IMG/VR virus record: IMGVR_UViG_3300044980_000010
Location: 39,947 to 103,946 of that record
Source: a virus
Reading direction: 5' to 3' (one strand)
Length of the DNA: 64,000 nt
Below, piece by piece: positions 1-64,000 of the stretch; position 1 is the first letter of the stretch, and every line of letters begins with the position of its first letter. The translations under genes and the position numbers were made by a program. Below the pieces are notes generated by a model that saw only the letters and a program-made list of their open reading frames with translations, was not told where the DNA came from and made no database searches.

Positions 1-480
1 AAGTTTTACTCCAGCGTGCGACTCAGCATCAGCCGCAAGGAAGCGATCTGGGAAGGCACCAAGGAAAACATCATCGGGCACAGCATTGACCTTCGCTGCG
101 TCAAGAACGGCGGCGGCATTCCGTTCCGGCGCACGCAGATCAACCTGATCTACCCCGGCAAGGGGCGGCAACCGGGATTCGACAAGATCGACAACATGAT
201 CGAGTTCGCGGACGGTCGCGGCCTGTTCGACAAGCGCGGCAGTTGGTACTGGCTCGATCTCGGCAATGTCGAGACAAAAGAAGTGAAGGGCGTACCAGTG
301 CCTGCGCTGAAGGACGGAAAGCCCGTGCCTATAGGGCCAGAAAAAATCGCAAACGGAATGGACAACCTGAAGGCTTTTCTTGGGACCAGACCGGATGTGA
401 TTTCGCTATTGCAAAAACGTGTCACGGCGCTCATCCAGAAAGAAGAAGAGCAACCCGTGGGGGCGGTGCCAAGTGTCTGA
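1..480 (+). CDS. recA: RecA-like recombinase, C-terminal part (5' truncated by window)
   Basis: Frame reads KFYSSVRLSISR...VKN...PFR...KRGSWY, matching the RecA LKFYASVRL / VKNK..PF / GSWY motifs. Confidence 0.85.
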   Translation, partial: KFYSSVRLSISRKEAIWEGTKENIIGHSIDLRCVKNGGGIPFRRTQINLIYPGKGRQPGFDKIDNMIEFADGRGLFDKRGSWYWLDLGNVETKEVKGVPVPALKDGKPVPIGPEKIANGMDNLKAFLGTRPDVISLLQKRVTALIQKEEEQPVGAVPSV

Positions 481-1051
481 GCACAGAGGCATCCTCTACA
501 CGTACAGCGGTAAGATTGCGTTCCCCGGTGGAGCGCCCTCACTTCTCGATACAGCCGTCTCGCTGTCGAGAGAGGGACGCTTCGCCGGGGCGGGGCAGAG
601 ATTCTTCCCTGTCGCACTGCACTCATTCGTGGTGGCTGATCTGCTCCCCGTTGGTTTGCAGTTCGATGGACTGATGCACGACTCTCCAGAGGTCATCACT
701 GGCGACACACCGAAGCCAGCGAAGACTGACGAGATCGAACAGTTTGAAGAAGAACTGCTCGCTGCCAAATACACAGAGATGCGTGTAACTTTTCCGAACG
801 AAGGCATCCGGCACACCGTGAAGGAAGCGGATCGCAAGGTCATGCGCGGCGAGGTCTACACTGTGGGCAACCTGTGGCTACAGGAGTTTTACCAACCGTG
901 CCCAGAGGCAGAGGAGTTGATTTTCAAGTACGTCAAGGAATACACCTACGAGGACATGCTTGAGGCAAGCGGTCGAGTGCCCATGGAGTTCATGCGTAGG
1001 TTCCGGCTGTACAGGCTTCAGTTATCACCAGATCGTCTTGTGAAGACGTAA
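473..1051 (+). CDS. HD-domain deoxynucleotide phosphohydrolase (YfbR/YfdR-like)
   Basis: LSREGRFAG, VALHS, LMHDSPEVITGD, VKEAD motifs; GTG start overlaps the end of recA. Confidence 0.75.
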   Translation: MSEHRGILYTYSGKIAFPGGAPSLLDTAVSLSREGRFAGAGQRFFPVALHSFVVADLLPVGLQFDGLMHDSPEVITGDTPKPAKTDEIEQFEEELLAAKYTEMRVTFPNEGIRHTVKEADRKVMRGEVYTVGNLWLQEFYQPCPEAEELIFKYVKEYTYEDMLEASGRVPMEFMRRFRLYRLQLSPDRLVKT

Positions 1052-1070
1052 ACTCACACAAGGAGACCCA

Positions 1071-1628
1071 ATGTGCGCTCAACCCAATACCCCGAACACT
1101 CCCAGCACTTCCACCAAGCAGGCGTCCACCAAGCCGGAGCCGAAGTGGTTAACGTTGAAGAAGAAGAACTTGTCTTCAGCCGGAAGGAACGCAAAGCGTA
1201 CCGCCAAGCAATCCTCCAGCAGCGCACAGAAGCCAAACCAGCAGTCACGAAACGAAAAGCGAGCACGGTGGGCAAAGAAAAATAAGCCCACGGCTAAACG
1301 CCCAGCCGCGCCGCGTGGTCCCGTGAAGGAGTACCTGTGCGATTGCCATGGAGAACCCGCCCGAAAGCCCAGAGCCGGGACGAAGGTAGCAGTGCAAGAC
1401 CCCGAGTCGAAAAAGATGAAGGACAAGTTTCTCGGCCTCGGGAAGTGGCGCTGTGCCACTACTGGGAAACGCTGCAAGGTAACTCCTCAGGCTCCGAAGC
1501 CCAAAGAAGTGCCGCAGCCAACAATCGGAGGGACGGTGCCGGACATCATCTATCCGGCCAAGCTACAGACTCCGATGCTCGTTGTGCCACCACCCACGGA
1601 GGTGCTGGATGCGACAACTGCGGTCTAA
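1071..1628 (+). CDS. Basic hypothetical protein with Cys/His cluster
   Basis: AGGAG RBS; CDCH...C...C; start ambiguous with overlapping ORF 1073-1285. Confidence 0.5.
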   Translation: MCAQPNTPNTPSTSTKQASTKPEPKWLTLKKKNLSSAGRNAKRTAKQSSSSAQKPNQQSRNEKRARWAKKNKPTAKRPAAPRGPVKEYLCDCHGEPARKPRAGTKVAVQDPESKKMKDKFLGLGKWRCATTGKRCKVTPQAPKPKEVPQPTIGGTVPDIIYPAKLQTPMLVVPPPTEVLDATTAV

Positions 1629-1803
1629 CGATTGGGAGTATATCGTGGCGGGGGTCAATCTGATCCTCGCCTTCATCCTCATCGCGGCGTGGAAGCGTAC
1701 AGGCAGCGATGCCTACGCTATGGCCTCGGCGTGGTGCTCTGCAACATCAGTGGTCATGCTCGTTCAGATTCTACGGAGGGTTATCCATGACGGTAGGCAT
1801 TAA
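1609..1803 (+). CDS. Small 2-TM membrane protein
   Basis: GGAGG RBS, two hydrophobic segments. Confidence 0.55.
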   Translation: MRQLRSNDWEYIVAGVNLILAFILIAAWKRTGSDAYAMASAWCSATSVVMLVQILRRVIHDGRH

Positions 1804-2197
1804 AGGCCAACACATCTTCATCGTTCTGTTCTTCTTGCTCGCGTTGTTCCTGCTGTTTGAGGAAGAATCTAACGGAGCCGTGGGGAAGAGGCACGACAAC
1901 TCGCTTGGCACCATGATGTACATGGACAACCCAATGTCGTACGTAGCTGGCTTAGTCACTGCGATTGCCTACGTCGATGAGGGCAAAGGAATCGTGGTGC
2001 GCGTGCAGCCCATTGGGACGTACAGCCTGTACACCGACGAGAAGCTATTCTGCAATCCCGGCGCGGTCGAGAAGTTCAAGAACGTGGGGAACCCCATGGT
2101 GCTCACCTACCGCACCAAAGCAAGTCGCCTGATCGAAGGTATCGGATGCCACGAGCTAGTGAGCGTAGACGGCTTGAAGCCGAAGGAGATACAATGA
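1787..2197 (+). CDS. Membrane-anchored hypothetical protein
   Basis: GGAGG RBS; N-terminal TM helix IFIVLFFLLALFLLF. Confidence 0.65.
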   Translation: MTVGIKGQHIFIVLFFLLALFLLFEEESNGAVGKRHDNSLGTMMYMDNPMSYVAGLVTAIAYVDEGKGIVVRVQPIGTYSLYTDEKLFCNPGAVEKFKNVGNPMVLTYRTKASRLIEGIGCHELVSVDGLKPKEIQ

Positions 2198-2448
2198 ACG
2201 TCACACACACAATGTGCGACCGAGAGTTCTGCAAGCACGACCATGCTCTCAAGAACAGCTTGTTCAAAGAGAGGAAGGCTGATGGTGCCGGGAGCAGCGA
2301 GGACTGGTTCTATGTTTTCGATCTCTGTGCCACCTGTCAACAAACGCTGATCGACGAAATCTTTGAGATCGTTCGCGTACGCCCATTCACCGAAGTGGAT
2401 GCGCTGGCTCTGCTCAAGAAACTCCTTATCAAGTTCAGGGTGGGATAG
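2194..2448 (+). CDS. Hypothetical protein, possible Zn finger
   Basis: AGGAG RBS, ATGA overlap, CDREFC...DLCATC. Confidence 0.6.
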   Translation: MNVTHTMCDREFCKHDHALKNSLFKERKADGAGSSEDWFYVFDLCATCQQTLIDEIFEIVRVRPFTEVDALALLKKLLIKFRVG

Positions 2449-2601
2449 ATGCAAACACTGAGCGCAATAGGGAGCGTAGCCTCCATCTTGGGCCTGCTCG
2501 TTTCCCTATACGTTCTGTGGAGAGAGTTGGCTCTGCAAGCCGACGTGACAAAACTCAAGAAGGAAGAAGAGGATTGGCATGACCACAACCCTCGTCCGTA
2601 A
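2449..2601 (+). CDS. 50-aa single-TM protein (holin-like candidate)
   Basis: Hand-translated MQTLSAIGSVASILGLLVSLYVLWRELALQ...; abuts the previous stop; upstream of the lysozyme. Confidence 0.5.
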   Translation: MQTLSAIGSVASILGLLVSLYVLWRELALQADVTKLKKEEEDWHDHNPRP

Positions 2602-2815
2602 ACAAAGTTTGATCGAGCGGCTGCTTCGATGCAAGCATACCGCTGGAGAGTTCCGGTGCTGCAAGTACATCTGGCACCGCTGGTTTGGAACCGACATGAA
2701 CCGATGGAGCCACTGCTACTACGAAGGGTGGCACACGGACTGCAAAGGCAGCAGGAGATGGGACAATGAATATGCAGTACTCAAAGCAGGGCCTACAACT
2801 CACCGAATCGTTTGA
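2579..2815 (+). CDS. Hypothetical Cys/His/Trp-rich protein
   Basis: ORF fills the gap before the lysozyme; GAGG RBS. Confidence 0.4.
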   Translation: MTTTLVRKQSLIERLLRCKHTAGEFRCCKYIWHRWFGTDMNRWSHCYYEGWHTDCKGSRRWDNEYAVLKAGPTTHRIV

Positions 2816-3206
2816 GTCGTGCAGGCTGACAGCATACCCGGACATCAAAGGCATCTGGACAATCGGCTGGGGTCACACTGGGCCGGAAGTAGTCGAAGGC
2901 TTGGTGTGGACTCAGGACCAGGCCGACAGTCAACTCGTGATCGACCTGCAACGGGCCGAGAACATGGTGAACAACAACGTCACCGTCGATTTGACGCAGG
3001 GGCAGTTCGACGCTCTGGTTGACTTCGCGTTCAACCTCGGCACCAATGCAGAAAAGGGTTCTACGCTGCTAAAGCTGGTCAACGAAAATGACACGCCTGA
3101 TGCTGCGAAAGAGTTCGAGAAGTGGGATCATGCCTCAGGCGTCGTTGTGGCAGGATTGCTGCGCCGTCGCCTAGCGGAGAAGCAGGAGTTCATCAATGGC
3201 GTATAA
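2766..3206 (+). CDS. Phage lysozyme/endolysin (GH24)
   Basis: Catalytic E-x8-D-x5-T (FESCRLTAYPDIKGIWTIGWGHT), QGQFDALVDFAFNLG, GLLRRRLAE. Confidence 0.95.
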   Translation: MNMQYSKQGLQLTESFESCRLTAYPDIKGIWTIGWGHTGPEVVEGLVWTQDQADSQLVIDLQRAENMVNNNVTVDLTQGQFDALVDFAFNLGTNAEKGSTLLKLVNENDTPDAAKEFEKWDHASGVVVAGLLRRRLAEKQEFINGV

Positions 3207-3726
3207 TGAGAAGGCGTGGAAGATCGTCAAGAACTACCTGCCCACTCACTACATCGGAGCCACTGGACCTTGCTGCGACAGGTGCAGCATGATGCTCCGT
3301 GCTGTGGTTGAAGCACAGATGGTAGCCGAGGCCGATAACCGTACCAGTTGTGCTGTCTCCTACAGGCTGGGCTATGACGCTGGCAAGCACGATGCCCATG
3401 TGGACGATCCAGACATGGACGGCACAGACTTCGCGCATCCGGCATGGTGGCGCGGTCACGAGTACTCCTTTGCAATGATGTGCAGAGAAGTGAATGACAT
3501 TCTGGACGGCAAGAAAGCGAACGTGGGAACTGCCACGCAGCCATGGCAAGCATTGCGGCAACGGCTGTACGACATCCGCACGCTGCTAGGTTTAGCCGAG
3601 CGAGTCATCACGCAGATGCACTTCGACCGAATGAGCCAGTTCTACACGACCATTATGCAGTGGTACAAGGTTCGCCAAGACTACGCAAAGCGCGTGGCTC
3701 AAATCCAAAAGGAGAACACCAAGTGA
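3196..3726 (+). CDS. Hypothetical phage protein
   Basis: AGGAG RBS; DGTDFAHPAWWRG motif. Confidence 0.65.
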   Translation: MAYNEKAWKIVKNYLPTHYIGATGPCCDRCSMMLRAVVEAQMVAEADNRTSCAVSYRLGYDAGKHDAHVDDPDMDGTDFAHPAWWRGHEYSFAMMCREVNDILDGKKANVGTATQPWQALRQRLYDIRTLLGLAERVITQMHFDRMSQFYTTIMQWYKVRQDYAKRVAQIQKENTK

Positions 3727-4004
3727 TCGTTAAGCACATTGGAGCAGACGGCAGGGTGCGCCGGACGTTTGAAAACGTCAGTAGCATCTACCAGCACCAA
3801 AGCAATCACATCGTCACCGTTAACCGCGCACAACTCTATACCCAGACCGAGGGTGGCGTACCAACAGGGTTGACAGCCATGGAGGTGCCTCTGAAATACC
3901 GCACCGACAGTTTTGGGTGGAGCGTTGAGTACCCCATTTCTCTGATCCACTTGGCTGAAGGAGAATCAGTGGAGAGAGCAGACGATGAGCCTGCACGGGG
4001 TTAA
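3723..4004 (+). CDS. Hypothetical protein
   Basis: AGGAG RBS, GTGA overlap. Confidence 0.55.
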   Translation: MIVKHIGADGRVRRTFENVSSIYQHQSNHIVTVNRAQLYTQTEGGVPTGLTAMEVPLKYRTDSFGWSVEYPISLIHLAEGESVERADDEPARG

Positions 4005-4149
4005 CTGGGGCGTTGTCGGAGGCTGGGCCGGAGCGGTGCTCAGTCTCATCTCGGCAGTGGGCTATGCGTACGCCAGAGACTGGCGGCATGCTTTGTACTT
4101 CTTCTTCGCGTTTGGAATAACCGTTGTAGTCATCTGGCCGGGGAGGTAA
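3985..4149 (+). CDS. 54-aa 2-TM membrane protein
   Basis: Hand-translated MSLHGVNWGVVGGWAGAVLSLISAVGYAYARDWRHALYFFFAFGITVVVIWPGR. Confidence 0.55.
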   Translation: MSLHGVNWGVVGGWAGAVLSLISAVGYAYARDWRHALYFFFAFGITVVVIWPGR

Positions 4150-4150
4150 A

Positions 4151-4615
4151 ATGCCGAAGGGCGTGTACGAAAGATCGCCGGGACACCTAAAGAAACTGAC
4201 GGCGCAAGTACTCAGGATCAAGCCTGAGCAAATGCGTGGTGTGTCGCACGGCGGCAAGGCACCACGTGGCTCTGAAGCCTTCAAACAACTATTGCGCGAT
4301 GATCGAAACAGATACTCACGCACACCGAAGGGTCGCTACCAGCATTTGAAGTCCTCAGCGAAGTTACGAGGGCTTGAACTGAACCTCTCCTTGGAGGAGA
4401 TGGAGGAAGTCAGAGCTATAGCCATCTGCTTTTATTGCAGAGGGCCGCTTCCGCAATGTGGGCACGGGTTAGACCGACTCAACAGTGACAAGGGCTACAC
4501 CAAAGAGAACGTAGTGGCCTGCTGTAGCGGCTGCAACCGTAAGAAGGGCAGGCTTGAGGGGATAGGATTCAAGTTCCCACGGACTGTCGCTCTGATGAAG
4601 GAGCTAATGCAATGA
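4151..4615 (+). CDS. HNH homing endonuclease
   Basis: CFYC...GLDRLNSDKGYTKENVVACCSGCNRKK. Confidence 0.85.
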   Translation: MPKGVYERSPGHLKKLTAQVLRIKPEQMRGVSHGGKAPRGSEAFKQLLRDDRNRYSRTPKGRYQHLKSSAKLRGLELNLSLEEMEEVRAIAICFYCRGPLPQCGHGLDRLNSDKGYTKENVVACCSGCNRKKGRLEGIGFKFPRTVALMKELMQ

Positions 4616-5058
4616 ATCGCATATTTATCGACATGGATGGAGTGCTGGTGGACTTCCAGAAGCGCATGGAAGAACGCGGACTCACCGGAGACGAACTGAA
4701 GCGCGAGCAGGGTGCCTACCTTAGCATGCCTCCGTTCCCCGGTGGGCTGGAAGCGGTTCGCTCTCTCATTGGCGCAGGCTTCGAGGTATGGGTTGCCACC
4801 AAGCCGCCTACGGGAATCTGGTGGGCGTACGCGGACAAGGCTGAGTGGGTCATACAGCACCTGCCGGAGTTGAAGCGCCGCATCATCATCACGCATGACA
4901 AAGGTCTGCTGGGCGACGAAGGAGACATACTCGTCGATGACAGGCCACACAAAGCGAACTGCGAGAAGTTCCGTGGTACGCTGATCCGCTTCGGCCAGTT
5001 CCAATGGAAATCTTGGACCGAGGTGCTGGGATACCTGTTGAGCAGGAAGCCACAATGA
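4612..5058 (+). CDS. HAD-family 5'(3')-deoxyribonucleotidase (NT5C-like)
   Basis: IFIDMDGVLVDF, K..WV..HLP, DILVDD. Confidence 0.9.
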   Translation: MNRIFIDMDGVLVDFQKRMEERGLTGDELKREQGAYLSMPPFPGGLEAVRSLIGAGFEVWVATKPPTGIWWAYADKAEWVIQHLPELKRRIIITHDKGLLGDEGDILVDDRPHKANCEKFRGTLIRFGQFQWKSWTEVLGYLLSRKPQ

Positions 5059-5390
5059 TCGGAGAAGACATGGAGTATCCGAAGTGCCCCAAGTGTCCGT
5101 ACAATCAGGATGGACACATCGCACCGTCCACTGTTAAAATAGGAAGCTGGTACTGCCACAAGTGCGGCTCCTACTTCGACAAAATCTCAGGCATCGCTCC
5201 ACCTGCTCCCGAGTTGAAGTCTCTGGTCGTTCTGGAGACCGATGAGAACCTTCGCTGGGCCGCAGAGGAAGTGGAAGGCGCTATCGACAGGGCGCTGGCT
5301 CAGTTCTACGCCGGGATCAACAGCACAGACCGTGAACTGCTGGCGAGCAAGCACATCGCCGTCAATGGCGACTTCAGGAGACCCGAGTGA
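5055..5390 (+). CDS. Zn-ribbon hypothetical protein
   Basis: CPKC...WYCHKCG; ATGA overlap. Confidence 0.6.
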   Translation: MIGEDMEYPKCPKCPYNQDGHIAPSTVKIGSWYCHKCGSYFDKISGIAPPAPELKSLVVLETDENLRWAAEEVEGAIDRALAQFYAGINSTDRELLASKHIAVNGDFRRPE

Positions 5391-5596
5391 ACGCCAGACA
5401 GCGCACACCAGAGCAGAACGCACGGGTAGAGAGACTGGCGAAGGACTTGCATCGCCACTACCGCGCCGGAGAGAAGGCGCTAGGACCTCCATGGATGGAA
5501 CGCCCACGACCACGGCTGGGATGCGTGCAGCAAGCAGAAGTACTTCCGGCAGAGAGCCGTCAGAGAACTACGCGGCGTGCTATAATGAAGTTGTGA
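5387..5596 (+). CDS. Hypothetical protein, probably frameshifted near 5487
   Basis: AGGAG RBS, GTGA overlap; the +1 frame continuation looks more protein-like. Confidence 0.45.
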   Translation: MNARQRTPEQNARVERLAKDLHRHYRAGEKALGPPWMERPRPRLGCVQQAEVLPAESRQRTTRRAIMKL

Positions 5597-5603
5597 GGAG
5601 TAG

Positions 5604-5963
5604 ATGAAGAACCGTAAGAGTTGGAGACGTAAGAGGTGTGAAGGGTGCAAGAAGAAGTTCTGGGTGAGACTGTGCTACTTGCGCCGAAGGTGGAACGCCG
5701 GAAGATTTTGCAGCATACCATGCAGATCAAAGAAGCCACGCCTTTCGGAGTTGAGCAAGAAGATAGGAAAGAAAGTCGCAAGGCAGTACCGCCAGAAGGA
5801 ACTGTTTCAGAAAACTAGGATAAACGCTCTTAGGAGGCTAGTGCTACAACTCGGTAGCAAGGCTAGGAAGTTCTTCAACGTGAAGTGCAAGGTGTGTAAT
5901 CAACTAGAATACGTGGAACGATGCTTCGGAGTTCGTAAGCACAGCGTAATCTGGAGAGGATAA
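5604..5963 (+). CDS. Very basic Zn-finger protein (homing-endonuclease DNA-binding-type module)
   Basis: CEGC...RFCSIPC; GAGGAG RBS; extended -10 TGcTATAAT at 5578-5586. Confidence 0.55.
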   Translation: MKNRKSWRRKRCEGCKKKFWVRLCYLRRRWNAGRFCSIPCRSKKPRLSELSKKIGKKVARQYRQKELFQKTRINALRRLVLQLGSKARKFFNVKCKVCNQLEYVERCFGVRKHSVIWRG

Positions 5964-5967
5964 ATAT

Positions 5968-6552
5968 ATGCGTATTGGGATAGATTGCGACGACGTGTGT
6001 TGTGATTTCCAGAGTTCCTACGTGGCTCTGTTGAATAGGATTTTCGGGAAACCTCCATTGGGGACAGCACCCATTGACTGGGAAGGTTCCAATCTTCAAC
6101 TGAACGCAGAGGAAACAGCACGGTCATGGGCTGAGGTTGCCAAAGTGAAGAACTTCTGGTCAACTCTTGCCCCTCTCCCTTCTTTCGATACAGAGACCAT
6201 CAGGTTGCTACAGACTGCGTTAACTCTGCATGACGTGTTCTTCGTAACCAACCGCTTCGAGACACCGGGAGCCAGCCCGTTGAAGCAGACGAAGTACTGG
6301 CTGTACATCAACGCTTACATCCAAGCGCCAAACGTGCTGATCGCCAAGGACAAAGGCCCCATGGCTTCAGTCCTGCAACTCGATGCCTTCATCGACGACC
6401 GTCCGAAGAACTGCATCGACGTGCTGGCTGCGCGGCCTGCCTGCAAGATTTATCTGGCCGACTCCTCGCACAACCAAGCCTTCAACGATCCGCGCTTCCC
6501 GCGTGTGAAAGACCTGAAGGAGTTCTTGAAGCTGATCTTGGAGGCTAACTAA
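5968..6552 (+). CDS. Second HAD-family 5'-nucleotidase
   Basis: MRIGIDCDDVCCDF, FVTNR, AFIDDRPKN. Confidence 0.85.
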   Translation: MRIGIDCDDVCCDFQSSYVALLNRIFGKPPLGTAPIDWEGSNLQLNAEETARSWAEVAKVKNFWSTLAPLPSFDTETIRLLQTALTLHDVFFVTNRFETPGASPLKQTKYWLYINAYIQAPNVLIAKDKGPMASVLQLDAFIDDRPKNCIDVLAARPACKIYLADSSHNQAFNDPRFPRVKDLKEFLKLILEAN

Positions 6553-6722
6553 TGGCGAAGACGCCTGCCGAGAAGATCGCTGATTTGATTCGCAAGACGA
6601 GCACGGATAACCGTGGCGACTTGTTCCGCGAGATCGCGGTCGCACTGAAGACTAACGGCCAAGCGTACACGGCGAAGGGTTTTGATGTCCTCGCCGTGGT
6701 CTACGAGAAAGGATTCTGCTAA
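6552..6722 (+). CDS. 56-aa hypothetical protein
   Basis: GGAGG RBS; TAATG overlaps at both ends. Confidence 0.6.
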   Translation: MAKTPAEKIADLIRKTSTDNRGDLFREIAVALKTNGQAYTAKGFDVLAVVYEKGFC

Positions 6723-7291
6723 TGTTCGGAAACGACATTGAAGGTCGCTACAAGCATGACAGCACGTTCCGGCGCGTCGTGGATCAGATGCGTGCTCTGC
6801 TTAGTGCCTACCACATCACTCCCGGCGAACTGCGCGAGGCTTCCATCCTAGCCGCGACGATGCATGAGTCCGAGAACATACGGCCTCTCTACATCCTCAA
6901 GTATGACCGGGATGCAATGATTTATCCCATGCGCTTTGACATGAACCCTCCCGCTTTGTTTGGTGGCGACTCTCGTACAGGTCGGTGGGTGACGAGCACT
7001 CCCAACGTAACCGAGCAGGACAAGAAGTCTGAGCCTGAGAAACCCAAGTACAAATGCATCTGTAACTACACTGGCACGGTAGCTGCGCTGCATTCTCAGA
7101 CGTGCAAGGATTACAACTGGTCCGTGACTCACCCCTCGCTGTTCACCGAGCACGTGTATGGCGAATGGCACAAAGGTCTGGGCAACGACAATGAGTGGCG
7201 CATGTGTATACGGTGTCAGATGAGCAGCACCTACATCGAGCACAACAAGATCACCACCTGCACTGGCAAGTACGTTCAACCAAAATCATAG
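6722..7291 (+). CDS. Hypothetical protein
   Basis: Translationally coupled ORF; C-terminal Cys/His clusters. Confidence 0.6.
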   Translation: MFGNDIEGRYKHDSTFRRVVDQMRALLSAYHITPGELREASILAATMHESENIRPLYILKYDRDAMIYPMRFDMNPPALFGGDSRTGRWVTSTPNVTEQDKKSEPEKPKYKCICNYTGTVAALHSQTCKDYNWSVTHPSLFTEHVYGEWHKGLGNDNEWRMCIRCQMSSTYIEHNKITTCTGKYVQPKS

Positions 7292-7299
7292 GAGGCACC

Positions 7300-8376
7300 A
7301 TGGCACTCTTCGGCACAGCCGCTGCACCAAAGAAGCTGGACCTGACAAAACGAAATCCCATTCTCGACCCACTGCTCAAGAAGATGCAGGATCGCCTAGT
7401 AGGGCAAGGTAACGCCGCAGAGGTGCTGGTTGACATGGTGGCGACTCACCTGTCAGGTTTCGGTGCTCCCGGTAGGCCAGCAGGCAATGCGCTGCTCCTT
7501 GGGCCTACAGGCGCTGGCAAGACGCACGCCGTGGAGGTTCTGTGCGAGGGACTTGTAGGGGATGCAAAGGGTCTGATCAAAGTAGATTGTGCCGAGTTTC
7601 AACACTCGCACGAGATCGCCAAGCTGATAGGCTCGCCTCCCGGCTACCTAGGGCACCGCGAGACACCTCCTCTGTTGACTCAGGAGCGCATCAACGCGCT
7701 GCACAAAGAGGGCATGCCGTTATCTGTCATTCTCTTCGATGAGATCGAGAAGGCTTCGGACGCTCTGTGGCAGTTGCTGCTGGGCGTGCTCGACAAAGCC
7801 ACGCTGACTCTAGGTGACAACCGCGTGACTAACTTCGAGCACTGCATCATTCTGATGACCTCCAACCTTGGTGCTAAGGAGATGCACGCCAAGAAGTACG
7901 GCTTCAAACAGAGCGAAGAGATCGAAATCATCAACGATGAGAAGAACGAGGAGATCGCGCTCTCTGCCGCCAAGAAGCACTTCACGGCTGAGTTCATCAA
8001 CCGCCTCGATCACATCGTGACGTTCAATACGTTGACCAAGCCGCAGGTGGCTCAGGTTATGAAGATCGAACTGGACCTGATCCAGAAGATGTTCTGGGAC
8101 AAGGCGAAGTTCATCTACCAACTCACCCCTGCTGCGAAGTACACGATCTTGGAAGAGGGCTACAGCATCGAGTACGGCGCTCGCAATCTGAAGCGCGTCA
8201 TTGAGAAGCGCCTGCGGCTTCCGCTGGCTGGACTAGTGTCCTCTGGGCAGATTTCACCGGGAGCTACACTGGTCATCGACCAAGCCCACCCGAAGGACAA
8301 GCAGTTCGAGTTCATCTCGACCAAGCTGGCCGGGACGAACATCACATTCAAAGATGCCGAGGAGGCAATATTATGA
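7300..8376 (+). CDS. Stand-alone ClpA/ClpB D2-type AAA+ ATPase
   Basis: LVGQ, Walker A GPTGAGKT, KLIGSPPGYLGH, Walker B ILFDEIEKA, MTSNLG, EFINRLD, YGARNLKR. Confidence 0.9.
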   Translation: MALFGTAAAPKKLDLTKRNPILDPLLKKMQDRLVGQGNAAEVLVDMVATHLSGFGAPGRPAGNALLLGPTGAGKTHAVEVLCEGLVGDAKGLIKVDCAEFQHSHEIAKLIGSPPGYLGHRETPPLLTQERINALHKEGMPLSVILFDEIEKASDALWQLLLGVLDKATLTLGDNRVTNFEHCIILMTSNLGAKEMHAKKYGFKQSEEIEIINDEKNEEIALSAAKKHFTAEFINRLDHIVTFNTLTKPQVAQVMKIELDLIQKMFWDKAKFIYQLTPAAKYTILEEGYSIEYGARNLKRVIEKRLRLPLAGLVSSGQISPGATLVIDQAHPKDKQFEFISTKLAGTNITFKDAEEAIL

Positions 8377-8693
8377 AGAAAACAAAAGTAACCGTAAAGT
8401 CGCTGCGTGAGGAACTGAAGAACGTGCAAGAGAACTTCGACGTGTACCGCGAGAAGACTCGCGCTTACATCTTCGAGAACGCCAGTCTGGGAAACCGCCG
8501 TCGCCTGATGTCGATCACGCCTGCCAACGAAAAAGGCATGATCAACGGTATGACGATTCCAGAACTGGTCATGCTCGTCAACCTCAACGAAGGAACCGGA
8601 GAAGTGGTTCTGTTGGAGACTGAGAACAACAAGAAAGACCTCGTGGTCATAGCCAAGAAGAAAGGGCCGCGCACCCCGGTGGACCTCCTGTGA
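8373..8693 (+). CDS. Hypothetical protein
   Basis: GGAGG RBS, ATGA overlap. Confidence 0.6.
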   Translation: MKKTKVTVKSLREELKNVQENFDVYREKTRAYIFENASLGNRRRLMSITPANEKGMINGMTIPELVMLVNLNEGTGEVVLLETENNKKDLVVIAKKKGPRTPVDLL

Positions 8694-9550
8694 TAATCGA
8701 CCCTCTCTTCAAAGGAACCGCCCTCAGCAACGAAGGGCTGGACAAGGCAGTGGGCATCGGGGAAGCCTTCACGAAGCTGCTGCAAGTGCTGGACGAAGTT
8801 TGTCCAAAGAGCCGCGAGTTCTCCATCGCTCGCACCAAACTGGAAGAGGCTTCGTTCTACGCAAAGAAATCTCTCACCAACTACGAAGGCAACCGCCAAC
8901 CGTTGCCAGAAGGGAACTCTAACGTGGGATTCACTATCGAGTTCTCATACAACGACGCGCCTTTCACGGCATCCAGCAATGACTCTCTCACCACAAACGG
9001 AGAGAGTCTGGATAACGTGGTATTCCAAGATCGCGCAGCAGCGGAGAAAGAAGCAACTCTGCAAGAACACCAGATGGGAATACGCTACAAATACTGGGTG
9101 GTGAGCACTGGCATTACAGTTGCGCCTAGCACTGGTCTTAAAGTTGTGCCTCGCACTGCGATCTACGACGCCATTACCAAAGAAGATCAGTACGCGCAGG
9201 GCTGGGCAAAGGGCAAGCGCAGCGTGGATGGCACCGTGCCGGACCACCTCGTATCTCGCCAGACAGGCCAGCCGTTCTCTTCCATGGAGTGGGTTATCTT
9301 CGCAGAGAAGTACCTCAACGAAGCAAAGACGGCCTACGCAAACTTCCTGCCTGACATGAACGTGGTCAACATCCGTCTCCTCAAGGCAGCATCACTGCTA
9401 GTCAGTGCATTGCAGTGTTCTGCCTCCCAACAGGATTTGGACAAGATCGCGGGTGTGTCGAGCACTGGGTTCCCCATTCAACATGGAGGACTCTCCGCAT
9501 TCAAACAGTACGCGAAAGACAATCCAGAGTTCGCAGGAGACCGAGCATGA
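8690..9550 (+). CDS. Multidomain protein: Acb2/Tad1-like hairpin N-terminus plus MazG-like helical C-terminus
   Basis: CPKSREFSIARTKLEEASFYA resembles the Tad1/Acb2 hairpin; EWVIFAEKYLNEA...LLKAASLLVSAL. Confidence 0.55.
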   Translation: MIIDPLFKGTALSNEGLDKAVGIGEAFTKLLQVLDEVCPKSREFSIARTKLEEASFYAKKSLTNYEGNRQPLPEGNSNVGFTIEFSYNDAPFTASSNDSLTTNGESLDNVVFQDRAAAEKEATLQEHQMGIRYKYWVVSTGITVAPSTGLKVVPRTAIYDAITKEDQYAQGWAKGKRSVDGTVPDHLVSRQTGQPFSSMEWVIFAEKYLNEAKTAYANFLPDMNVVNIRLLKAASLLVSALQCSASQQDLDKIAGVSSTGFPIQHGGLSAFKQYAKDNPEFAGDRA

Positions 9551-10377
9551 GCGACGGAATAAAGACCATAGCATTTGACGAAGCCAGCAACTTTGCTTGC
9601 ACCGCTGCCGAAGAAGTTCGCGGCAAGCTGGTAGTGGGTGAGCCGGAGCAGGAAGAACTGACCATGGAAGAGGATGTCGTCGATGACTTCCTAACTCTGG
9701 AGAGCGACGGAGAGAAGCTGGTACTGGAGGCCGGGGATCAGCAACTGGTCCTAGCCGATTCCGAGTTCCACTCCAAACGCGACATCCGTGAGTTTGCAGA
9801 CGACGTTCGCAACGTGCTCGAATCGCTGGCGTACTCAGTGACCGAGCGCCTACGTCAGCGCATCAGTGCCGAGCGCCGGGAAGAGCAGGCGAAGAACCTC
9901 AGATTCCTGAAGTTCATGCGAAACGTTTACAAAGCGTTAACGGAGAACTCCATTGCAGCAGCACAGAAGAAGGCCCAGTTCAAGTTCGACTTCTTGACCA
10001 AGGTTGCCTCCTCGGCTTTGACTTCGCTCCGGCAGGAGTTGGAAGGTCTGAAGAACGCGCTGGCATCCGAGCGGCAAGAAGTGCGGCGTCTGCTGAACGT
10101 CATCAGCGAGAACAAGCGACCAGCGATCTACCTGATTGCTGAGGAACCATTCATGGGAGTTCGTCAGCCGGGATGGGTTGTGATCGACGCCACATGGAAG
10201 CGCGGCCCAATGCACCTGAACGAGAGCGGTTACTTGGCGACCGCCTCAGAGGACTTCAAGCCAACGGTGTTCTACAAGGAAGAAGACGCCCTGAAAGCCA
10301 TCGAGGACACGCGGAACTTCAACAACGGTTCGCACACGTGGAGCAACAACGTGTACTTCGCCGTCCAGATGGTGTAG
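9547..10377 (+). CDS. Acidic/coiled-coil hypothetical protein
   Basis: AGGAG RBS, ATGA overlap. Confidence 0.6.
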   Translation: MSDGIKTIAFDEASNFACTAAEEVRGKLVVGEPEQEELTMEEDVVDDFLTLESDGEKLVLEAGDQQLVLADSEFHSKRDIREFADDVRNVLESLAYSVTERLRQRISAERREEQAKNLRFLKFMRNVYKALTENSIAAAQKKAQFKFDFLTKVASSALTSLRQELEGLKNALASERQEVRRLLNVISENKRPAIYLIAEEPFMGVRQPGWVVIDATWKRGPMHLNESGYLATASEDFKPTVFYKEEDALKAIEDTRNFNNGSHTWSNNVYFAVQMV

Positions 10378-10404
10378 TCAAGTTTTCTTGCAAATAAACT
10401 GGAC

Positions 10405-10455
10405 AAAAAAAATAGCCCCACCGATTCCCGAAAGGGAGTTGGTGGGGCTTTTCTT
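10405..10455. terminator. Bidirectional intrinsic terminator between the converging arms
   Basis: AGCCCCACCGATTCCC-GAAA-GGGAGTTGGTGGGGCT flanked by an A tract and a T tract. Confidence 0.9.
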
Positions 10456-10804
10456 ATTTCCGCATCATTTCTTTGTACCACTGTGGAGGCCACGTGCCGA
10501 AGTGTTCCTGCTTCCAGTCATACAACCATGAAGTGGGATCGTTGGCTTCTACGTAGCGGAACCAGTCGTGGTGATCCAGTCCTTGCCAAGTCTGATGGCC
10601 GTCGCGGTTCCACGAATAGACCTCGTTGTGGGCGCACTGCAAACGGTGTGGGAGAACCACGTCGAACTCTTCAGTGTGAAGAGCGATGTGGAGGGCTTGG
10701 CGGTGAGCACGGCGTACGCCACGGGCTGCAAGGGTCTTGTCGTACTGTGCTGAGTTGTTGCCGCAGATCGCGGCGAAGGGTTGGTGCTTGTAGCTTCTGC
10801 TCAT
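10454..10804 (-). CDS. Hypothetical protein (MSRSYK.. basic N-terminus)
   Basis: AAGGAG RBS; ends at the terminator. Confidence 0.65.
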   Translation of the reverse strand: MSRSYKHQPFAAICGNNSAQYDKTLAARGVRRAHRQALHIALHTEEFDVVLPHRLQCAHNEVYSWNRDGHQTWQGLDHHDWFRYVEANDPTSWLYDWKQEHFGTWPPQWYKEMMRK

Positions 10805-10894
10805 GTGACTCCTTAGAAAATCTAAAGTGTCATTGTGAGCCTCCTGTTCTGTCTGCTACGCGAACCTTTAATAACGATTCGCCTTATTAAAGTT

Positions 10895-10972
10895 TGGTTG
10901 CGGTGGAAGGATTTGAACCTCCGTGATCAGGTTATGGGCCTGCGCTGGAACCGGACTCCAGTCTACACCGCA
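10895..10972 (-). tRNA. tRNA-Met(CAT), atypical C33
   Basis: TGCGGTG/CACCGCA acceptor, loop CCCATAA, GTTCAAATC, CCA. Confidence 0.8.
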
Positions 10973-10975
10973 TCA

Positions 10976-11053
10976 TGGTCAGGATGGCAGGATTTGAACC
11001 TGCGACCACTCGCATCCGAGGCGAGGACTCTGGCCAGACTGAGCTACATCCTG
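10976..11053 (-). tRNA. tRNA-Pro(CGG)
   Basis: Cloverleaf, CTCGC-CTCGGAT-GCGAG, C1-G72, A73, CCA. Confidence 0.9.
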
Positions 11054-11068
11054 TTGTTGAAAAAAAAA

Positions 11069-11144
11069 TGGTAGGCATGGATGGGATCGAACCACCAACC
11101 AGTGGAATCAGAGTCCACCGTTCTGCCAGTTGAACTACATGCCT
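11069..11144 (-). tRNA. tRNA-Gln(CTG)
   Basis: GTGGA-CTCTGAT-TCCAC, CCA. Confidence 0.85.
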
Positions 11145-11145
11145 G

Positions 11146-11221
11146 TGGTGGGGATGGATGGAATCGAACCACCGACGCGCAGCTTTTCAGACTGCCGCTC
11201 TACCAACTGAGCTACATCCCC
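11146..11221 (-). tRNA. tRNA-Phe(GAA)
   Basis: GCAGT-CTGAAAA-GCTGC, CCA. Confidence 0.92.
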
Positions 11222-11228
11222 GTGTTGC

Positions 11229-11606
11229 TTAGGAAACTTCCTGTGCCGATGTGACGTTGCCTGCGGCAGTGCTGATGCTGTTGCCGGACGTTGCCAGCTT
11301 AACAGTAAGTGTTGCGTTCTGGCCGGAGCCACTGATGGCGGTGACCACGCCGATTGCTGTGACCTGATTCCCGACAGCACCGTAGGACTTTCCGTCGATG
11401 CTCACTGCAACGTGGTTTGCGTCCGCCTGATGTTCGTTGGTGTAGGCGTCGTTAGCTTGGATGTTGAAGGTGCTCGCATCGAACGGTGCCTGTACAGTGA
11501 CTGTTGCTTTCGATCCCGTGCCGGACACGGACGATACTCTTGCTGTGATGGAGACGCTATCATTGACAGCGACCGTGGAGCCGTTCTTGTTGATTCCTGT
11601 GCTCAT
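11229..11606 (-). CDS. Small beta-rich protein with two SH3/KOW-like repeats
   Basis: NKNGSTVAVNDSV...V / SIDGKSYGAVGNQV...V repeats; inside the tRNA cluster. Confidence 0.65.
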   Translation of the reverse strand: MSTGINKNGSTVAVNDSVSITARVSSVSGTGSKATVTVQAPFDASTFNIQANDAYTNEHQADANHVAVSIDGKSYGAVGNQVTAIGVVTAISGSGQNATLTVKLATSGNSISTAAGNVTSAQEVS

Positions 11607-11624
11607 GTGTTGATCCTTTCAAAA

Positions 11625-11698
11625 TGGCACCCGAGGTTGGACTTGAACCAACAACGCAGCGTTTTGGAGACGCGCAGTTTGCTTGAGCCTACTCGGGC
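11625..11698 (-). tRNA. tRNA-Trp(CCA), irregular D-arm
   Basis: GCGT-CTCCAAA-ACGC, G73, CCA. Confidence 0.75.
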
Positions 11699-11708
11699 AA
11701 AACTTTTA

Positions 11709-11785
11709 TGGAGCGACCGGAGAGATTTGAACTCTCGACCTTCCCCATGGCAAGGGGACGCTCTACCAGACTGAGCTACGGTCGC
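11709..11785 (-). tRNA. tRNA-Gly(GCC)
   Basis: TCCCC-TTGCCAT-GGGGA, U73, CCA. Confidence 0.92.
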
Positions 11786-11864
11786 GGGGTGACGTGTGGA
11801 AGTCGAATCCACCAGAACTGGGTTCACAAGCCAGTGCAACAGTTCCCAGAGTTGCCAACGTCAC
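11786..11864 (-). tRNA. tRNA-His(GTG), no encoded G-1 and incomplete CCA
   Basis: GTGACGT/ACGTCAC acceptor, loop TTGTGAA, C73; abuts tRNA-Gly. Confidence 0.7.
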
Positions 11865-11902
11865 AGTTGGTGCGCCTGTCCGGCGCGAAGCGTCTCAAAA
11901 CG

Positions 11903-11931
11903 AGATTAAATAAGTCCTTTGTTTTCAACAA
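11903..11931 (-). promoter_or_regulatory. Possible weak sigma70 promoter for the tRNA cluster
   Basis: TTGTTG-17-TAATCT just downstream of a terminator. Confidence 0.3.
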
Positions 11932-11978
11932 ACCCTCATTGCGAGCGTTTGGTGGCGTTTTGGAGGGACTTTGGCTCC

Positions 11979-12025
11979 AAACAAGGAAAGCCCCATGCGG
12001 AGGCTAAACCTCTCTGCACGGGGCT
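11979..12025 (-). terminator. Intrinsic terminator
   Basis: AGCCCCGTGC...GCATGGGGCT followed by TTCCTTGTTT. Confidence 0.7.
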
Positions 12026-12047
12026 GGAATGTGGCCTAGCGTTAGGG

Positions 12048-12356
12048 TTATTCTATGGTGCCGATTGGGAATGGAGGCTCGTATTCCACATAAGTTGGAG
12101 CCACCCAAGCAAAGATGTCCTGACGGCCAGCATCACGGGCACTCTTGTTCCTGTAGATCGCGCCGGACGGGCTGACGGGTGCAGTCCTGACTTCCACACG
12201 CTTTACCACGGAACCTTTGACTATGATGAGATCGCAGCTTGCATCTGGCGAGACTGCACGGAACACTTCCCAGCCTCTCGCCATAAGATCGACACATGCA
12301 CGAAGTTCGCTCACTGCACCTGTCGTGCTTGTGTGTTTACGTTCTGGCATCTTCAT
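12048..12356 (-). CDS. PD-(D/E)XK endonuclease (homing-type)
   Basis: GAVSELRACVDL..GWEV...CDLII...RVEVRT. Confidence 0.7.
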   Translation of the reverse strand: MKMPERKHTSTTGAVSELRACVDLMARGWEVFRAVSPDASCDLIIVKGSVVKRVEVRTAPVSPSGAIYRNKSARDAGRQDIFAWVAPTYVEYEPPFPIGTIE

Positions 12357-12360
12357 TTGA

Positions 12361-13110
12361 TCACAGCCCTGTCTCTGTCTTGATGAACTGACGAGATACA
12401 AACCCTGCGACGTAGCCAATGATGAACCATCGGCGTTTAGAGCGCCTTGCCTCGGCCTTGACCGTGGCGATCTGCGCGGTGCATACCTTGGCGTCATCCA
12501 CAGCCTTCGCCTGAAGGCCCGTGATGAGCACGTCGCGGTCGGAGACCTGTTGGCCTTCTGCCGCAAGCAGGCTCTGTGCATTCTTCAGTTCTTCGGTCTC
12601 GGCGGTGAGTTGCTGCTGGAGCACTGGAGCCTTCTCCAGTTCTACCACTGTGGCAACCGCTCCGCTGTCCGGTAAAGTGACTTGTCCATTAGCCGAGGAC
12701 GCGCTCGCTTCGGGAACAAGCGTGTTCCAACGTTGCGTCAGTTCGGTGGGCGTCAGTGTTTTGTCCACCTGCTGTTGCTTGGAGAGCGCCGTCACCAGCG
12801 TAACCTGTAACTGTTGAAGCTGTGCATCACGCGCTTCGATCTTCGCGTTAAGCGCCGCCGTATCCGCGTCGTGCTGGGCAATCAACTTCGCGGTGGCATC
12901 GTTCTTCTCTTGCTGGACCTGTGCGACGATCTGGGCTTGCTGCGTCATAGCGCGGTCATGGTTAATCAGCAAGGTGTCTACCTTACCGAGGGCGAACCAC
13001 AGGATGAGACCAGCAAAGAACGTAAGAACCAGTCTCTCATGTGCTTTCAAATAAACGCTGATCGGGTGCAGCGAGGACACAATAGGTTGTGGTGTTGGCG
13101 TGGTGCTCAT
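12361..13110 (-). CDS. Spanin-like protein (N-terminal TM, long coiled coil, C-terminal hydrophobic helix)
   Basis: TM LVLTFFAGLILWFALG; Q/A-rich coiled coil; RRWFIIGYVAGF. Confidence 0.5.
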   Translation of the reverse strand: MSTTPTPQPIVSSLHPISVYLKAHERLVLTFFAGLILWFALGKVDTLLINHDRAMTQQAQIVAQVQQEKNDATAKLIAQHDADTAALNAKIEARDAQLQQLQVTLVTALSKQQQVDKTLTPTELTQRWNTLVPEASASSANGQVTLPDSGAVATVVELEKAPVLQQQLTAETEELKNAQSLLAAEGQQVSDRDVLITGLQAKAVDDAKVCTAQIATVKAEARRSKRRWFIIGYVAGFVSRQFIKTETGL

Positions 13111-13514
13111 TTGTTCTCCTTTACAAGTTCAAACATCAGTTCGACGGTTCGCGGATATTCAAAACCAATCTGCTCAAGTCTTCCCTTGCGAGCATTGCAG
13201 CTTTTGTCTCTGCTTCCCTCTTTCATTCCACAGCACGCTACTACGTTGTTCATTGTGTAGCCTTGGTGGTGATCGAGGCGATCTAGGTTGTATCCAAACT
13301 CCGACAATGGACCGGAGCAGTAGTAGCACACTGGGTGTTTCAACATGAAGAACTCGTAGTCCTCCATGGAGATTTCTAGCAGTCTTCCATCGCGTCTTGC
13401 TGCACGCTTCAGTTGTGCATACCTGCCGGGAAATGATCTGCGATACTTTGCAACTACGTCGGGATTTGCGTCCCTCCATTTCCTAGCGTAACTTGCTCCG
13501 AGTCCTTTGCCCAT
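13107..13514 (-). CDS. HNH homing endonuclease, paralog of 4151-4615
   Basis: CYYC..LDRLDHHQGYTMNNVVACC; shared tail KGRLE.IGF..PRTV.LM.EL. Confidence 0.85.
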   Translation of the reverse strand: MGKGLGASYARKWRDANPDVVAKYRRSFPGRYAQLKRAARRDGRLLEISMEDYEFFMLKHPVCYYCSGPLSEFGYNLDRLDHHQGYTMNNVVACCGMKEGSRDKSCNARKGRLEQIGFEYPRTVELMFELVKENK

Positions 13515-13523
13515 CTGAGTCTC

Positions 13524-14270
13524 CTAGTTGAATAAATCGAAAAAGCTGTGCGGTATTTTCTTAGGTTCCGGTTCTGTCTCACTCAGTGAGGCGTCACCTT
13601 TACCCACCGCGACGGCTGTGAGTTGTGTTGCGGTGAAGTTCACATCGAAGCTAGCACTAAGCCAGTTGTCGTCCTTTGGACCCCCGACCATGTACGTCGT
13701 GACCGCGATGATCCGTCCATCTTCTCCGTAGATAGCAGAGCCGCTGTCGCCGGGGATCACATGGATGGTGTAGTACACCAAGCCGTCCGCTTGATCCACT
13801 TCGCTGACATCTTGCACTGCAAACGACCTGTACCCTTCTTTGTACTGCGGAGGGTATGCACCACCACCAGAGCCGTAGAGGTAAACGTGCTCGAACGTCC
13901 CGGCTGGATGCGCTCCCGGCTGCAACGGTACGAAGTTGTGAAACTCCTGACCGTCCACGATGTAGATCACGTGGTCTCTACCGTCGATTGTTTTCGACAG
14001 CAGGTGGAACTTCTTCATAGAGAGATCGAGAGTGACCGTGGTGAGGTCAGACTCATTGCAGTGTGCTGCTGTGAGTAGAGCATGTGGTCCTACTGCTGTA
14101 GCTGTGCATTGTCCATCTGGAAACTTGATGCGGTGCTCTGCTCTCTGCTGGATCGTGATTGGGCGTTGAACTGCTACTGACTGAATGGGTCTGTGCTTAA
14201 CAGTGCCCACAACAAGGAGCGTAGCTGCTACAAAGAGCAGTGCGGTCCTGAGGAACTTCTTGAACTGCAT
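13524..14270 (-). CDS. Trypsin-like serine protease with signal/TM N-terminus
   Basis: LLTAAHC, DHVIY, GDSGS triad motifs. Confidence 0.85.
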   Translation of the reverse strand: MQFKKFLRTALLFVAATLLVVGTVKHRPIQSVAVQRPITIQQRAEHRIKFPDGQCTATAVGPHALLTAAHCNESDLTTVTLDLSMKKFHLLSKTIDGRDHVIYIVDGQEFHNFVPLQPGAHPAGTFEHVYLYGSGGGAYPPQYKEGYRSFAVQDVSEVDQADGLVYYTIHVIPGDSGSAIYGEDGRIIAVTTYMVGGPKDDNWLSASFDVNFTATQLTAVAVGKGDASLSETEPEPKKIPHSFFDLFN

Positions 14271-14441
14271 GGTGTAACCCCGGAAGCCGCTCAGTCCAGA
14301 GCACAACGGCTTCGGCCACGTCCGCGTTAAGCGGCCCTCTGTTCGTGGTCTAACGAAAGTCAAAGGCTCACCCGTCTCCGTCTGGGGTGAGCCGAAAGGC
14401 CGTAGAAGGTGGGAAAGGTTAACCACCAACGGAAAGCCATG

Positions 14442-14460
14442 CGTCCCCAACTTGGGGACG
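14442..14460. repeat. 19-bp palindrome, copy 1
   Basis: CGTCCCCAACTTGGGGACG, identical at 60884-60902. Confidence 0.85.
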
Positions 14461-14462
14461 GA

Positions 14463-15164
14463 TTACTGCTTGTTACATCCAAACGGGAAGTTGGTCATCA
14501 GTTCGTCGAACGCTGTGACTGCACCTTCCTTGAACTCTTCCAGTGTGCCGTTGTTTTCGAGGATGATGCTCCAGTCCTCAGGCGACGTGTCTGCAAGAGC
14601 CGTTTCCGAGGCATGCGTACTTGGCGGAAGGCCATCGCGCTGCACAAGGACAGTTTCTCCGTACTGCTTCACAAACGCCATCTCGTTCGGAAAGCGCATA
14701 TCCGTGATTAAAGCAATCTGCGGCTTCTCCAGTTCGATGCGCTGGGCCAGTTGCCGCACCCAGTAGTCTGTGTCGATGCTGCGACGATACTCGGTGCCCC
14801 ACCATTGGAGCAAAGGCCGCTGTTTGCCGAGAGGGTATTGTTCATTGAATTCTGGATTCTCATCCAGCACTACCCATTCCGGCAGTTCAATCAAGTTCTC
14901 ATTCGCCTGCACAAAGTGCGTAGGGCGATTTGCAACAAGAAGACTGAACGCGCCACCTGCTCTCGCAAGGGCACCGTCCACTTCTTTACGCAGTGCGTCT
15001 GCAAAGGAGTACTTGCGGATGTCGTAACGATCCACAGTGTTGAGCGTAAGACCTAAACCATCCACTGAGTACGTCAAACCGCGCTGCTTAATGATCTCGG
15101 CAACGGCTGTGTCCTTTCCGCTTCTCGCTCTGTAGCCGAACCCAAATACTACCGAATCTATCAC
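14463..15164 (-). CDS. Deoxynucleoside monophosphate kinase (T4 gp1-like)
   Basis: GYRARSGKDT, SFADALR, RPLLQWWGTE, ITDMRFPNE, HASE. Confidence 0.9.
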   Translation of the reverse strand: MIDSVVFGFGYRARSGKDTAVAEIIKQRGLTYSVDGLGLTLNTVDRYDIRKYSFADALRKEVDGALARAGGAFSLLVANRPTHFVQANENLIELPEWVVLDENPEFNEQYPLGKQRPLLQWWGTEYRRSIDTDYWVRQLAQRIELEKPQIALITDMRFPNEMAFVKQYGETVLVQRDGLPPSTHASETALADTSPEDWSIILENNGTLEEFKEGAVTAFDELMTNFPFGCNKQ

Positions 15165-15559
15165 TGAGTCTTCCTCCGTTTATGTGGGCAGTAGCCGTAT
15201 AGACCGCGTGCCGAGTTGCAATTGTGACACAACACACGGAAACCTTTTGGGTAACCGTTGCGTTTTAACCAGAACAAAAACTTAGAACCATAAGCATTGA
15301 GTTTCTTTCTATGCTTGTTGCCGCCTTTAATGTGGTCGAAGCACAGGAACTCATACCTTGGCTCACCACAGCACTTGCATTTATTTCCATAGTGTTTAAG
15401 AACCTCTGTTCTTATCCTACGGAGATATTTTGCATCATAGTGTGGATGGCGTTTACGAAAGCGAGCACGCTTGGCTACTAGTTTCTTCCTGTTCTTTTCC
15501 CAGTACTTCTTTTGGGCTTTTGCCATTGCTTTGGGGTGGAGTTTCTTCCACGCTCGCAT
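15161..15559 (-). CDS. HNH endonuclease (true start possibly GTG 15620 with a frameshift)
   Basis: YGNKCKCCGE...FDHI...RVLCHNCN. Confidence 0.8.
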   Translation of the reverse strand: MRAWKKLHPKAMAKAQKKYWEKNRKKLVAKRARFRKRHPHYDAKYLRRIRTEVLKHYGNKCKCCGEPRYEFLCFDHIKGGNKHRKKLNAYGSKFLFWLKRNGYPKGFRVLCHNCNSARGLYGYCPHKRRKTQ

Positions 15560-15616
15560 ATACGCATTGATTCGTGCTTTGTTCTTCTTGCGATATTTTA
15601 AGGTATGCCTTGCGGC

Positions 15617-15790
15617 TCACCGCAGTGTAACCTTTCCAAGCCGCTTCATCTCGGCGTTGAGTTGGTCTTTCGTTAAGCCGTAGTTGCCGGACTTGAACAA
15701 TGCCACGCCGGGGACCACGACCTCTCCCAGTCCGTACGTATAGGCTACGTCGGACTGGGTGCGGATGATGTATTCCTGTTGTTCGCTCAT
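15617..15790 (-). CDS. 57-aa hypothetical protein
   Basis: ATGA overlap with the upstream gene, GGAG RBS. Confidence 0.5.
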   Translation of the reverse strand: MSEQQEYIIRTQSDVAYTYGLGEVVVPGVALFKSGNYGLTKDQLNAEMKRLGKVTLR

Positions 15791-17448
15791 GCTCTCCATT
15801 TGCCGTTCTTCATAGTAACCACTGTGCGCTGCCCGTTTGGGTACTGAATCACGTGACTCCACGACCAGCTTGAAGGCCCCATCGTATAGTCCCAGTCCTG
15901 TGTCAGCTTTGTGGAAGTTCCCGCCACGAAAAGTCCGTGATAGATTCCTGCTGCATGGGTGTGGGCTGTGGTAGCTTTCTTTCCTATTTTTGAAAGACTT
16001 GCTGGGTTGCCGAACATACCGTTCGGACCAAGATGGCCATGACAGCCTAACTCTACTTCACCCACTGTGAAGGACTCATCAGGCAGCAAGAACGCTACTG
16101 CTCCCGGCTTCATTCCCGCTTCCTTCTCCATCACAAACTTCACGAGGTTCACGTTCTTAGCGGACTTCATCTTCTTCAGTTCTTTGAACATGAAGGTCTG
16201 CATACGTAAGAACACTTCGGTGTTTGGTGGATCGACGCGGTAGTCGTACTCTTGCAACCATGCCTTCAACCACGCACGGTCGTGATTCGCGTCTGGGGCG
16301 ACGGTCTTGCACCATGGACGAAGATACTGCTCAAGAACTTCTCTCGTGCGCTTGAACTCTTCCTCCACCCTGTGCAACCCACGCAGCCAGACAGTGAACT
16401 TCTCGTGGATGGCTTTGTGCTTCCGGTTGTGTCTGTTGAAGCCTGCCCCTTCAAAAAGATCATGGAGGAACTGGTACTCAGGTCTGAGTGCGTCCAACAT
16501 TTGCACAGATGCTTCTACCACTGCGGGGTGTGACATTGTTGCGTGCAGATCACCCCAAGTGATCGCAGAGACTCGGGCATCAGTTGCCACGACTTCTCCG
16601 TCTTTGATGCGAACATTCAAGTCTTGAATCTCTTTGCCGTTTTTCCTTGCGGCGACTTGTCGCACCCACCAGTTGCCGTCTGCATCGACCTCTACAACGA
16701 GGCACGCATAGCGGTGATGGTGTTCAGCTTTGATTCCCAGTTTCTTTTGCAGGTAGTTCATCAGTGTGACTGCGCCCGTCGTGTAGATCATCTTCACTGG
16801 AGTTCCCGGCATGGTTGCAATGGACCGCATCTCAATCTTCGTGTGAGGGAAGATAATGCTTGATGCGCCTTCATAGGTCTCCAGACCTGAGATCGGGTTG
16901 TCTTCCGTAGGAAGGATGTTCATGTTGCCACACCACTTCAACCCCGGTGCCAACTCCCGGCGTGCGTCACTGATGTAAGGCTTGATCGCTGGGTCAAACC
17001 ACAGTTCATCCTCGTACGGCCTCTTCGTGCCGTTCTTGACGGCCAAGTTTCCAAAGTTGTTCTGGTTGTACGAGAAGGTTCCCACCAGAATCTTTGCGTC
17101 GTAATACTTCGACAAGGCCAAGACGTTTTTCCAAAAATCTTCATGGACAAACGTGTTGTTCTGAGCAGAGGTCAGAATGTATCTCTTCACTCCCCCAGAG
17201 TTCGGTAACGTTTCTTTGATTTCAGCCGCACGTTGCTTACCGCCTGCAATGGGCTTTTTGATGCCCAGCTTTTGGAGGTGGTGCCACACAGTGCTGCGAG
17301 CCAGCCCTGCGGCTCTCGCAATCTCCGGCACTTTGCCAGCATACCGATCATACAGTTCGGCCACCTTCTTGCGTTGTTCCTCGCCGTGCTGCTGGTGCTT
17401 ACTCTTCTTTTCCTGCTTCATCGCGTCCTTAAAGTTGAGATATGCCAC
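15787..17448 (-). CDS. T5 A1-like metallophosphoesterase/nuclease with N-terminal HTH
   Basis: TSAQNNT, NILPT, TTGAVT..NY, WGDLH, NHD, HGHLGPNG, HTH, GPSSW..SH..YPNGQRT, collinear with T5 A1 as recalled. Confidence 0.8.
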   Translation of the reverse strand: MAYLNFKDAMKQEKKSKHQQHGEEQRKKVAELYDRYAGKVPEIARAAGLARSTVWHHLQKLGIKKPIAGGKQRAAEIKETLPNSGGVKRYILTSAQNNTFVHEDFWKNVLALSKYYDAKILVGTFSYNQNNFGNLAVKNGTKRPYEDELWFDPAIKPYISDARRELAPGLKWCGNMNILPTEDNPISGLETYEGASSIIFPHTKIEMRSIATMPGTPVKMIYTTGAVTLMNYLQKKLGIKAEHHHRYACLVVEVDADGNWWVRQVAARKNGKEIQDLNVRIKDGEVVATDARVSAITWGDLHATMSHPAVVEASVQMLDALRPEYQFLHDLFEGAGFNRHNRKHKAIHEKFTVWLRGLHRVEEEFKRTREVLEQYLRPWCKTVAPDANHDRAWLKAWLQEYDYRVDPPNTEVFLRMQTFMFKELKKMKSAKNVNLVKFVMEKEAGMKPGAVAFLLPDESFTVGEVELGCHGHLGPNGMFGNPASLSKIGKKATTAHTHAAGIYHGLFVAGTSTKLTQDWDYTMGPSSWSWSHVIQYPNGQRTVVTMKNGKWRA

Positions 17449-17454
17449 GTGTTG

Positions 17455-17483
17455 AGTATACCACGACTCGTGTTGGGTGTCAA
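17455..17483 (-). promoter_or_regulatory. Near-consensus sigma70 promoter
   Basis: TTGACA-17-TATACT with TGn extension, 6 nt before the GTG. Confidence 0.85.
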
Positions 17484-17487
17484 CGCC

Positions 17488-17820
17488 TTATTTCTTAGCT
17501 GTGCGGCGTCTGCGGATTGGCTGAACCATTGCTGCTTTCAAGTACCCTGTCTGTTCGGCAAGGTCTAACCGTACTCCGTCTAGGGCCGCTACGGTCTTTC
17601 CCAGCAGTTCTATCTGTTGCACTCCCTGCGATTGCAGCGTTGTGAGGCAGTTGGTACGCTGCTGCACCAGTTCGGCGTGAATAGAGGCTTGTTCAGTTTT
17701 CATGTTATCCCATTCCTTACGAACCTTCCTCACAGGCCACAGAAGAATAGCCATAGTAGCTCCCACCAAAATACTTACGGCTACCTTGTTCAACATTTGC
17801 AATAATTCTGGATTAAGCAT
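17488..17820 (-). CDS. Single-TM coiled-coil protein (holin-like candidate)
   Basis: TM VAVSILVGATMAILLWP; basic C-tail; follows tail genes. Confidence 0.55.
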   Translation of the reverse strand: MLNPELLQMLNKVAVSILVGATMAILLWPVRKVRKEWDNMKTEQASIHAELVQQRTNCLTTLQSQGVQQIELLGKTVAALDGVRLDLAEQTGYLKAAMVQPIRRRRTAKK

Positions 17821-18209
17821 TAGATTTGTGTCCATGGCACATCTGTTCCCGGTAGCAATCCTCCCGTAACATCTACGAAGGCTTCCAACTGGTTTCGCAA
17901 GGCAATGACATTCGTCTGTTGTGTAGTAAGAGGGGTTCCTGTTATGGTGCCCCCACCTGACTGCGTGCCATACGTGTAGCTCCATGCCCCGGTAGAGAGG
18001 TTGAACTGCACTGTAAGAGTGTAGCCATTTGCCAAAGCAGCAGGGCCTTGATTAAGGGAGTTGCCCACCAACGCTGTGCCTATTTTGTAGGTAACCGTCA
18101 GTGCTCTTGATTGAAAATCATACAGACAGCTTGTGGCTGCTCCTATCGTGTCTGTTTCTGTAACCCCATTGATTGTGAAAGATACTGGAGTAGTCAATGT
18201 TATACTCAT
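17820..18209 (-). CDS. Tail-associated beta protein
   Basis: T/G-rich, coupled to the tail fibre gene. Confidence 0.6.
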   Translation of the reverse strand: MSITLTTPVSFTINGVTETDTIGAATSCLYDFQSRALTVTYKIGTALVGNSLNQGPAALANGYTLTVQFNLSTGAWSYTYGTQSGGGTITGTPLTTQQTNVIALRNQLEAFVDVTGGLLPGTDVPWTQI

Positions 18210-20056
18210 TACAGGGCCTCACATTTCAAGTGTGCTGAAAAGGTTGCTGTACCAACTGTGCCTGTTAAAGCGATGGCGTATTGAATAGCAACACCTGTCT
18301 TTGCGTAAATGATGATTTCACCATTCAACGTTGAAGTGGTTGTGTTACCGCTGTTGCTTGTTGCCGATGCGCCTGCCTGCGTTGCTAACTGCATCACATC
18401 CGATTGTGCCACCGAATCGTCACCGTCAGTATATGTAATAGTGATTGGACCTAAAACCGGACTGGTCCCCGTGTGGGTGATCTTCAGCCTCGTTGATATA
18501 CGAAACATTCCTGTAACGGTCGGAGTGTAAAGCGTGGTTGCCGAGATAGCCGCAACCTGTCCTGTCAAATCAACCGTTGCCAGTTCAGATGGCACGCCAC
18601 CTGATACCGTCGCAATGTTGTTGTATTTGGTGATTGTTCCGCTTGCGTTGGCAAGTGTAATCTTTCCTACGCTACCGACCCCACCTCCAATGGTTACGTC
18701 AAAATTACCAGACACACTAGAGCTTGAGAACCTAGCAACTTCGGACCCACCGGACACAATGCCTACTTGATTGGTATTTCCTCCACCACCCGGACCAACT
18801 CCCCCAGTTCCTCCCGCCCATCCATACACGCCTAGGGTAGCGGGAGAGACGATCTTAGCAACGCCTATCGATCCGCTGTGCGTGATGTTAAGGCTAGGTA
18901 CTCCGTTCGTCCCAGCAGCAAGAGAAGAACCTATAGACCAAGTATCTTGTGCTGACGCTGAACCGTTCCAGTACTGACTTCCCAATTCTATTAGGGGAGA
19001 TGCGTTGGTAGTCCCTGAGGTAGCGACTGTTGTGTTGTTCCACAGCCAAATTGCATTTGAAGTTTGATTAAAAGTGGTAGTGAAAGCTGCATTCGATAAG
19101 GTTAGGTTGGCTCCGGCGTTGCCTAAAGCTGACCATAATACAGAACCCGATGGAGGTGTAGGTGTAGTTCCTGCAATATCTGCATAGTTTACCTGCGCCC
19201 ATGCTGGAGCAGCAGATATTGTACCATTCCCTGTTTGACTAAGGTACATCTTTGTAGCTGTGGTGTTACCTGCCAAACGCGCTGTAGCAGGTGTTGCGTT
19301 TTCATAAATTATGTCGCCCAGCGTTGTCAGCAAAGAGGTAGCTATGTAAGGAAGCGTTGGCACATCTGCCGCCACCAGTGATCTGTAAGCTGGCGCTCCA
19401 GTGCCGCTTGTAGGCCCTGCCAACACAGAGTTCTGCGCTGCGTTACTCAAAGAAAAAGACAACGCAGGAGTCGTAGCAGATGTAGCTACAGATGTTGTGA
19501 ACAAGGGGCTAAGGCTGCCTGCACTGAACGATGTAACGGTCCCTGATCCAAAACCTGAAATAGCTGAGGCAAGAACTACCGCCCCAGTGCCAGTTACTCC
19601 GTTTGACAAGTCTGAGGCTGATGGTTGAGTTTGTGTAAACACCCCAGTGCTGGAAGTGTACGATGTTAAGAATTGGTGGGATACGGCTGCAATCGTCACA
19701 GGAAGCTGCGGAGTACCTGATATGTCGCTGTACGCTGGTTGCGAAGCTGTGAACATCCCTGTAGTGGAATCATAGCTGCTTAACCAGTTTGAGGTCACCT
19801 CTGCTTTTGTGATTGGCAACTGGGGCGTACCGCTTATCTGAGCGTAGGAATAGTCACCAATCTGCGCTATGACTGCTCCGGTGCGTCCGAATACTGAGGT
19901 AACTGCCCCACCGCCTGTTCCTATAGCTGCATCCGCTAGTACAAAGTTCTCTGCAATTATAGGGTCCATACCTATGATTGTAAACCCTACGTTTAGTGTT
20001 TTTGGGTTTGAACTTTGAACGTAGTATGATGGTAGTCCATCGTAGCCTTGTGGCAT
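18209..20056 (-). CDS. Tail fibre-like protein
   Basis: S/T/G-rich, VTSVFGRTG motif, internal repeat ISGTPQLP...SY..STG.FT..QP. Confidence 0.75.
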   Translation of the reverse strand: MPQGYDGLPSYYVQSSNPKTLNVGFTIIGMDPIIAENFVLADAAIGTGGGAVTSVFGRTGAVIAQIGDYSYAQISGTPQLPITKAEVTSNWLSSYDSTTGMFTASQPAYSDISGTPQLPVTIAAVSHQFLTSYTSSTGVFTQTQPSASDLSNGVTGTGAVVLASAISGFGSGTVTSFSAGSLSPLFTTSVATSATTPALSFSLSNAAQNSVLAGPTSGTGAPAYRSLVAADVPTLPYIATSLLTTLGDIIYENATPATARLAGNTTATKMYLSQTGNGTISAAPAWAQVNYADIAGTTPTPPSGSVLWSALGNAGANLTLSNAAFTTTFNQTSNAIWLWNNTTVATSGTTNASPLIELGSQYWNGSASAQDTWSIGSSLAAGTNGVPSLNITHSGSIGVAKIVSPATLGVYGWAGGTGGVGPGGGGNTNQVGIVSGGSEVARFSSSSVSGNFDVTIGGGVGSVGKITLANASGTITKYNNIATVSGGVPSELATVDLTGQVAAISATTLYTPTVTGMFRISTRLKITHTGTSPVLGPITITYTDGDDSVAQSDVMQLATQAGASATSNSGNTTTSTLNGEIIIYAKTGVAIQYAIALTGTVGTATFSAHLKCEAL

Positions 20057-20061
20057 AGTAT

Positions 20062-20622
20062 TTAACCTCTGGTTGCTTGCCGGAGAATCTGCTTCAAGTG
20101 GTCCGACATCAATGGTGTGTCCGGCGTGTTGCCATCGGTGCCTTGTACGGCTTCGCCGGGGTTAGCGGCGTTGAGAGGTGGCACTGGGTGCTCCACGTTG
20201 ATCTCTGTGGTGCTAGAAGGTTCAGACGGTGGGGCCGTAGCCGCGCTCTGCATTGCCTTCTTGTGCTGCTCTTCAATGAACTCTTGTTTGTTGATCTCAT
20301 CGACCAACCACTGCAACTTTGATTCTTGCAGTTTGCGTGCCTCTTCGGCTGCGGCCAGAGAGTTTTCCAAAGCGATACGCGCTCTGGTTACTTCCTGAGC
20401 ACGCTCTTGAGCCTCGGCTTCTTCTTTGGCCTTCTTGGCTTCACGCTTCTTCTCTGCCTCTTGGTACTCTGCCAGCCGTTGCTGGCGTTCAGCTTCCGCG
20501 AGTTGTGCGCGTTCGGCCACTTCTTTGCTGAACTGCTCTGCTTGCTCTTTGCGCTGCTTGTCGAGTGCTTCGATGCGCTCTGAAAGCTGGCGCTGTAGTT
20601 CCTCTACGTTCACGTTTTCCAC
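20062..20622 (-). CDS. Coiled-coil hypothetical protein
   Basis: E/Q/A/R heptads; GGAG RBS. Confidence 0.7.
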   Translation of the reverse strand: MENVNVEELQRQLSERIEALDKQRKEQAEQFSKEVAERAQLAEAERQQRLAEYQEAEKKREAKKAKEEAEAQERAQEVTRARIALENSLAAAEEARKLQESKLQWLVDEINKQEFIEEQHKKAMQSAATAPPSEPSSTTEINVEHPVPPLNAANPGEAVQGTDGNTPDTPLMSDHLKQILRQATRG

Positions 20623-20694
20623 ACTGAGTCTCCTGAGTTAAATGTCTACCCCGGCTGTGACGGGGCTTGCTAGGAGTTTCACCTAATACCGAGA

Positions 20695-21447
20695 TTAAAT
20701 CTCGATCTTTCCTATTGCCAGACCTGAACCAATGATCGAAGTGAACTTGAATCGCAAGAAGCGATAGTTCACAATGTTTGCTCCACCGGGGTTCGATGTG
20801 ATCGTGCCGGGGGTTGCACTGGGGGCAATGTTGTCAGAGCCAGTCTGGAACGTTTCGCTGGTGCCTGCACCAGTGACTGCTGAGAACGTGTGGATGGTCT
20901 TGTACTCGCTGTCCACGTCGAAGTCCGATCCTTGCAGAACGGCTACGATGCCTGACAGGCTTCCACCTGAAGGCAGGTTCAATGTCGCAGTGAGGGACTT
21001 TCCTTCTTGCATCTCTGGGTTGTTGAACGGGATCGCAACCGGGACGGATGCGTACGAAGAACCAGAGACCGTTTCTCCAACTTCTGGCTGAGGGATGAAT
21101 ACCTGTCCGCCGTCTGGAGTCGAAGACTGAGTGGTGCTGGCGATGGTGTAGGTAACGGTGCAAATGCCAGCGTCCGTGGTAGACACAACGGTGATGGAGG
21201 CGTTTGTGACGTTGAAGTTCGCGCTGTTAGCGCAACCCACAACTGTGATCAGGGCACCAGTGACTGGCACGTTGCCAGACACAATGCGGAACACCAGAGT
21301 TCCAGTCGTGGTAGCCGCGCTGTTGCTCTGGACATACCCTAGAGTTGGTCCGGTCTTGTCGTTCCAGCTTCCCAGCAGGTACGACGGGGTTCCGGCTACA
21401 GCCAACTGAGGAGATGGCTTGAATGGTGATGCAATGTACTGAGACAT
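20695..21447 (-). CDS. Putative virion structural protein
   Basis: Beta-rich, S/T/G-rich, in the structural module. Confidence 0.6.
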   Translation of the reverse strand: MSQYIASPFKPSPQLAVAGTPSYLLGSWNDKTGPTLGYVQSNSAATTTGTLVFRIVSGNVPVTGALITVVGCANSANFNVTNASITVVSTTDAGICTVTYTIASTTQSSTPDGGQVFIPQPEVGETVSGSSYASVPVAIPFNNPEMQEGKSLTATLNLPSGGSLSGIVAVLQGSDFDVDSEYKTIHTFSAVTGAGTSETFQTGSDNIAPSATPGTITSNPGGANIVNYRFLRFKFTSIIGSGLAIGKIEI

Positions 21448-21519
21448 TTGTGTTGATTCCTTCCGACCGATTCTACGGTCTCATTCACGTTGTGGGGCTG
21501 GGTGAGCAGCCCCTTGCGG

Positions 21520-24500
21520 TTAGCGTACGCTTCCGAGTGGCGACTTCTTTTTCTTCTCACCAAGTTTGGTTAGACCAGACTCTTCATTCTCGAAGTCTGC
21601 TGGGTCGAACCGAGTCGCTTCATCACGGGGTTGGATCGTGTGTCCCGCGCCGGGGTTGTTTCGGTGCTCGAAGGCTGGGTTTTCTTTGAAGAGATTTCCT
21701 TGGACGCTTTTCGGTTCGGGGATTGCTCCTCGCCCTCTAGCTTCTTCGATGCGATCCCTAAGTTGCCCAACACTGTGAGCAGTAGTTGGCGAACCTCTGC
21801 CGGAGACTTGGGGCTTTTCTCCGATGGCTTCGAGTTTGCTGTCGAGTTGTTCAAGATTGACTCCTAGTCCTTTCAGAAGGTCTCGGGTTTCGAGATCGTT
21901 TGCAAGAAGGTCTTTGAAGTCCTCGGAGTAATGACGTACCAACTCTGGGTCTTCTGTTCCCTTCTCGGTTAAGGCTTGCGTGAATGACCAGATTGCGGCT
22001 TGCGCTTCTTCTGGCTCCCAACCCAGTTCTTCGGCTGCTGCGCGAGTTGCAACGGACAGTGGGTGATAGTTCTCCGGCTTCGACAGTGCTGATTTGTCGA
22101 TGCCTCCGAACAGTCCCATCCAGCTATCGTTCGTTACGTGCTTCGTACCCGTGCTCTTGCCGTCGATCCATTTTCTCAAGTTCTCCGCGAAGGATGGTGC
22201 CTTGAATGCCTGATTCTTCGTCAGGTCCGGCCACATCGGTTCTCCGTTAAGAGCCTTGATGATGTTGGGCACCTTGGTCTCAGGGAGGGTGAGATTCTTC
22301 AACAAAAGATTCTCAGCTTTCCACTTGGGTCCGGTAGGTGCGTAGTCCCAGTGCATTGAGGCACCTTTTGCCATGCCTCGTGCTCTTGGGCTACCATCTT
22401 CTTTCCACGCTTTGTCAGTCTCTTCACCAAACTTCTTCCACTTATCCAGATCGAACTTCGGACGACCAGCGTCGTTCCATTCTTTCCAGAAGCCAAGGGT
22501 CTCACGCAGGTTCATTGCTACGGACTGCTGTGGTGAACTGCCAGCCAGCACGCCCATGAACTTTTGCTTGTCACCCTCTTTGAAGTAGTCCGGTGCCTCT
22601 TCATGCATTGCGTCGAATGCCGCTGTGCTGCGGCTATACCATTTTCTAGCGCCTTCGCCCTGCTTGGCAATGTCCACATATTCTTGGACTGTCGGGATGT
22701 CCACCATGTTCTTGACGAACTTCTCGGTGCCAGCGTTGCGCGGTTTACCTGTTGCAGTGGTAGTGATGCTTGCCTTCTCTTCTGGTGTCAGGTGTTCTTG
22801 TGCCAGATCGGGGAGACGTTCCTGCAACTGCTCCGGCGTAAGGGGTGTGCCCTTCGCCATTTTCGTTCCTGCCTTAGCAGAGCCTACGCTTTGCTCACCA
22901 CCGGGACCAGTTCCGCCCTCGCGGTACTTGTCCATATCCACAGTGTACTGTACCTGACCGTCTTTGAAGTCCTTCTTGGTGATGGCTTCAGGATAGTCAG
23001 CAGCCAACTTAGACCAGACGCCTTTCTCGGCGTTGGAGTTGCTGATGTCACTGCGTACAGTGTGAGTATCTTCGCTCACGCTGTCCAGAAGGTGCTTCAT
23101 TTGGTCGTAGCCTCTGCCAGCACCTCTCAGGTTCTTGTCATACACCTGATCGGATCGAACAGTGACTTCGCCATCAGCCGTGTCTTGTGCAGACACTTCA
23201 CCAATCTTCTTTCCGCTGTCATCTTTTGTGGTGACACGGTGTTGTTGGTTGCTGTTCTCGATGCCCTCTGGTTTATGCTCGTAGGTCAAATCCTCGGCAT
23301 GTCGGTTGGTGGCTTGATACGTGGGCTTTGTGCGCGGTTCCTCTTCCTTGTCGAAGTCCACAGACACGCTGAATGGCTTTCCAGCCACGGTGCTGTGATA
23401 GTCCTGCTTCTCTGCCTCTGGACTCTCTAAGATTCCAGTGGAAGGATGAACAGTGTTCTTCGCTAGGTCGTGAATACCCTGCTTCGTCATCACAGAGGCT
23501 TGGCCGAACTTGCGGCTAACCTTTGCGGCGTCTTCAGGCGTAATGTCAGGAACGAAGAATGAGTTCTCCTTCTGTCCCTCTACATCTTTCACGTGGCCTT
23601 CGATTGGTGTGGGCTTGTAGCCCATCTTCTCCAACTCTGCCTTCATCTCTCGGTTCTTCTGCGCGTTCTGCTCAGGTGTCGCTCTTTCGTTGTTCGGGTT
23701 CTCGGCGGTGAGGAGAGCGTAGTCCTTACCAGACTTGATGTGGTCGATCACAGCTTTCGGATCGGGCGCATCTTCGTTGAATCGCTCAGGAAGTATTCCC
23801 GCCTTCTGCTCAGGAAACTCATTGCCGCCGTTGAAGAAGGCAGCTACTTGTCCTTTGGTCTCAGTGGTCATGGCAGGGATGGCTTCTTTGCTCATCGTCT
23901 GGCGGTGAGTGTCAAATGCGTTTTGCTCACCTTTCTCGCTGAAGTCGTTGTCATGCATCAGGTGCCCAATGGCATCATGCACGGCGCGGAACATCACGTT
24001 ATACGTCTCTCCAGTCTTGGGGTCAACTTGTGCCAGCGGGTGATCCTTCGGTAGCTCGTTGCCACCTCTGAACACCTTCAGACGCTTGTTATCCTTGAAG
24101 TCCTTCTTCATTTCGTCGTAGGACTTGTATGGGTCTTCGTCTTGTGGCTCCAGCTTGATTCCAGCTTTCGTCAGGGCGTCCCATTGCTTTTTGGCGTCGT
24201 CAATCAGCGCCGCGTAGCTTTTCTTCACCTCTGGATTGTTGGGATCATGCTTCATATCGTCATAGGCCCTTGCGATCTCTTTTCGCCGTGGGTCCACTTC
24301 GGTTTTGTTGTCCTTAACTTCTCCAAGACCTTGCTGCTTGTTGTACTCTTGGACGGTCTTCTTCAGATCAACAGGCTTTGCAGCTTCGGCCTTCATCTTC
24401 TGCGCTCTGTCCATAATGTCAGACAGCTTCGCATCAGGGCCTAACTCCTTCATAGCTGCTTGCACGTGGTCAGTATCTTTTGAGGAGGTCTCGGCAACAT

Positions 24501-27069
24501 GGTTCTTCAGTCGCTCTGCCTCTTCATCCACGCCTTGTGATCCTCCGCTGACTTTTGGGTTGCCATACTCACCGACTGGACCGCGCAACCGTGGGAACAA
24601 CTTAGCCGCACGATCTGCACGCGCTTTTGCCGATTGGTCACGGTTTGCAAAGCCCGGTTCTTTCTCGGCCTGTTCAGCAGCACGCCCGAGGTTGATTTTC
24701 TCATCCTCTCCTAGCTGCTCCGTGATGTCCTTGGCAAGCTGATCTCTCTCAGTGCGATGACGACCTGCGTCACGCGCTTTGAAGTCATACTCGTCAGGAT
24801 TCAACCCATGCGCTGTTGCCAGCTTTCTCAGGTTCTCGTCACTCAGTTCGTTTACTTTCTGTTGCACCGCTGGGTGATACTCAGCCGCGCTCTTTACAGG
24901 CTCGCGGCCCTCTACTCCAGCAGGTACGATCTCTTCTTTCTTGGCAGCATAGCCAGTTGGCTCTTCTTTTGGAAGAGTGGGTTTGCCTTTGGTCTCAGCG
25001 CGTGTTGGCTCAGGGTTTGCCTTGCGTGCTTGGTCCCCGATGTCTCCATTGGAACCTTTTGCCTCTGGAGAGACCAGTTCGTCGCGGCGTTTGATTACAC
25101 CCTTAACGCTGGCGTCAGGCCCTAACTCTTTGCGTGCTTGCTCCATCGCCTTAGCGTAGGCGTCCGTGTCGATGCGACCTTCGTCTTCTCCGCTTACTGC
25201 CTGCTGGAAGAGTTTGTCGTTCATCTGCTTCAGGACTCTGCGTTCAGACTGTCTCCGCTCTTCACCTTCGTGCGGTTCGTCTGTTACGCGCCGTTCGCTT
25301 GCTCGCTTCTCAGTGGGCGCTTCGTCAACCTTTGCGGCAGGGAAGTTCTTATTGGTCCCGGTGTCGGTCTTCAGTGCTTCCTGTAGAAGCCTTCCAACGC
25401 GACCTTCAAGTGTTTCATCGTTGTCGATTACTTTGCCCTCTTTGACCTTCAGTGAGCGTAGATCAGCGGCGGTGCCCGTCTGTGGCTTCGGTGCTTCAGG
25501 CTCCGGCAGTTTGATCTTTGGCAGTCCGCCTGCTGGTACTTTTGGCCCTTCTGGCGTCCCTTCGGTCAGTAGTAACGGTTTTCCCATCACACCCTGATCT
25601 CCGGCCAGAGCGATGCGACCGTATGATGGGCGTGGCGCTGGCTTCGGCTCTTGTGGGAACGTCTCTGGCTGCACTTGGCCGGGAGTCTTCACGTTGATCG
25701 GAGTCTTCTCTCCCAACTTAGTCAGCTTAGGCTCCTTGAGCACATTCTGCCAGCTTCCTTCTTTTCCCTCGACCCACTCCATGTCAGGGGAAGTCGGCTC
25801 AGGTCTTACTTGCCCTAAGCGAGACAGTACAGGCTTTGCTGCTACCGCCTCGGTGGGAACTTCTGGCTCTGGAGCAGGCGCTGGGATAACCTTAGCCGCC
25901 GTACGTCCTACCGCTCCACCTATCTGCTGTGGAATCGTAGGCTGTGCAGCTTTCTTCTTTGCTAGGTCTTCTTTTGCCAACTCATGGTGGGCCTCTGCCT
26001 CATCCAGTGCATCCTTCGCTTTGGTCACCTCGTTGACAATCTTCTCTGGTGATCCAATACCTTGTGCGTGGGACGCTTGGTATTTGTTGTGCTCTGCCAA
26101 CGCGGCTTTGTGTTTTGCTTCGGCTGCTTCTCGTACTTTTGCTAGTGCCTGTACGTTCTCTTCAGCCTGCTTCACTTCGGGAGTTTTTGTTAGCTCCTCC
26201 ACTTTTGCGTTGACTCGATCTTTGATTCCCTCTTTCAGTGCTCCGGTGCCCTTCTCGAACGCATACAGTGACGCGATCTGCGCTAGTGCTCCACCAAGGT
26301 CACCCTTTTGGGCTTGGCTGGTAATAGCCATTGCGAGTGGGCCGATGGCTGGGACATATTCACCCAGCGTACCGTGCAAGAATGCAGAGATTGCGTGGCC
26401 TGCGGCCTCTGGGCCTTGGCTCTTGAAGTACTCCTCCATCTCCTTTTCGGAGGCTTCGCGCTCTGCCATGGAAGGCGCTGTGACGTACTTCGCCATCAGT
26501 GTGTGTGCCTTGGGATCAGCAAACCCTGCTGTGTCTCCCTTATCGGGAACTACCACAGGAGCGTTGCCTGCTAAATCCTGCACGCCTTCCTTGATGAACT
26601 TTCCAATGCCGTGTGCGGCGCTGCCTACCTGATACCCTAGGTGCTCTGGGGTAAATCCCAAGTTGGCTGCTTCTGGTGAAGCTGTGGTCGTCTGCCCCTT
26701 AGAAGCATTCGACTCTTCATCACCCATGACGCCGTGATACAAACCTCGCACGCCTCGCGCAGCTTTCACCAGCATTGCTTGGTCTTGCGGTAGTGCTCCA
26801 CCTTCGTCCACCTGCGTCAGTAGGTCTTGCTTTGGCGCAGGTGGTGCGACGGCTCCCTTAACGACAGGCGGCGCTGTGTGCGTAGCGTGCGGTGTAGGAG
26901 TAGCCTTTGGTGCTGAAGGTGCAGCAGGAGGAGTTACAGGGCGCAGAGTGGCCCCCTCAGGCAATCCTTCTACCTGAGAGGGGTCAGACGCTGCTGGTTG
27001 GGCGGGCTGCACGGGGCGTAGCGTTGCACCTTCGGGTAGTCCCTCGATTTGCTGCTGGTCGTCTGCCAT
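21520..27069 (-). CDS. Giant ejection/polyvalent protein (zincin-like, DUF3293-like, GNAT-like and glycosylase-like domains)
   Basis: FRAVHDAIGH; LTAENP..N...ENSF...FGQ; LRGAGRG; WY...SPQ...VTNDSW...AQAAIW. Confidence 0.7.
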   Translation of the reverse strand: MADDQQQIEGLPEGATLRPVQPAQPAASDPSQVEGLPEGATLRPVTPPAAPSAPKATPTPHATHTAPPVVKGAVAPPAPKQDLLTQVDEGGALPQDQAMLVKAARGVRGLYHGVMGDEESNASKGQTTTASPEAANLGFTPEHLGYQVGSAAHGIGKFIKEGVQDLAGNAPVVVPDKGDTAGFADPKAHTLMAKYVTAPSMAEREASEKEMEEYFKSQGPEAAGHAISAFLHGTLGEYVPAIGPLAMAITSQAQKGDLGGALAQIASLYAFEKGTGALKEGIKDRVNAKVEELTKTPEVKQAEENVQALAKVREAAEAKHKAALAEHNKYQASHAQGIGSPEKIVNEVTKAKDALDEAEAHHELAKEDLAKKKAAQPTIPQQIGGAVGRTAAKVIPAPAPEPEVPTEAVAAKPVLSRLGQVRPEPTSPDMEWVEGKEGSWQNVLKEPKLTKLGEKTPINVKTPGQVQPETFPQEPKPAPRPSYGRIALAGDQGVMGKPLLLTEGTPEGPKVPAGGLPKIKLPEPEAPKPQTGTAADLRSLKVKEGKVIDNDETLEGRVGRLLQEALKTDTGTNKNFPAAKVDEAPTEKRASERRVTDEPHEGEERRQSERRVLKQMNDKLFQQAVSGEDEGRIDTDAYAKAMEQARKELGPDASVKGVIKRRDELVSPEAKGSNGDIGDQARKANPEPTRAETKGKPTLPKEEPTGYAAKKEEIVPAGVEGREPVKSAAEYHPAVQQKVNELSDENLRKLATAHGLNPDEYDFKARDAGRHRTERDQLAKDITEQLGEDEKINLGRAAEQAEKEPGFANRDQSAKARADRAAKLFPRLRGPVGEYGNPKVSGGSQGVDEEAERLKNHVAETSSKDTDHVQAAMKELGPDAKLSDIMDRAQKMKAEAAKPVDLKKTVQEYNKQQGLGEVKDNKTEVDPRRKEIARAYDDMKHDPNNPEVKKSYAALIDDAKKQWDALTKAGIKLEPQDEDPYKSYDEMKKDFKDNKRLKVFRGGNELPKDHPLAQVDPKTGETYNVMFRAVHDAIGHLMHDNDFSEKGEQNAFDTHRQTMSKEAIPAMTTETKGQVAAFFNGGNEFPEQKAGILPERFNEDAPDPKAVIDHIKSGKDYALLTAENPNNERATPEQNAQKNREMKAELEKMGYKPTPIEGHVKDVEGQKENSFFVPDITPEDAAKVSRKFGQASVMTKQGIHDLAKNTVHPSTGILESPEAEKQDYHSTVAGKPFSVSVDFDKEEEPRTKPTYQATNRHAEDLTYEHKPEGIENSNQQHRVTTKDDSGKKIGEVSAQDTADGEVTVRSDQVYDKNLRGAGRGYDQMKHLLDSVSEDTHTVRSDISNSNAEKGVWSKLAADYPEAITKKDFKDGQVQYTVDMDKYREGGTGPGGEQSVGSAKAGTKMAKGTPLTPEQLQERLPDLAQEHLTPEEKASITTTATGKPRNAGTEKFVKNMVDIPTVQEYVDIAKQGEGARKWYSRSTAAFDAMHEEAPDYFKEGDKQKFMGVLAGSSPQQSVAMNLRETLGFWKEWNDAGRPKFDLDKWKKFGEETDKAWKEDGSPRARGMAKGASMHWDYAPTGPKWKAENLLLKNLTLPETKVPNIIKALNGEPMWPDLTKNQAFKAPSFAENLRKWIDGKSTGTKHVTNDSWMGLFGGIDKSALSKPENYHPLSVATRAAAEELGWEPEEAQAAIWSFTQALTEKGTEDPELVRHYSEDFKDLLANDLETRDLLKGLGVNLEQLDSKLEAIGEKPQVSGRGSPTTAHSVGQLRDRIEEARGRGAIPEPKSVQGNLFKENPAFEHRNNPGAGHTIQPRDEATRFDPADFENEESGLTKLGEKKKKSPLGSVR

Positions 27070-27087
27070 AAATCCTCCTGCTAGATT

Positions 27088-29628
27088 TTACTGCTGTAGC
27101 GGAACATACTTCTTCTTGCCGTCTGGTCCCGCCACGGTGTGGCCTACCACTTTTCCGTTCACAACAACCTCGTCCTGCGCGTTGGCCGGAGCGGCTGGTG
27201 TGGTCTTCTCCTCCGCTTTCGGCTTATGGAAAGACACATTGTCAGAGTTACGCATTGCCACCTGATCCAGATAGTTCTGGAATGCAGGGCCTGACTCCTC
27301 AGCGTTGAGGAACGGTTTTGGAATGGTGTGCATCTCAGTCTGAATGATGACTGGGTTGCGAGGGATAGTGCCTTGCGATGCTTTCATGTTGGCGAAGTGA
27401 GCCATCATCGTTGTGTAGTAGTCCGCAATCAGTTGGCGACCAGCAGGACTCAAATCCTGATACTGGTTCTTGGTCAGCGTACCCTTCATCAACTTCTCAG
27501 AGTACCCAGTGACTGGGTGTCCTAGCAGATCATCGAACCCACCAGCGATCAACTTGCTGATGTAGTCGGGCTTCTCTGCGTCCTCTGTGATGGTCGTCAT
27601 CGTGGTGATGTCATCCGGCGTCAGCTTGCCTTCTCCAATGTGTTTCTGATACTGGGTAAGGGCCTTCTGAATCGTGTGGAATGTGCTGTCTTTCTCACGA
27701 TCCTTCTCAGCTTGACCAGCAGAGACTTCGTATCCCTGCTCAGGTGTTAGACCAGCAGTCTTTGCTTCGGCTGTGGTCATTGCCTTGCGTCCGGTGGGCG
27801 TGTCGTAGTAGTACAACTTGCCCTGCATCTTGTTCTCAGTCTTCGCTGCTGACTGTGTGGCCGGAGCGTTTCCGTTCGACCCTAGGTATCCGATTGCTTC
27901 TCGATACTCTTGGTCGTCGATGACTCCGCTGACGTGCGCGGCTTTGATTGCGTCCATCTGCTGGCCGGGATCGGCGGCTTCTGCTGTGCCGATCTTTGCC
28001 AGAGTTTTCTGGAAGGATGCTTTGGCTTCCCCAGCGTTCTGCTTTGGTGCCAGAGCGCCTTTGTAGATGATGTCGCCAGTCTTCTCGTTGTAGAAGGCCG
28101 TCTGTGGCACGCCTTTGAGTTCCCCATCAGCTTTGGGATCAATAGCGCCGCCTGTTACCTGCTTATACCCTGCGGTCTCCAGCTTTTTGTTGGCTGCATT
28201 CTCCGCTGCATTCTGCGCTGAGGCTTCCTTGACTTGCTCACGAGCGCCTTGGGCCTCTACTCCACGGTTAACTTCTGAGCCGGGAATAGTAGACACGATT
28301 GCTGACAAACCGGGAGCGCGTTGCGCCACCATCTCAGCCACATGTCCAATCTTTCCCAACACACCGGGGTGCGCTGACTCTTTGGAACCCCATGGGTGAG
28401 CCTGCTCGTAAGCCAGCTTCGCTTCTTTGATCCGCGCCGCTTGCTCTCGGTACTGTGGATCATTCGACTTCGCCGCCATGTCCATCGCTTCTTGGTAGGC
28501 TTTGTCGTACGTAGCGATCTTTTGCTGGTACGCTTCCTTTCCAGTTGGCGCTGGACCTGTTGGTTCCGGCGACACAATGGGCTTCAGTCCGCCCTGCGTT
28601 GCCGCTCCCTGATTGGGTGCTTTTGGAGCAGACATGTCGTCTTCAAATTTTCCCTGATATGGTGATCCTTGGTTAAACTCTTTTGGAGTTCTCAGGGATT
28701 CCATAGAAGGCATGCCGTTCTTCTGTAGCCACTTATCAGCTAGGATATGTCCATAGGTGACTTTGGGCTTCTCTTCTTTCGGTGCTGGGGATGCGCCTGT
28801 GGCTGTAGACGCGCCCTCTGCTGGGACTTCCTTAGCTCCCTGCTCTGCGGCCTTGGCAGTGGCTTTGTCGTCCATCACCTTGCTGTAGGGCTTCAACTTC
28901 AGAGATGCTTCCCTTAGCATGTCAGGCTGTACATCTGCCGCAACCGGGTTAGATATGTCTCCCTCTGGTGTTTTTAATGGAGCATTATCTATGTTTACTT
29001 TTGTGCCTTTTGGTAGGCGATCTGTATCAGAATACTTTGGTTCTAGGTTGTCGGAGTCTACTGCTTTTATGCCTTTTGGGTTTGGTATTACTCGTCCTTG
29101 GAAGTCTGCTGGGGCACCGTGGTCTTCCTCTGGGTGATCAATGCGGTACTGCTCTGCCTCTTCTGGTGTTAGCACCTTCTCGTCCTTGTGGACTACAGCT
29201 ACCTGATCCTCTGGAACATCTCCTCCACCATCGTACGATGGTAGCGGTTCCTTTAGGCTCTGAGGTATGATGGGCTTCATCGGAGACTTCATTGCTTCTT
29301 GTGCAAGCGATCTTCTAGCCGCTGGTGCAGGAGTTGCCGGGGCTTGAGGAACCTCTACTTGCGTGAGGTTTCCGTCTTTGTCTACATCAAATCGCTTTTC
29401 CCCCGGTCGTGATCCATACTTGTTAAGAGGATCGTTAGCCGAATGAGCAGGCTCAGTTCCCGGCTGCGGTGCCTCTTCTTTAGCAGGCTGGGCTGGCAAT
29501 GTCATGGCGTCGATCTGCTGCTGTTTTTCGCGCAGTGCCATTTGCTCACTCTCATTGGGAGGGATCGACTTCAGCGTAGAGATTGCGTTCTTCGCTGTGT
29601 CTCCTAATTTCTTCAAAACGTCTGCCAT
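27088..29628 (-). CDS. Putative DNA-ejection (internal virion) protein
   Basis: A/P/Q-rich; AGGAG RBS; position; GGGDVPEDQVAVVHKDEKV. Confidence 0.6.
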   Translation of the reverse strand: MADVLKKLGDTAKNAISTLKSIPPNESEQMALREKQQQIDAMTLPAQPAKEEAPQPGTEPAHSANDPLNKYGSRPGEKRFDVDKDGNLTQVEVPQAPATPAPAARRSLAQEAMKSPMKPIIPQSLKEPLPSYDGGGDVPEDQVAVVHKDEKVLTPEEAEQYRIDHPEEDHGAPADFQGRVIPNPKGIKAVDSDNLEPKYSDTDRLPKGTKVNIDNAPLKTPEGDISNPVAADVQPDMLREASLKLKPYSKVMDDKATAKAAEQGAKEVPAEGASTATGASPAPKEEKPKVTYGHILADKWLQKNGMPSMESLRTPKEFNQGSPYQGKFEDDMSAPKAPNQGAATQGGLKPIVSPEPTGPAPTGKEAYQQKIATYDKAYQEAMDMAAKSNDPQYREQAARIKEAKLAYEQAHPWGSKESAHPGVLGKIGHVAEMVAQRAPGLSAIVSTIPGSEVNRGVEAQGAREQVKEASAQNAAENAANKKLETAGYKQVTGGAIDPKADGELKGVPQTAFYNEKTGDIIYKGALAPKQNAGEAKASFQKTLAKIGTAEAADPGQQMDAIKAAHVSGVIDDQEYREAIGYLGSNGNAPATQSAAKTENKMQGKLYYYDTPTGRKAMTTAEAKTAGLTPEQGYEVSAGQAEKDREKDSTFHTIQKALTQYQKHIGEGKLTPDDITTMTTITEDAEKPDYISKLIAGGFDDLLGHPVTGYSEKLMKGTLTKNQYQDLSPAGRQLIADYYTTMMAHFANMKASQGTIPRNPVIIQTEMHTIPKPFLNAEESGPAFQNYLDQVAMRNSDNVSFHKPKAEEKTTPAAPANAQDEVVVNGKVVGHTVAGPDGKKKYVPLQQ

Positions 29629-29641
29629 GATCTCTCCTAGA

Positions 29642-30283
29642 TTATATATTCTGTAAAGCCTTTGCTGCCCCTGCTCCACCTGTGATGTCGCCTGCTACGC
29701 TACCACCAAAGTTAGCTAGCTGTGTAAGTTGGCCCAACCAGCTTTGTCCTTGTGTGGCTTGTTCTGTGGCTACGTCTTCATTCGCTTGTTTCATTGCTCC
29801 AAGCTGTCCGCTGACGTTGGTGCCATACAAACCTTGCATGCCTGCTGCGCCTTGTTGGCGCAACTGTTGAGCGCCCATCACATCCTGCGCTGCGATTCCT
29901 TCTGAAGTGCCTGCGGCAGACTTGGCTTTATCTCGTGCCATTTCGTCCAACGACTTCGTTAGAGTAGTGGCATTGCCTGTACGTGCTGCGTTGGCTTTCA
30001 TCTCTCCCTCTGCCCCACCGAATGCTCCACCTGCGCCAGCTTCTGCATGCGTCAGTAGTTCATTTTGTTGGTTGGGGTCCAGAGAGTGTGTTGCTCTCAT
30101 CTCTTGTGCGAAAAACGGGTTTAGCGTGGCACTCTCAGTGGCTGCATCGGAGCCTAAGTTTCCAGCAAGCTGCTGCGCTTGATTCTCGTTCGCTCTGGCC
30201 GTAGCGTTGTACTGACCCCCGCCTAGACCTAGGAACATCGGGATCACACCTTGAAATAGTAATGCCAAAATCAGTTTCATCAT
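29642..30283 (-). CDS. Putative pilot/ejection protein
   Basis: A/Q/G-rich, hydrophobic ends. Confidence 0.55.
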   Translation of the reverse strand: MMKLILALLFQGVIPMFLGLGGGQYNATARANENQAQQLAGNLGSDAATESATLNPFFAQEMRATHSLDPNQQNELLTHAEAGAGGAFGGAEGEMKANAARTGNATTLTKSLDEMARDKAKSAAGTSEGIAAQDVMGAQQLRQQGAAGMQGLYGTNVSGQLGAMKQANEDVATEQATQGQSWLGQLTQLANFGGSVAGDITGGAGAAKALQNI

Positions 30284-30293
30284 TGAAAGTTCC

Positions 30294-30929
30294 TTAGGAG
30301 ACGTTCCTTTTTGGGCCGGGGGCCGGACGGTCTAGCACAACACCCAGACCGTGACCACCTTGTTGCCCGTTTGGTGCTGCTGTTCCACTACCTGTGGATG
30401 TGAGAAGTGACGTAGCACTTGGGTTGGTTCCACCCGTCATCTTGATTTGAATAGCTCCTCCCAAGTTGCCATGAACTGTGGGAGCACATGGGTCTCCGCC
30501 CGGATATTGTGCATAGGAACGCAAATAATATACGTTTGGGGTAACCCCATCATTTTGGTTGGTGGGCAAATGCAGAAAAGCCGAACGTGAACATCCATGG
30601 TCTATAACATGTGGAGAAGGAAAGTTTGGGTCCGTATCAACTTCGCTGATGTACCTTACACCTTTTGAAATAGCTTGGTTATGGTTTAATGTCCAGTGCA
30701 AAATCTCAGATGGACAAGTCATAACAGAGCCTGACAGAGTGCCCTGAACATTAATACTATCAATACGAGGAGGTGGCGGGACTTTACCCACCGCCGCTAC
30801 ACCTGCATGCTTTGCGACCGCATTGATGGCGTCAATCATTTTACTCAACAACGAGCCATTATAAGGGTCTTTCTGGCTGATAAAGTTTAGCTCTCTACCA
30901 CCCTGAAGCACTTCATTCTCGCCGCGCAT
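30294..30929 (-). CDS. Putative structural protein
   Basis: Position after the nozzle gene; AGGAG RBS. Confidence 0.55.
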   Translation of the reverse strand: MRGENEVLQGGRELNFISQKDPYNGSLLSKMIDAINAVAKHAGVAAVGKVPPPPRIDSINVQGTLSGSVMTCPSEILHWTLNHNQAISKGVRYISEVDTDPNFPSPHVIDHGCSRSAFLHLPTNQNDGVTPNVYYLRSYAQYPGGDPCAPTVHGNLGGAIQIKMTGGTNPSATSLLTSTGSGTAAPNGQQGGHGLGVVLDRPAPGPKRNVS

Positions 30930-30973
30930 GTGTTCTCCTAAATGTGTGGGGAGGGCCTAGCCCTCCCTCGGTC

Positions 30974-33900
30974 TTACATGATGCCAGAGTTGCCTCCACC
31001 TGTTGGGTTGAGGGTGCTCCATGCATCCGCTTTGCCTGTCAACAACAGCTTACTGAGGTTGAACGACGATCCTACCGCGTTCGTAGACACCTCGATAAAT
31101 GCTCTGTTGCCTCTCACGTTGATGGGACGGAAGTAGTCATCCTGCACTGGGTCTACCAGAGGGATGCCAATAGGCACTTTGTACGGGTACTTCGGAGTCA
31201 GCGTGTTAGGTAGAATACGGATGCTCGCGTTCGTAGCCGCACTGTTGACCGTTTGCACGCCTGTGATCGAGGCTTGCAGCACGGTGTATCTCTTTGCGTG
31301 GAATCCGAAGATCGGCAGTGTTGCTGCCTTCGCTGCGTTCACAAACCCATACGTGGTGTACAAGCTGTTGATCGCTACGCCGTCGTCAGACAGTTGGTCT
31401 GTTGATAGTTGATAAATCTTCGAGGAGCCTATACCGTTGCAGATGTAGAGAGGTTGCGACTCTCCGTCTTCTTGCAAGATGAACTCCATGGCTGGTGTTG
31501 CAATCTGCCAGATCGCCCACTTACGTTTCATATCCACTGCTGCCAATGTTCCGAACATCGTGGTGTGGACTTCTGGAGAGGTTACCATCTCCTCGAATGT
31601 TGCCAGACCTTGGTAGTTCATCATCAGCATCACATTAGGTGATGTCGGCGTCGGGTTGTATGGAGCGTTGGGCAACCACTTCACTGAAGGCAGAGCCTTC
31701 CCGGTGGTCGGGTTGGTGCCCGTAGGTAGTGGGATTGCACAGTAGAGACGCTTGCTCACCACGTCGTTCCTAAGAACGATAGTGTTGCCTGCCTCCCAGT
31801 TGATTGCTTCCCAGAGGTTCCACAGTTCTTGTGAAATCTTTGTCGGTTGTCCGCCATTGAATCCGAAGATTCCGTTGCGACATGCCGTTACCATCCACTC
31901 TTCACCTACATCGTAGGAACTGATGCCGATTGTTCCAACCTTGTTGGAGACCTCGTGCAGTCCCCAACCTCCCGGTTCAGAGTTCGGGTTGTCTTGAGTG
32001 GAGTACATGCTGCCAGTCTTTAATAGATACAGAAGATCGTGCAGCACGAATGCACCCATTACAGGTTGAGCGTTTTCTGAAGTTGTGTCGATAACTCCTC
32101 CGGTAGAGGAACCATCAATCGACTCGGGCTGGCCCACATATGAACCGTAGACTTGAGCCTTCAAATATGGCGTAATCGTCTCGAATACTTCGACGCGATC
32201 AATCTCGCAGTCAACTTGGGGACCAGCGTTCTTCAAGTATACCCGCAGTAAAAGTCCTGTGGGCACACTTGTTGCGAATGGCGTCGTTAAAATCGTACCT
32301 TGAAACACTGCAACGTTGCTCGTCATGCTTGCCAGAGGGACTGTAAAAGTTCCGAAAGCAGCCGTCTGCAACGAAGGGTCAGCCAGATCAATAACCAAGC
32401 TACCAGTTGTGCGGCCAGACGGTGCGCTACATGCCACTCTTACTGAGTAGGTCGTAGCAGGCAGAATGATAGGAACCTGATATGCATCTTGGAAAGCCGA
32501 TTGCGAGATCAAGCCGATTGTAGGCTCGATAAAGCTAAGGCTTTGGTTCTGAATATACAGAGACATTCCTGTCACTGTGCTAATCAGAAGGGTTTGATCT
32601 GCTGTGTTGGCGATGTCCCAACCGAGCGGTTGTAGGTTGCCGCCGGGATTTGGAAGATAGCCGCCATCAAAGGTAAGATTGTTGAAGTTGTCAACTTTGT
32701 TCAGTTGCAGGCCATAGAACATTCGCTGTGCGTACGGAACACACCATGCCGAACTTCCTAGTTCGATAAGATTGAACAGATTGTCACCCTGCACGTCTAC
32801 TTCTCTAGAGTTCAGAAGTACGGCATCAGTAAAGCTGAAGTGAACAGGCCCTGTAGTTGTGTTGTCGTTGATGATGGTTGATGTGTACTGCTGAGGTGTT
32901 ATGCCAGCAATGGTGACTGGCTCCTCTATAACATAGAAGTTAGCTCCCGGTACTCCATCTTGTCCTGCCTCCGTAAGCGCAATGCCTCTTGCTATAACAT
33001 TTGGTGGCCCTATGGGGATGAACGACGCTGTGATGAAGTTAGCGTTTTGTGGAACAGTGAAGGTAATTGGTGGAGAAGGTGCCGTCTCATAACCGTTCTC
33101 TGTGATGAAGAAAACCACTCCCTGACGAATGCCAGAACTGATAGGCTGTAGTGCGCCGCCGACGATAGTAACTTGTCCGCCTGAACCAGTCCCGTATATC
33201 GGGTTGGTAGATGTTCCGACTGTAAGTGTTCCGGGGTCGAAGGTGAAGGACGTACCGTAGGTGACTGCGGTGCCGGACTCAGCTTGGAACGCTATTGCTC
33301 CCGGTGGGAAACCGTCGATGTCGAAGGTGCCAGAGCCTGAGCCAATAACGTTTGAGATCACACCTGTGGTGTTGAACACAGATGAGTTCGTACAACCTAA
33401 GATTGTTGCCAACTGCCCAGCGGTTGGTGCCGTTACTCCCGGCGCTGAACCGACTGCGATTGACCACCCATAGGTTGCCACACCAAGCGAAGACATGACG
33501 GTGGACGTGATGTCCAGAGTAGTCTCGGCCAGAGGTTGCACAACCTGCCAGTCAGAGTTCCAGCCTCCCGGAGTAGCGCCTGTGATCTGGAATCCTGCTC
33601 CACTGCTAATACCTGTTATGGCTGTGTCAGTGGTTACAGTTGCCAGTGTGATCTGCCAGCTACCTGTGTTTCCGGGGCCGTTCGGTCCTGACCCTCCGGG
33701 TCCACCGTATCTGGCATTACCAGAAGAGGTGAATTGTACAGTAAGGTAGGGAACACCGTGCACGCCACCAGATTCATGCGGTGGGTGATTCACACCGTGA
33801 CCTGTTAGCAGGTACGTACCGCCTCCAATGATGGGACAATCTGGTGTGAAATAGATGTATGGGTTAGGATATCCTTGCCCAATCAAGCGTAGAAGAGTTG

Positions 33901-35740
33901 GGTCTTCTGGAGAATCTTGCCCAGCGTAGTACACAGTGATGGTATCTCCCGGTGTGCTTGGGTTGCCTTGTGCGCTCCACAGAAGTTCCTGACCGTCGCA
34001 TGACACTGATGGATTCTGCGTGATCGTGGTGATCGTGTAGCTGTACGCCGGGATTGCGGTTCCGGTTACAGATGATCCGGGGTCGTCCGCATGCACCAAA
34101 CTGACTGAGAAAGATGTCAAAGTTGGAGCCGGAGTGCTGAGTACAGAGTATGAGTTTCCATTCAGGTAGCTCACTACGCCTGCAATCGTGTACAGCGATC
34201 CAACTACAGGAGTGAAGCCTGTGTTCGGAGTCGTGAAGGTAACTATGTCTGATGCCAGCACATACGCTGTGATGCTAAGTGTTCCTGTCCCCGAACCAGT
34301 AGATGCCTTGAACTGTGGCGGTGCGCCGGGGCCTACCTGAGACAGAGCGTCAAACGTCAAACCGTTGTAGACTCTCGGTCGATCTGTGCCGATTGATAGG
34401 TCAGAGAAACAGATGTTCTCCTTGCTGTTGAACGTCGCGCTCTTTGCGAACGAGTTTGGCAAGAACCCAGTCTGCAACACAGAAAGTTGATTAGGTAGGT
34501 TGGTTACATCTTCCTGCCACATGATCCCTGTGTCGTCCAGCGCGAGCGTGTATGTCTGTTCGTTGTTTTGTATGTAGGTCTTAACGTAGTTGAAGTTCGA
34601 CAGACCGGGAGTTAGGAACACTTTCAAGTTCGCATTTTGAACGTGAGTATTTCCGTTACCTGTGGCGACTATTTGGTATCCGAAATCAACGTTGTTGATG
34701 TCAGAGAACAACCAAGATGTTCCCCACTGGTCTGTGGGAGAGCCGATGTTTACAGTTTCTGGTGAAACCCCTATTGGACCGAAATCCTCAGGGGTGCCTA
34801 CTGGCACTCCACCTTTCAGCATCTGCACTGTGATATGATTTGCCCCTGTACTGCTTGAGACAGTTAGTGTCACCTGCAACCCCGCGATTCCAGAAGTAGA
34901 AGGAATGGCATAAGAAAAATCCGTAGCTTGCAGTGCATCGGATTGGGCGGTAATCGTGTAGTACACCGTGATGCTGACAGAATTCAGAGAAATCGTAGAT
35001 GTGCCTGACCCAGTAAGAGCCTGCGCTGTGAACAACACTTGGAAGTTGGTGCTGTTCAACAAAGCTAACATAGCTGTCTCACTCAGTGTCCACAGATCAT
35101 TGGCAGCGCCTAGGGTGTAAGATATAGGTATTGCATTTATGTTAGGTGTAAGTTCTTGAACACCTTGCACGACGCCTGCGTTTGCCAAGTTTACCAAAAT
35201 CTTTGTAGTGCCAGTTCCTCCAAATACTTTTGCTTTGAAATTGACCTGAACGCCCTGCACTAATGCTCCGGCTGGAAGACTTGAATTAAGCGCACCTGTG
35301 ATCAAAGGGTTAGATTGCACTGTGCCGCTTGTATGCGTAAGCACTACAGAGGCAAATGAAAAACCTGTACTTAGTGCGTCTGTAGGATTAGACCAACCTG
35401 TCCCTACTGAAGTGGTTGGTATATCTGTGGTGATCACAGAAGATGTAGCCTGAGCAGTTGCAAAAGAAGAGCTACCTAGAACCCCATCCGGGTTAGTCCA
35501 TGGAACTGTGCTTGGGTTAGTGACATCGGTTGCGATGCCAGCCAGTTTGCTTACTGACTCACCAGCGAACGAGTACACAGACTGTAGTCCGGCGCGAGTG
35601 AACACGCTGCCGATGATGAAGTCTACGTCCCAGCACCGAGGGCTGGCACCTTCGGGAAGGTCTTGCGGGTTGCAGTTGGTGATTAGACCGCCCATCGTAT
35701 CCAGTGTGGCAGTGCCCAACTGTTCTAAGTTGTGTCCCAA
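30974..35740 (-). CDS. Large tail nozzle/stabilisation-type protein with inserted beta domains
   Basis: GGLITN..P.DLPEGASP start typical of tail-tube B/nozzle proteins; TTG start with AGGAGG. Confidence 0.6.
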   Translation of the reverse strand: MGHNLEQLGTATLDTMGGLITNCNPQDLPEGASPRCWDVDFIIGSVFTRAGLQSVYSFAGESVSKLAGIATDVTNPSTVPWTNPDGVLGSSSFATAQATSSVITTDIPTTSVGTGWSNPTDALSTGFSFASVVLTHTSGTVQSNPLITGALNSSLPAGALVQGVQVNFKAKVFGGTGTTKILVNLANAGVVQGVQELTPNINAIPISYTLGAANDLWTLSETAMLALLNSTNFQVLFTAQALTGSGTSTISLNSVSITVYYTITAQSDALQATDFSYAIPSTSGIAGLQVTLTVSSSTGANHITVQMLKGGVPVGTPEDFGPIGVSPETVNIGSPTDQWGTSWLFSDINNVDFGYQIVATGNGNTHVQNANLKVFLTPGLSNFNYVKTYIQNNEQTYTLALDDTGIMWQEDVTNLPNQLSVLQTGFLPNSFAKSATFNSKENICFSDLSIGTDRPRVYNGLTFDALSQVGPGAPPQFKASTGSGTGTLSITAYVLASDIVTFTTPNTGFTPVVGSLYTIAGVVSYLNGNSYSVLSTPAPTLTSFSVSLVHADDPGSSVTGTAIPAYSYTITTITQNPSVSCDGQELLWSAQGNPSTPGDTITVYYAGQDSPEDPTLLRLIGQGYPNPYIYFTPDCPIIGGGTYLLTGHGVNHPPHESGGVHGVPYLTVQFTSSGNARYGGPGGSGPNGPGNTGSWQITLATVTTDTAITGISSGAGFQITGATPGGWNSDWQVVQPLAETTLDITSTVMSSLGVATYGWSIAVGSAPGVTAPTAGQLATILGCTNSSVFNTTGVISNVIGSGSGTFDIDGFPPGAIAFQAESGTAVTYGTSFTFDPGTLTVGTSTNPIYGTGSGGQVTIVGGALQPISSGIRQGVVFFITENGYETAPSPPITFTVPQNANFITASFIPIGPPNVIARGIALTEAGQDGVPGANFYVIEEPVTIAGITPQQYTSTIINDNTTTGPVHFSFTDAVLLNSREVDVQGDNLFNLIELGSSAWCVPYAQRMFYGLQLNKVDNFNNLTFDGGYLPNPGGNLQPLGWDIANTADQTLLISTVTGMSLYIQNQSLSFIEPTIGLISQSAFQDAYQVPIILPATTYSVRVACSAPSGRTTGSLVIDLADPSLQTAAFGTFTVPLASMTSNVAVFQGTILTTPFATSVPTGLLLRVYLKNAGPQVDCEIDRVEVFETITPYLKAQVYGSYVGQPESIDGSSTGGVIDTTSENAQPVMGAFVLHDLLYLLKTGSMYSTQDNPNSEPGGWGLHEVSNKVGTIGISSYDVGEEWMVTACRNGIFGFNGGQPTKISQELWNLWEAINWEAGNTIVLRNDVVSKRLYCAIPLPTGTNPTTGKALPSVKWLPNAPYNPTPTSPNVMLMMNYQGLATFEEMVTSPEVHTTMFGTLAAVDMKRKWAIWQIATPAMEFILQEDGESQPLYICNGIGSSKIYQLSTDQLSDDGVAINSLYTTYGFVNAAKAATLPIFGFHAKRYTVLQASITGVQTVNSAATNASIRILPNTLTPKYPYKVPIGIPLVDPVQDDYFRPINVRGNRAFIEVSTNAVGSSFNLSKLLLTGKADAWSTLNPTGGGNSGIM

Positions 35741-35799
35741 GGTATCCTCCTATAAATGTTTGGGCCGATTCTCACGGCCCTTCCTGTCTCTACAGGTGA

Positions 35800-36033
35800 T
35801 TATGCCTGCTGCGAGTTACCTGCGCGTCGGCACTGCACAGGCGACACAATCAACGTCACGTTTGCCTGCTCGCCAACGTTGCCGGGAGTTTCAACAGTCA
35901 GTGTTACCTGATCTGCTGCTCCACCCGTTCCGTTTGCGCCAGAGGTGGCGATTGATGTGACTATGCACCGAACCATAACGTAGTCTCCTACGATGAACGG
36001 TGCTCCGAAGATGTCTCGTTCTTGAACTGCCAT
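35800..36033 (-). CDS. Small SH3/KOW-like protein
   Basis: DIFGAPFIVGDYV...IVTSI. Confidence 0.6.
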   Translation of the reverse strand: MAVQERDIFGAPFIVGDYVMVRCIVTSIATSGANGTGGAADQVTLTVETPGNVGEQANVTLIVSPVQCRRAGNSQQA

Positions 36034-36045
36034 GATCCATCCTCC

Positions 36046-36426
36046 TTACAACCGAATCCAAGTTGCCTTGCCAATGACAACATCGTTCAGAACTCCGGCT
36101 GGAAGAAGCTGACTCTGTGTCAATTCGACTCCTGCGGCAGTGAAAATCTGAATGGTGTCGCTTGGGTAGCAGTAGTGGTACAAATACCCACCCTGCTCGA
36201 AGGAACCAGTGAACACTGAATCCTCACCCTGAATGGTGGCTTGCAAGAACTGCCCTGCCGCCGTGTCAATACTGAGAGAGTTTGCCAGTGCTACGAGTCC
36301 AGCGGGAAGCCCACCAGTGTCGTAGAAATCTGATCCACCAAAAGTCACTTGGAAGAACAGCGAGGTGGTCTTGCTGTCGAACGTCGGCCCACAAACGGGC
36401 GTGAGTGTTACTGAGGCTAATGCCAT
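36046..36426 (-). CDS. Putative virion structural protein
   Basis: YDTGG motif, beta-rich. Confidence 0.55.
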   Translation of the reverse strand: MALASVTLTPVCGPTFDSKTTSLFFQVTFGGSDFYDTGGLPAGLVALANSLSIDTAAGQFLQATIQGEDSVFTGSFEQGGYLYHYCYPSDTIQIFTAAGVELTQSQLLPAGVLNDVVIGKATWIRL

Positions 36427-36497
36427 AATGCACTTCTTTCCCCGATTTACGAGATGGTTCTCGATTTACGGATACTAGGAGAGTCGGACCCTCCCGG

Positions 36498-37211
36498 TTA
36501 TTTCTTCGCAGTCACTTCGACCGCGAAAACTCGATAGAACTCTTTGATCTTGTCCGCAGTGCTGTACTTCGTTCCGCCGTTAGGCTCAAAGTAGATGCAC
36601 CATGCAAACGTCCCCGGCACAGGCTCTCGGCGGATGCGTGTTGCAACCCGTCCCGGCACTGTGCGCTTGTCGATACTTGGTAAGGTCCGGCACACAGTCA
36701 CGTAATAACGAGGATCGCACGTTAGAGTGACCTCGTACTTGTACAGTGTTCCTGCCACCCAGCCTTCGTCGTAGTTGTCATTTGGCAACGGTTCACTTGC
36801 TACCAACTCCATGCCGATCCTGTTCAGCCAGTAGGCGAACCCGCTAGGTACAAAGTATGGGCGCTGCGGGTTTGGTCTGTGTCCATCCGCTCCGGTGAAC
36901 ACATTGTTCTCGTAGCCGGACGCCAGAAGCAGGGCTGGGTCTAAGACCACATCGTCGTCCAGCTTCAGCATGAAATCGTAGCCTTCGGCCACTGCCCACT
37001 TCGCAATGCTCTGTACTTTCTCTGGGAGACCTTGGTATGAGTCGTCGCAGTCCAGAACTACTTCTCCGGGTGAGTAAACTGAGTCTCCGCGACCTAGAAA
37101 GAAGCGCACGTCAGTTCCCTGCGGAACCAAAGGCAACCACGTTCTTCGTATCGCTTCTTGCCACTCTTTTCTTACGTGGCAACTAACTACTGCAATCAAA
37201 CTTCGCGCCAT
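36498..37211 (-). CDS. GT31/Fringe-like glycosyltransferase
   Basis: AIRRTW, RFFLG, DDSYQGLPEK, KLDDD, GFAYWL, DEGWV. Confidence 0.8.
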   Translation of the reverse strand: MARSLIAVVSCHVRKEWQEAIRRTWLPLVPQGTDVRFFLGRGDSVYSPGEVVLDCDDSYQGLPEKVQSIAKWAVAEGYDFMLKLDDDVVLDPALLLASGYENNVFTGADGHRPNPQRPYFVPSGFAYWLNRIGMELVASEPLPNDNYDEGWVAGTLYKYEVTLTCDPRYYVTVCRTLPSIDKRTVPGRVATRIRREPVPGTFAWCIYFEPNGGTKYSTADKIKEFYRVFAVEVTAKK

Positions 37212-38155
37212 GATCCTCCTCCGAAACATCTCCGGTCAAACCAGACGATACTCGGATCGGCGTAAACCTTTCGGAACTCAGCAATCACTTCCTCCGGTGG
37301 AGTGCAGTGGTAGCCTTTCCAAACAAGGTGCATGCAAAACGCAAATGTGCCGGGAGTAGCTTGCACCTCTGTGAACTTGCTTCGCACCAGCCATCCGTCT
37401 TTACGGTGTGCCTCATTTGGCGACACTGACATTCCAGACGGTGAAGGTTCCGTGAGTGGGACAAGAGTTCGTTCGCGTACAGATCGAACCCTTCCGAGTC
37501 GTCCAGCCCTTGGTACTATGTGTTGAACTTCTTTCCAGACGTACTGTGTGTTGAGCGGTGCCTCTTGCGGCATCGGCTCCTCTGGATTGTAGCCTGTGTG
37601 GATGAAGTAGCGATTGTCGTGGAACATGTTTATTCCCTGTTCCCCAAGCACATGCGCTACCCAGCACTCATCGTTGCGACCATGCGCTGGCAAAGCTGCG
37701 TCACGTAGAAGAGCCATGCCTTTGCGACTGACCCAATAGCAGAATCCCCAAGGTGTGATGTACTTGCCTGTGGTCTGTCTGCAATCATTTCGTCCGCAGG
37801 TGCTGCACGTATCTTTGTGGAAATCGCCGTTGTCGCTGCCAACAAAATCATGCTGCTCAAAACCTGAGGCTAGCAACTCCGTGGGCTTGACCACAACATC
37901 GTCGTCGCACTTCAAAAAGTAGTCGTACCCGTTATCGTAGGCCCACCGAGCAACGGCTCTGACTTTTTCAATCAGCCCGTTATAAGTGTCGTCCACAGGT
38001 AAGAAAACCTCGTCGCCATTCATGTGCTCGCAGCCCTCTGTTCCAAGGAAGAACCTGTAGTCCACTCCTTTTGGCAACTGCGTAAGCCACGTCTCTCTGA
38101 TCACATCGCGCATCTGAGATTTGCTATGTGAAATGATCGCAATCAGTGGCTTCAT
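37196..38155 (-). CDS. GT31/Fringe-like glycosyltransferase
   Basis: VIRETW, RFFLG, DDTYNGLIEK, KCDDD, GFCYWVS, DECWV. Confidence 0.8.
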   Translation of the reverse strand: MKPLIAIISHSKSQMRDVIRETWLTQLPKGVDYRFFLGTEGCEHMNGDEVFLPVDDTYNGLIEKVRAVARWAYDNGYDYFLKCDDDVVVKPTELLASGFEQHDFVGSDNGDFHKDTCSTCGRNDCRQTTGKYITPWGFCYWVSRKGMALLRDAALPAHGRNDECWVAHVLGEQGINMFHDNRYFIHTGYNPEEPMPQEAPLNTQYVWKEVQHIVPRAGRLGRVRSVRERTLVPLTEPSPSGMSVSPNEAHRKDGWLVRSKFTEVQATPGTFAFCMHLVWKGYHCTPPEEVIAEFRKVYADPSIVWFDRRCFGGGSWREV

Positions 38156-39696
38156 TTTGAATATCTCCGTTGGATTCTTCCATCCGGCCTTCGTACGATT
38201 GGTCCGATACGTAGGATCGGCCTAGGTGCAGCCTTCCTCTCCCTCGGCGTACATTCCGGCATGATAGTGACCGGGACCGCGCCTTCTCGTACAGGCAGTG
38301 TGTTCATGTCCACAGGCCACTTCTCTGCTGTGATCCTCATCCATTCCGGTTTGTAGGTTCCGGGGAGAAAGGTCATGTGCATCGCAATGGTATCGTCCTG
38401 TAGAACGTCGCTGTCGTAAGCGTACCGAGTGTCATGGTGACCGTAGATGCCGTGCTCTGCCAGAACCATGCCTACCCACTCATCATCGTGAGTGCTGGTG
38501 ACTGGTGCATTGGCGATGATCTCACACGCTTTTCGACTGAGCCAAAATCCCGGTCCTCCGTGCGCGTAAGGGTTGCCATTCCAAAGGTTCCCGATGTAGT
38601 CGTGACCTTTGAACTCGCTGGTGCTCAAGCGGTACACATCGACGTAAACATCGTCGCATGGAGTGAAGACGTAATCGTACCCTTCACGGATGGCGTATCT
38701 GCAAATCTCCCGCAGCTTGTAGGGCATGTGAAAATAATCGTCTGGACAAGGCACAATCTCTTCGTCGATTTTTGGTGTGATCTCTGTGATCACCTCTTGT
38801 CGTCTGCCTACATAACAGCTTCCGTACTCTGAAGTCTTTGTCACCGTGGTCTCATCGACAGGTGTGCCATCGCCAATGAAGAACCTGTACTCGTAGTTGT
38901 ACAGGCGCACGTCTTTTGCCCACGTGTCCCTTACTGCTTGATTGTCGCCGCGAATGGCATCGCGCACGCAACTGCGTATTGCAATCAGAACTTGGTTCTC
39001 CAAGAAGTTTCCGTCCGTTCCTCGTCCCCACTTTTTAGTGTAGGCTCTGCGGTTCATTTCAGCCAGAACGTCTTGATTAGGGAGGCGCTTGTAGCTAGAA
39101 CTGCACTCACCCTTTCCATGGCCGTGTTTTACGATGGAAGAGGAGGTGACGGCCAACTTGAAACCTTCGCTCTTAGCTCTGCGGCAGAAATCAACATCAT
39201 CACTGCCGTATCCTGTGAACCTCTCATCGAGAAACCCAACCTTCTCGAACACTTTTCTGGTGATGAGAACACAGACGAACGTTACGAACATGTCGTTCAC
39301 CACTTGCAGTTCCGCTTGCGGATATGCCTGTGCTGGGTTGCATGCGTAGCCTTCGATTGCTGGAGAAAGAATGCCAACTGAAGGGTTGGATTGAAGGGCC
39401 TCGTACATGCACCGCAACGTGGTGTCATGCGTGAAGATCACGTCATCGTTCAGCAACATCACAGCGTCCACTGCTGGGTCTTTTAGAGCCTCGCTGACGC
39501 CTTGGTTCACATTGCGTGCGTAGACGAACCCCTCAGGAGACCCTTGCAGGCAGAGCCAGTCAGGGTGCTGAGGGGTTGTGATCTCGTTCCCGTCGCGCAC
39601 CAGAATCTTGCGTACGCCGGGAGTGTTCGTGTTCAGGTTTTCGTAGCACACAGAGAAAATGTCTGCGTGCTTTGATGGGATTACGATTGCCAGCAT
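38152..39696 (-). CDS. GT2 + GT31 fusion glycosyltransferase
   Basis: YARNVNQG, LLNDD, LDERF.GYGSDDVD; then VRDTW, DDY...K, CDD, GGPGFWLS, DDEWVG. Confidence 0.8.
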   Translation of the reverse strand: MLAIVIPSKHADIFSVCYENLNTNTPGVRKILVRDGNEITTPQHPDWLCLQGSPEGFVYARNVNQGVSEALKDPAVDAVMLLNDDVIFTHDTTLRCMYEALQSNPSVGILSPAIEGYACNPAQAYPQAELQVVNDMFVTFVCVLITRKVFEKVGFLDERFTGYGSDDVDFCRRAKSEGFKLAVTSSSIVKHGHGKGECSSSYKRLPNQDVLAEMNRRAYTKKWGRGTDGNFLENQVLIAIRSCVRDAIRGDNQAVRDTWAKDVRLYNYEYRFFIGDGTPVDETTVTKTSEYGSCYVGRRQEVITEITPKIDEEIVPCPDDYFHMPYKLREICRYAIREGYDYVFTPCDDVYVDVYRLSTSEFKGHDYIGNLWNGNPYAHGGPGFWLSRKACEIIANAPVTSTHDDEWVGMVLAEHGIYGHHDTRYAYDSDVLQDDTIAMHMTFLPGTYKPEWMRITAEKWPVDMNTLPVREGAVPVTIMPECTPRERKAAPRPILRIGPIVRRPDGRIQRRYSK

Positions 39697-39707
39697 CTGA
39701 GTCTCCG

Positions 39708-40007
39708 TTACTTCTTTTCTTCTTCCACTTCTGCGATCTTGTCCCCGGTCTTTTTGAACATCTCCGTGAACTTCATAATGCCGTACGGTGATGCCGCAAA
39801 GGTTGCCAGAGCACCGATGATGAGAGGAAGACCACCTACCCAAACCTGTAGCTTGTCTACAGGCTGGCTCATCATGTGCCTGACCATCCACCAGATCAGA
39901 GCCATGGAAGATACCGACAACCACGCGCTGGTGATGCGAGAGGAACTGGGGCCGTTCTCATCGCTGAAGGCTTTACCTAGCCACGGCCAAACTTTACTAA
40001 TATCCAT
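39708..40007 (-). CDS. 2-TM holin-like membrane protein
   Basis: FSDENGPSSSR followed by two TM helices and a charged tail. Confidence 0.55.
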   Translation of the reverse strand: MDISKVWPWLGKAFSDENGPSSSRITSAWLSVSSMALIWWMVRHMMSQPVDKLQVWVGGLPLIIGALATFAASPYGIMKFTEMFKKTGDKIAEVEEEKK

Positions 40008-40015
40008 ATTCCTCC

Positions 40016-42034
40016 TTACGCCACTGTTATGCTTTTGTAAAACACATAAGTGTCTGACGTAGGTGTTGCCGGGGTATTAAGAATGTTAGTTGGGTTGGTG
40101 TTGTTTATACTGGAGTATATAGCACCAAGGTTAGCGTTAAACGGACCATTCTGCCAGTATCCGGGGTCTCCAGTTGTGTTGTCAAAGTAAATCAAAAGAT
40201 AGTAATCGTGATTTACGTCCACTTGGATGTTTATAGGATCAGTGGTCACAGTTGTGGTGTACGTAGCAGATGCAGAACCGCTGTTAAATGTTACTGGAAC
40301 TACTGAGGTCACTACTCCGCTGTCGGCAGGGCAAATTGCTATGCTGCATGCGTCTAGTTTTACAGTGTTTCCATTAAACGATGAGAGTGTAACTTTCCAA
40401 CTTGCAGGTAGACAAATAGCCATTCTACCTGAAAGCATATTAGAACAAGTGTTTCCACCAAAAGCACCCTGTGCAAAATTGCCTGTGCTCCAACCGCTAT
40501 ATGCTCCCAACCACACATTGCTGCCAGAGGTAGGTGTATTGACCCACTTTACACCTGAAACAGTCGATGACAGTTGCTGTCCGTATGTACCAACACTGCC
40601 TGTAGAGTCCTCAATGGGTCCACCAAAGTGAGAAGGCCCACCTGCAACCCATATTGAATAAGGGCTTGGTGTAGCTGGTGTTACAGGTTGATTCTCTATG
40701 TACAGTCCAAAATATGCACTAGCCACACCAGAAAATGTAAAATTCCCTGTATCGGCTGCTGGCCCGTAGTTGCTGTGGGAAAAATTTGCAACTACTGTAG
40801 TATTACTTGTTGTGCCTGTTACTTGCACTGTTTGGCCATTAAGGAATGTAGCTGTACCCACGTTGTAGAAGGTAATAAAATCGTTAACTTGAGCAAACCC
40901 AAAAGGGTTCAAACCTACGATTGTAAGTACTCCTCCTGAAACCTGAACAGAACTTATAGTTCCTTGTAGTTCATTTGTAGCTGCTTCCACATACAGCCCA
41001 GCATACTGCGTTATTCCTCCGCGCCCTAGGTTTACATGTGTCTGCACGCCTCGTGCTGTTCCTAGGTTTCCTCCGTGCGTAGTAAACTCTGCTTGATGGC
41101 CAATGGCTGTGGTGATTGGAGAACCGTAATCAAGATCACTTCCTATGTTAGATAGGAAAACTACCGCACTGCCCATTGTTCCTGCACCGTCATTGACTAC
41201 GCTTACGTTAACTCCGAACACATTTGCAACTGACCCGCTTGTAGAGGAGAATATATTCGCAGTAAAGGCTTGGATTGTGGAAACTGTGTCGGTAGCAGTG
41301 TGGTTTAAAGCTAGGCTTATACCTTCAATGCTTTGTGGCCCGTATACACCAGTCTCTTGATACTGTGCAGACCAAAATGTATAACTGTTATCGTCACCTG
41401 CCGCAGTGTTTTCGCACTTTAGGCTTGTCTTTAGTACTGTGTACCCGTTGTCGTCGTTTGAAATCTGACGTAGGTATATACCAGTATCCTGAGAAGTTCC
41501 TGAATCGCTGCCAATCAACAGTGTGGAGTTGGTGTAGTCCCAAGCAAACGCCGAGCTAGCAGCAAAAACTCCAGTACTGTTATATTGTATCTGCGTGTCT
41601 GCCCCAGCCGCTGCTCCCCCTCCGCTAATGGTTACTCCCCCTGCACCGTCTGCCGTTACAGAGATTTGTCCTGACCCTTTTATGTTTAGCAAAGACTGAA
41701 CTGTGTTGGGCACTCCGTTGGTTTGTAGAATAAGAGAACTGCCTGCTCCGGCACCAATGAGCTGATCTGGGAAAACTTGTTGTGTCTTACCGAACTGAAT
41801 CAGAACTATTGTGTAGAGTCCTGACGCCACATATCCGTAGGCGTGCCCGAAGCCATCAGCCACTAGCGGCTGCGTAATAGGAGTGACAGAGCCAGAATCA
41901 GCGTAAAGCTGTGCGAGTGGGCTAGGCGGTACTGTAGTGGTCACGGCAGGCTGTGTGCAGATATAGACCTGAGTCCCGGCTGCTGCGGGTCCAACTGCGG
42001 AACGGACCCATGTATCAAATCTTGCTAAAGGCAT
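40016..42034 (-). CDS. Tailspike/fibre with N-terminal head-binding-like domain
   Basis: LAQLYAD...TQPLVADGFG, GADTQIQYN fibre motif; lower GC. Confidence 0.7.
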   Translation of the reverse strand: MPLARFDTWVRSAVGPAAAGTQVYICTQPAVTTTVPPSPLAQLYADSGSVTPITQPLVADGFGHAYGYVASGLYTIVLIQFGKTQQVFPDQLIGAGAGSSLILQTNGVPNTVQSLLNIKGSGQISVTADGAGGVTISGGGAAAGADTQIQYNSTGVFAASSAFAWDYTNSTLLIGSDSGTSQDTGIYLRQISNDDNGYTVLKTSLKCENTAAGDDNSYTFWSAQYQETGVYGPQSIEGISLALNHTATDTVSTIQAFTANIFSSTSGSVANVFGVNVSVVNDGAGTMGSAVVFLSNIGSDLDYGSPITTAIGHQAEFTTHGGNLGTARGVQTHVNLGRGGITQYAGLYVEAATNELQGTISSVQVSGGVLTIVGLNPFGFAQVNDFITFYNVGTATFLNGQTVQVTGTTSNTTVVANFSHSNYGPAADTGNFTFSGVASAYFGLYIENQPVTPATPSPYSIWVAGGPSHFGGPIEDSTGSVGTYGQQLSSTVSGVKWVNTPTSGSNVWLGAYSGWSTGNFAQGAFGGNTCSNMLSGRMAICLPASWKVTLSSFNGNTVKLDACSIAICPADSGVVTSVVPVTFNSGSASATYTTTVTTDPINIQVDVNHDYYLLIYFDNTTGDPGYWQNGPFNANLGAIYSSINNTNPTNILNTPATPTSDTYVFYKSITVA

Positions 42035-42058
42035 TGTATCTCCTTGGGACTGCCTCCC

Positions 42059-42907
42059 TTACCATGAGAGGAATGTGAACTCGTTGTTGAGGTCGCCGTC
42101 GCTGTTGCCGTACGGGATGCGTGCGAAGTCTTGATTTTGCATCCGGCGAACGTTGGCGTTCTTCAACTGGAACATCTGATTTTTTGACTCTGCCAGTAGA
42201 TCAGCAAGCCCCGGTGATCCCAACATTCTTGCATACTTCACGGCTGTGAGGTAGGCGATTGCGTCTGTGCAATCTGGGATGGGCACGTATGTCGAATCGA
42301 AATCCAAATCCGAACTGAAGAACTGAGGCAGTGAGCAGTAGTAGCGAAGACGAATGTCGCGCTGTGTAGTTGCTCCTCTGAAGTTAAGCCGTCCATTGCG
42401 CCACTCCCACTGCGCGAAGATCGGACCTTGGAAGCAACTGTCCAAACCACCGGACGGTGCATCCATTAGAACAAAAGGATTATTGGTGCCAGTGCTGCGC
42501 TCCCAAACTTTTGTTGGGTATAAGCAGTCTGCCGGGAGAATGAGATTCGGCCATAGCTCAAGGCCATCGAAGTACCCCTCAGGTGCCAAGAACGTCTGCA
42601 CGGTGGGATCGCACTGCCCTAGTCCTTGAGATGGACTGTTGATTATAGGGAGGCCAGTGAGTATCACATTGTCTTTGATGAGCACTGGATCACCAACGTT
42701 GCGGAGTTCTCTGTAGACCTCTCGGATGGAACTGTTGAGGAACGGCTGGGTGAATGGTGAGATCGTTGGATCGTTCGTGAAGATTTGACCTTCACCGGGA
42801 GTGTCGGTCGCGCCTGCTTGGGTATCGTTCACCAAGGATCGTACGAGGTCCATGATCGTTGCTAAACTCGTGGTCTGTTGACCTACGTTGATTGTCGGGC
42901 TAGACAT
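42059..42907 (-). CDS. Head-tail adaptor-like protein
   Basis: LVRSLVND...FLNSSIRE...DAIAYLTA pattern; position. Confidence 0.6.
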   Translation of the reverse strand: MSSPTINVGQQTTSLATIMDLVRSLVNDTQAGATDTPGEGQIFTNDPTISPFTQPFLNSSIREVYRELRNVGDPVLIKDNVILTGLPIINSPSQGLGQCDPTVQTFLAPEGYFDGLELWPNLILPADCLYPTKVWERSTGTNNPFVLMDAPSGGLDSCFQGPIFAQWEWRNGRLNFRGATTQRDIRLRYYCSLPQFFSSDLDFDSTYVPIPDCTDAIAYLTAVKYARMLGSPGLADLLAESKNQMFQLKNANVRRMQNQDFARIPYGNSDGDLNNEFTFLSW

Positions 42908-42929
42908 GTTGTCTCCTATAAACTAACAA

Positions 42930-43087
42930 AGGGGAGTGGATCAAAGATTACGGCCACTGGACTCAGATCAGCGACGGGTCTTCTCTCCACTCCCCTAAGA
43001 TTGATACAGAAATAGCATGGCACCACCAAACCCCACCGAAGGCGGGGGACTCAGAACCCAGCGTTGCGGGTGGAGTCGGTAATGCCA
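42930..43087 (-). ncRNA. Tandem long-hairpin RNA with loops UUCUGAGUC and AUCUGAGUC
   Basis: Hand folding; G-U pairs favour the minus strand; loops are antisense to the recurring RBS motif. Confidence 0.65.
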
Positions 43088-43134
43088 AGATCGTGTTACC
43101 AAAATGTGCGCGGCGTTGTTCTGCCGCGACTGAC

Positions 43135-43950
43135 TTACTGCTGCACCTTTGGTTGCTTTGGTGCGTACTTCTCGTTTTCCGTCGCTTCGTAGGCTTGAGC
43201 GCGGCTGCGTACACCAGCCTTGATCGCTGCATCCCAATCCCCGACGCACAGGCCACCGCCTTCGAGGGCGTGGAACGGTGCTCCAACGTTTGCAGGCGAG
43301 CCGCAACGTGGGCAGTTCTCTTTGTGGACGGCCTTGTTGTGCCACGTGAACGTCTCGTGGAAGTAGTCCGCTGCGGCGTGATGCGCCGGACTCAGGACCG
43401 CTGACAGGCTCTGTGGGTTCGATACCTCAACCGCACGCGCTTCTTGCAGCAGGCTCTTGTAGTGTGCTTCCAAGCGCCGCGTTGCTGCCGCCAGTTCCTT
43501 CTCCGTTGGCTCTTCCTTCAGAGACCAGAACACTCCCAGCTTTCCAAGGTTGTTTCCAACCGTGAACGTCTGCGTGATCACAGCGTCCTGATCCAGTGAA
43601 AGGTTGTCAGGATTGATGATGTCCATCGCCATGCGCCGTCCGTCGATCACAACGATGTCGATGTCGTTGGAGTCGATGTTGCCCTTCGGGAACTTGAAGG
43701 GCGAAGGCAGCTTGGTGATTCGAGCGTATTTCTCGCTCTCAGCGCGAGCCGGGATGATCATTTCTTTGATCAGCGGCAGGCGCGATACTTTGTACTCCTG
43801 CTTTGCGATGTTGAACAGGTAGACGAAGAAATCGGCTGGACGACTCAACATATAATCTGCTGTTGAGAAGTTCCAATCGACGTTGTTCGCCCTAGTCATT
43901 GCCGTGCTGAGATCACCACGGGTAGTAGGTGCGCTACAGGTTGGTTCCAT
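43135..43950 (-). CDS. Hypothetical protein with C-terminal Zn ribbon; paralog of 45807-46571
   Basis: DGRRMAMDIINP.NL.LDQD shared. Confidence 0.75.
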   Translation of the reverse strand: MEPTCSAPTTRGDLSTAMTRANNVDWNFSTADYMLSRPADFFVYLFNIAKQEYKVSRLPLIKEMIIPARAESEKYARITKLPSPFKFPKGNIDSNDIDIVVIDGRRMAMDIINPDNLSLDQDAVITQTFTVGNNLGKLGVFWSLKEEPTEKELAAATRRLEAHYKSLLQEARAVEVSNPQSLSAVLSPAHHAAADYFHETFTWHNKAVHKENCPRCGSPANVGAPFHALEGGGLCVGDWDAAIKAGVRSRAQAYEATENEKYAPKQPKVQQ

Positions 43951-43985
43951 TGTGAGTCCTTCTGACGCTGTGCGTCATTCTGAGT

Positions 43986-44717
43986 TTATACCGGATCAGG
44001 AGATACAGAGAGACCGCGCCCGAGTCGGCTCGCGTTGGTCATCATCTTGTTCCAGTTCCGTTGCATCTGTTCGATCTTCTTGTCAACCAGAGCAGTTCTG
44101 CACCCCTGCTTCTGGTAGGACACTGCGTTGCCTTTGAATGCCAGAGAGTTTGATCGCATCACATCTTCAATCATGTCGATGTCTGCTTTGTCTTCTCTCT
44201 CCTTCAAATCATCCATCACAGCTTTGGTCTTTTCCCAACTGATGTCTTTGGCTTGTGTGATGATTGGCACTACCGTGTCCAGCAGGAACGTGTTGAGCGG
44301 CATCATTTCAAAGTACATCCTGCCGTTTCTCATCTCGCTCCAGCGTAGGTTGTACAGCATCTGGTATCGACCACTGTATGGGTACTCTCCCAGAGTTTGC
44401 AACCCAGAGTCTTCGTCGTAGTTCTGGACGTAGTAGAGTTCTGGTGTTCCATACTCAAGAGAGTCATGCCATTGCAGCAGCGCCCAGCATGGTACGCCAC
44501 CTCCGATTAGAAGGTCTCGGTATCCTGTGTAGGACACTTGATCTTCTCCGGCCCACGCACCGCCTGCGCGATACATGGAATGTGGGTCACCACCTTGCGA
44601 CCATACCAACAAAAAGTTTGGCTCGTCGTATCGGTTAACCCCTCCGATGTCTGTGAGGCGTTCTTGGAACTCCTCAGGGCATAGGTACTGCTGATAGCTA
44701 GCTGTTGGGCTGGGCAT
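43986..44717 (-). CDS. Hypothetical protein (head module)
   Basis: Long ORF, GGVNRYDEPNF.LVW. Confidence 0.7.
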   Translation of the reverse strand: MPSPTASYQQYLCPEEFQERLTDIGGVNRYDEPNFLLVWSQGGDPHSMYRAGGAWAGEDQVSYTGYRDLLIGGGVPCWALLQWHDSLEYGTPELYYVQNYDEDSGLQTLGEYPYSGRYQMLYNLRWSEMRNGRMYFEMMPLNTFLLDTVVPIITQAKDISWEKTKAVMDDLKEREDKADIDMIEDVMRSNSLAFKGNAVSYQKQGCRTALVDKKIEQMQRNWNKMMTNASRLGRGLSVSPDPV

Positions 44718-45054
44718 CTGTCGCCTGTCCCTGCTGTGGAGACTCCTCGTTAGGGGGCGTTGGGTTCTCTCCACGGGCTACTGCGGCTTTCAGCGCCGCA
44801 CGCTGTGCCTTCAACTGTTCAGTCTTGACCAGCACGTAGGCATCGACCTCTGTGCGATCCACGATGCCGAGTTTCTTTTCACAGATGAAGTTAATCAAGA
44901 TGGCTGCTGTGTCTGCCATTCCCATCAACTCGTTGTCGTTTGAGGCCAGCTTCATAAACAACTTATGAGCCTCGCGCCGCGTCATCGGTGCATCCCAGTA
45001 CTTATCGTAGGGTTGTGTGATGGGTGAATCGCTGCTGAGAATGAGGTTAGACAT
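44698..45054 (-). CDS. Hypothetical protein
   Basis: GGAAGG RBS, overlap with neighbours. Confidence 0.6.
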   Translation of the reverse strand: MSNLILSSDSPITQPYDKYWDAPMTRREAHKLFMKLASNDNELMGMADTAAILINFICEKKLGIVDRTEVDAYVLVKTEQLKAQRAALKAAVARGENPTPPNEESPQQGQATDAQPNS

Positions 45055-45790
45055 TGTTGCCTTCCAATCCCGGCTCAGAAGCAGCCGTTTCCCGCTCGAT
45101 TCCACGGACATCCTGTACACGCACTACGCGCAAACCTTCTGGGTCTGGCTCATAGTTCATCTGTACCGAGTCACAGAGGACTTTTACTTTCTCTTCGTCC
45201 ATGTGGAAGACTTCTGAGTTGTAGTCACCATAAGTGACCTTATCTCCCACGCAAACCACTTCGCTCATCTGAATGCGCTGCCCACCAAGGATTACGAACT
45301 GCCCTGTGGCCAAGACGATGCCGATGTTTGAGTGCTGCCTGTACTTTGCTGCGATGACCAGTCCTGTTTTCGTGTTGAGAACGCTTCCGTCCTCCATGAT
45401 CTTCATGTCTGGGCTGTCAGCACACCGCTTGATGAGGATGCGGTCGAGAATGGGTGTGAACGAGTCATACTTCTTCTCAGGCCATTTCTTTTCAGCTACA
45501 GGAGCGGCTTTTACTTCTTCCACTTCCTGCGAGTAGCTTCTGCGGCGGTCGATGACTTCGATTCCTGCCCCCAACTCTTCCACGAGGGCGATGGGCTGAC
45601 GCTCAAAGCGTTCACCCTTCAGAATCTTCTCGTCATACTCCGCGATATCTGCGTCTGTGACGCCGTACTTTTCCTTCACGATGTCCCGGCGAACCCTGAG
45701 ATCATACTCAAAGTCCGAAAGTTCACCACCACCCGCAGCAAACTGTGCGCTGCGTGCGCCGCGTGCCAATACATCTCCACCGTTGTTCAT
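45047..45790 (-). CDS. groES: Co-chaperonin GroES/Cpn10 with N-terminal extension
   Basis: TPILDRILIK, TKTGLVI, GIVLATG, VGDKVTYGDY, RVQDVRGI. Confidence 0.8.
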   Translation of the reverse strand: MNNGGDVLARGARSAQFAAGGGELSDFEYDLRVRRDIVKEKYGVTDADIAEYDEKILKGERFERQPIALVEELGAGIEVIDRRRSYSQEVEEVKAAPVAEKKWPEKKYDSFTPILDRILIKRCADSPDMKIMEDGSVLNTKTGLVIAAKYRQHSNIGIVLATGQFVILGGQRIQMSEVVCVGDKVTYGDYNSEVFHMDEEKVKVLCDSVQMNYEPDPEGLRVVRVQDVRGIERETAASEPGLEGNNV

Positions 45791-45806
45791 TGAGTCTCCT
45801 GAGTCG

Positions 45807-46571
45807 TTACCGAGTTGATCTCGGACCTTCTACGTAGTCCACTGCTGCCTTCACTTCCACCACGGGTACGCCAAGTGTTCCGGCTGCTGCTGTGATTCGC
45901 ACGATGTTTGCGCGATCAATAACTTCTTGGTAGTACTTCTTCAAACGCTTGTGTGCCGCCTTGATTTCTTTCTTCAAGGGAGGGTTGTGAGTAGAGAAGA
46001 ATACACCCTTTTTTCCGAAGTCGTTTCCTACAGCGGACGACCACTGCAAGTAAGAGGCTTGATCCTGATCTTGATCTAAGCCCAAGTTGGAGGGGTTGAT
46101 CAAGTCCATGGCAACCCTTCGTCCGTCCATGAAGAAGTAATCTGTCTCTCCACTCTCCACGTTCGGCTTTGGTTGCACCACAACTAGCGGAAGGCTTGTG
46201 GCTACCGTGTACTCTTCATCAGGAGGGCATGCTGGAATCTTCAACCTCTTGATGAGGGCGTTCCCTAAGCTGTGCTCTTGTCTGCTGATGTTGTAAATCC
46301 AAACTTTTTCTGCTCTGCCTAAGATGTCGAACAGATTCAACTGATTGATACACAGATCAGTGTGAAGGTTCGTTGAGTCAGTCATAGCTTTAGACAGTTG
46401 CTCGTCGCGCAACTTCGTTACAGTCATTGTGGCGACGATCTCTGAGTTTATTGAGGCGCTTTCACTTGGCAGCGGCTCGATTGGGTCAATGATCAGTTCC
46501 GCTGCTGATTGTCCGGCGATTAGGTTGTACATCTCGGCGGCTTTACTGCGGATTAGTTCTAGTCCAGTCAT
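45807..46571 (-). CDS. Hypothetical protein; paralog of 43135-43950
   Basis: DGRRVAMDLINPSNLGLDQD, GNDFGKKGVF. Confidence 0.75.
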   Translation of the reverse strand: MTGLELIRSKAAEMYNLIAGQSAAELIIDPIEPLPSESASINSEIVATMTVTKLRDEQLSKAMTDSTNLHTDLCINQLNLFDILGRAEKVWIYNISRQEHSLGNALIKRLKIPACPPDEEYTVATSLPLVVVQPKPNVESGETDYFFMDGRRVAMDLINPSNLGLDQDQDQASYLQWSSAVGNDFGKKGVFFSTHNPPLKKEIKAAHKRLKKYYQEVIDRANIVRITAAAGTLGVPVVEVKAAVDYVEGPRSTR

Positions 46572-46724
46572 CTGAGTCTCTTTTCCTTACCTAGAGTTTA
46601 CGTCTAACCGATGTTTTGGCTTCTATCCTCCCCGGCCAACCAGACCCGCACGTTTGCGCGAGAGGTCTGGGGCCAAGGAAATCGCTCGCTCCATCGCAAA
46701 ATGGCCGAGACGAAGATCGAGTAC

Positions 46725-46760
46725 AAAGCGTTAGGGGCCTGTTGCAACAAGCCCCTCGCT
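46725..46760 (-). terminator. Probable terminator after the capsid gene
   Basis: AGGGGCTTGTT-GC-AACAGGCCCCT followed by CTTTGT. Confidence 0.5.
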
Positions 46761-46769
46761 AGGGTTCCA

Positions 46770-48101
46770 TTAGACCGTTGGAACAGCGGCGTTCTGGATG
46801 TACAAACCAGCGCGTGGAGCCGCGTTCGCCAAGTTGAAGCAGGTGTTGTAGGCGAACATGTGGCTCGTCAGGTACGTGCCATTTGTGGTGCCCACGTCTG
46901 GGACTGGGGCCACAACGTTGCCGCCGCCGAAATCGTACAGTTCCAGAGGAGACAACTCACCGATGTACCAGTTCTCCATGATCAGGAGGTCCATGCGGTT
47001 TGCAGTCGCGGTCGCGCTCTTGTGGTACTTGCGTCCACCGAACGTGTCCGAGAAGTAACGCTTGGACATATCCAGAGTCTTGTCGCCCTTGACTTCCTGA
47101 GCGTTCACGATCTGGACGTTGTACATCAGGTTGCTCTGAGCAAATGCCTGCTCAAGAGGACCGTACCAAATGCCAGACTTCAGGGACTCTGCGTCTGGAC
47201 CGAGTGCGCGGGTCAGGAGCACTTCGGCGCGTTGTGCGATGCCGGGGGTCAGTGCCGCACCGTTCAGGTTGATGGTGGGGGTGCTGAGACGACCGGGGTA
47301 CGCATTGCGGTTCAGTCCACCGATGGTTCCGGTGTTGCTGTTCACGTTCCAAGCCTTGATGCCCAGAATCGAGTTGCCGCTGCCGTACGACGCACCAGCC
47401 ACAACGATGTAGTCGGTCACAACGACATCGGAAGGAAGAACGGTGCTGAAGTACAGGGTGTTGCTGGGGCCGTCAGAGTAGCTGATGGTTGCCGAGGTGA
47501 CTCCACCAGTGCGCTGCACACCACCCGTGCTGTAGAACTTCACGACCTGTTGGTCGGTGAAGGCCACGGCGACGTTGATGCCAGTGATGCTGGCGGTCTG
47601 GGCTGCGGGAGAACCGCCGCTCAGAACGATGGTCGCAGTCGAGGGAATCTGGTCGATCATGCCCGTACCGTCCGAGTTGATCAAGCCTTCAATGCCCTGC
47701 ATCGCGCTGTCCAGCGAGTTCTTCATTTCCTGCGCCTTCACGGCGAACAGGCCCTTCTGCTTCGAGTCGGTGGAAGCCTGAGCTAGCCACGAAATCTCGC
47801 AGACGTTGAAGAGATACACTGGGGCCAGAGCAAAGGAAGCCCACTGCGAACCGCTGCCACGGAGCATGCTGTCTGCGTTGCCCGTGCCTTGTGTGATTGC
47901 CGCACCCGCCTGTACCCGGAAAGGCACGCGGAAGGATGCACGCTGAGTCCCGCCAGCGTTCGACTGGTTGGACACAGGAATTTTGGTCGCTTCATTCTTG
48001 AAGAGACTGTATGCGGTGCTGCCATGGAAAACCAGATCGGGGATTTCCTTTGCAAACGCATCGAGTTCAACTGCTTCTACTGCTGCTTCTAGTAATGCCA
48101 T
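46770..48101 (-). CDS. Major capsid protein
   Basis: 443 aa after portal and scaffold; DGTG, GLNR..YP, C-terminal PRAG; strongly biased codons. Confidence 0.75.
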   Translation of the reverse strand: MALLEAAVEAVELDAFAKEIPDLVFHGSTAYSLFKNEATKIPVSNQSNAGGTQRASFRVPFRVQAGAAITQGTGNADSMLRGSGSQWASFALAPVYLFNVCEISWLAQASTDSKQKGLFAVKAQEMKNSLDSAMQGIEGLINSDGTGMIDQIPSTATIVLSGGSPAAQTASITGINVAVAFTDQQVVKFYSTGGVQRTGGVTSATISYSDGPSNTLYFSTVLPSDVVVTDYIVVAGASYGSGNSILGIKAWNVNSNTGTIGGLNRNAYPGRLSTPTINLNGAALTPGIAQRAEVLLTRALGPDAESLKSGIWYGPLEQAFAQSNLMYNVQIVNAQEVKGDKTLDMSKRYFSDTFGGRKYHKSATATANRMDLLIMENWYIGELSPLELYDFGGGNVVAPVPDVGTTNGTYLTSHMFAYNTCFNLANAAPRAGLYIQNAAVPTV

Positions 48102-48406
48102 AAAACTTACCTACTGGTGTTGCGAAAGTTCCACGTAAAATGGTTGAGCCTCTGAGCGAGTTCTACCGGAACTGTTCCGCTGAGTCATTCAACTGCGTTT
48201 GCTTCAACAAAGTTTGTCGCGCCCATTTTATTAGGCGTTGTCGCCGCCGTCGCGCCAACCTTTGGCATAGAGATGTGTCTCCGAAGTGCCCTGTCTGCTA
48301 TCACTCGTTTTCACGCGCTGCTTAGATAGAGAACTTCGGAGGCACATTTCGGTGTCTCCTGCGTAACTGACCAACACGCTTTCAACGCTGCGTGCTTTCC
48401 AGCTTG

Positions 48407-48649
48407 TTATGCCGCTGGAGTTGCTGGTGCGGCAGGTGCTGCTGATGCAGCGGGAGCAATGGCTGCAACTACAGTTGCATTCAGTGCGACCACTGTGGCA
48501 TCTGCTGCGTCAACTTCAGACTGTGGAACAGATGCTTCGGATTGTGCGACCAAAGCCGCAACGTTTGCAGACAAAGTTGCAATGTCTGAGTTCAGTTGTG
48601 TAATTGCCATTGTTAATCTCCTAAGTTCTTCTAACAGTTTTTTGAACAT
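48407..48649 (-). CDS. Small Ala-rich coiled-coil protein
   Basis: TAATG overlap with the scaffold gene. Confidence 0.6.
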   Translation of the reverse strand: MFKKLLEELRRLTMAITQLNSDIATLSANVAALVAQSEASVPQSEVDAADATVVALNATVVAAIAPAASAAPAAPATPAA

Positions 48650-50151
48650 TATTTCCGCCAAGTTATGAACTTGAACGACTTGCCGTCGCCGGACTTCACA
48701 AATCCACGCCCCATGATCTGGAGAGTGATGAGGTCCGATGCTGAGTAGTCTTTCCCGCCAACCTTGATAGCTTCGCGGACAAGATTCTCTGGACGGCTGG
48801 CGACGTAGATCGGTTTGCCAGTGGCTACCGACTGCACCGCTGCCTTTGTGGCTGTTTCTTTCTTCACCACAGCAGCCGCTGCCTTGCCTGCTGCACTGCC
48901 GCCCTTTGCGTAGCCGGGGTAGCGGTTCTGAATGGTCTTGGTCACGATGTCCGTTGCGATGGAGTCCACCTTTGCTTGGTGGTACTGGAGCATCTTCGCA
49001 CGGTCTGGGTTTTTCGATTTCCACATCGCGTTCATCTGTGTCTGATAAGCCTTGTCGGCTTTCAGCGCAGCGTACAGACGGTCCTTGATTCCGTTTCCGA
49101 GATCAACCTTCGTCTCATACGGGAAGTCCTTGAAGAATGGCATCTTCAGGAAGCCGCCAAGAACTTTGCCCAGAGAACGGTTGTTGTGTTTGTCACACTC
49201 TTCCGCAACTCCAGACTCGAACTTCTTGCGATCTTCCGTGGCCGCATCGGTCTTGGTCTTCTCAAACGCCGCTTTCTCAGCGAGGAACTTCTTGCGCTCT
49301 GGCGTTTCTGCTGGTGTAGCTGTACGCGCTTTCGCATCCTTGTCCAGATCGGTGTACCAATCTGTGATGCTCTTCACGAGGTCCGTGATTTTTGCAATGT
49401 TCGGGACTACTTTTCCCGTTCCATCTTTCTCCGTTAGCGCAGCATTGAACTGGCTAACAAAGGAGTCCATGTGGACTTCCTTCAGCGCGTCTGCAACCAC
49501 TGGAATAGTGGTGTTATAGAACGCATCGGAGTCGTGCGCTTTCAACTTCTGCAACAGAGACGGAGCCAACTGCCCAAGAGCCTCTGGATGGTTGTTGGCT
49601 TTCAAATCTTCGATCACGTTGTCCCACAGCTTGGGGTCTGCCGCGTAGAGCAGTTCGTCCGTCGCTGTAACCGTGTCGATCATACCTTGCATCTTCTCGT
49701 AGCCTTCGGGTCCACCTACTGAGTCGATGAACGCTTTGGCTTCCTGCATCTCAGAAACACCTTTGGGGAAGATTTGCTTTGCAGCATTCCACCGCTCAAA
49801 GGAGCCGTGCAGTTGCTTCACCACTTCTGCATTTTTTGGATCGGCGTCACGCATCGCTTTCAAAGCTGCGCGAACGTTGGCGGGTGTGGCGTCTGTCGGA
49901 GTCGTGTTTGCTTTCGCAGCAGCTTCGGTCTTGAACTTCTCCTGCTCTTCTGGAGTCTTCTCGGTGCCGTCTGCGTTGTGTGTTTCGGTCTCTTTGCCCT
50001 CAGTGGGTTCAGTAGAGGGTGTTTCCTCACTGCCTGCTGCTGGGGTCACTTCTGAGTCTACTTCAGGGGCTGGAGTTGAGTCCACTTCAGCGGCTGGTGT
50101 CGCATCCACTGTTGCATCCAGTGAAGCGAAATCTACTAAGGCGTCTGCCAT
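48649..50151 (-). CDS. Putative capsid scaffolding protein
   Basis: Acidic N-terminus, helical body, between portal and capsid. Confidence 0.6.
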   Translation of the reverse strand: MADALVDFASLDATVDATPAAEVDSTPAPEVDSEVTPAAGSEETPSTEPTEGKETETHNADGTEKTPEEQEKFKTEAAAKANTTPTDATPANVRAALKAMRDADPKNAEVVKQLHGSFERWNAAKQIFPKGVSEMQEAKAFIDSVGGPEGYEKMQGMIDTVTATDELLYAADPKLWDNVIEDLKANNHPEALGQLAPSLLQKLKAHDSDAFYNTTIPVVADALKEVHMDSFVSQFNAALTEKDGTGKVVPNIAKITDLVKSITDWYTDLDKDAKARTATPAETPERKKFLAEKAAFEKTKTDAATEDRKKFESGVAEECDKHNNRSLGKVLGGFLKMPFFKDFPYETKVDLGNGIKDRLYAALKADKAYQTQMNAMWKSKNPDRAKMLQYHQAKVDSIATDIVTKTIQNRYPGYAKGGSAAGKAAAAVVKKETATKAAVQSVATGKPIYVASRPENLVREAIKVGGKDYSASDLITLQIMGRGFVKSGDGKSFKFITWRK

Positions 50152-50217
50152 TGTGAGTCCTTCTGTTCTGAGTTTTGGAGCCTCGGGGCCACGTTGTTCT
50201 GTGGCCCCTCGTTGGTA

Positions 50218-52815
50218 TTACTCTTGCACTACAGGTTGCTTCAGTGCCTCGGGGATAGCCTTGCTTGCCACTTTGTGGTTCAGGGCTGTCTCCTGCTGCT
50301 GGTCGAACATCTGAGGCGTGGCGTTGATATTCATCTTCGCCAAAGCCTGAGCAGCAATGGGTGGTGGCATTTTCGACACATCGACGCTGATCGACTCGCT
50401 GGGTGGTTTTCCCGGTGGTTGATTTGCTGCCGCGATCTTCTTTGCCATCGCCACGTGTTCCGTCCAGTGCAGGTGAACGTTCTCGTAGCCTGCACGTTGT
50501 TTCTCTGTACCGTGTTTGAATTTCTGTCCCTCGGTGGAGTTCATCCACTCGAAACATTCGTTCGCTTCTACGGCGTGGTTCTCGCTCTCGTCCTGTGCAA
50601 CTGGAATGGTGCTCACAAGCTGAGGCAAAGACTGCATGCCCTGCGTGACTTTATCCACCATAGCCAACGCTTCGGGTGGAACCTGTTGTCCACTCTGCGC
50701 GTGCTGTTGCATCTCACCCTTGATCTTATCCAGACCTTGCTGCATCTGTAGAACCTGAGGGTTGGGCATTGGCCCTTGTCGCAGCAGTAGCTCAAACTCG
50801 CTCTGCTGTTTAGTGACGGACGATGCTCCTGCCACCTTGTAGTTCTTCATGCGTAATGCGCTAGCGGTCTCAGCCAAGTTAGACGGGCTGAAAATCCACT
50901 GAGCCAACGCTGGATTCGAGGCGCTCTTGTCCACCAGACCCATGATCTTCGTCTCTTTCTGCTGCCAAGACTCAGGGAACGCAGGGTTGCTCTCGGCGTA
51001 GCAAAGAACGTTGCCGCCAAGCAGGTTTGCTGTGTTCACCGAAACGTTTCCACGTCCCGGTCCAAGGTTCTGTGTGATCTGTTTGCCGTCACGGCACTCT
51101 GCGGCGCAGCGTACAGCTTGACCAGCGGCCTGCGCGAACATGTCCTGAATGTTGTTCCATGGACAACCTACGCGCTGTAATGCTTGGTCTCTCTGAATAA
51201 CTGCGTTGCCTACTGTGTTCTCTCCTGTGTTGTTTCCAAACAGAGATGGCAGTGCGCCCGAGATTTCCTCAGACAGAGTTGTGATGAACCATTTGATGAA
51301 GTCCGGCAGCGCAGGTTGATGCTGCGGTGTAGGCTCCACCATGATGTACTGTGACTCTACGGTCAATCCCGGTTGTGGCTGGAATGGGCCGATGCTGCCG
51401 GGAACGTTGGGTTCAGTTTTGATAGCATCCATGTCGAACGCTTCGGCATTCATCCATTTCTTGGGGATGGTTCTTTTGAAGAAGTCATCCAACAAGTCTA
51501 CCCAGTCGTTGATTCTCTTCTGGACAGAGATGAGGGCCGTTCCCATCGCTCTTCGGTTCTGGCCTTTACCCGCTGTCGGGTGGCCGATGACCAAGTGGTC
51601 ATCCATCTTCTCATTGCGGGAGAAGGCGTATTCTTGTCCTGCACGCGCCAGTAAGCACCCGTCTGGGAATGCCTCCAGCAGTTCTGCTTTGGCTTCGTCA
51701 CCCACCGATGCATCCAAGAACATTGAAGGCCGTAGCCAAGTGAACTTGACTGTGGTGTGACGACTTAGTGAGTCGCCTGTGACGTACGCTCCTAATACCG
51801 CTTGTCGAACGTTCTCGCGTGCAATGCGGTCCAGTTGTGTTGACGATTGACCATCAGTTCCTGTGGTGATCTTTGAAGCTATCCACGGGAACATTCCGCG
51901 CACCAGAGCAACGTCGTAGTCCAAAAACAACTGGACGAACGGCATCTCGGAGAAGTTATCTACGGAAATGGGAACTTTGTGATCCAGCTTCCCGTGTACC
52001 GTTGTCACTTCCATACCGAGTGGTTTCTTTGCTCCGTTGCCTACTCCACTTTCAGAGAGTAGACCGTCGATCTCGTCTCCACCAGTTGACTCGGACTCTG
52101 TAACCTCTAGAAAGTCTTCTTGTCCTTCTTGGCCTGTTGGCTCGTCGTCTGGAGGCGCTAGCTCGTCTTGTGGAACGGTTGGTGTAGTTCTGTCCTCTTC
52201 AAACCCATACTTCTGACCGTTCAGTTCGTACCGTGTCCACATGAGGACTCGATCTTCATTCCAGAAAACTCTGGCGCACTGAACTAGGAGGTCGTGAAGG
52301 TTATTGTTGCGTGCCCAGATGTCTTTGAATCTATCGGCCTCTTCCGCCGCGATCTTGTCTGGACCCCACTCTGGGTTTGCTGGGAAGAACTCTACCTTTG
52401 GCACCTCACGAGATAAAGCCGAGACGATGATGTCGCCTTTCGGGCCGTATACGTTGGTGTCATAAATGCTGTTGTGATTTCTCTCGTTGGCTTTCTTTCC
52501 CTGACCGCCACCGGGGAGTTCCCAGCCACCGCGCTTACCGCGCAGTAGGTGCTGGTAGCCGCGCTCAAAATGCAACGCCTCCCAAGCCTGCTCAACTTCC
52601 ATGCGTCGTGCTGCTACATCGCACTTAGACACTAGATCATCTAAGCCGAGGAGCGCACCGCGTGCTGTTTCACTCAAATCCGCGAAAGGCTCAGGGCTGT
52701 ACGGGAAAGGAGCATACACGCCGAGGGGACTGTCGTTCGGGTTTTCCGGTTGTTCGGAACCCTTCTTGCCTTCTGTCCCTGCCCCTGTAACTTCGGGCAC
52801 GTCGTTTTCAGCCAT
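50218..52815 (-). CDS. Portal protein
   Basis: 865 aa downstream of the terminase; EISGALPSLFG, Q-rich barrel-like C-terminus (P22-type). Confidence 0.75.
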   Translation of the reverse strand: MAENDVPEVTGAGTEGKKGSEQPENPNDSPLGVYAPFPYSPEPFADLSETARGALLGLDDLVSKCDVAARRMEVEQAWEALHFERGYQHLLRGKRGGWELPGGGQGKKANERNHNSIYDTNVYGPKGDIIVSALSREVPKVEFFPANPEWGPDKIAAEEADRFKDIWARNNNLHDLLVQCARVFWNEDRVLMWTRYELNGQKYGFEEDRTTPTVPQDELAPPDDEPTGQEGQEDFLEVTESESTGGDEIDGLLSESGVGNGAKKPLGMEVTTVHGKLDHKVPISVDNFSEMPFVQLFLDYDVALVRGMFPWIASKITTGTDGQSSTQLDRIARENVRQAVLGAYVTGDSLSRHTTVKFTWLRPSMFLDASVGDEAKAELLEAFPDGCLLARAGQEYAFSRNEKMDDHLVIGHPTAGKGQNRRAMGTALISVQKRINDWVDLLDDFFKRTIPKKWMNAEAFDMDAIKTEPNVPGSIGPFQPQPGLTVESQYIMVEPTPQHQPALPDFIKWFITTLSEEISGALPSLFGNNTGENTVGNAVIQRDQALQRVGCPWNNIQDMFAQAAGQAVRCAAECRDGKQITQNLGPGRGNVSVNTANLLGGNVLCYAESNPAFPESWQQKETKIMGLVDKSASNPALAQWIFSPSNLAETASALRMKNYKVAGASSVTKQQSEFELLLRQGPMPNPQVLQMQQGLDKIKGEMQQHAQSGQQVPPEALAMVDKVTQGMQSLPQLVSTIPVAQDESENHAVEANECFEWMNSTEGQKFKHGTEKQRAGYENVHLHWTEHVAMAKKIAAANQPPGKPPSESISVDVSKMPPPIAAQALAKMNINATPQMFDQQQETALNHKVASKAIPEALKQPVVQE

Positions 52816-52838
52816 TGCTCATCTCCTGTGTGCCGCGC

Positions 52839-53045
52839 TTAGTGCTTCATTGCCTTGAAGCCTTTTGCACTGGCTTTCATGTGCTTCAAGTGCGAACTGT
52901 CACCAGCGTGTGGTGTGAGGTCGCTCGCCGGAATCTTTTCATCCTTGGGAATGCCAAGGGCTTCGTGCAGCCCACCGGGATGCTTGACGGTAAATCCGCC
53001 CTTATCTCCCAGATTGACTTTGTGTGCTTTGTGGCCGATTGCCAT
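52839..53045 (-). CDS. Small basic phage protein
   Basis: KHPGGLHEALGIP.DEKIP motif. Confidence 0.7.
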   Translation of the reverse strand: MAIGHKAHKVNLGDKGGFTVKHPGGLHEALGIPKDEKIPASDLTPHAGDSSHLKHMKASAKGFKAMKH

Positions 53046-53053
53046 ACCTTCTC

Positions 53054-53233
53054 CTACGCGGCTCGAAGAGAGCCTTTTACCAACTGACCACCGGAGTCAA
53101 CTTTTGGTTTCTTCCGGCGCGGAGGCGTCATAGGCGCTTCGCCTTCCAACCAGCTTGGTAGTGGAGTGGAGTTCAGTGAAGCGGTCTCCGCAGGTACATC
53201 TTGTTTCTTCTTTGGGTATCCGAGGCCAATCAT
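53054..53233 (-). CDS. 59-aa hypothetical protein
   Basis: Hand-translated MIGLGYPKKK...; TAATG overlap. Confidence 0.5.
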   Translation of the reverse strand: MIGLGYPKKKQDVPAETASLNSTPLPSWLEGEAPMTPPRRKKPKVDSGGQLVKGSLRAA

Positions 53234-53463
53234 TACTTCTTCTCCTTGGCGTCCCAGAAACGGCAGTAAGCAACTGCGTGAACTTTAACGTCTCCGTTCG
53301 GCAAGCGTGGCCGCTCAGACAACTCTTTCATCTTGGGTCCATCGCAGCCGCTCTCCTCGCGTTTGAAATGCTCGCAGTTGAAGCAGTGCTCAGAACTTCC
53401 GGGGTGATGAGACTGGTAGCCAGTCTTTGGTTCTTTGATGATGGAGAATGCATACTTAGCCAT
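53233..53463 (-). CDS. HiPIP-like 4-Cys protein
   Basis: GYQ...HCFNCEHF...GC...V...YCRFW. Confidence 0.55.
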   Translation of the reverse strand: MAKYAFSIIKEPKTGYQSHHPGSSEHCFNCEHFKREESGCDGPKMKELSERPRLPNGDVKVHAVAYCRFWDAKEKK

Positions 53464-53626
53464 TGCTGTTCTCCTTCTTCCGACCGAATCCCGGTGCTTT
53501 GCGTTTCCGCTCTGGCAGATTCTTGAAATCAGTGGCGCGGTCCCACTCTGCCAGCTTTCCTTCACCGCCTACTTTTTCAGGGTGCGCGTGGAGGAACCGC
53601 TGTTGTGCTCCAGAAACGAACGGCAT
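53456..53626 (-). CDS. Small phage protein (MPF.S.AQ.R type)
   Basis: AAGGAG RBS; MPFVSGAQQRF...EWD..T...LPE. Confidence 0.7.
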   Translation of the reverse strand: MPFVSGAQQRFLHAHPEKVGGEGKLAEWDRATDFKNLPERKRKAPGFGRKKENSNG

Positions 53627-53636
53627 AAACCGCTCC

Positions 53637-53831
53637 TTAGGACTTGATCTTCTGCTGCCGAATGTCACAACAGGAGACATTGACGGTGACCGTTTCGGGA
53701 CCGTATGCTTCAGTCAGTAGAATGGTAGCCACTCCGTTGCTCACGGACTGCACGACTCCTGACAACTGCACACCGTTACCGACCGAAACCAATCGACCGT
53801 TTGCATCTGTGTTTGTGGTTGGTGCTGCCAT
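53637..53831 (-). CDS. Small SH3/KOW-like protein
   Basis: DANGRLVSVGNGV...GVVQSV. Confidence 0.6.
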   Translation of the reverse strand: MAAPTTNTDANGRLVSVGNGVQLSGVVQSVSNGVATILLTEAYGPETVTVNVSCCDIRQQKIKS

Positions 53832-53841
53832 GTGATTCTCC

Positions 53842-54321
53842 TTAGCTTAGGTCTGGCATTGCAAAGCCGTCTTCCTCAGACGTTGCGCTCTGCTGTGCTT
53901 TTCCTTTGCTGAGATACGGGCTGTCCTTCTCTTCGTTCTCTTCTTTGCCTGCGGGTGGTACTGCTGCAAGCTGGCGAGCCTCTTCGTGCGCTTTGTGCGC
54001 GTGCTCGTGAACGTTGGTGTGGGTGTGTCCGTCCTTGTGATGAGAAGTCACAGTGTGGCGTCCGGCCTCTTCATCGTGGTGGATGATGACCTTGTGCGCC
54101 TTTCCGTGCTCCGCAACCACGGGATGCTGCTCTTCCTCGTGCTCGTGCTGTTCAGAAGGTTCGCCACCCTCTTTTTCACCAGCCTCGAACTCGGGCGTCT
54201 CTTTGGCTTCGTGCTCAGGCGACTCACTGTGCATACCGTCTTCGGTGTGGTCTTCATCATACTTCTTACCAGCGAAGATTGACCCAAAGCGTTTGCCGGG
54301 AGTTTTCTTAGATTCGTACAT
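53842..54321 (-). CDS. His/Glu-rich protein
   Basis: GGAG RBS; many His and Glu residues. Confidence 0.65.
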   Translation of the reverse strand: MYESKKTPGKRFGSIFAGKKYDEDHTEDGMHSESPEHEAKETPEFEAGEKEGGEPSEQHEHEEEQHPVVAEHGKAHKVIIHHDEEAGRHTVTSHHKDGHTHTNVHEHAHKAHEEARQLAAVPPAGKEENEEKDSPYLSKGKAQQSATSEEDGFAMPDLS

Positions 54322-54706
54322 GTTGTTCTCCATGCTTCTCAAGATACTCTGCTGCTAAACGGCAGAGGTTTGGATCGTCCTCAAGTAAACCTATCGCCAA
54401 ATTGCAATCCCTATGAATGAAGTCTCTCAATTTGTTTGTTCGATGGTCGTGATCCAAATGAGCACGTTCTTTGCCCAGAGGTCTCTTGCAGAGACCACAT
54501 AGGTCTCCATCTTTTCTTTGCTTCTCACGCTTTTCAGCGTATTGCTTGGGAGTCAACCCGAAGCGTTCTCCTCGGCGGTCTCTTTTGACTAAGTGTGCAG
54601 GTCGGTACTTCTTCTGATAGCACCTCTTACATAAGCCTTTGGCTTGGTAAGGAAGTCTTGGGTGACACTTTGGAATGCTTCTTGATCCCGGTATTCCTGT
54701 TGGCAT
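54308..54706 (-). CDS. Endonuclease VII-type homing endonuclease
   Basis: CGLC...LDHDHRT..LR..IH..CNLAIG..EDD. Confidence 0.85.
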   Translation of the reverse strand: MPTGIPGSRSIPKCHPRLPYQAKGLCKRCYQKKYRPAHLVKRDRRGERFGLTPKQYAEKREKQRKDGDLCGLCKRPLGKERAHLDHDHRTNKLRDFIHRDCNLAIGLLEDDPNLCRLAAEYLEKHGEQHVRI

Positions 54707-54785
54707 TTCTAACTCCTATACAGTTCGAGCCGGAAGTGGTATAGGCACTCCCGGCTCTACGCTGGGTAATTAGTCCAGCGTTTCC

Positions 54786-55001
54786 TTATTTCTTGTCGTT
54801 CCCAAGCAGTTCGCTCACCTTTGCAGCGAGAGCGGCCTTGGTGTTGCAAACGTACTTGTCAGGCTCGACCCAAGGAGAAGGAACCCAACCCTTTTTCTGG
54901 GATAAGGTCTTCTTCGGTTCGTAGCTTGCTTCGATCTCAAAACCGTTCTTTGCAACGGTGATGCAGATGCGAGTCAGCTTGCCTTTATCTTTCTCTGCCA
55001 T
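54786..55001 (-). CDS. Hypothetical protein
   Basis: ITVAKNGFEI motif. Confidence 0.6.
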   Translation of the reverse strand: MAEKDKGKLTRICITVAKNGFEIEASYEPKKTLSQKKGWVPSPWVEPDKYVCNTKAALAAKVSELLGNDKK

Positions 55002-55050
55002 GGTTCTTCCCCCGGCGCAGCTTGGCGCTTCACAACAGTCCATGCTTCAC

Positions 55051-55434
55051 CTATTTCTTGGCGGCTGCTGCCGCTGCTTCTGCTGCCTCTTGCTCTTCAG
55101 CAAGTTCTTTCTCGATCCTTGCGTTGTGCTCGTCTTGCTCTGCCTGCCACGAGGTTTTAACAGGTGGTGCAGTAAAGCTAGCGAAGCTGGGCTTCTCTGG
55201 TTTCTTTGCAGTAGGGTCAATGCCTACGCGCCGATTGATATTCAGTTCGTACATACCAATCTTTGCAGTCAGCAGTGCTTTCTCTGCACGCAGATCAGCA
55301 ATCACTCCGTCCTTGTCCTGACGAAGCTGCTGCATGTCCGTACGGAGCAACATTAAATCCTGCTCCAGACGTTGGACTAAGGAAGAGTAAAATAACTCAT
55401 CCCATGTGTCTCTGATCCATGCGCCGATGTTCAT
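55051..55434 (-). CDS. Coiled-coil hypothetical protein
   Basis: ATGA overlap with the terminase. Confidence 0.65.
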   Translation of the reverse strand: MNIGAWIRDTWDELFYSSLVQRLEQDLMLLRTDMQQLRQDKDGVIADLRAEKALLTAKIGMYELNINRRVGIDPTAKKPEKPSFASFTAPPVKTSWQAEQDEHNARIEKELAEEQEAAEAAAAAAKK

Positions 55435-57110
55435 CCCTGATCCTGCTTTCCCATCCACACGGGTTGTTCCGGTGGTCTGAATGATGCGGTCCTGTTCGCA
55501 GCTTCAGCGTCCAGTTTCATCTTCAAAAAGTGTGCGGCCAGAGGATCAGTCTTTTTCAGCTTATCGACTCGCTCTTTCTCTGCTTGTGCGGCTGGCTTCT
55601 TGCGTGCGGCTAGGTGTCCGTACAATCCGTAACGGAAACCGTCGTAGCAGTCGTCGCCTTTAGCATCGACTTTGAGCACGTCATCAAGTAGGTCTGGGTT
55701 TCGCATCAACGACGGGATTGCAAGAATGATTTCCTTGCAGGTGTCGAGGATTACTAGCTCACCCTTCTTAATGGCGTTGTACATCAGGGACGCGGAACCG
55801 ATACGATCTCGCGTAGCTGACGTGACTGGCGGGAGTCCCACTTGCTTCAACGCTCGTGAGTACTCATCCGCAGGTGTTCTGTTGTCCATCTGGCGATTGA
55901 ACTTTTCGTGAGAGAAGTAAATCGCGTTCAGTTTGACGGGTTGACCGTTAGGGAGGTGGCATTTCGATTTGATGAGAGATGCTAACTCATCCATCGTTTT
56001 TCCACCCGTCACTACCAGTTCAGCAAAACACACAGTCTTGAGTCTGTAGTTTTCTCCAACTGAGTCCTTGACCATCGCCTTTGTGAATAGATAAGTGGCG
56101 TTGGCGTGCTGCATTCCCCAGTCTTCTCCTGCCCACACTGGCTGGTAGTCTTGCCAGACGATTGAGTCAGGGTCTTCTCTGAGGTTGATTACGTGGTAAG
56201 AAGGATCGAAGCAGTCGAAGTATTGTCCCTCGACAGAACCATCGTACCCGTATAGAACTTTGTCGCGCTTCGCCTTCGGCATCGACATGAGACGTGCGAT
56301 GATGCCGGGGTCGCGTGCGAGCAGTTCTGGGTTGTCCATTACTGTCGAACGCTGATAGGCGTATTTGCTTGGGTCATAAATCTTGACCCACTCACCAGAT
56401 TCCTGAACCCACCATGTGCCATCCACAGGATCGCGCTTGGCTTCCTCGCCGGGATTCCAAGGCTCCTGCTGTACAAACAAGGTGCGGTAGTATTCGTAGT
56501 GAGGGCCTAACGGGTTTGTGCAGCCCACGATTGCCGGGATGGGCAGGTTACCTGCTTCATCTCTCTCGCAACCTGCGTTGACGATGTTTCTGGAGTAGAG
56601 CATCATCCATGCATCGGGTGAGAACTGTCCACACTCGTCAACGAGAATAGCTGGGTACGCTTGGCCTAAGTACTGCTCGATGTCTCGATCTTTGTTGTTC
56701 TGACAGTGACCGAACACGATGCGCGATCCATTCTTCAACGTCGCTACGTGCTTTGTTTGGTCGTAGTCATATAGTTCCGGTGGCATGAAGGTTTTGAAAT
56801 CTGAGATAGCACCAGACTCCAACTCCTTAAACGTACGCCGCAGCACAAGCAGGTTGCAGTTATTCCACTGCAAGCAGTAGTGCATCACGAAGTACATTAA
56901 CCAACCACACGTTTTGCCTGAACGGATGCCGCCAGTACTGAGGCACTGTTCTGCCGCAGGCTGTACGTACACTTTGCCGTTACGCATCACGTTCCGTAGC
57001 AGTTCTGTCTGCTTCGCTTGGAACCTGAAAATCTTGTCAAAGTTCAGCGTCCCGTCCGCGTTCAGGTACGGCTTTGTTTCTACCGCGTCTGTAATCTTTT
57101 TTCGGGGCAC
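55431..57110 (-). CDS. terL: Terminase large subunit
   Basis: GGIRSGKT, LRRTF.EL, ILVDE, CTNPLG, DWG, DDCYDGFRY. Confidence 0.92.
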   Translation of the reverse strand: MPRKKITDAVETKPYLNADGTLNFDKIFRFQAKQTELLRNVMRNGKVYVQPAAEQCLSTGGIRSGKTCGWLMYFVMHYCLQWNNCNLLVLRRTFKELESGAISDFKTFMPPELYDYDQTKHVATLKNGSRIVFGHCQNNKDRDIEQYLGQAYPAILVDECGQFSPDAWMMLYSRNIVNAGCERDEAGNLPIPAIVGCTNPLGPHYEYYRTLFVQQEPWNPGEEAKRDPVDGTWWVQESGEWVKIYDPSKYAYQRSTVMDNPELLARDPGIIARLMSMPKAKRDKVLYGYDGSVEGQYFDCFDPSYHVINLREDPDSIVWQDYQPVWAGEDWGMQHANATYLFTKAMVKDSVGENYRLKTVCFAELVVTGGKTMDELASLIKSKCHLPNGQPVKLNAIYFSHEKFNRQMDNRTPADEYSRALKQVGLPPVTSATRDRIGSASLMYNAIKKGELVILDTCKEIILAIPSLMRNPDLLDDVLKVDAKGDDCYDGFRYGLYGHLAARKKPAAQAEKERVDKLKKTDPLAAHFLKMKLDAEAANRTASFRPPEQPVWMGKQDQG

Positions 57111-57120
57111 TGAGTTGCCT

Positions 57121-57630
57121 CTAGTTCTGTTGGATGACCACAGCGTCTACGAACGACGGCTGAGTCTTCTCTGCCAGCTTCTTGCTTTCGTCCACTACTT
57201 GTGGGTGCATGAGTTCTGGTGAGACAACGATGATCGTCTTCACGGGTTGATTCGTGAGTTTGTCTAACTCCTGCTCTGAGGGTGCAGGTTTTCCGAGTGC
57301 GCTGAGTCGCATAATCTCGAATGCTTTTACTGCCGCCATCATTGCCTTTGGATCGTCGCTGTCATTCTGAGCGATGCGGACGATGTTCAAAAAGGCATGC
57401 ATGTACTCCGTGAGTCCTTCTTTGGTTGGACTCGCTGAGTTTAGAAGTTTGCGCTCTGCGCGTGTGAACTCTATCGTGGGGAGCAGGGGCTTCGGCTTCT
57501 TTGCGAAGGTGCCTCCTTTGGTCCTCACCATCTCTCGTGTTCCGCCTTCTTTGGTCTTGACGATAACGAGTGATGTCTCAGGCGGGGTTGATTCCGCCTG
57601 AGTTTTATCTTTTGCTACTGAGTCCGGCAT
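57121..57630 (-). CDS. Putative terminase small subunit
   Basis: Immediately upstream of terL; GGTFAK, GKP. Confidence 0.5.
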   Translation of the reverse strand: MPDSVAKDKTQAESTPPETSLVIVKTKEGGTREMVRTKGGTFAKKPKPLLPTIEFTRAERKLLNSASPTKEGLTEYMHAFLNIVRIAQNDSDDPKAMMAAVKAFEIMRLSALGKPAPSEQELDKLTNQPVKTIIVVSPELMHPQVVDESKKLAEKTQPSFVDAVVIQQN

Positions 57631-57638
57631 GGTGCTCC

Positions 57639-58088
57639 TTACAGTTTCTTGAACACATTGACTGCGCCGTCAAACACGTACTCGGCTTTGCTGAGACCGT
57701 ACTTCACGAACAGGTTCTCCACAAACTCCGTGTAGGCTTTCGACTTTGCATCCGCGATCTTCTGGAGGCGCTGGATTTCCATCTGCGCTTTCAGGAACTC
57801 CAGTTCCGCTTCACGAAGGAACAACTTCTCATCCGTGACGACGTTGACCAGAGCGGCCTTCACTTTCTCTTCGACCTTCTCTACAACCGCGACTGCTTCG
57901 CCTTCGACTTTCTTGGCTTCGGCCACAACGGCTGCGGCTACGGTCTTCACTTCGCCTTCAGCGGCTGCGACGGTTCCTTCTACGGCCTTTTCGACTTCGC
58001 TGGTCTTCGTTTCAACTTCAGTCTCGACGGTTTTGACTTCTCCGGCGACGGCTGCTTCTGCTGCCTTCACTTCGGTTTCGATGCTCAT
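57639..58088 (-). CDS. Acidic V/A/E-rich coiled-coil protein
   Basis: AAGGAG RBS; low-complexity N-terminus. Confidence 0.7.
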   Translation of the reverse strand: MSIETEVKAAEAAVAGEVKTVETEVETKTSEVEKAVEGTVAAAEGEVKTVAAAVVAEAKKVEGEAVAVVEKVEEKVKAALVNVVTDEKLFLREAELEFLKAQMEIQRLQKIADAKSKAYTEFVENLFVKYGLSKAEYVFDGAVNVFKKL

Positions 58089-58109
58089 TCTGAGTCTCCT
58101 TGTGTTTTA

Positions 58110-58526
58110 TTAGAAGAGCGTAACGCCCTTCCGTACCGCACCTTTCCTGAACAAACCCCGTGCAGTAAGGGTCTCGTGCCAATCTGAAAACGCTTTTCCG
58201 TGCTCGTCGCGGTTGTCTGTCGCAACATGTACCATCTCGTGCGCCAGAGTGTTAAGGACTGCGGTGAGTCCGGGGTTCTTAGGTTTGCTGATCACGATGA
58301 TCCATTTGTGTCGGCCTTCTCCCGGCCACAGCCACCCGAAGTATTTCTTATCACAGCCTTCTTCTTCAAGGTTGTCTTGCTCGTTCGCCCAGCGCACGCA
58401 TACGTTGCTTGGCAATACGTCGAAGAAAAATCTGTGCCTGATGAGGTTGTACCAACGCTTGAGACTTTTAGTGGATCGCACTGCTCTGTCCCCAGCCCAC
58501 AGCGTCTTCGACGCATTCGGGTCCAT
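58110..58526 (-). CDS. SprT-like zinc metalloprotease
   Basis: NTLAHEMVH...HGKAF. Confidence 0.75.
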   Translation of the reverse strand: MDPNASKTLWAGDRAVRSTKSLKRWYNLIRHRFFFDVLPSNVCVRWANEQDNLEEEGCDKKYFGWLWPGEGRHKWIIVISKPKNPGLTAVLNTLAHEMVHVATDNRDEHGKAFSDWHETLTARGLFRKGAVRKGVTLF

Positions 58527-58531
58527 AAACG

Positions 58532-58561
58532 ACAAAACCCACACCTCGAAAGGTGTGGGTT
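58532..58561 (-). terminator. Intrinsic terminator
   Basis: AACCCACACCT-TTCG-AGGTGTGGGTT-TTGT. Confidence 0.85.
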
Positions 58562-58572
58562 AGATTTGTTAC

Positions 58573-59042
58573 GCAAAGGAGATCGCTTTCGCGCCCTCCA
58601 AGCTAAGAATGTTTCCTGTTACCAGCCAGAGGTGCTTCGCCAGCACTTGGTCTCACATAGTTTTCGGGACAGGGTACTCCCGATAGGAGAGTGACTAACG
58701 GCTCTGCGCGAACTCTTTGCGGATACGCCGCGTGAGGATCGCTGCCGCTTCATCTCAACGCCCTTTCGTACGCTCCGGGTCCAGAGCACAGATTCAGTTG
58801 GCCTCGGCGGAATCTTTACGCCTTGTGCAGCACCGTGGGTGATCTTTCCCAGCAACTGCTGCGTGCATGCTTACGGTGAACCGAGGTTAGCTCCTGCCGG
58901 AGTATCGACTGTCACTCAACATGCTTGCGCGTTCATCACGCGACTTTCGATGTATGCCTCTACCTCGGAGTGAGGTGCGTGCCAGACTACACCAACATCG
59001 AATATCTTTGGGAGCCGATTGCTCGACTGTTGCCTCCTTTGC
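58573..59042 (-). ncRNA. Large (~470 nt) ornate structured RNA candidate, ROOL/GOLLD-class
   Basis: No credible ORF; 9-bp closing helix GCAAAGGAG/CTCCTTTGC; GNRA loops; lies between tRNA-Asn and a terminator. Confidence 0.65.
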
Positions 59043-59076
59043 TTTCGCATTGGACCCACTCTTGGTACTAAACTTT

Positions 59077-59152
59077 TGGCTGGCCCCAGAGGTCTCGAAC
59101 CTCCACCACACGTGTTAACAGCACGTTGCTCTGCCGATTAAGCTAGAGGCCA
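59077..59152 (-). tRNA. tRNA-Asn(GTT)
   Basis: ACGTG-CTGTTAA-CACGT, U1-A72, G73, CCA. Confidence 0.9.
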
Positions 59153-59439
59153 TCCTCTACTTCACGATGACAGTTCGCGCAGATAAGAACACATTTCTTC
59201 GCCTCTGCTAAAAGTCTGGACCAACTGTAGGTCAAGCCCTCAGAGCATATCGCAAAAGATTTGTCTTCAGGATTCGTGTGATGAAACTCCAGTGCTCTCC
59301 AACACCTGCTATATCCACAGATGCTGCATTTGCCACCGAACAGTTCCTTCAACTTCCTAATCTTGTTCTTCCTCCACCGCTGAACGTTCTCAGTCAACTT
59401 CTTTTTCTGTTCAGGTGAAGAATCTTTCCATCTAGACAT
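59143..59439 (-). CDS. HNH endonuclease
   Basis: GGKCSICGY...ALEFHH..P..K...KCVLICANCHRE. Confidence 0.88.
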   Translation of the reverse strand: MSRWKDSSPEQKKKLTENVQRWRKNKIRKLKELFGGKCSICGYSRCWRALEFHHTNPEDKSFAICSEGLTYSWSRLLAEAKKCVLICANCHREVEDGL

Positions 59440-59534
59440 CGAAACACCTTTCTTCGATGCCTGCCGTCACAGCCACTCGGTTTGAGTCCGAGAACTCACC
59501 ACGCTCCGTTCGTTAGTCGGAGCACTTCAATCTT

Positions 59535-59614
59535 TGGTCGGCTGGGCGAGGGGCGTGTCTCGCATACGTCCGGCCCATCGCCGGATGCTTACCACATATT
59601 CAGCTACTCAGCCG
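59535..59614 (-). ncRNA. tRNA-like cloverleaf with CCA but non-canonical loops (Pro-derived?)
   Basis: CGGCTG/CAGCCG-A-CCA, TCCGG/CCGGA, GCGAG/CTCGC; T loop ACACGCCC. Confidence 0.6.
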
Positions 59615-59795
59615 TCATAAACTTTATCGGTGGATTATTGTACCGTTCGCCACCGTTGACGTGTTTTCCCCTGTCCGCACAGGGCCGCTTAGGTATACAC
59701 GCTTGCAACTCAAACTCTGCCTCGCCTCCTCACGGACTGGCTGGGCGTCAGGCTTCGGCTATGGCGCTTTCACGCGAGCCGTCTGAAGCTAAGAC

Positions 59796-59930
59796 ATCAA
59801 GGGGAATGCTCTACCAGACTGAGCTACGTCGCGCATCCGCGAGTCCGCGTTGCTCTCGCTTTAACGGGAGACATTGGATGCTGGAGGCGACGACAGGATT
59901 TGAACCTGCGACCTTTCCCAGATCGTTGAC
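59796..59930 (-). ncRNA. Circularly permuted tRNA-like RNA (YrlA/Y-RNA-like)
   Basis: T-arm plus acceptor 3' strand plus CCA (59919-59882) precede the acceptor 5' strand plus D-arm (59833-59802). Confidence 0.75.
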
Positions 59931-59947
59931 CATTTCTGGTCGAACTT

Positions 59948-60021
59948 TGGTGGACCCTAAGGGAATCGAACCCATATTCGCCGCGTGCAAGGCGGCAGTC
60001 CTCCCGTTAAACGAAAGGCCC
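59948..60021 (-). tRNA. tRNA-Ala(TGC)
   Basis: GCCGC-CTTGCAC-GCGGC, G3-U70, CCA. Confidence 0.9.
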
Positions 60022-60304
60022 ACGTGTAAACTTTTAATGAGTGCGCGACGAAGGCCGCTAGGGCAACAACGTCGCGCTCCTCGGTGCATCTATGTCGTAT
60101 GCGTCTCTTTGGTTGCGCTAGACTGATGCAAACTTTGGACGTGGCGGCTTGTTGCGCCGCCTGCTGTACAGCTACGTCTCAGTGATCTCTATGCCGGGGC
60201 CTCACTACTCTGAAAGGAGAATGACAGAGGAGACCCCGGCGTGCTTCGCGGCATTACGCCGCAGGTGCGGAAGAGAACTTGGCCGTGTTTTTCGGCTCAC
60301 ATCC

Positions 60305-60333
60305 AGTATACAGCCAGCCACCATCATTGTCAA
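60305..60333 (-). promoter_or_regulatory. Near-consensus sigma70 promoter driving the RNA array
   Basis: TTGACA-17-TATACT. Confidence 0.85.
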
Positions 60334-60473
60334 GCACAAAGTTTCTCAGGTTGAGACATGTCGGCGGCGCAGGATATTTCGGACATGCTTTTTAGGACCG
60401 CAGCGTTTATTTTCAATGACTTGTGTGAACCATCTCGACCGTAAGTCTGCGTTCTAAAGAACTTAACCCCGGT

Positions 60474-60502
60474 TTGACAGGTTGGGAAACGCATGATACT
60501 CT
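60474..60502 (+). promoter_or_regulatory. Divergent sigma70 promoter
   Basis: TTGACA-17-TACTCT with TGn extension. Confidence 0.6.
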
Positions 60503-60614
60503 AATCCTGTCCCTCCCCGGCAGACACTATGCATGTACTAGCAGGGTCATAACTTAGACCCTTTTGAACCCTTTATTATCAATCTGTTAGAGGATTACTG
60601 GGATTGCTAAGTCA

Positions 60615-60881
60615 TTGAAAGGAAAGGCAACATATAAGCTGATGACTGCAAAAGAGCGGCAAACCCGCAGCAAACACAGGCAGAAGCTGGGATTGAAGCT
60701 GGCTCTCTGGCGGCAGCGCGTGAAGGACATGGAAGTCGCGCTAGCCCGAGGTGCGCCGGACGCTGCAAAGAAGATGGCCTTCTGTCGGCAGGAACAGGCG
60801 AAGGCCGAGAAGGCCCTGAGAAATCTCGAAGTCGGTGTCCGGCTCCAGCGCGTCTGGGCTAGCGGAACTTCCGACATGTGA
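60615..60881 (+). CDS. Small basic hypothetical protein (start uncertain, ATG 60642 possible)
   Basis: First ORF after the promoter. Confidence 0.5.
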   Translation: MKGKATYKLMTAKERQTRSKHRQKLGLKLALWRQRVKDMEVALARGAPDAAKKMAFCRQEQAKAEKALRNLEVGVRLQRVWASGTSDM

Positions 60882-60883
60882 TC

Positions 60884-60902
60884 CGTCCCCAACTTGGGGA
60901 CG
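60884..60902. repeat. 19-bp palindrome, copy 2
   Basis: Identical to 14442-14460. Confidence 0.85.
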
Positions 60903-60920
60903 CATACCCACCCACACCAT

Positions 60921-60949
60921 TTCCCAAAAGTCAACTAGGAGTGTACAAT
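60921..60949 (+). promoter_or_regulatory. Possible promoter giving a leaderless polymerase mRNA
   Basis: TTCCCA-17-TACAAT, 6 nt before ATG 60956. Confidence 0.5.
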
Positions 60950-60955
60950 AACTGC

Positions 60956-63571
60956 ATGCCCGAACTTGTGAAACAACTGCGTGCGCTTGATTTGAGCACA
61001 CTGCAACCTCATCTCAATGTGACTGTTATCCATGATGAGGCAGGACTGCTGTTGCTGAAGGATTACATCGCTCGTAAAAGAGCGAAGGGAGATTTTGCAC
61101 TGGGCCTCGATACTGAGACCAACATGTGCGACGACTTCTGGTTTCGACGTGTACGTACAATCCAGATTGGTGATCGAGAAGAGCAGTTCGTAATCGACCT
61201 CTTGAGTTTTGCGAAGACCAAAGAAAGATTGATGGCTACGCAGGGAGAATACGGCGTTAACTGCGCCGGGGTGTACGATGCGATCTTTGCTGTGCTTGAC
61301 CCAGTGTTGTGCGGCGACGAGTTCCTGAAAGTTGGGCAGAACCTTTCATTTGAGTACATGGTGTTCTGGTTCAACTTTGGAAAACGCATCTGGCATCTGT
61401 ACTCGACAGATTTTGCAGAGCGCGTGATTCAAGCTGGCACGATCTCTCTGAAGAAGATGGCTGAGTTCTCCATGGCGTCTATCGCCGCTCGTCACTTTGG
61501 CCTGCTGATCGACAAGACCGAGCAGGAAGGTTTCGATCTGGAAACCCCGCTGACTCAGAAGCAGATCGACTACGCTGCATTCGACGTTCGCTTTCCTCAC
61601 GCCATGCGTCAGGCACAAGTGAACATTATGACTGCGGACCAACTGCTCACTACCGCGCAGATCGAGAACGATGCGCTGGGCACGTTCGCAGACATGCATC
61701 TCAACGGTCAGAACTTGGACGACGAACGCTGGAAGCTGCGTATTCAGCACACAGTGGAGCGCCGCGTCGAAGAGTTAAAGATTCTCGATGCTGGGTTCAT
61801 GCCTATTGTGGGCAACAAGCACAACCAAATCGACGAGCCGGAGATCGAACGGCGTTACAAGCATTGGAAGGAAGACTTCGAGTTGCCAACGCAGCAAGAA
61901 GTTGACCTTGCTGCCCAGAAACGACTGGAACCAGACAAAACGAAGAAGGCCGAGATTGGCTTGCTCTTGAAGGCAGAGGAAAAGAAACGCGCCGCCGAGA
62001 AAGCAAAAGCCCGTGAGTCGTACAGCGAACTCAGCAAGGCTCGCACCAAAGTGAACAACAAGTTGGAGTCGTGCGAGGGCGAAGCCTACATCAACTACGA
62101 CTCACGAGATCAGTTGCTCGCGGCATTGCAACAGATGCTGGGAATGCGAACGATCAAGGACACGACGGACGATACGCTGCTGCGTTTCAACGACCGACCG
62201 TTGATCCAGACTCTCAGAAAATACAAGAAGGGAAAAAAGGATACAGGCACCTACGGGTTGCAGTGGACTCAGCGTTGGATTACGAAGCCTCTGTCAAAAG
62301 AAGGCTGGCGTCACCCAATCGACGGTCGCCTGCATTGTTTGTTCAATCAGCTTGAGGCTGAAACCGGACGCACATCTTCATCGAAGCCTAACGCGCAGAA
62401 CTTGCCGAAGGACGATGAGGTTCGCGCATGTTTCATCTGCGATCCTCCAAACCCCCTGATTCGTGTTTCTGTATGCCACGATGCGGACACGTATTTGGTC
62501 GATAGCAAGTACACTTGCACAGTGTGTAAGGAATACTGCGATACCAAAGACGAAGAGATGTGTATCGTCACGTGCGACATGTCTGGTGCCGAACTCCGCA
62601 TCATTGCGGAACTGGCGCAAGCTAAGACATGGATTATGGCCTTCAACAAGGGCTGGGACGTTCACTCTGTTTCCACGGAGATTCTGGAGCCGGAGAAGTG
62701 GCCTGCACTTGCTTGCAAAGGTGGAGAGAAGTTCTTCGACAAGGAGAAGGGCAAAGAAGTGACTTTGCCGCCCTGCGCCTACTATGCCTTAGATGGCAAC
62801 GGCGAGATGAAGCGGCAGAAGTGCAAGTGCCCTGAGCACGGAGAACTGCGCCAGAAAACAAAGTCCATCAACTTCCTACTGTGCTACGGTGGTGGTCCTG
62901 ATGCGCTGGCTGATGAACTTGGGATCACCGTAGACGCTGCAAAAGAACTGATGCGCCAGCACGAGGTGGCATTCCCCGATGTCTGGGGATACCTAGAACG
63001 TTCTGGTCGTCTGGCTCAACAAGAAAAGCAAGCGCGTGACATGTTTGGTCGCCGCCGCTCATTCCCAACTCCTACCGAGGAGATGGCGAAGGAGTGGTTT
63101 GAAGCTGAGAACGAAGAGAAGCTGAGACTGCCGGAGGAATCCGCAGCCCAGAACGTCTTCAACTTCAAAGCTGCTCAGTTGCGCGAGCCTACGAAGGAAG
63201 AGGAATACAAGCTGACGCACCGTTCTCCTGATTACAAGGAGATCAAGTGGGGAATCCGAGCACTCATCGGCTCCATTGGGCGTCGTGGAAAGAATCACTG
63301 CATTCAGGGAACGAATGCATCCATCATCAAACGCGCCATGGGATGTGGTTTTGACAAAGACCACAAGCCTTACTTGTGGCACACACTACCGCAGTTCCGC
63401 GCAAAGGTGCAGAACATGGTTCACGACGAACTGGTCATCGGGTGCCCAAAGAGATTCGGGAAGCTGGTGGCAGAACTCATCGCAGATGCATTCAAACGCG
63501 CTGCTGCTGAGGTCATGCATCAAGTAGTGATGGAAGCTGACTACCACATCGCAAATCGCTGGATGAAATAG
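60956..63571 (+). CDS. polA: Family A DNA polymerase (3'-5' exonuclease plus polymerase)
   Basis: LDTET, GQNLSFE, YAAFD; ETGRTSSSKPNAQN, DMSGAELR, R..K..NF...YG, NHCIQGT, VHDE. Confidence 0.93.
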   Translation: MPELVKQLRALDLSTLQPHLNVTVIHDEAGLLLLKDYIARKRAKGDFALGLDTETNMCDDFWFRRVRTIQIGDREEQFVIDLLSFAKTKERLMATQGEYGVNCAGVYDAIFAVLDPVLCGDEFLKVGQNLSFEYMVFWFNFGKRIWHLYSTDFAERVIQAGTISLKKMAEFSMASIAARHFGLLIDKTEQEGFDLETPLTQKQIDYAAFDVRFPHAMRQAQVNIMTADQLLTTAQIENDALGTFADMHLNGQNLDDERWKLRIQHTVERRVEELKILDAGFMPIVGNKHNQIDEPEIERRYKHWKEDFELPTQQEVDLAAQKRLEPDKTKKAEIGLLLKAEEKKRAAEKAKARESYSELSKARTKVNNKLESCEGEAYINYDSRDQLLAALQQMLGMRTIKDTTDDTLLRFNDRPLIQTLRKYKKGKKDTGTYGLQWTQRWITKPLSKEGWRHPIDGRLHCLFNQLEAETGRTSSSKPNAQNLPKDDEVRACFICDPPNPLIRVSVCHDADTYLVDSKYTCTVCKEYCDTKDEEMCIVTCDMSGAELRIIAELAQAKTWIMAFNKGWDVHSVSTEILEPEKWPALACKGGEKFFDKEKGKEVTLPPCAYYALDGNGEMKRQKCKCPEHGELRQKTKSINFLLCYGGGPDALADELGITVDAAKELMRQHEVAFPDVWGYLERSGRLAQQEKQARDMFGRRRSFPTPTEEMAKEWFEAENEEKLRLPEESAAQNVFNFKAAQLREPTKEEEYKLTHRSPDYKEIKWGIRALIGSIGRRGKNHCIQGTNASIIKRAMGCGFDKDHKPYLWHTLPQFRAKVQNMVHDELVIGCPKRFGKLVAELIADAFKRAAAEVMHQVVMEADYHIANRWMK

Positions 63572-63578
63572 GAGACCC

Positions 63579-63818
63579 ATGGCCTACGTAAACTGCGCTC
63601 AATGCCCAGCACAAGCCTTCTCAACGGGAAGGTTTGTGTATCTGGGGTATTTGGAAGAGTTCCTTTGCATCTCAAAGCACAAGACCTACATCGAGAAGGA
63701 GAACCATGTCGAACGAGACTCAGTACCGGACGGAAGAGAGGGCATTGAAGGTGTTCCACAGCGATCTGGAGACGAAGCAACACTGGATCAGCCACGAGTT
63801 AGTGGCGCAGGCGATTAA
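63579..63818 (+). CDS. Small hypothetical Cys-containing protein
   Basis: AGGAG RBS; CAQC; overlaps the next ORF. Confidence 0.4.
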   Translation: MAYVNCAQCPAQAFSTGRFVYLGYLEEFLCISKHKTYIEKENHVERDSVPDGREGIEGVPQRSGDEATLDQPRVSGAGD

Positions 63819-64000
63819 CACCATCGCCGGAGTCTGCCGCGTAGAGGGCGACAAGTGGTACTACGATGCACTGAGAAACCCTTTGCCTCGTCCTCGACCG
63901 TTCGATCAACGCGCAGCACTCATCCACAGCGAAATCTCAGAAGCCTTCGAGGGGTGGCGTAAGGATTTGATGGACGAACACCTGCCTCATCGCAAAGCCA
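63706..64000 (+). CDS. MazG-like NTP pyrophosphohydrolase (3' truncated by window)
   Basis: Hand-translated ...ALIHSEISEAFEGWRKDLMDEHLPHR; AAGGAG RBS. Confidence 0.75.
   Translation, partial: MSNETQYRTEERALKVFHSDLETKQHWISHELVAQAINTIAGVCRVEGDKWYYDALRNPLPRPRPFDQRAALIHSEISEAFEGWRKDLMDEHLPHRKA

Follow-up and report, generated by a model that had tools for sequence, protein, structure and literature searches.

A putative permuted glycine-tRNA mimic in a phage tRNA operon, encoded without the protein partners so far seen with such RNAs

Bacterial Y RNAs of the YrlA class (Rfam RF02553; Chen et al. 2014, PMC4201824) contain a tRNA-like domain in permuted order, in which a T-arm, a loop-closed acceptor stem and a D-arm are built on a closing stem that replaces the anticodon arm. 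A GNCGAAN0-1G motif near the YrlA 5' end is a putative Ro60 contact, and Y RNA searches have been confined to the neighbourhoods of Ro60 genes (PMC4201824). YrlA of M. smegmatis, which has a 7-bp acceptor stem, is cut by RNase P, receives its CCA in vivo after cleavage and is bound by Rsr (PMC4201824). YrlA copies are also found beside Ro60 in mycobacteriophages and other phages (PMC4201824), and a phage Ro60/Yrl particle that binds host PNPase has been published; YrlA-type mimics, including phage copies beside Ro60, are already described (PMC4201824, PMC12135203). Two-piece tmRNA also carries a permuted tRNA-like domain that lacks an anticodon. In the permuted tRNA genes of Cyanidioschyzon merolae and Thermofilum, the 3' half precedes the 5' half and an intervening sequence lies at the acceptor end; these genes give rise to complete tRNAs with an anticodon loop via a bulge-helix-bulge junction.

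The window analysed here is the whole 64,000-nucleotide stretch of DNA, which belongs to a 103,946-bp IMG/VR record (G000) rated 94% complete. On its minus strand, positions 59919..59802 fold into a closing stem, a variable loop, a T-arm, an acceptor stem with a 48-nt hairpin extension, and a D-arm. The predicted product is a small RNA that resembles a glycine tRNA in permuted order and has no anticodon loop. Every element that a preliminary description had listed for this module is present on the minus strand:

59915..59919, minus strand: closing stem 5' strand, GGGAA, equivalent to tRNA positions 39-43
59914-59910, minus strand: variable loop, AGGUC
59909-59893, minus strand: T-arm, GCAGG-UUCAAAU-CCUGU, with G53-C61, U54, U55, C56 and A58 present
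59892-59886, minus strand: acceptor 3' strand, CGUCGCC
59885-59882, minus strand: U73-CCA, a bulge between the acceptor stem and the extension helix
59881-59834, minus strand: extension hairpin of 48 nt, closed by (G)CAUCC/GGAUG(C) and stacked on the acceptor stem
59833-59827, minus strand: acceptor 5' strand, CGCGACG, followed by U8-A9
59824-59808, minus strand: D-arm, GCUC-AGUCUGGUA-GAGC, identical to the D-arm of the phage tRNA-Gly(GCC) and followed by A26 (59807)
59806-59802, minus strand: closing stem 3' strand, UUCCC, equivalent to tRNA positions 27-31, with no anticodon loop after it

The halves of the module pair with each other in an acceptor stem, which has six Watson-Crick pairs and a C1xC72 mismatch, and in a closing (anticodon) stem, as had been proposed; covariation supports both. 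Direct reading identifies the tRNA tertiary nucleotides that are also kept in YrlA, namely U8, A14, G15:C48 (C48 is able to form a Levitt pair with G15), G18G19, G53:C61 and U54-U55-C56-A58. All tRNA-elbow nucleotides are retained, so a stable fold with the tRNA L-shape is expected. Neither ARAGORN nor the Rfam tRNA model predicts a tRNA over 59802-59919, and both find tRNA-Ala and tRNA-Asn nearby. Two-piece tmRNA was considered and rejected: the window has C3:G70 rather than G3:U70, it has neither a tag reading frame nor pseudoknots, and ARAGORN finds no tmRNA.

The order of arms bears out the earlier comparison with YrlA-class Y RNAs. At relaxed thresholds YrlA is the best and only Rfam family to match the module, with 34.7 bits and E = 2e-5, although this is below its gathering score of 69 bits. 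Modules directly upstream of phage Ro60 genes score 33-44 bits on the same model, and 34.7 bits is therefore normal for phage copies. Since the Ro60-linked modules also fall short of 69 bits, the gathering score cannot be used to sort phage copies. When the only seed is the module of an unrelated phage, L009, a covariance model gives the window module 50.9 bits. In a rebuilt model the window module scores 90.8 bits, true modules score 74-94 bits and tandem-tRNA artefacts in the same genome score 19-31 bits, so that chance does not account for the match; the modelling started from a single seed sequence, and a MAFFT alignment had misplaced the acceptor strands. An artefact in which the T-arm of one tRNA is joined to the D-arm of the next was rejected on these scores, on the mutual pairing of the halves and on the lack of any tRNA call.

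Two contigs assembled from different soil samples in other studies run right through the module and match the window without a single difference (X3 across 59639-60200 and X4 across 59606-60035). Local misassembly, which the preliminary description had named as a refuting explanation, is therefore excluded. An exact 21-mer of the T-arm and acceptor finds no match in IMG/VR, and among public sequencing runs none recorded as RNA contains the stretch.

The module lies in a predicted operon of tRNAs and structured RNAs, in which the following features were placed:

60305..60333, minus strand: predicted sigma-70-like promoter, TTGACA-17-TATACT, with 11 of 12 consensus matches, heading the RNA/tRNA operon
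59948..60021, minus strand: tRNA-Ala(UGC), transcribed in the same direction as the module and lying 29 nt upstream of it
59712..59947, minus strand: RNA cassette of 236 nt, with a 5' hairpin, the tRNA-mimic module and 3' hairpins, and with A(A/G)GUU at both borders
59928..59941, minus strand: candidate local hairpin, GACCA-GAAA-UGGUC
59712..59801, minus strand: 3' part of the cassette, CUUGAUGUC..UCAGAC and after it a pair of stem-loops, with GUCCGUGAGGA among the loops; L011 and L374 have homologous 3' flanks

Between the promoter and the module there is no credible open reading frame, and the RNA array extends beyond both an HNH endonuclease gene and tRNA-Asn, as far as a terminator (58561..58536). 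Relatives of the locus were found via the neighbouring family-A DNA polymerase. The closest of these, L001 (88% polymerase identity), lacks the cassette and aligns with a clean gap of 236 columns between near-identical flanks. In L003 the cassette is also absent, and tRNA-Ala and tRNA-Asn lie 8 nt apart. The cassette, whose length is not a multiple of 3, is therefore an accessory RNA unit that can be exchanged. Modules occur in about 5 of some 13 relatives with enough upstream sequence, a patchy distribution within the phage group which, together with the state of L001, makes the module dispensable. Where it is present its setting recurs: tRNA-Ala occupies the same position before the module in L011 and L006, with two tandem modules following it in L006, and L004/L005 and L011 have one module each. 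A pattern search found further modules in L374 and in L009, an unrelated GC-rich phage of 76 kb; a match in L008 was rejected as a pair of att-like tRNA 3' fragments. Two overlapping open reading frames, one of 214 aa (plus strand) and one of 92 aa (minus strand), were also rejected as coding alternatives: neither matches a PHROG, both overlap tRNA-Ala, and the 236-nt indel disrupts them. A blastn search of the region against 50,697 GenBank phage records gave no match and the relatives found with TerL are all below 27% identity, so that neither search revealed a cultured relative or a host. The RtcB protein of the phage is 53-57% identical to those of many phyla (Myxococcota, Acidobacteriota, Planctomycetota and Burkholderiales) and is uninformative for the host.

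We compared modules from relatives and from unrelated phages for evidence of selection on the fold. Across 12 modules from 9 contigs, 6 of them not used in building the model, the paired fraction of cells is 97.9%, and double changes are seen in 13 of 20 pairs (52 cells), in an alignment that was fitted to the model and leans towards structure. None of 500 shuffles reaches the observed level and slid controls pair at 38-54%; the slid controls show that the covariation signal is specific. A set of 6 modules gives 98.4% of cells paired, with changes on both sides in 12 of 21 pairs. Most of the covariation is in the closing stem, where all five pairs have changed on both sides across the 12 modules, and in the acceptor helix, which is 100% paired with five covarying pairs; the D-stem is invariant. 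When the four-helix cloverleaf is enforced it lies within 0-2.5 kcal/mol of the minimum free energy in 8 modules and is the optimum in 3. These patterns point to a selected structure and not a broken tRNA.

The module descends from tRNA-Gly. Direct comparison with tRNA-Gly(GCC) bears out the D-arm identity and common U73 proposed in the preliminary description, and extends the identity to the variable loop AGGUC and the whole of U73-CCA. The tRNA-Gly acceptor stem is GCGACCG/CGGUCGC, and its anticodon stem, UCCCC/GGGGA, differs by one pair from the closing stem of the module. The module thus corresponds to this tRNA-Gly, cut at the two borders of its anticodon loop and rejoined via the acceptor end. 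So clear a derivation is also what would be expected of a decaying by-product of tandem tRNA-Gly duplication or cassette recombination with no function of its own. Several close relatives lack the module, and the locus is prone to recombination, with HNH endonuclease genes and with gains and losses of cassettes. Against decay, relatives at 64-81% polymerase identity and unrelated phages alike show compensatory changes in three stems (closing, T and acceptor). No nucleotide that makes a tertiary contact has been lost, all members have their breakpoints exactly at the anticodon-loop borders, and the same design is a proven functional RNA elsewhere. We regard a functionless by-product as very improbable.

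We next placed the module in a wider family. A descriptor comprising a closing stem, a variable loop of 4-5 nt, a T-arm, a seven-position acceptor closed by 0-150 nt and a D-arm was run on 234 IMG/VR loci, and it returned 50 clean modules, none overlapping an ARAGORN tRNA; the loci had been preselected by T-arm/D-arm patterns, and proportions among them are not population frequencies. On reversed sequences the strict version gives 0 matches and a relaxed version 16, versus 221 on the true sequences. Ro60 (TROVE) is encoded in 21 of 39 module contigs, including 13 of 18 near-complete genomes, and is the open reading frame directly downstream on the same strand in all 10 module loci tested. The flanks of these Ro60-linked copies form a long stem with GGUG(Y)(R)..AG opposite CUUGAUCUC, which we take to resemble the Ro60 site of animal Y RNAs. 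Modules of the same permuted design adjoin other genes, and some of these copies lie inside phage tRNA clusters. All four contigs whose modules carry a stem and ACAGCAA handle (L168, L210, L263 and L268) encode DUF2828 (PF11443). In L156 the module directly follows a DUF7873 (PF25283) gene (E = 1e-63), and PF25283 is positive, as a control, in the L156 and L218 contigs. A gene for a protein of 640-670 aa with no family assigned lies directly downstream of the L101, L105 and L108 modules. The permuted tRNA mimic is therefore a common RNA module, found in the company of three or more protein families. In the literature searched we found no publication on tRNA-mimic RNAs adjoining DUF2828 or DUF7873.

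Modules in Ro60-positive and Ro60-negative contigs differ in their surroundings and in their acceptor arms. A same-strand tRNA lies within 60 nt of 0 of 26 modules in Ro60-positive contigs versus 10 of 22 in Ro60-negative contigs, and acceptor extensions of at least 19 nt occur in 2 of 26 versus 9 of 22. The window module, which sits in a tRNA operon beside tRNA-Ala and has its acceptor arm extended by a 48-nt hairpin, differs from YrlA in both respects and belongs with the Ro60-negative kind. An extended acceptor is also seen in the DUF7873-type copies of L156 and L218, at 13-30 nt. The DUF7873 class has two modules in an RNA of about 400 nt with the gene directly upstream, whereas the window has one module, although relative L006 has two in tandem; copies of the 'UUAGRC/CAGAC' hexamer track of the DUF7873-class kind are too few in the window to count. 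The window also differs from the DUF2828 class, since its flanks lack the stem and ACAGCAA handle.

None of the corresponding genes is present in this phage. The preliminary description had noted that no Ro60 gene lies in the window, and this extends to the whole record: TROVE, vWA_Ro60 and VWA_2 have no match in its 103,946 bp (94% complete), where a Y RNA of the YrlA class would be expected within about 4 kb of Ro60 on the same strand; the 10 loci with Ro60 directly downstream served as the positive control. DUF2828 (PF11443) and the L101-type protein are absent from G000, and DUF7873 (PF25283) is negative in a six-frame search of the whole genome, complemented by a Pfam scan that took in 20 of the 33 mid-sized open reading frames. 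The window module is thus an orphan, in a phage that lacks every protein partner so far seen with such RNAs. A second orphan is the module of the L009 phage (76 kb, 94% complete), which is also without these partner genes. We found no literature describing copies in phages without any of the partner genes, in a survey that covered the key reviews incompletely.

An orphan could still be a Y RNA in the strict sense if it bound host Ro60 (Rsr) through a flanking helix or loop and tethered it to PNPase, and the flanks bear on this directly. The preliminary description had likened the pairing GUCAA/UUGAU at the ends of the module to the Ro-binding helix. This helix can be drawn in the window only: it has no counterpart in L011, and the 5' flanks of L374, L004 and L006 are entirely different. 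The YrlA motif GNCGAAN0-1G is likewise absent from the window, which reads AACGAUCUG; L011 has an exact copy (GACGAAG) and L009 a near one (CACGAAG), and L004, L006 and L374 have none. A possible 5-bp stem is common to the window and L011, in which GAAAU (window) or GACAU (L011) faces AUGUC and closes a 5' loop of 12 nt and a 3' loop of 4 nt. In L011 the 12-nt loop contains the exact GNCGAAG; in the window the collinear loop is GGUCAACGAUCU, with CGAU instead of CGAA and an A-G mismatch in the stem. This arrangement, the identity of the module with that of the Ro60-linked phage Y RNAs, the resemblance of the window 3' flank CUUGAUGUC to CUUGAUCUC of the Ro60-linked handles and the published phage particle that binds host PNPase (PMC12135203) speak for a strict Y RNA. 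The degenerate motif and mismatched stem of the window speak against it, as do competing folds of the 5' flank. One is the local GAAA-capped hairpin, which would take up GGUC of the window, competes with the GUCAA/UUGAU helix and covaries with L011 (GACCA/UGGUC versus GCCCA/UGGGC, one pair changed on both sides); another is a long-range 4-bp helix, GUCA/UGAC versus GGCG/CGCC. L374 keeps the module and conserved 3' flank with an unrelated 5' flank, L004 and L006 lack any such handle, and Rfam YrlA aligns only over model positions 23-86, the tRNA-like domain, in L004, L009 and L011. We conclude from these alignments that the conserved unit in the window's group is probably the module with its 3' extension and not a Y-type 5'/3' handle; a long 5'/3' stem like that of YrlA does not appear to be conserved there. 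A further point against a strict Y RNA is the rarity of Ro60, which occurs in only about 5% of bacteria (PMC4201824). Recruitment of host Rsr by the module, and with it the strict Y RNA reading as a whole, is in our view unlikely.

The acceptor end was compared in the same way. The intact CCA of the preliminary description is encoded in the window but is unique to it, and other members read UAAC, CAAC or ACAU. In members with long inserts, the insert helix stacks on the acceptor stem after a 3'-strand bulge of about 1-6 nt at the NCCA position, which is C-U-C-C-A in the window and UAAC, CAACAG or ACAU elsewhere. Extensions of 20-48 nt occur in relatives at the same place as the window's 48-nt hairpin, and the latter differs from the A(A/U)AGCAGAC-type insert common to L374, L004, L006 and L011.

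If RNase P and 3' trimming acted on this end, the module would become a two-piece, anticodon-less tRNA-Gly look-alike with a free U73-CCA, which could be aminoacylated or attacked by CCA-end enzymes. The precedent is the cleavage and CCA addition seen with M. smegmatis YrlA (PMC4201824), in which, as in the window module, a five-pair T stem carries an acceptor of seven positions; RNase P gauges this geometry. The window module has a stack of acceptor and T stems 12 bp long and an encoded UCCA that falls precisely on positions 73-76, with CCA following the discriminator, and the phage encodes an Rv2179c-like 3'-5' exoribonuclease and RtcB. However, the M. smegmatis CCA is added after cleavage, whereas that of the window is encoded and is not conserved in any relative. 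Nucleotides -1 to -6 are paired into the extension helix, a poor context for RNase P, and cleavage is less likely because the leader is base-paired in this way. Position +1 is C, within the C-C mismatch at 1:72, the pairs that give GlyRS identity (G1:C72, C2:G71 and G3:C70) are displaced, and C35/C36 are missing. Two-piece maturation by RNase P therefore appears less likely, and we hold this product to be improbable.

The RtcB gene of the phage raises the further possibility of a permuted tRNA gene. As in Cyanidioschyzon, the transcript would be made circular, for example by RtcB, and then opened at the acceptor end to yield a functional tRNA. In the order of its halves the module matches permuted tRNA genes. 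The module nevertheless has no anticodon loop: in 5 modules compared, no conserved U33/R37 is seen among the 7 nt that follow the closing stem (CUUGAUG, AUGAAUG, GCAAAUU, AAAACUU and GGGCGGU), and the flanks form no bulge-helix-bulge motif. RtcB was also rejected as a gene that co-occurs with the module, since G000 has it and the L009 phage does not, which leaves no consistent link; a CCA-adding enzyme is not encoded in G000. With no way to form an anticodon loop, and with a module but no RtcB in the L009 phage, a permuted tRNA gene is close to refuted.

We favour, as the more probable reading, a stable, doubly sealed, L-shaped tRNA-Gly mimic that is made with the phage tRNAs and acts in trans on a host factor recognising the tRNA elbow and acceptor arm. 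The RNA would be transcribed with tRNA-Ala and tRNA-Asn from the promoter at 60333. Its anticodon end would be sealed by GGGAA/UUCCC and its acceptor end by the 48-nt hairpin stacked on the acceptor stem, with U73-CCA bulged out, and it would fold in vivo into a stable tRNA L-shape. To judge from its shape and family resemblance, it may then serve in trans as a decoy or adaptor, tying up a host protein that recognises tRNAs by their elbow and acceptor arm. Candidate targets are PNPase, an enzyme of tRNA processing, a defence enzyme directed at tRNA, or a host partner of the ring-protein type. Other phages encode the same module beside Ro60, DUF2828 or DUF7873, and there it forms the effector half of a two-part particle. 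A more speculative proposal, which we consider rather doubtful, is that cassettes with neither handle nor partner make up a separate class of phage RNA that stands alone and moves between tRNA genes by shuffling at AAAGUU junctions. Such RNAs would be ring-independent decoys for immune or stress enzymes of the host that target the elbow or acceptor end of tRNA, and would titrate these enzymes with the bulged NCCA-like stretch and the extension as bait.

Y RNAs have so far been defined by their protein partner Ro60. Here the same module is found under purifying selection in near-complete phage genomes that have neither Ro60 nor the other two genes seen to accompany it. Three explanations suggest themselves: the module may be active in its own right, for instance by binding PNPase, RNase P or a different factor that recognises tRNA; a host protein may serve these phages as partner; or more partner families may await discovery. 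As a 236-nt accessory cassette with natural presence and absence variants, it offers a tractable system for the study of Y-like tRNA mimicry.

The 236-nt cassette that holds the permuted tRNA-like module lies in an operon whose RNA units are bordered by a short repeated motif. Three features of this operon are considered here:

Window 59070, 59619, 60028 and 60130, minus strand: AAAGUU(U), at the borders of the operon's RNA units
Window 59560-59711, minus strand: conserved non-coding stretch 3' of the cassette, with a counterpart at 4690-4830 of L001 (the closest relative) and present also in the relatives' contigs L006, L004 and L374
Window 59143-59439, minus strand: gene for a free-standing HNH endonuclease (PHROG 2255, E = 8e-26)

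AAAGUU(U) also marks both ends of the cassette (near 59947 and 59712), and the heptamer AAAGUUU occurs 15 times over the whole window against 8.6 copies expected. The AG/UUU context inside the motif is RNase E-like. AAAGUU(U) may act as a processing site, as a recombination joint, or in both ways. The conserved stretch contains the sequence blocks GCAAGCGUGUAUACC...GGUGGCGAAC...AAUCCACCG...GAGACNCGCCCCUCGC in that order; the window and L001 have it in near-identical form, the three further relatives have it in recognisable form, and it is likely to be another structured RNA of the operon. The HNH gene, missing from L001, is an insertion that separates the RNA units from tRNA-Asn; the corresponding region of L006 carries AP2-HNH genes. 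Mobile endonucleases have a hot spot in this tRNA/RNA operon. L006 also carries the module in duplicate:

L006 3484-3660, minus strand: two tandem modules with AAAA between them

One of the pair has an acceptor extension of 41 nt. The second, a compact module, has CUUGG/CCAAG as its closing stem and scores 46.5 bits on the Rfam YrlA model.

Three other phage contigs (L101, L105 and L108; phages of 38-43 kb) lack the known partner genes of such modules, Ro60, DUF2828 and DUF7873. Each has a long-acceptor module with a protein gene downstream:

L101 623-2542 (plus strand), L108 5456-7441 (minus) and L105 7243-9255 (minus): gene for a 640-670-aa protein

The gene begins about 50-200 nt from the module in L101 and L105 and overlaps it in L108. 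The protein has no sequence match in Pfam, PHROG or the PDB, falls in phage-only clusters of the protein atlas, and has a predicted fold nearest to the MXAN_6230/SCO0854 RING-domain proteins (TM 0.61). Proteins of this kind are candidates for a fourth partner family of the module.

Short contigs in X1 and X4, soil metagenomes that contain the phage, match the module's D-arm (21/21 letters, window 59808-59828) and T-arm (24/25, 59891-59915) with 17 nt between them. The joined sequence reads as the anticodon arm of an ordinary tRNA-Pro(UGG), and the depth of these contigs is close to that of the phage; their source may be a host tRNA or the tRNA of a co-resident phage. In the whole phage record, ARAGORN with its tmRNA search found eight tRNAs and no tmRNA.

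Three further genes of the phage are:

Window 8690-9550, plus strand: 286-aa protein with an Acb2/Tad1 hairpin domain at its N-terminus (E = 3.5e-10)
G000:C1:17231-18358 (whole record, outside the window), plus strand: RtcB RNA ligase (370.8 bits)
G000:C1:35679-36365 (outside the window), plus strand: Rv2179c-like 3'-5' exoribonuclease

The hairpin domain has the fold of phage sponges against cyclic-nucleotide immune signals. Separately, RtcB, in RNA repair, and the exoribonuclease, in RNA trimming, could have the tRNAs or the mimic RNA as substrates.
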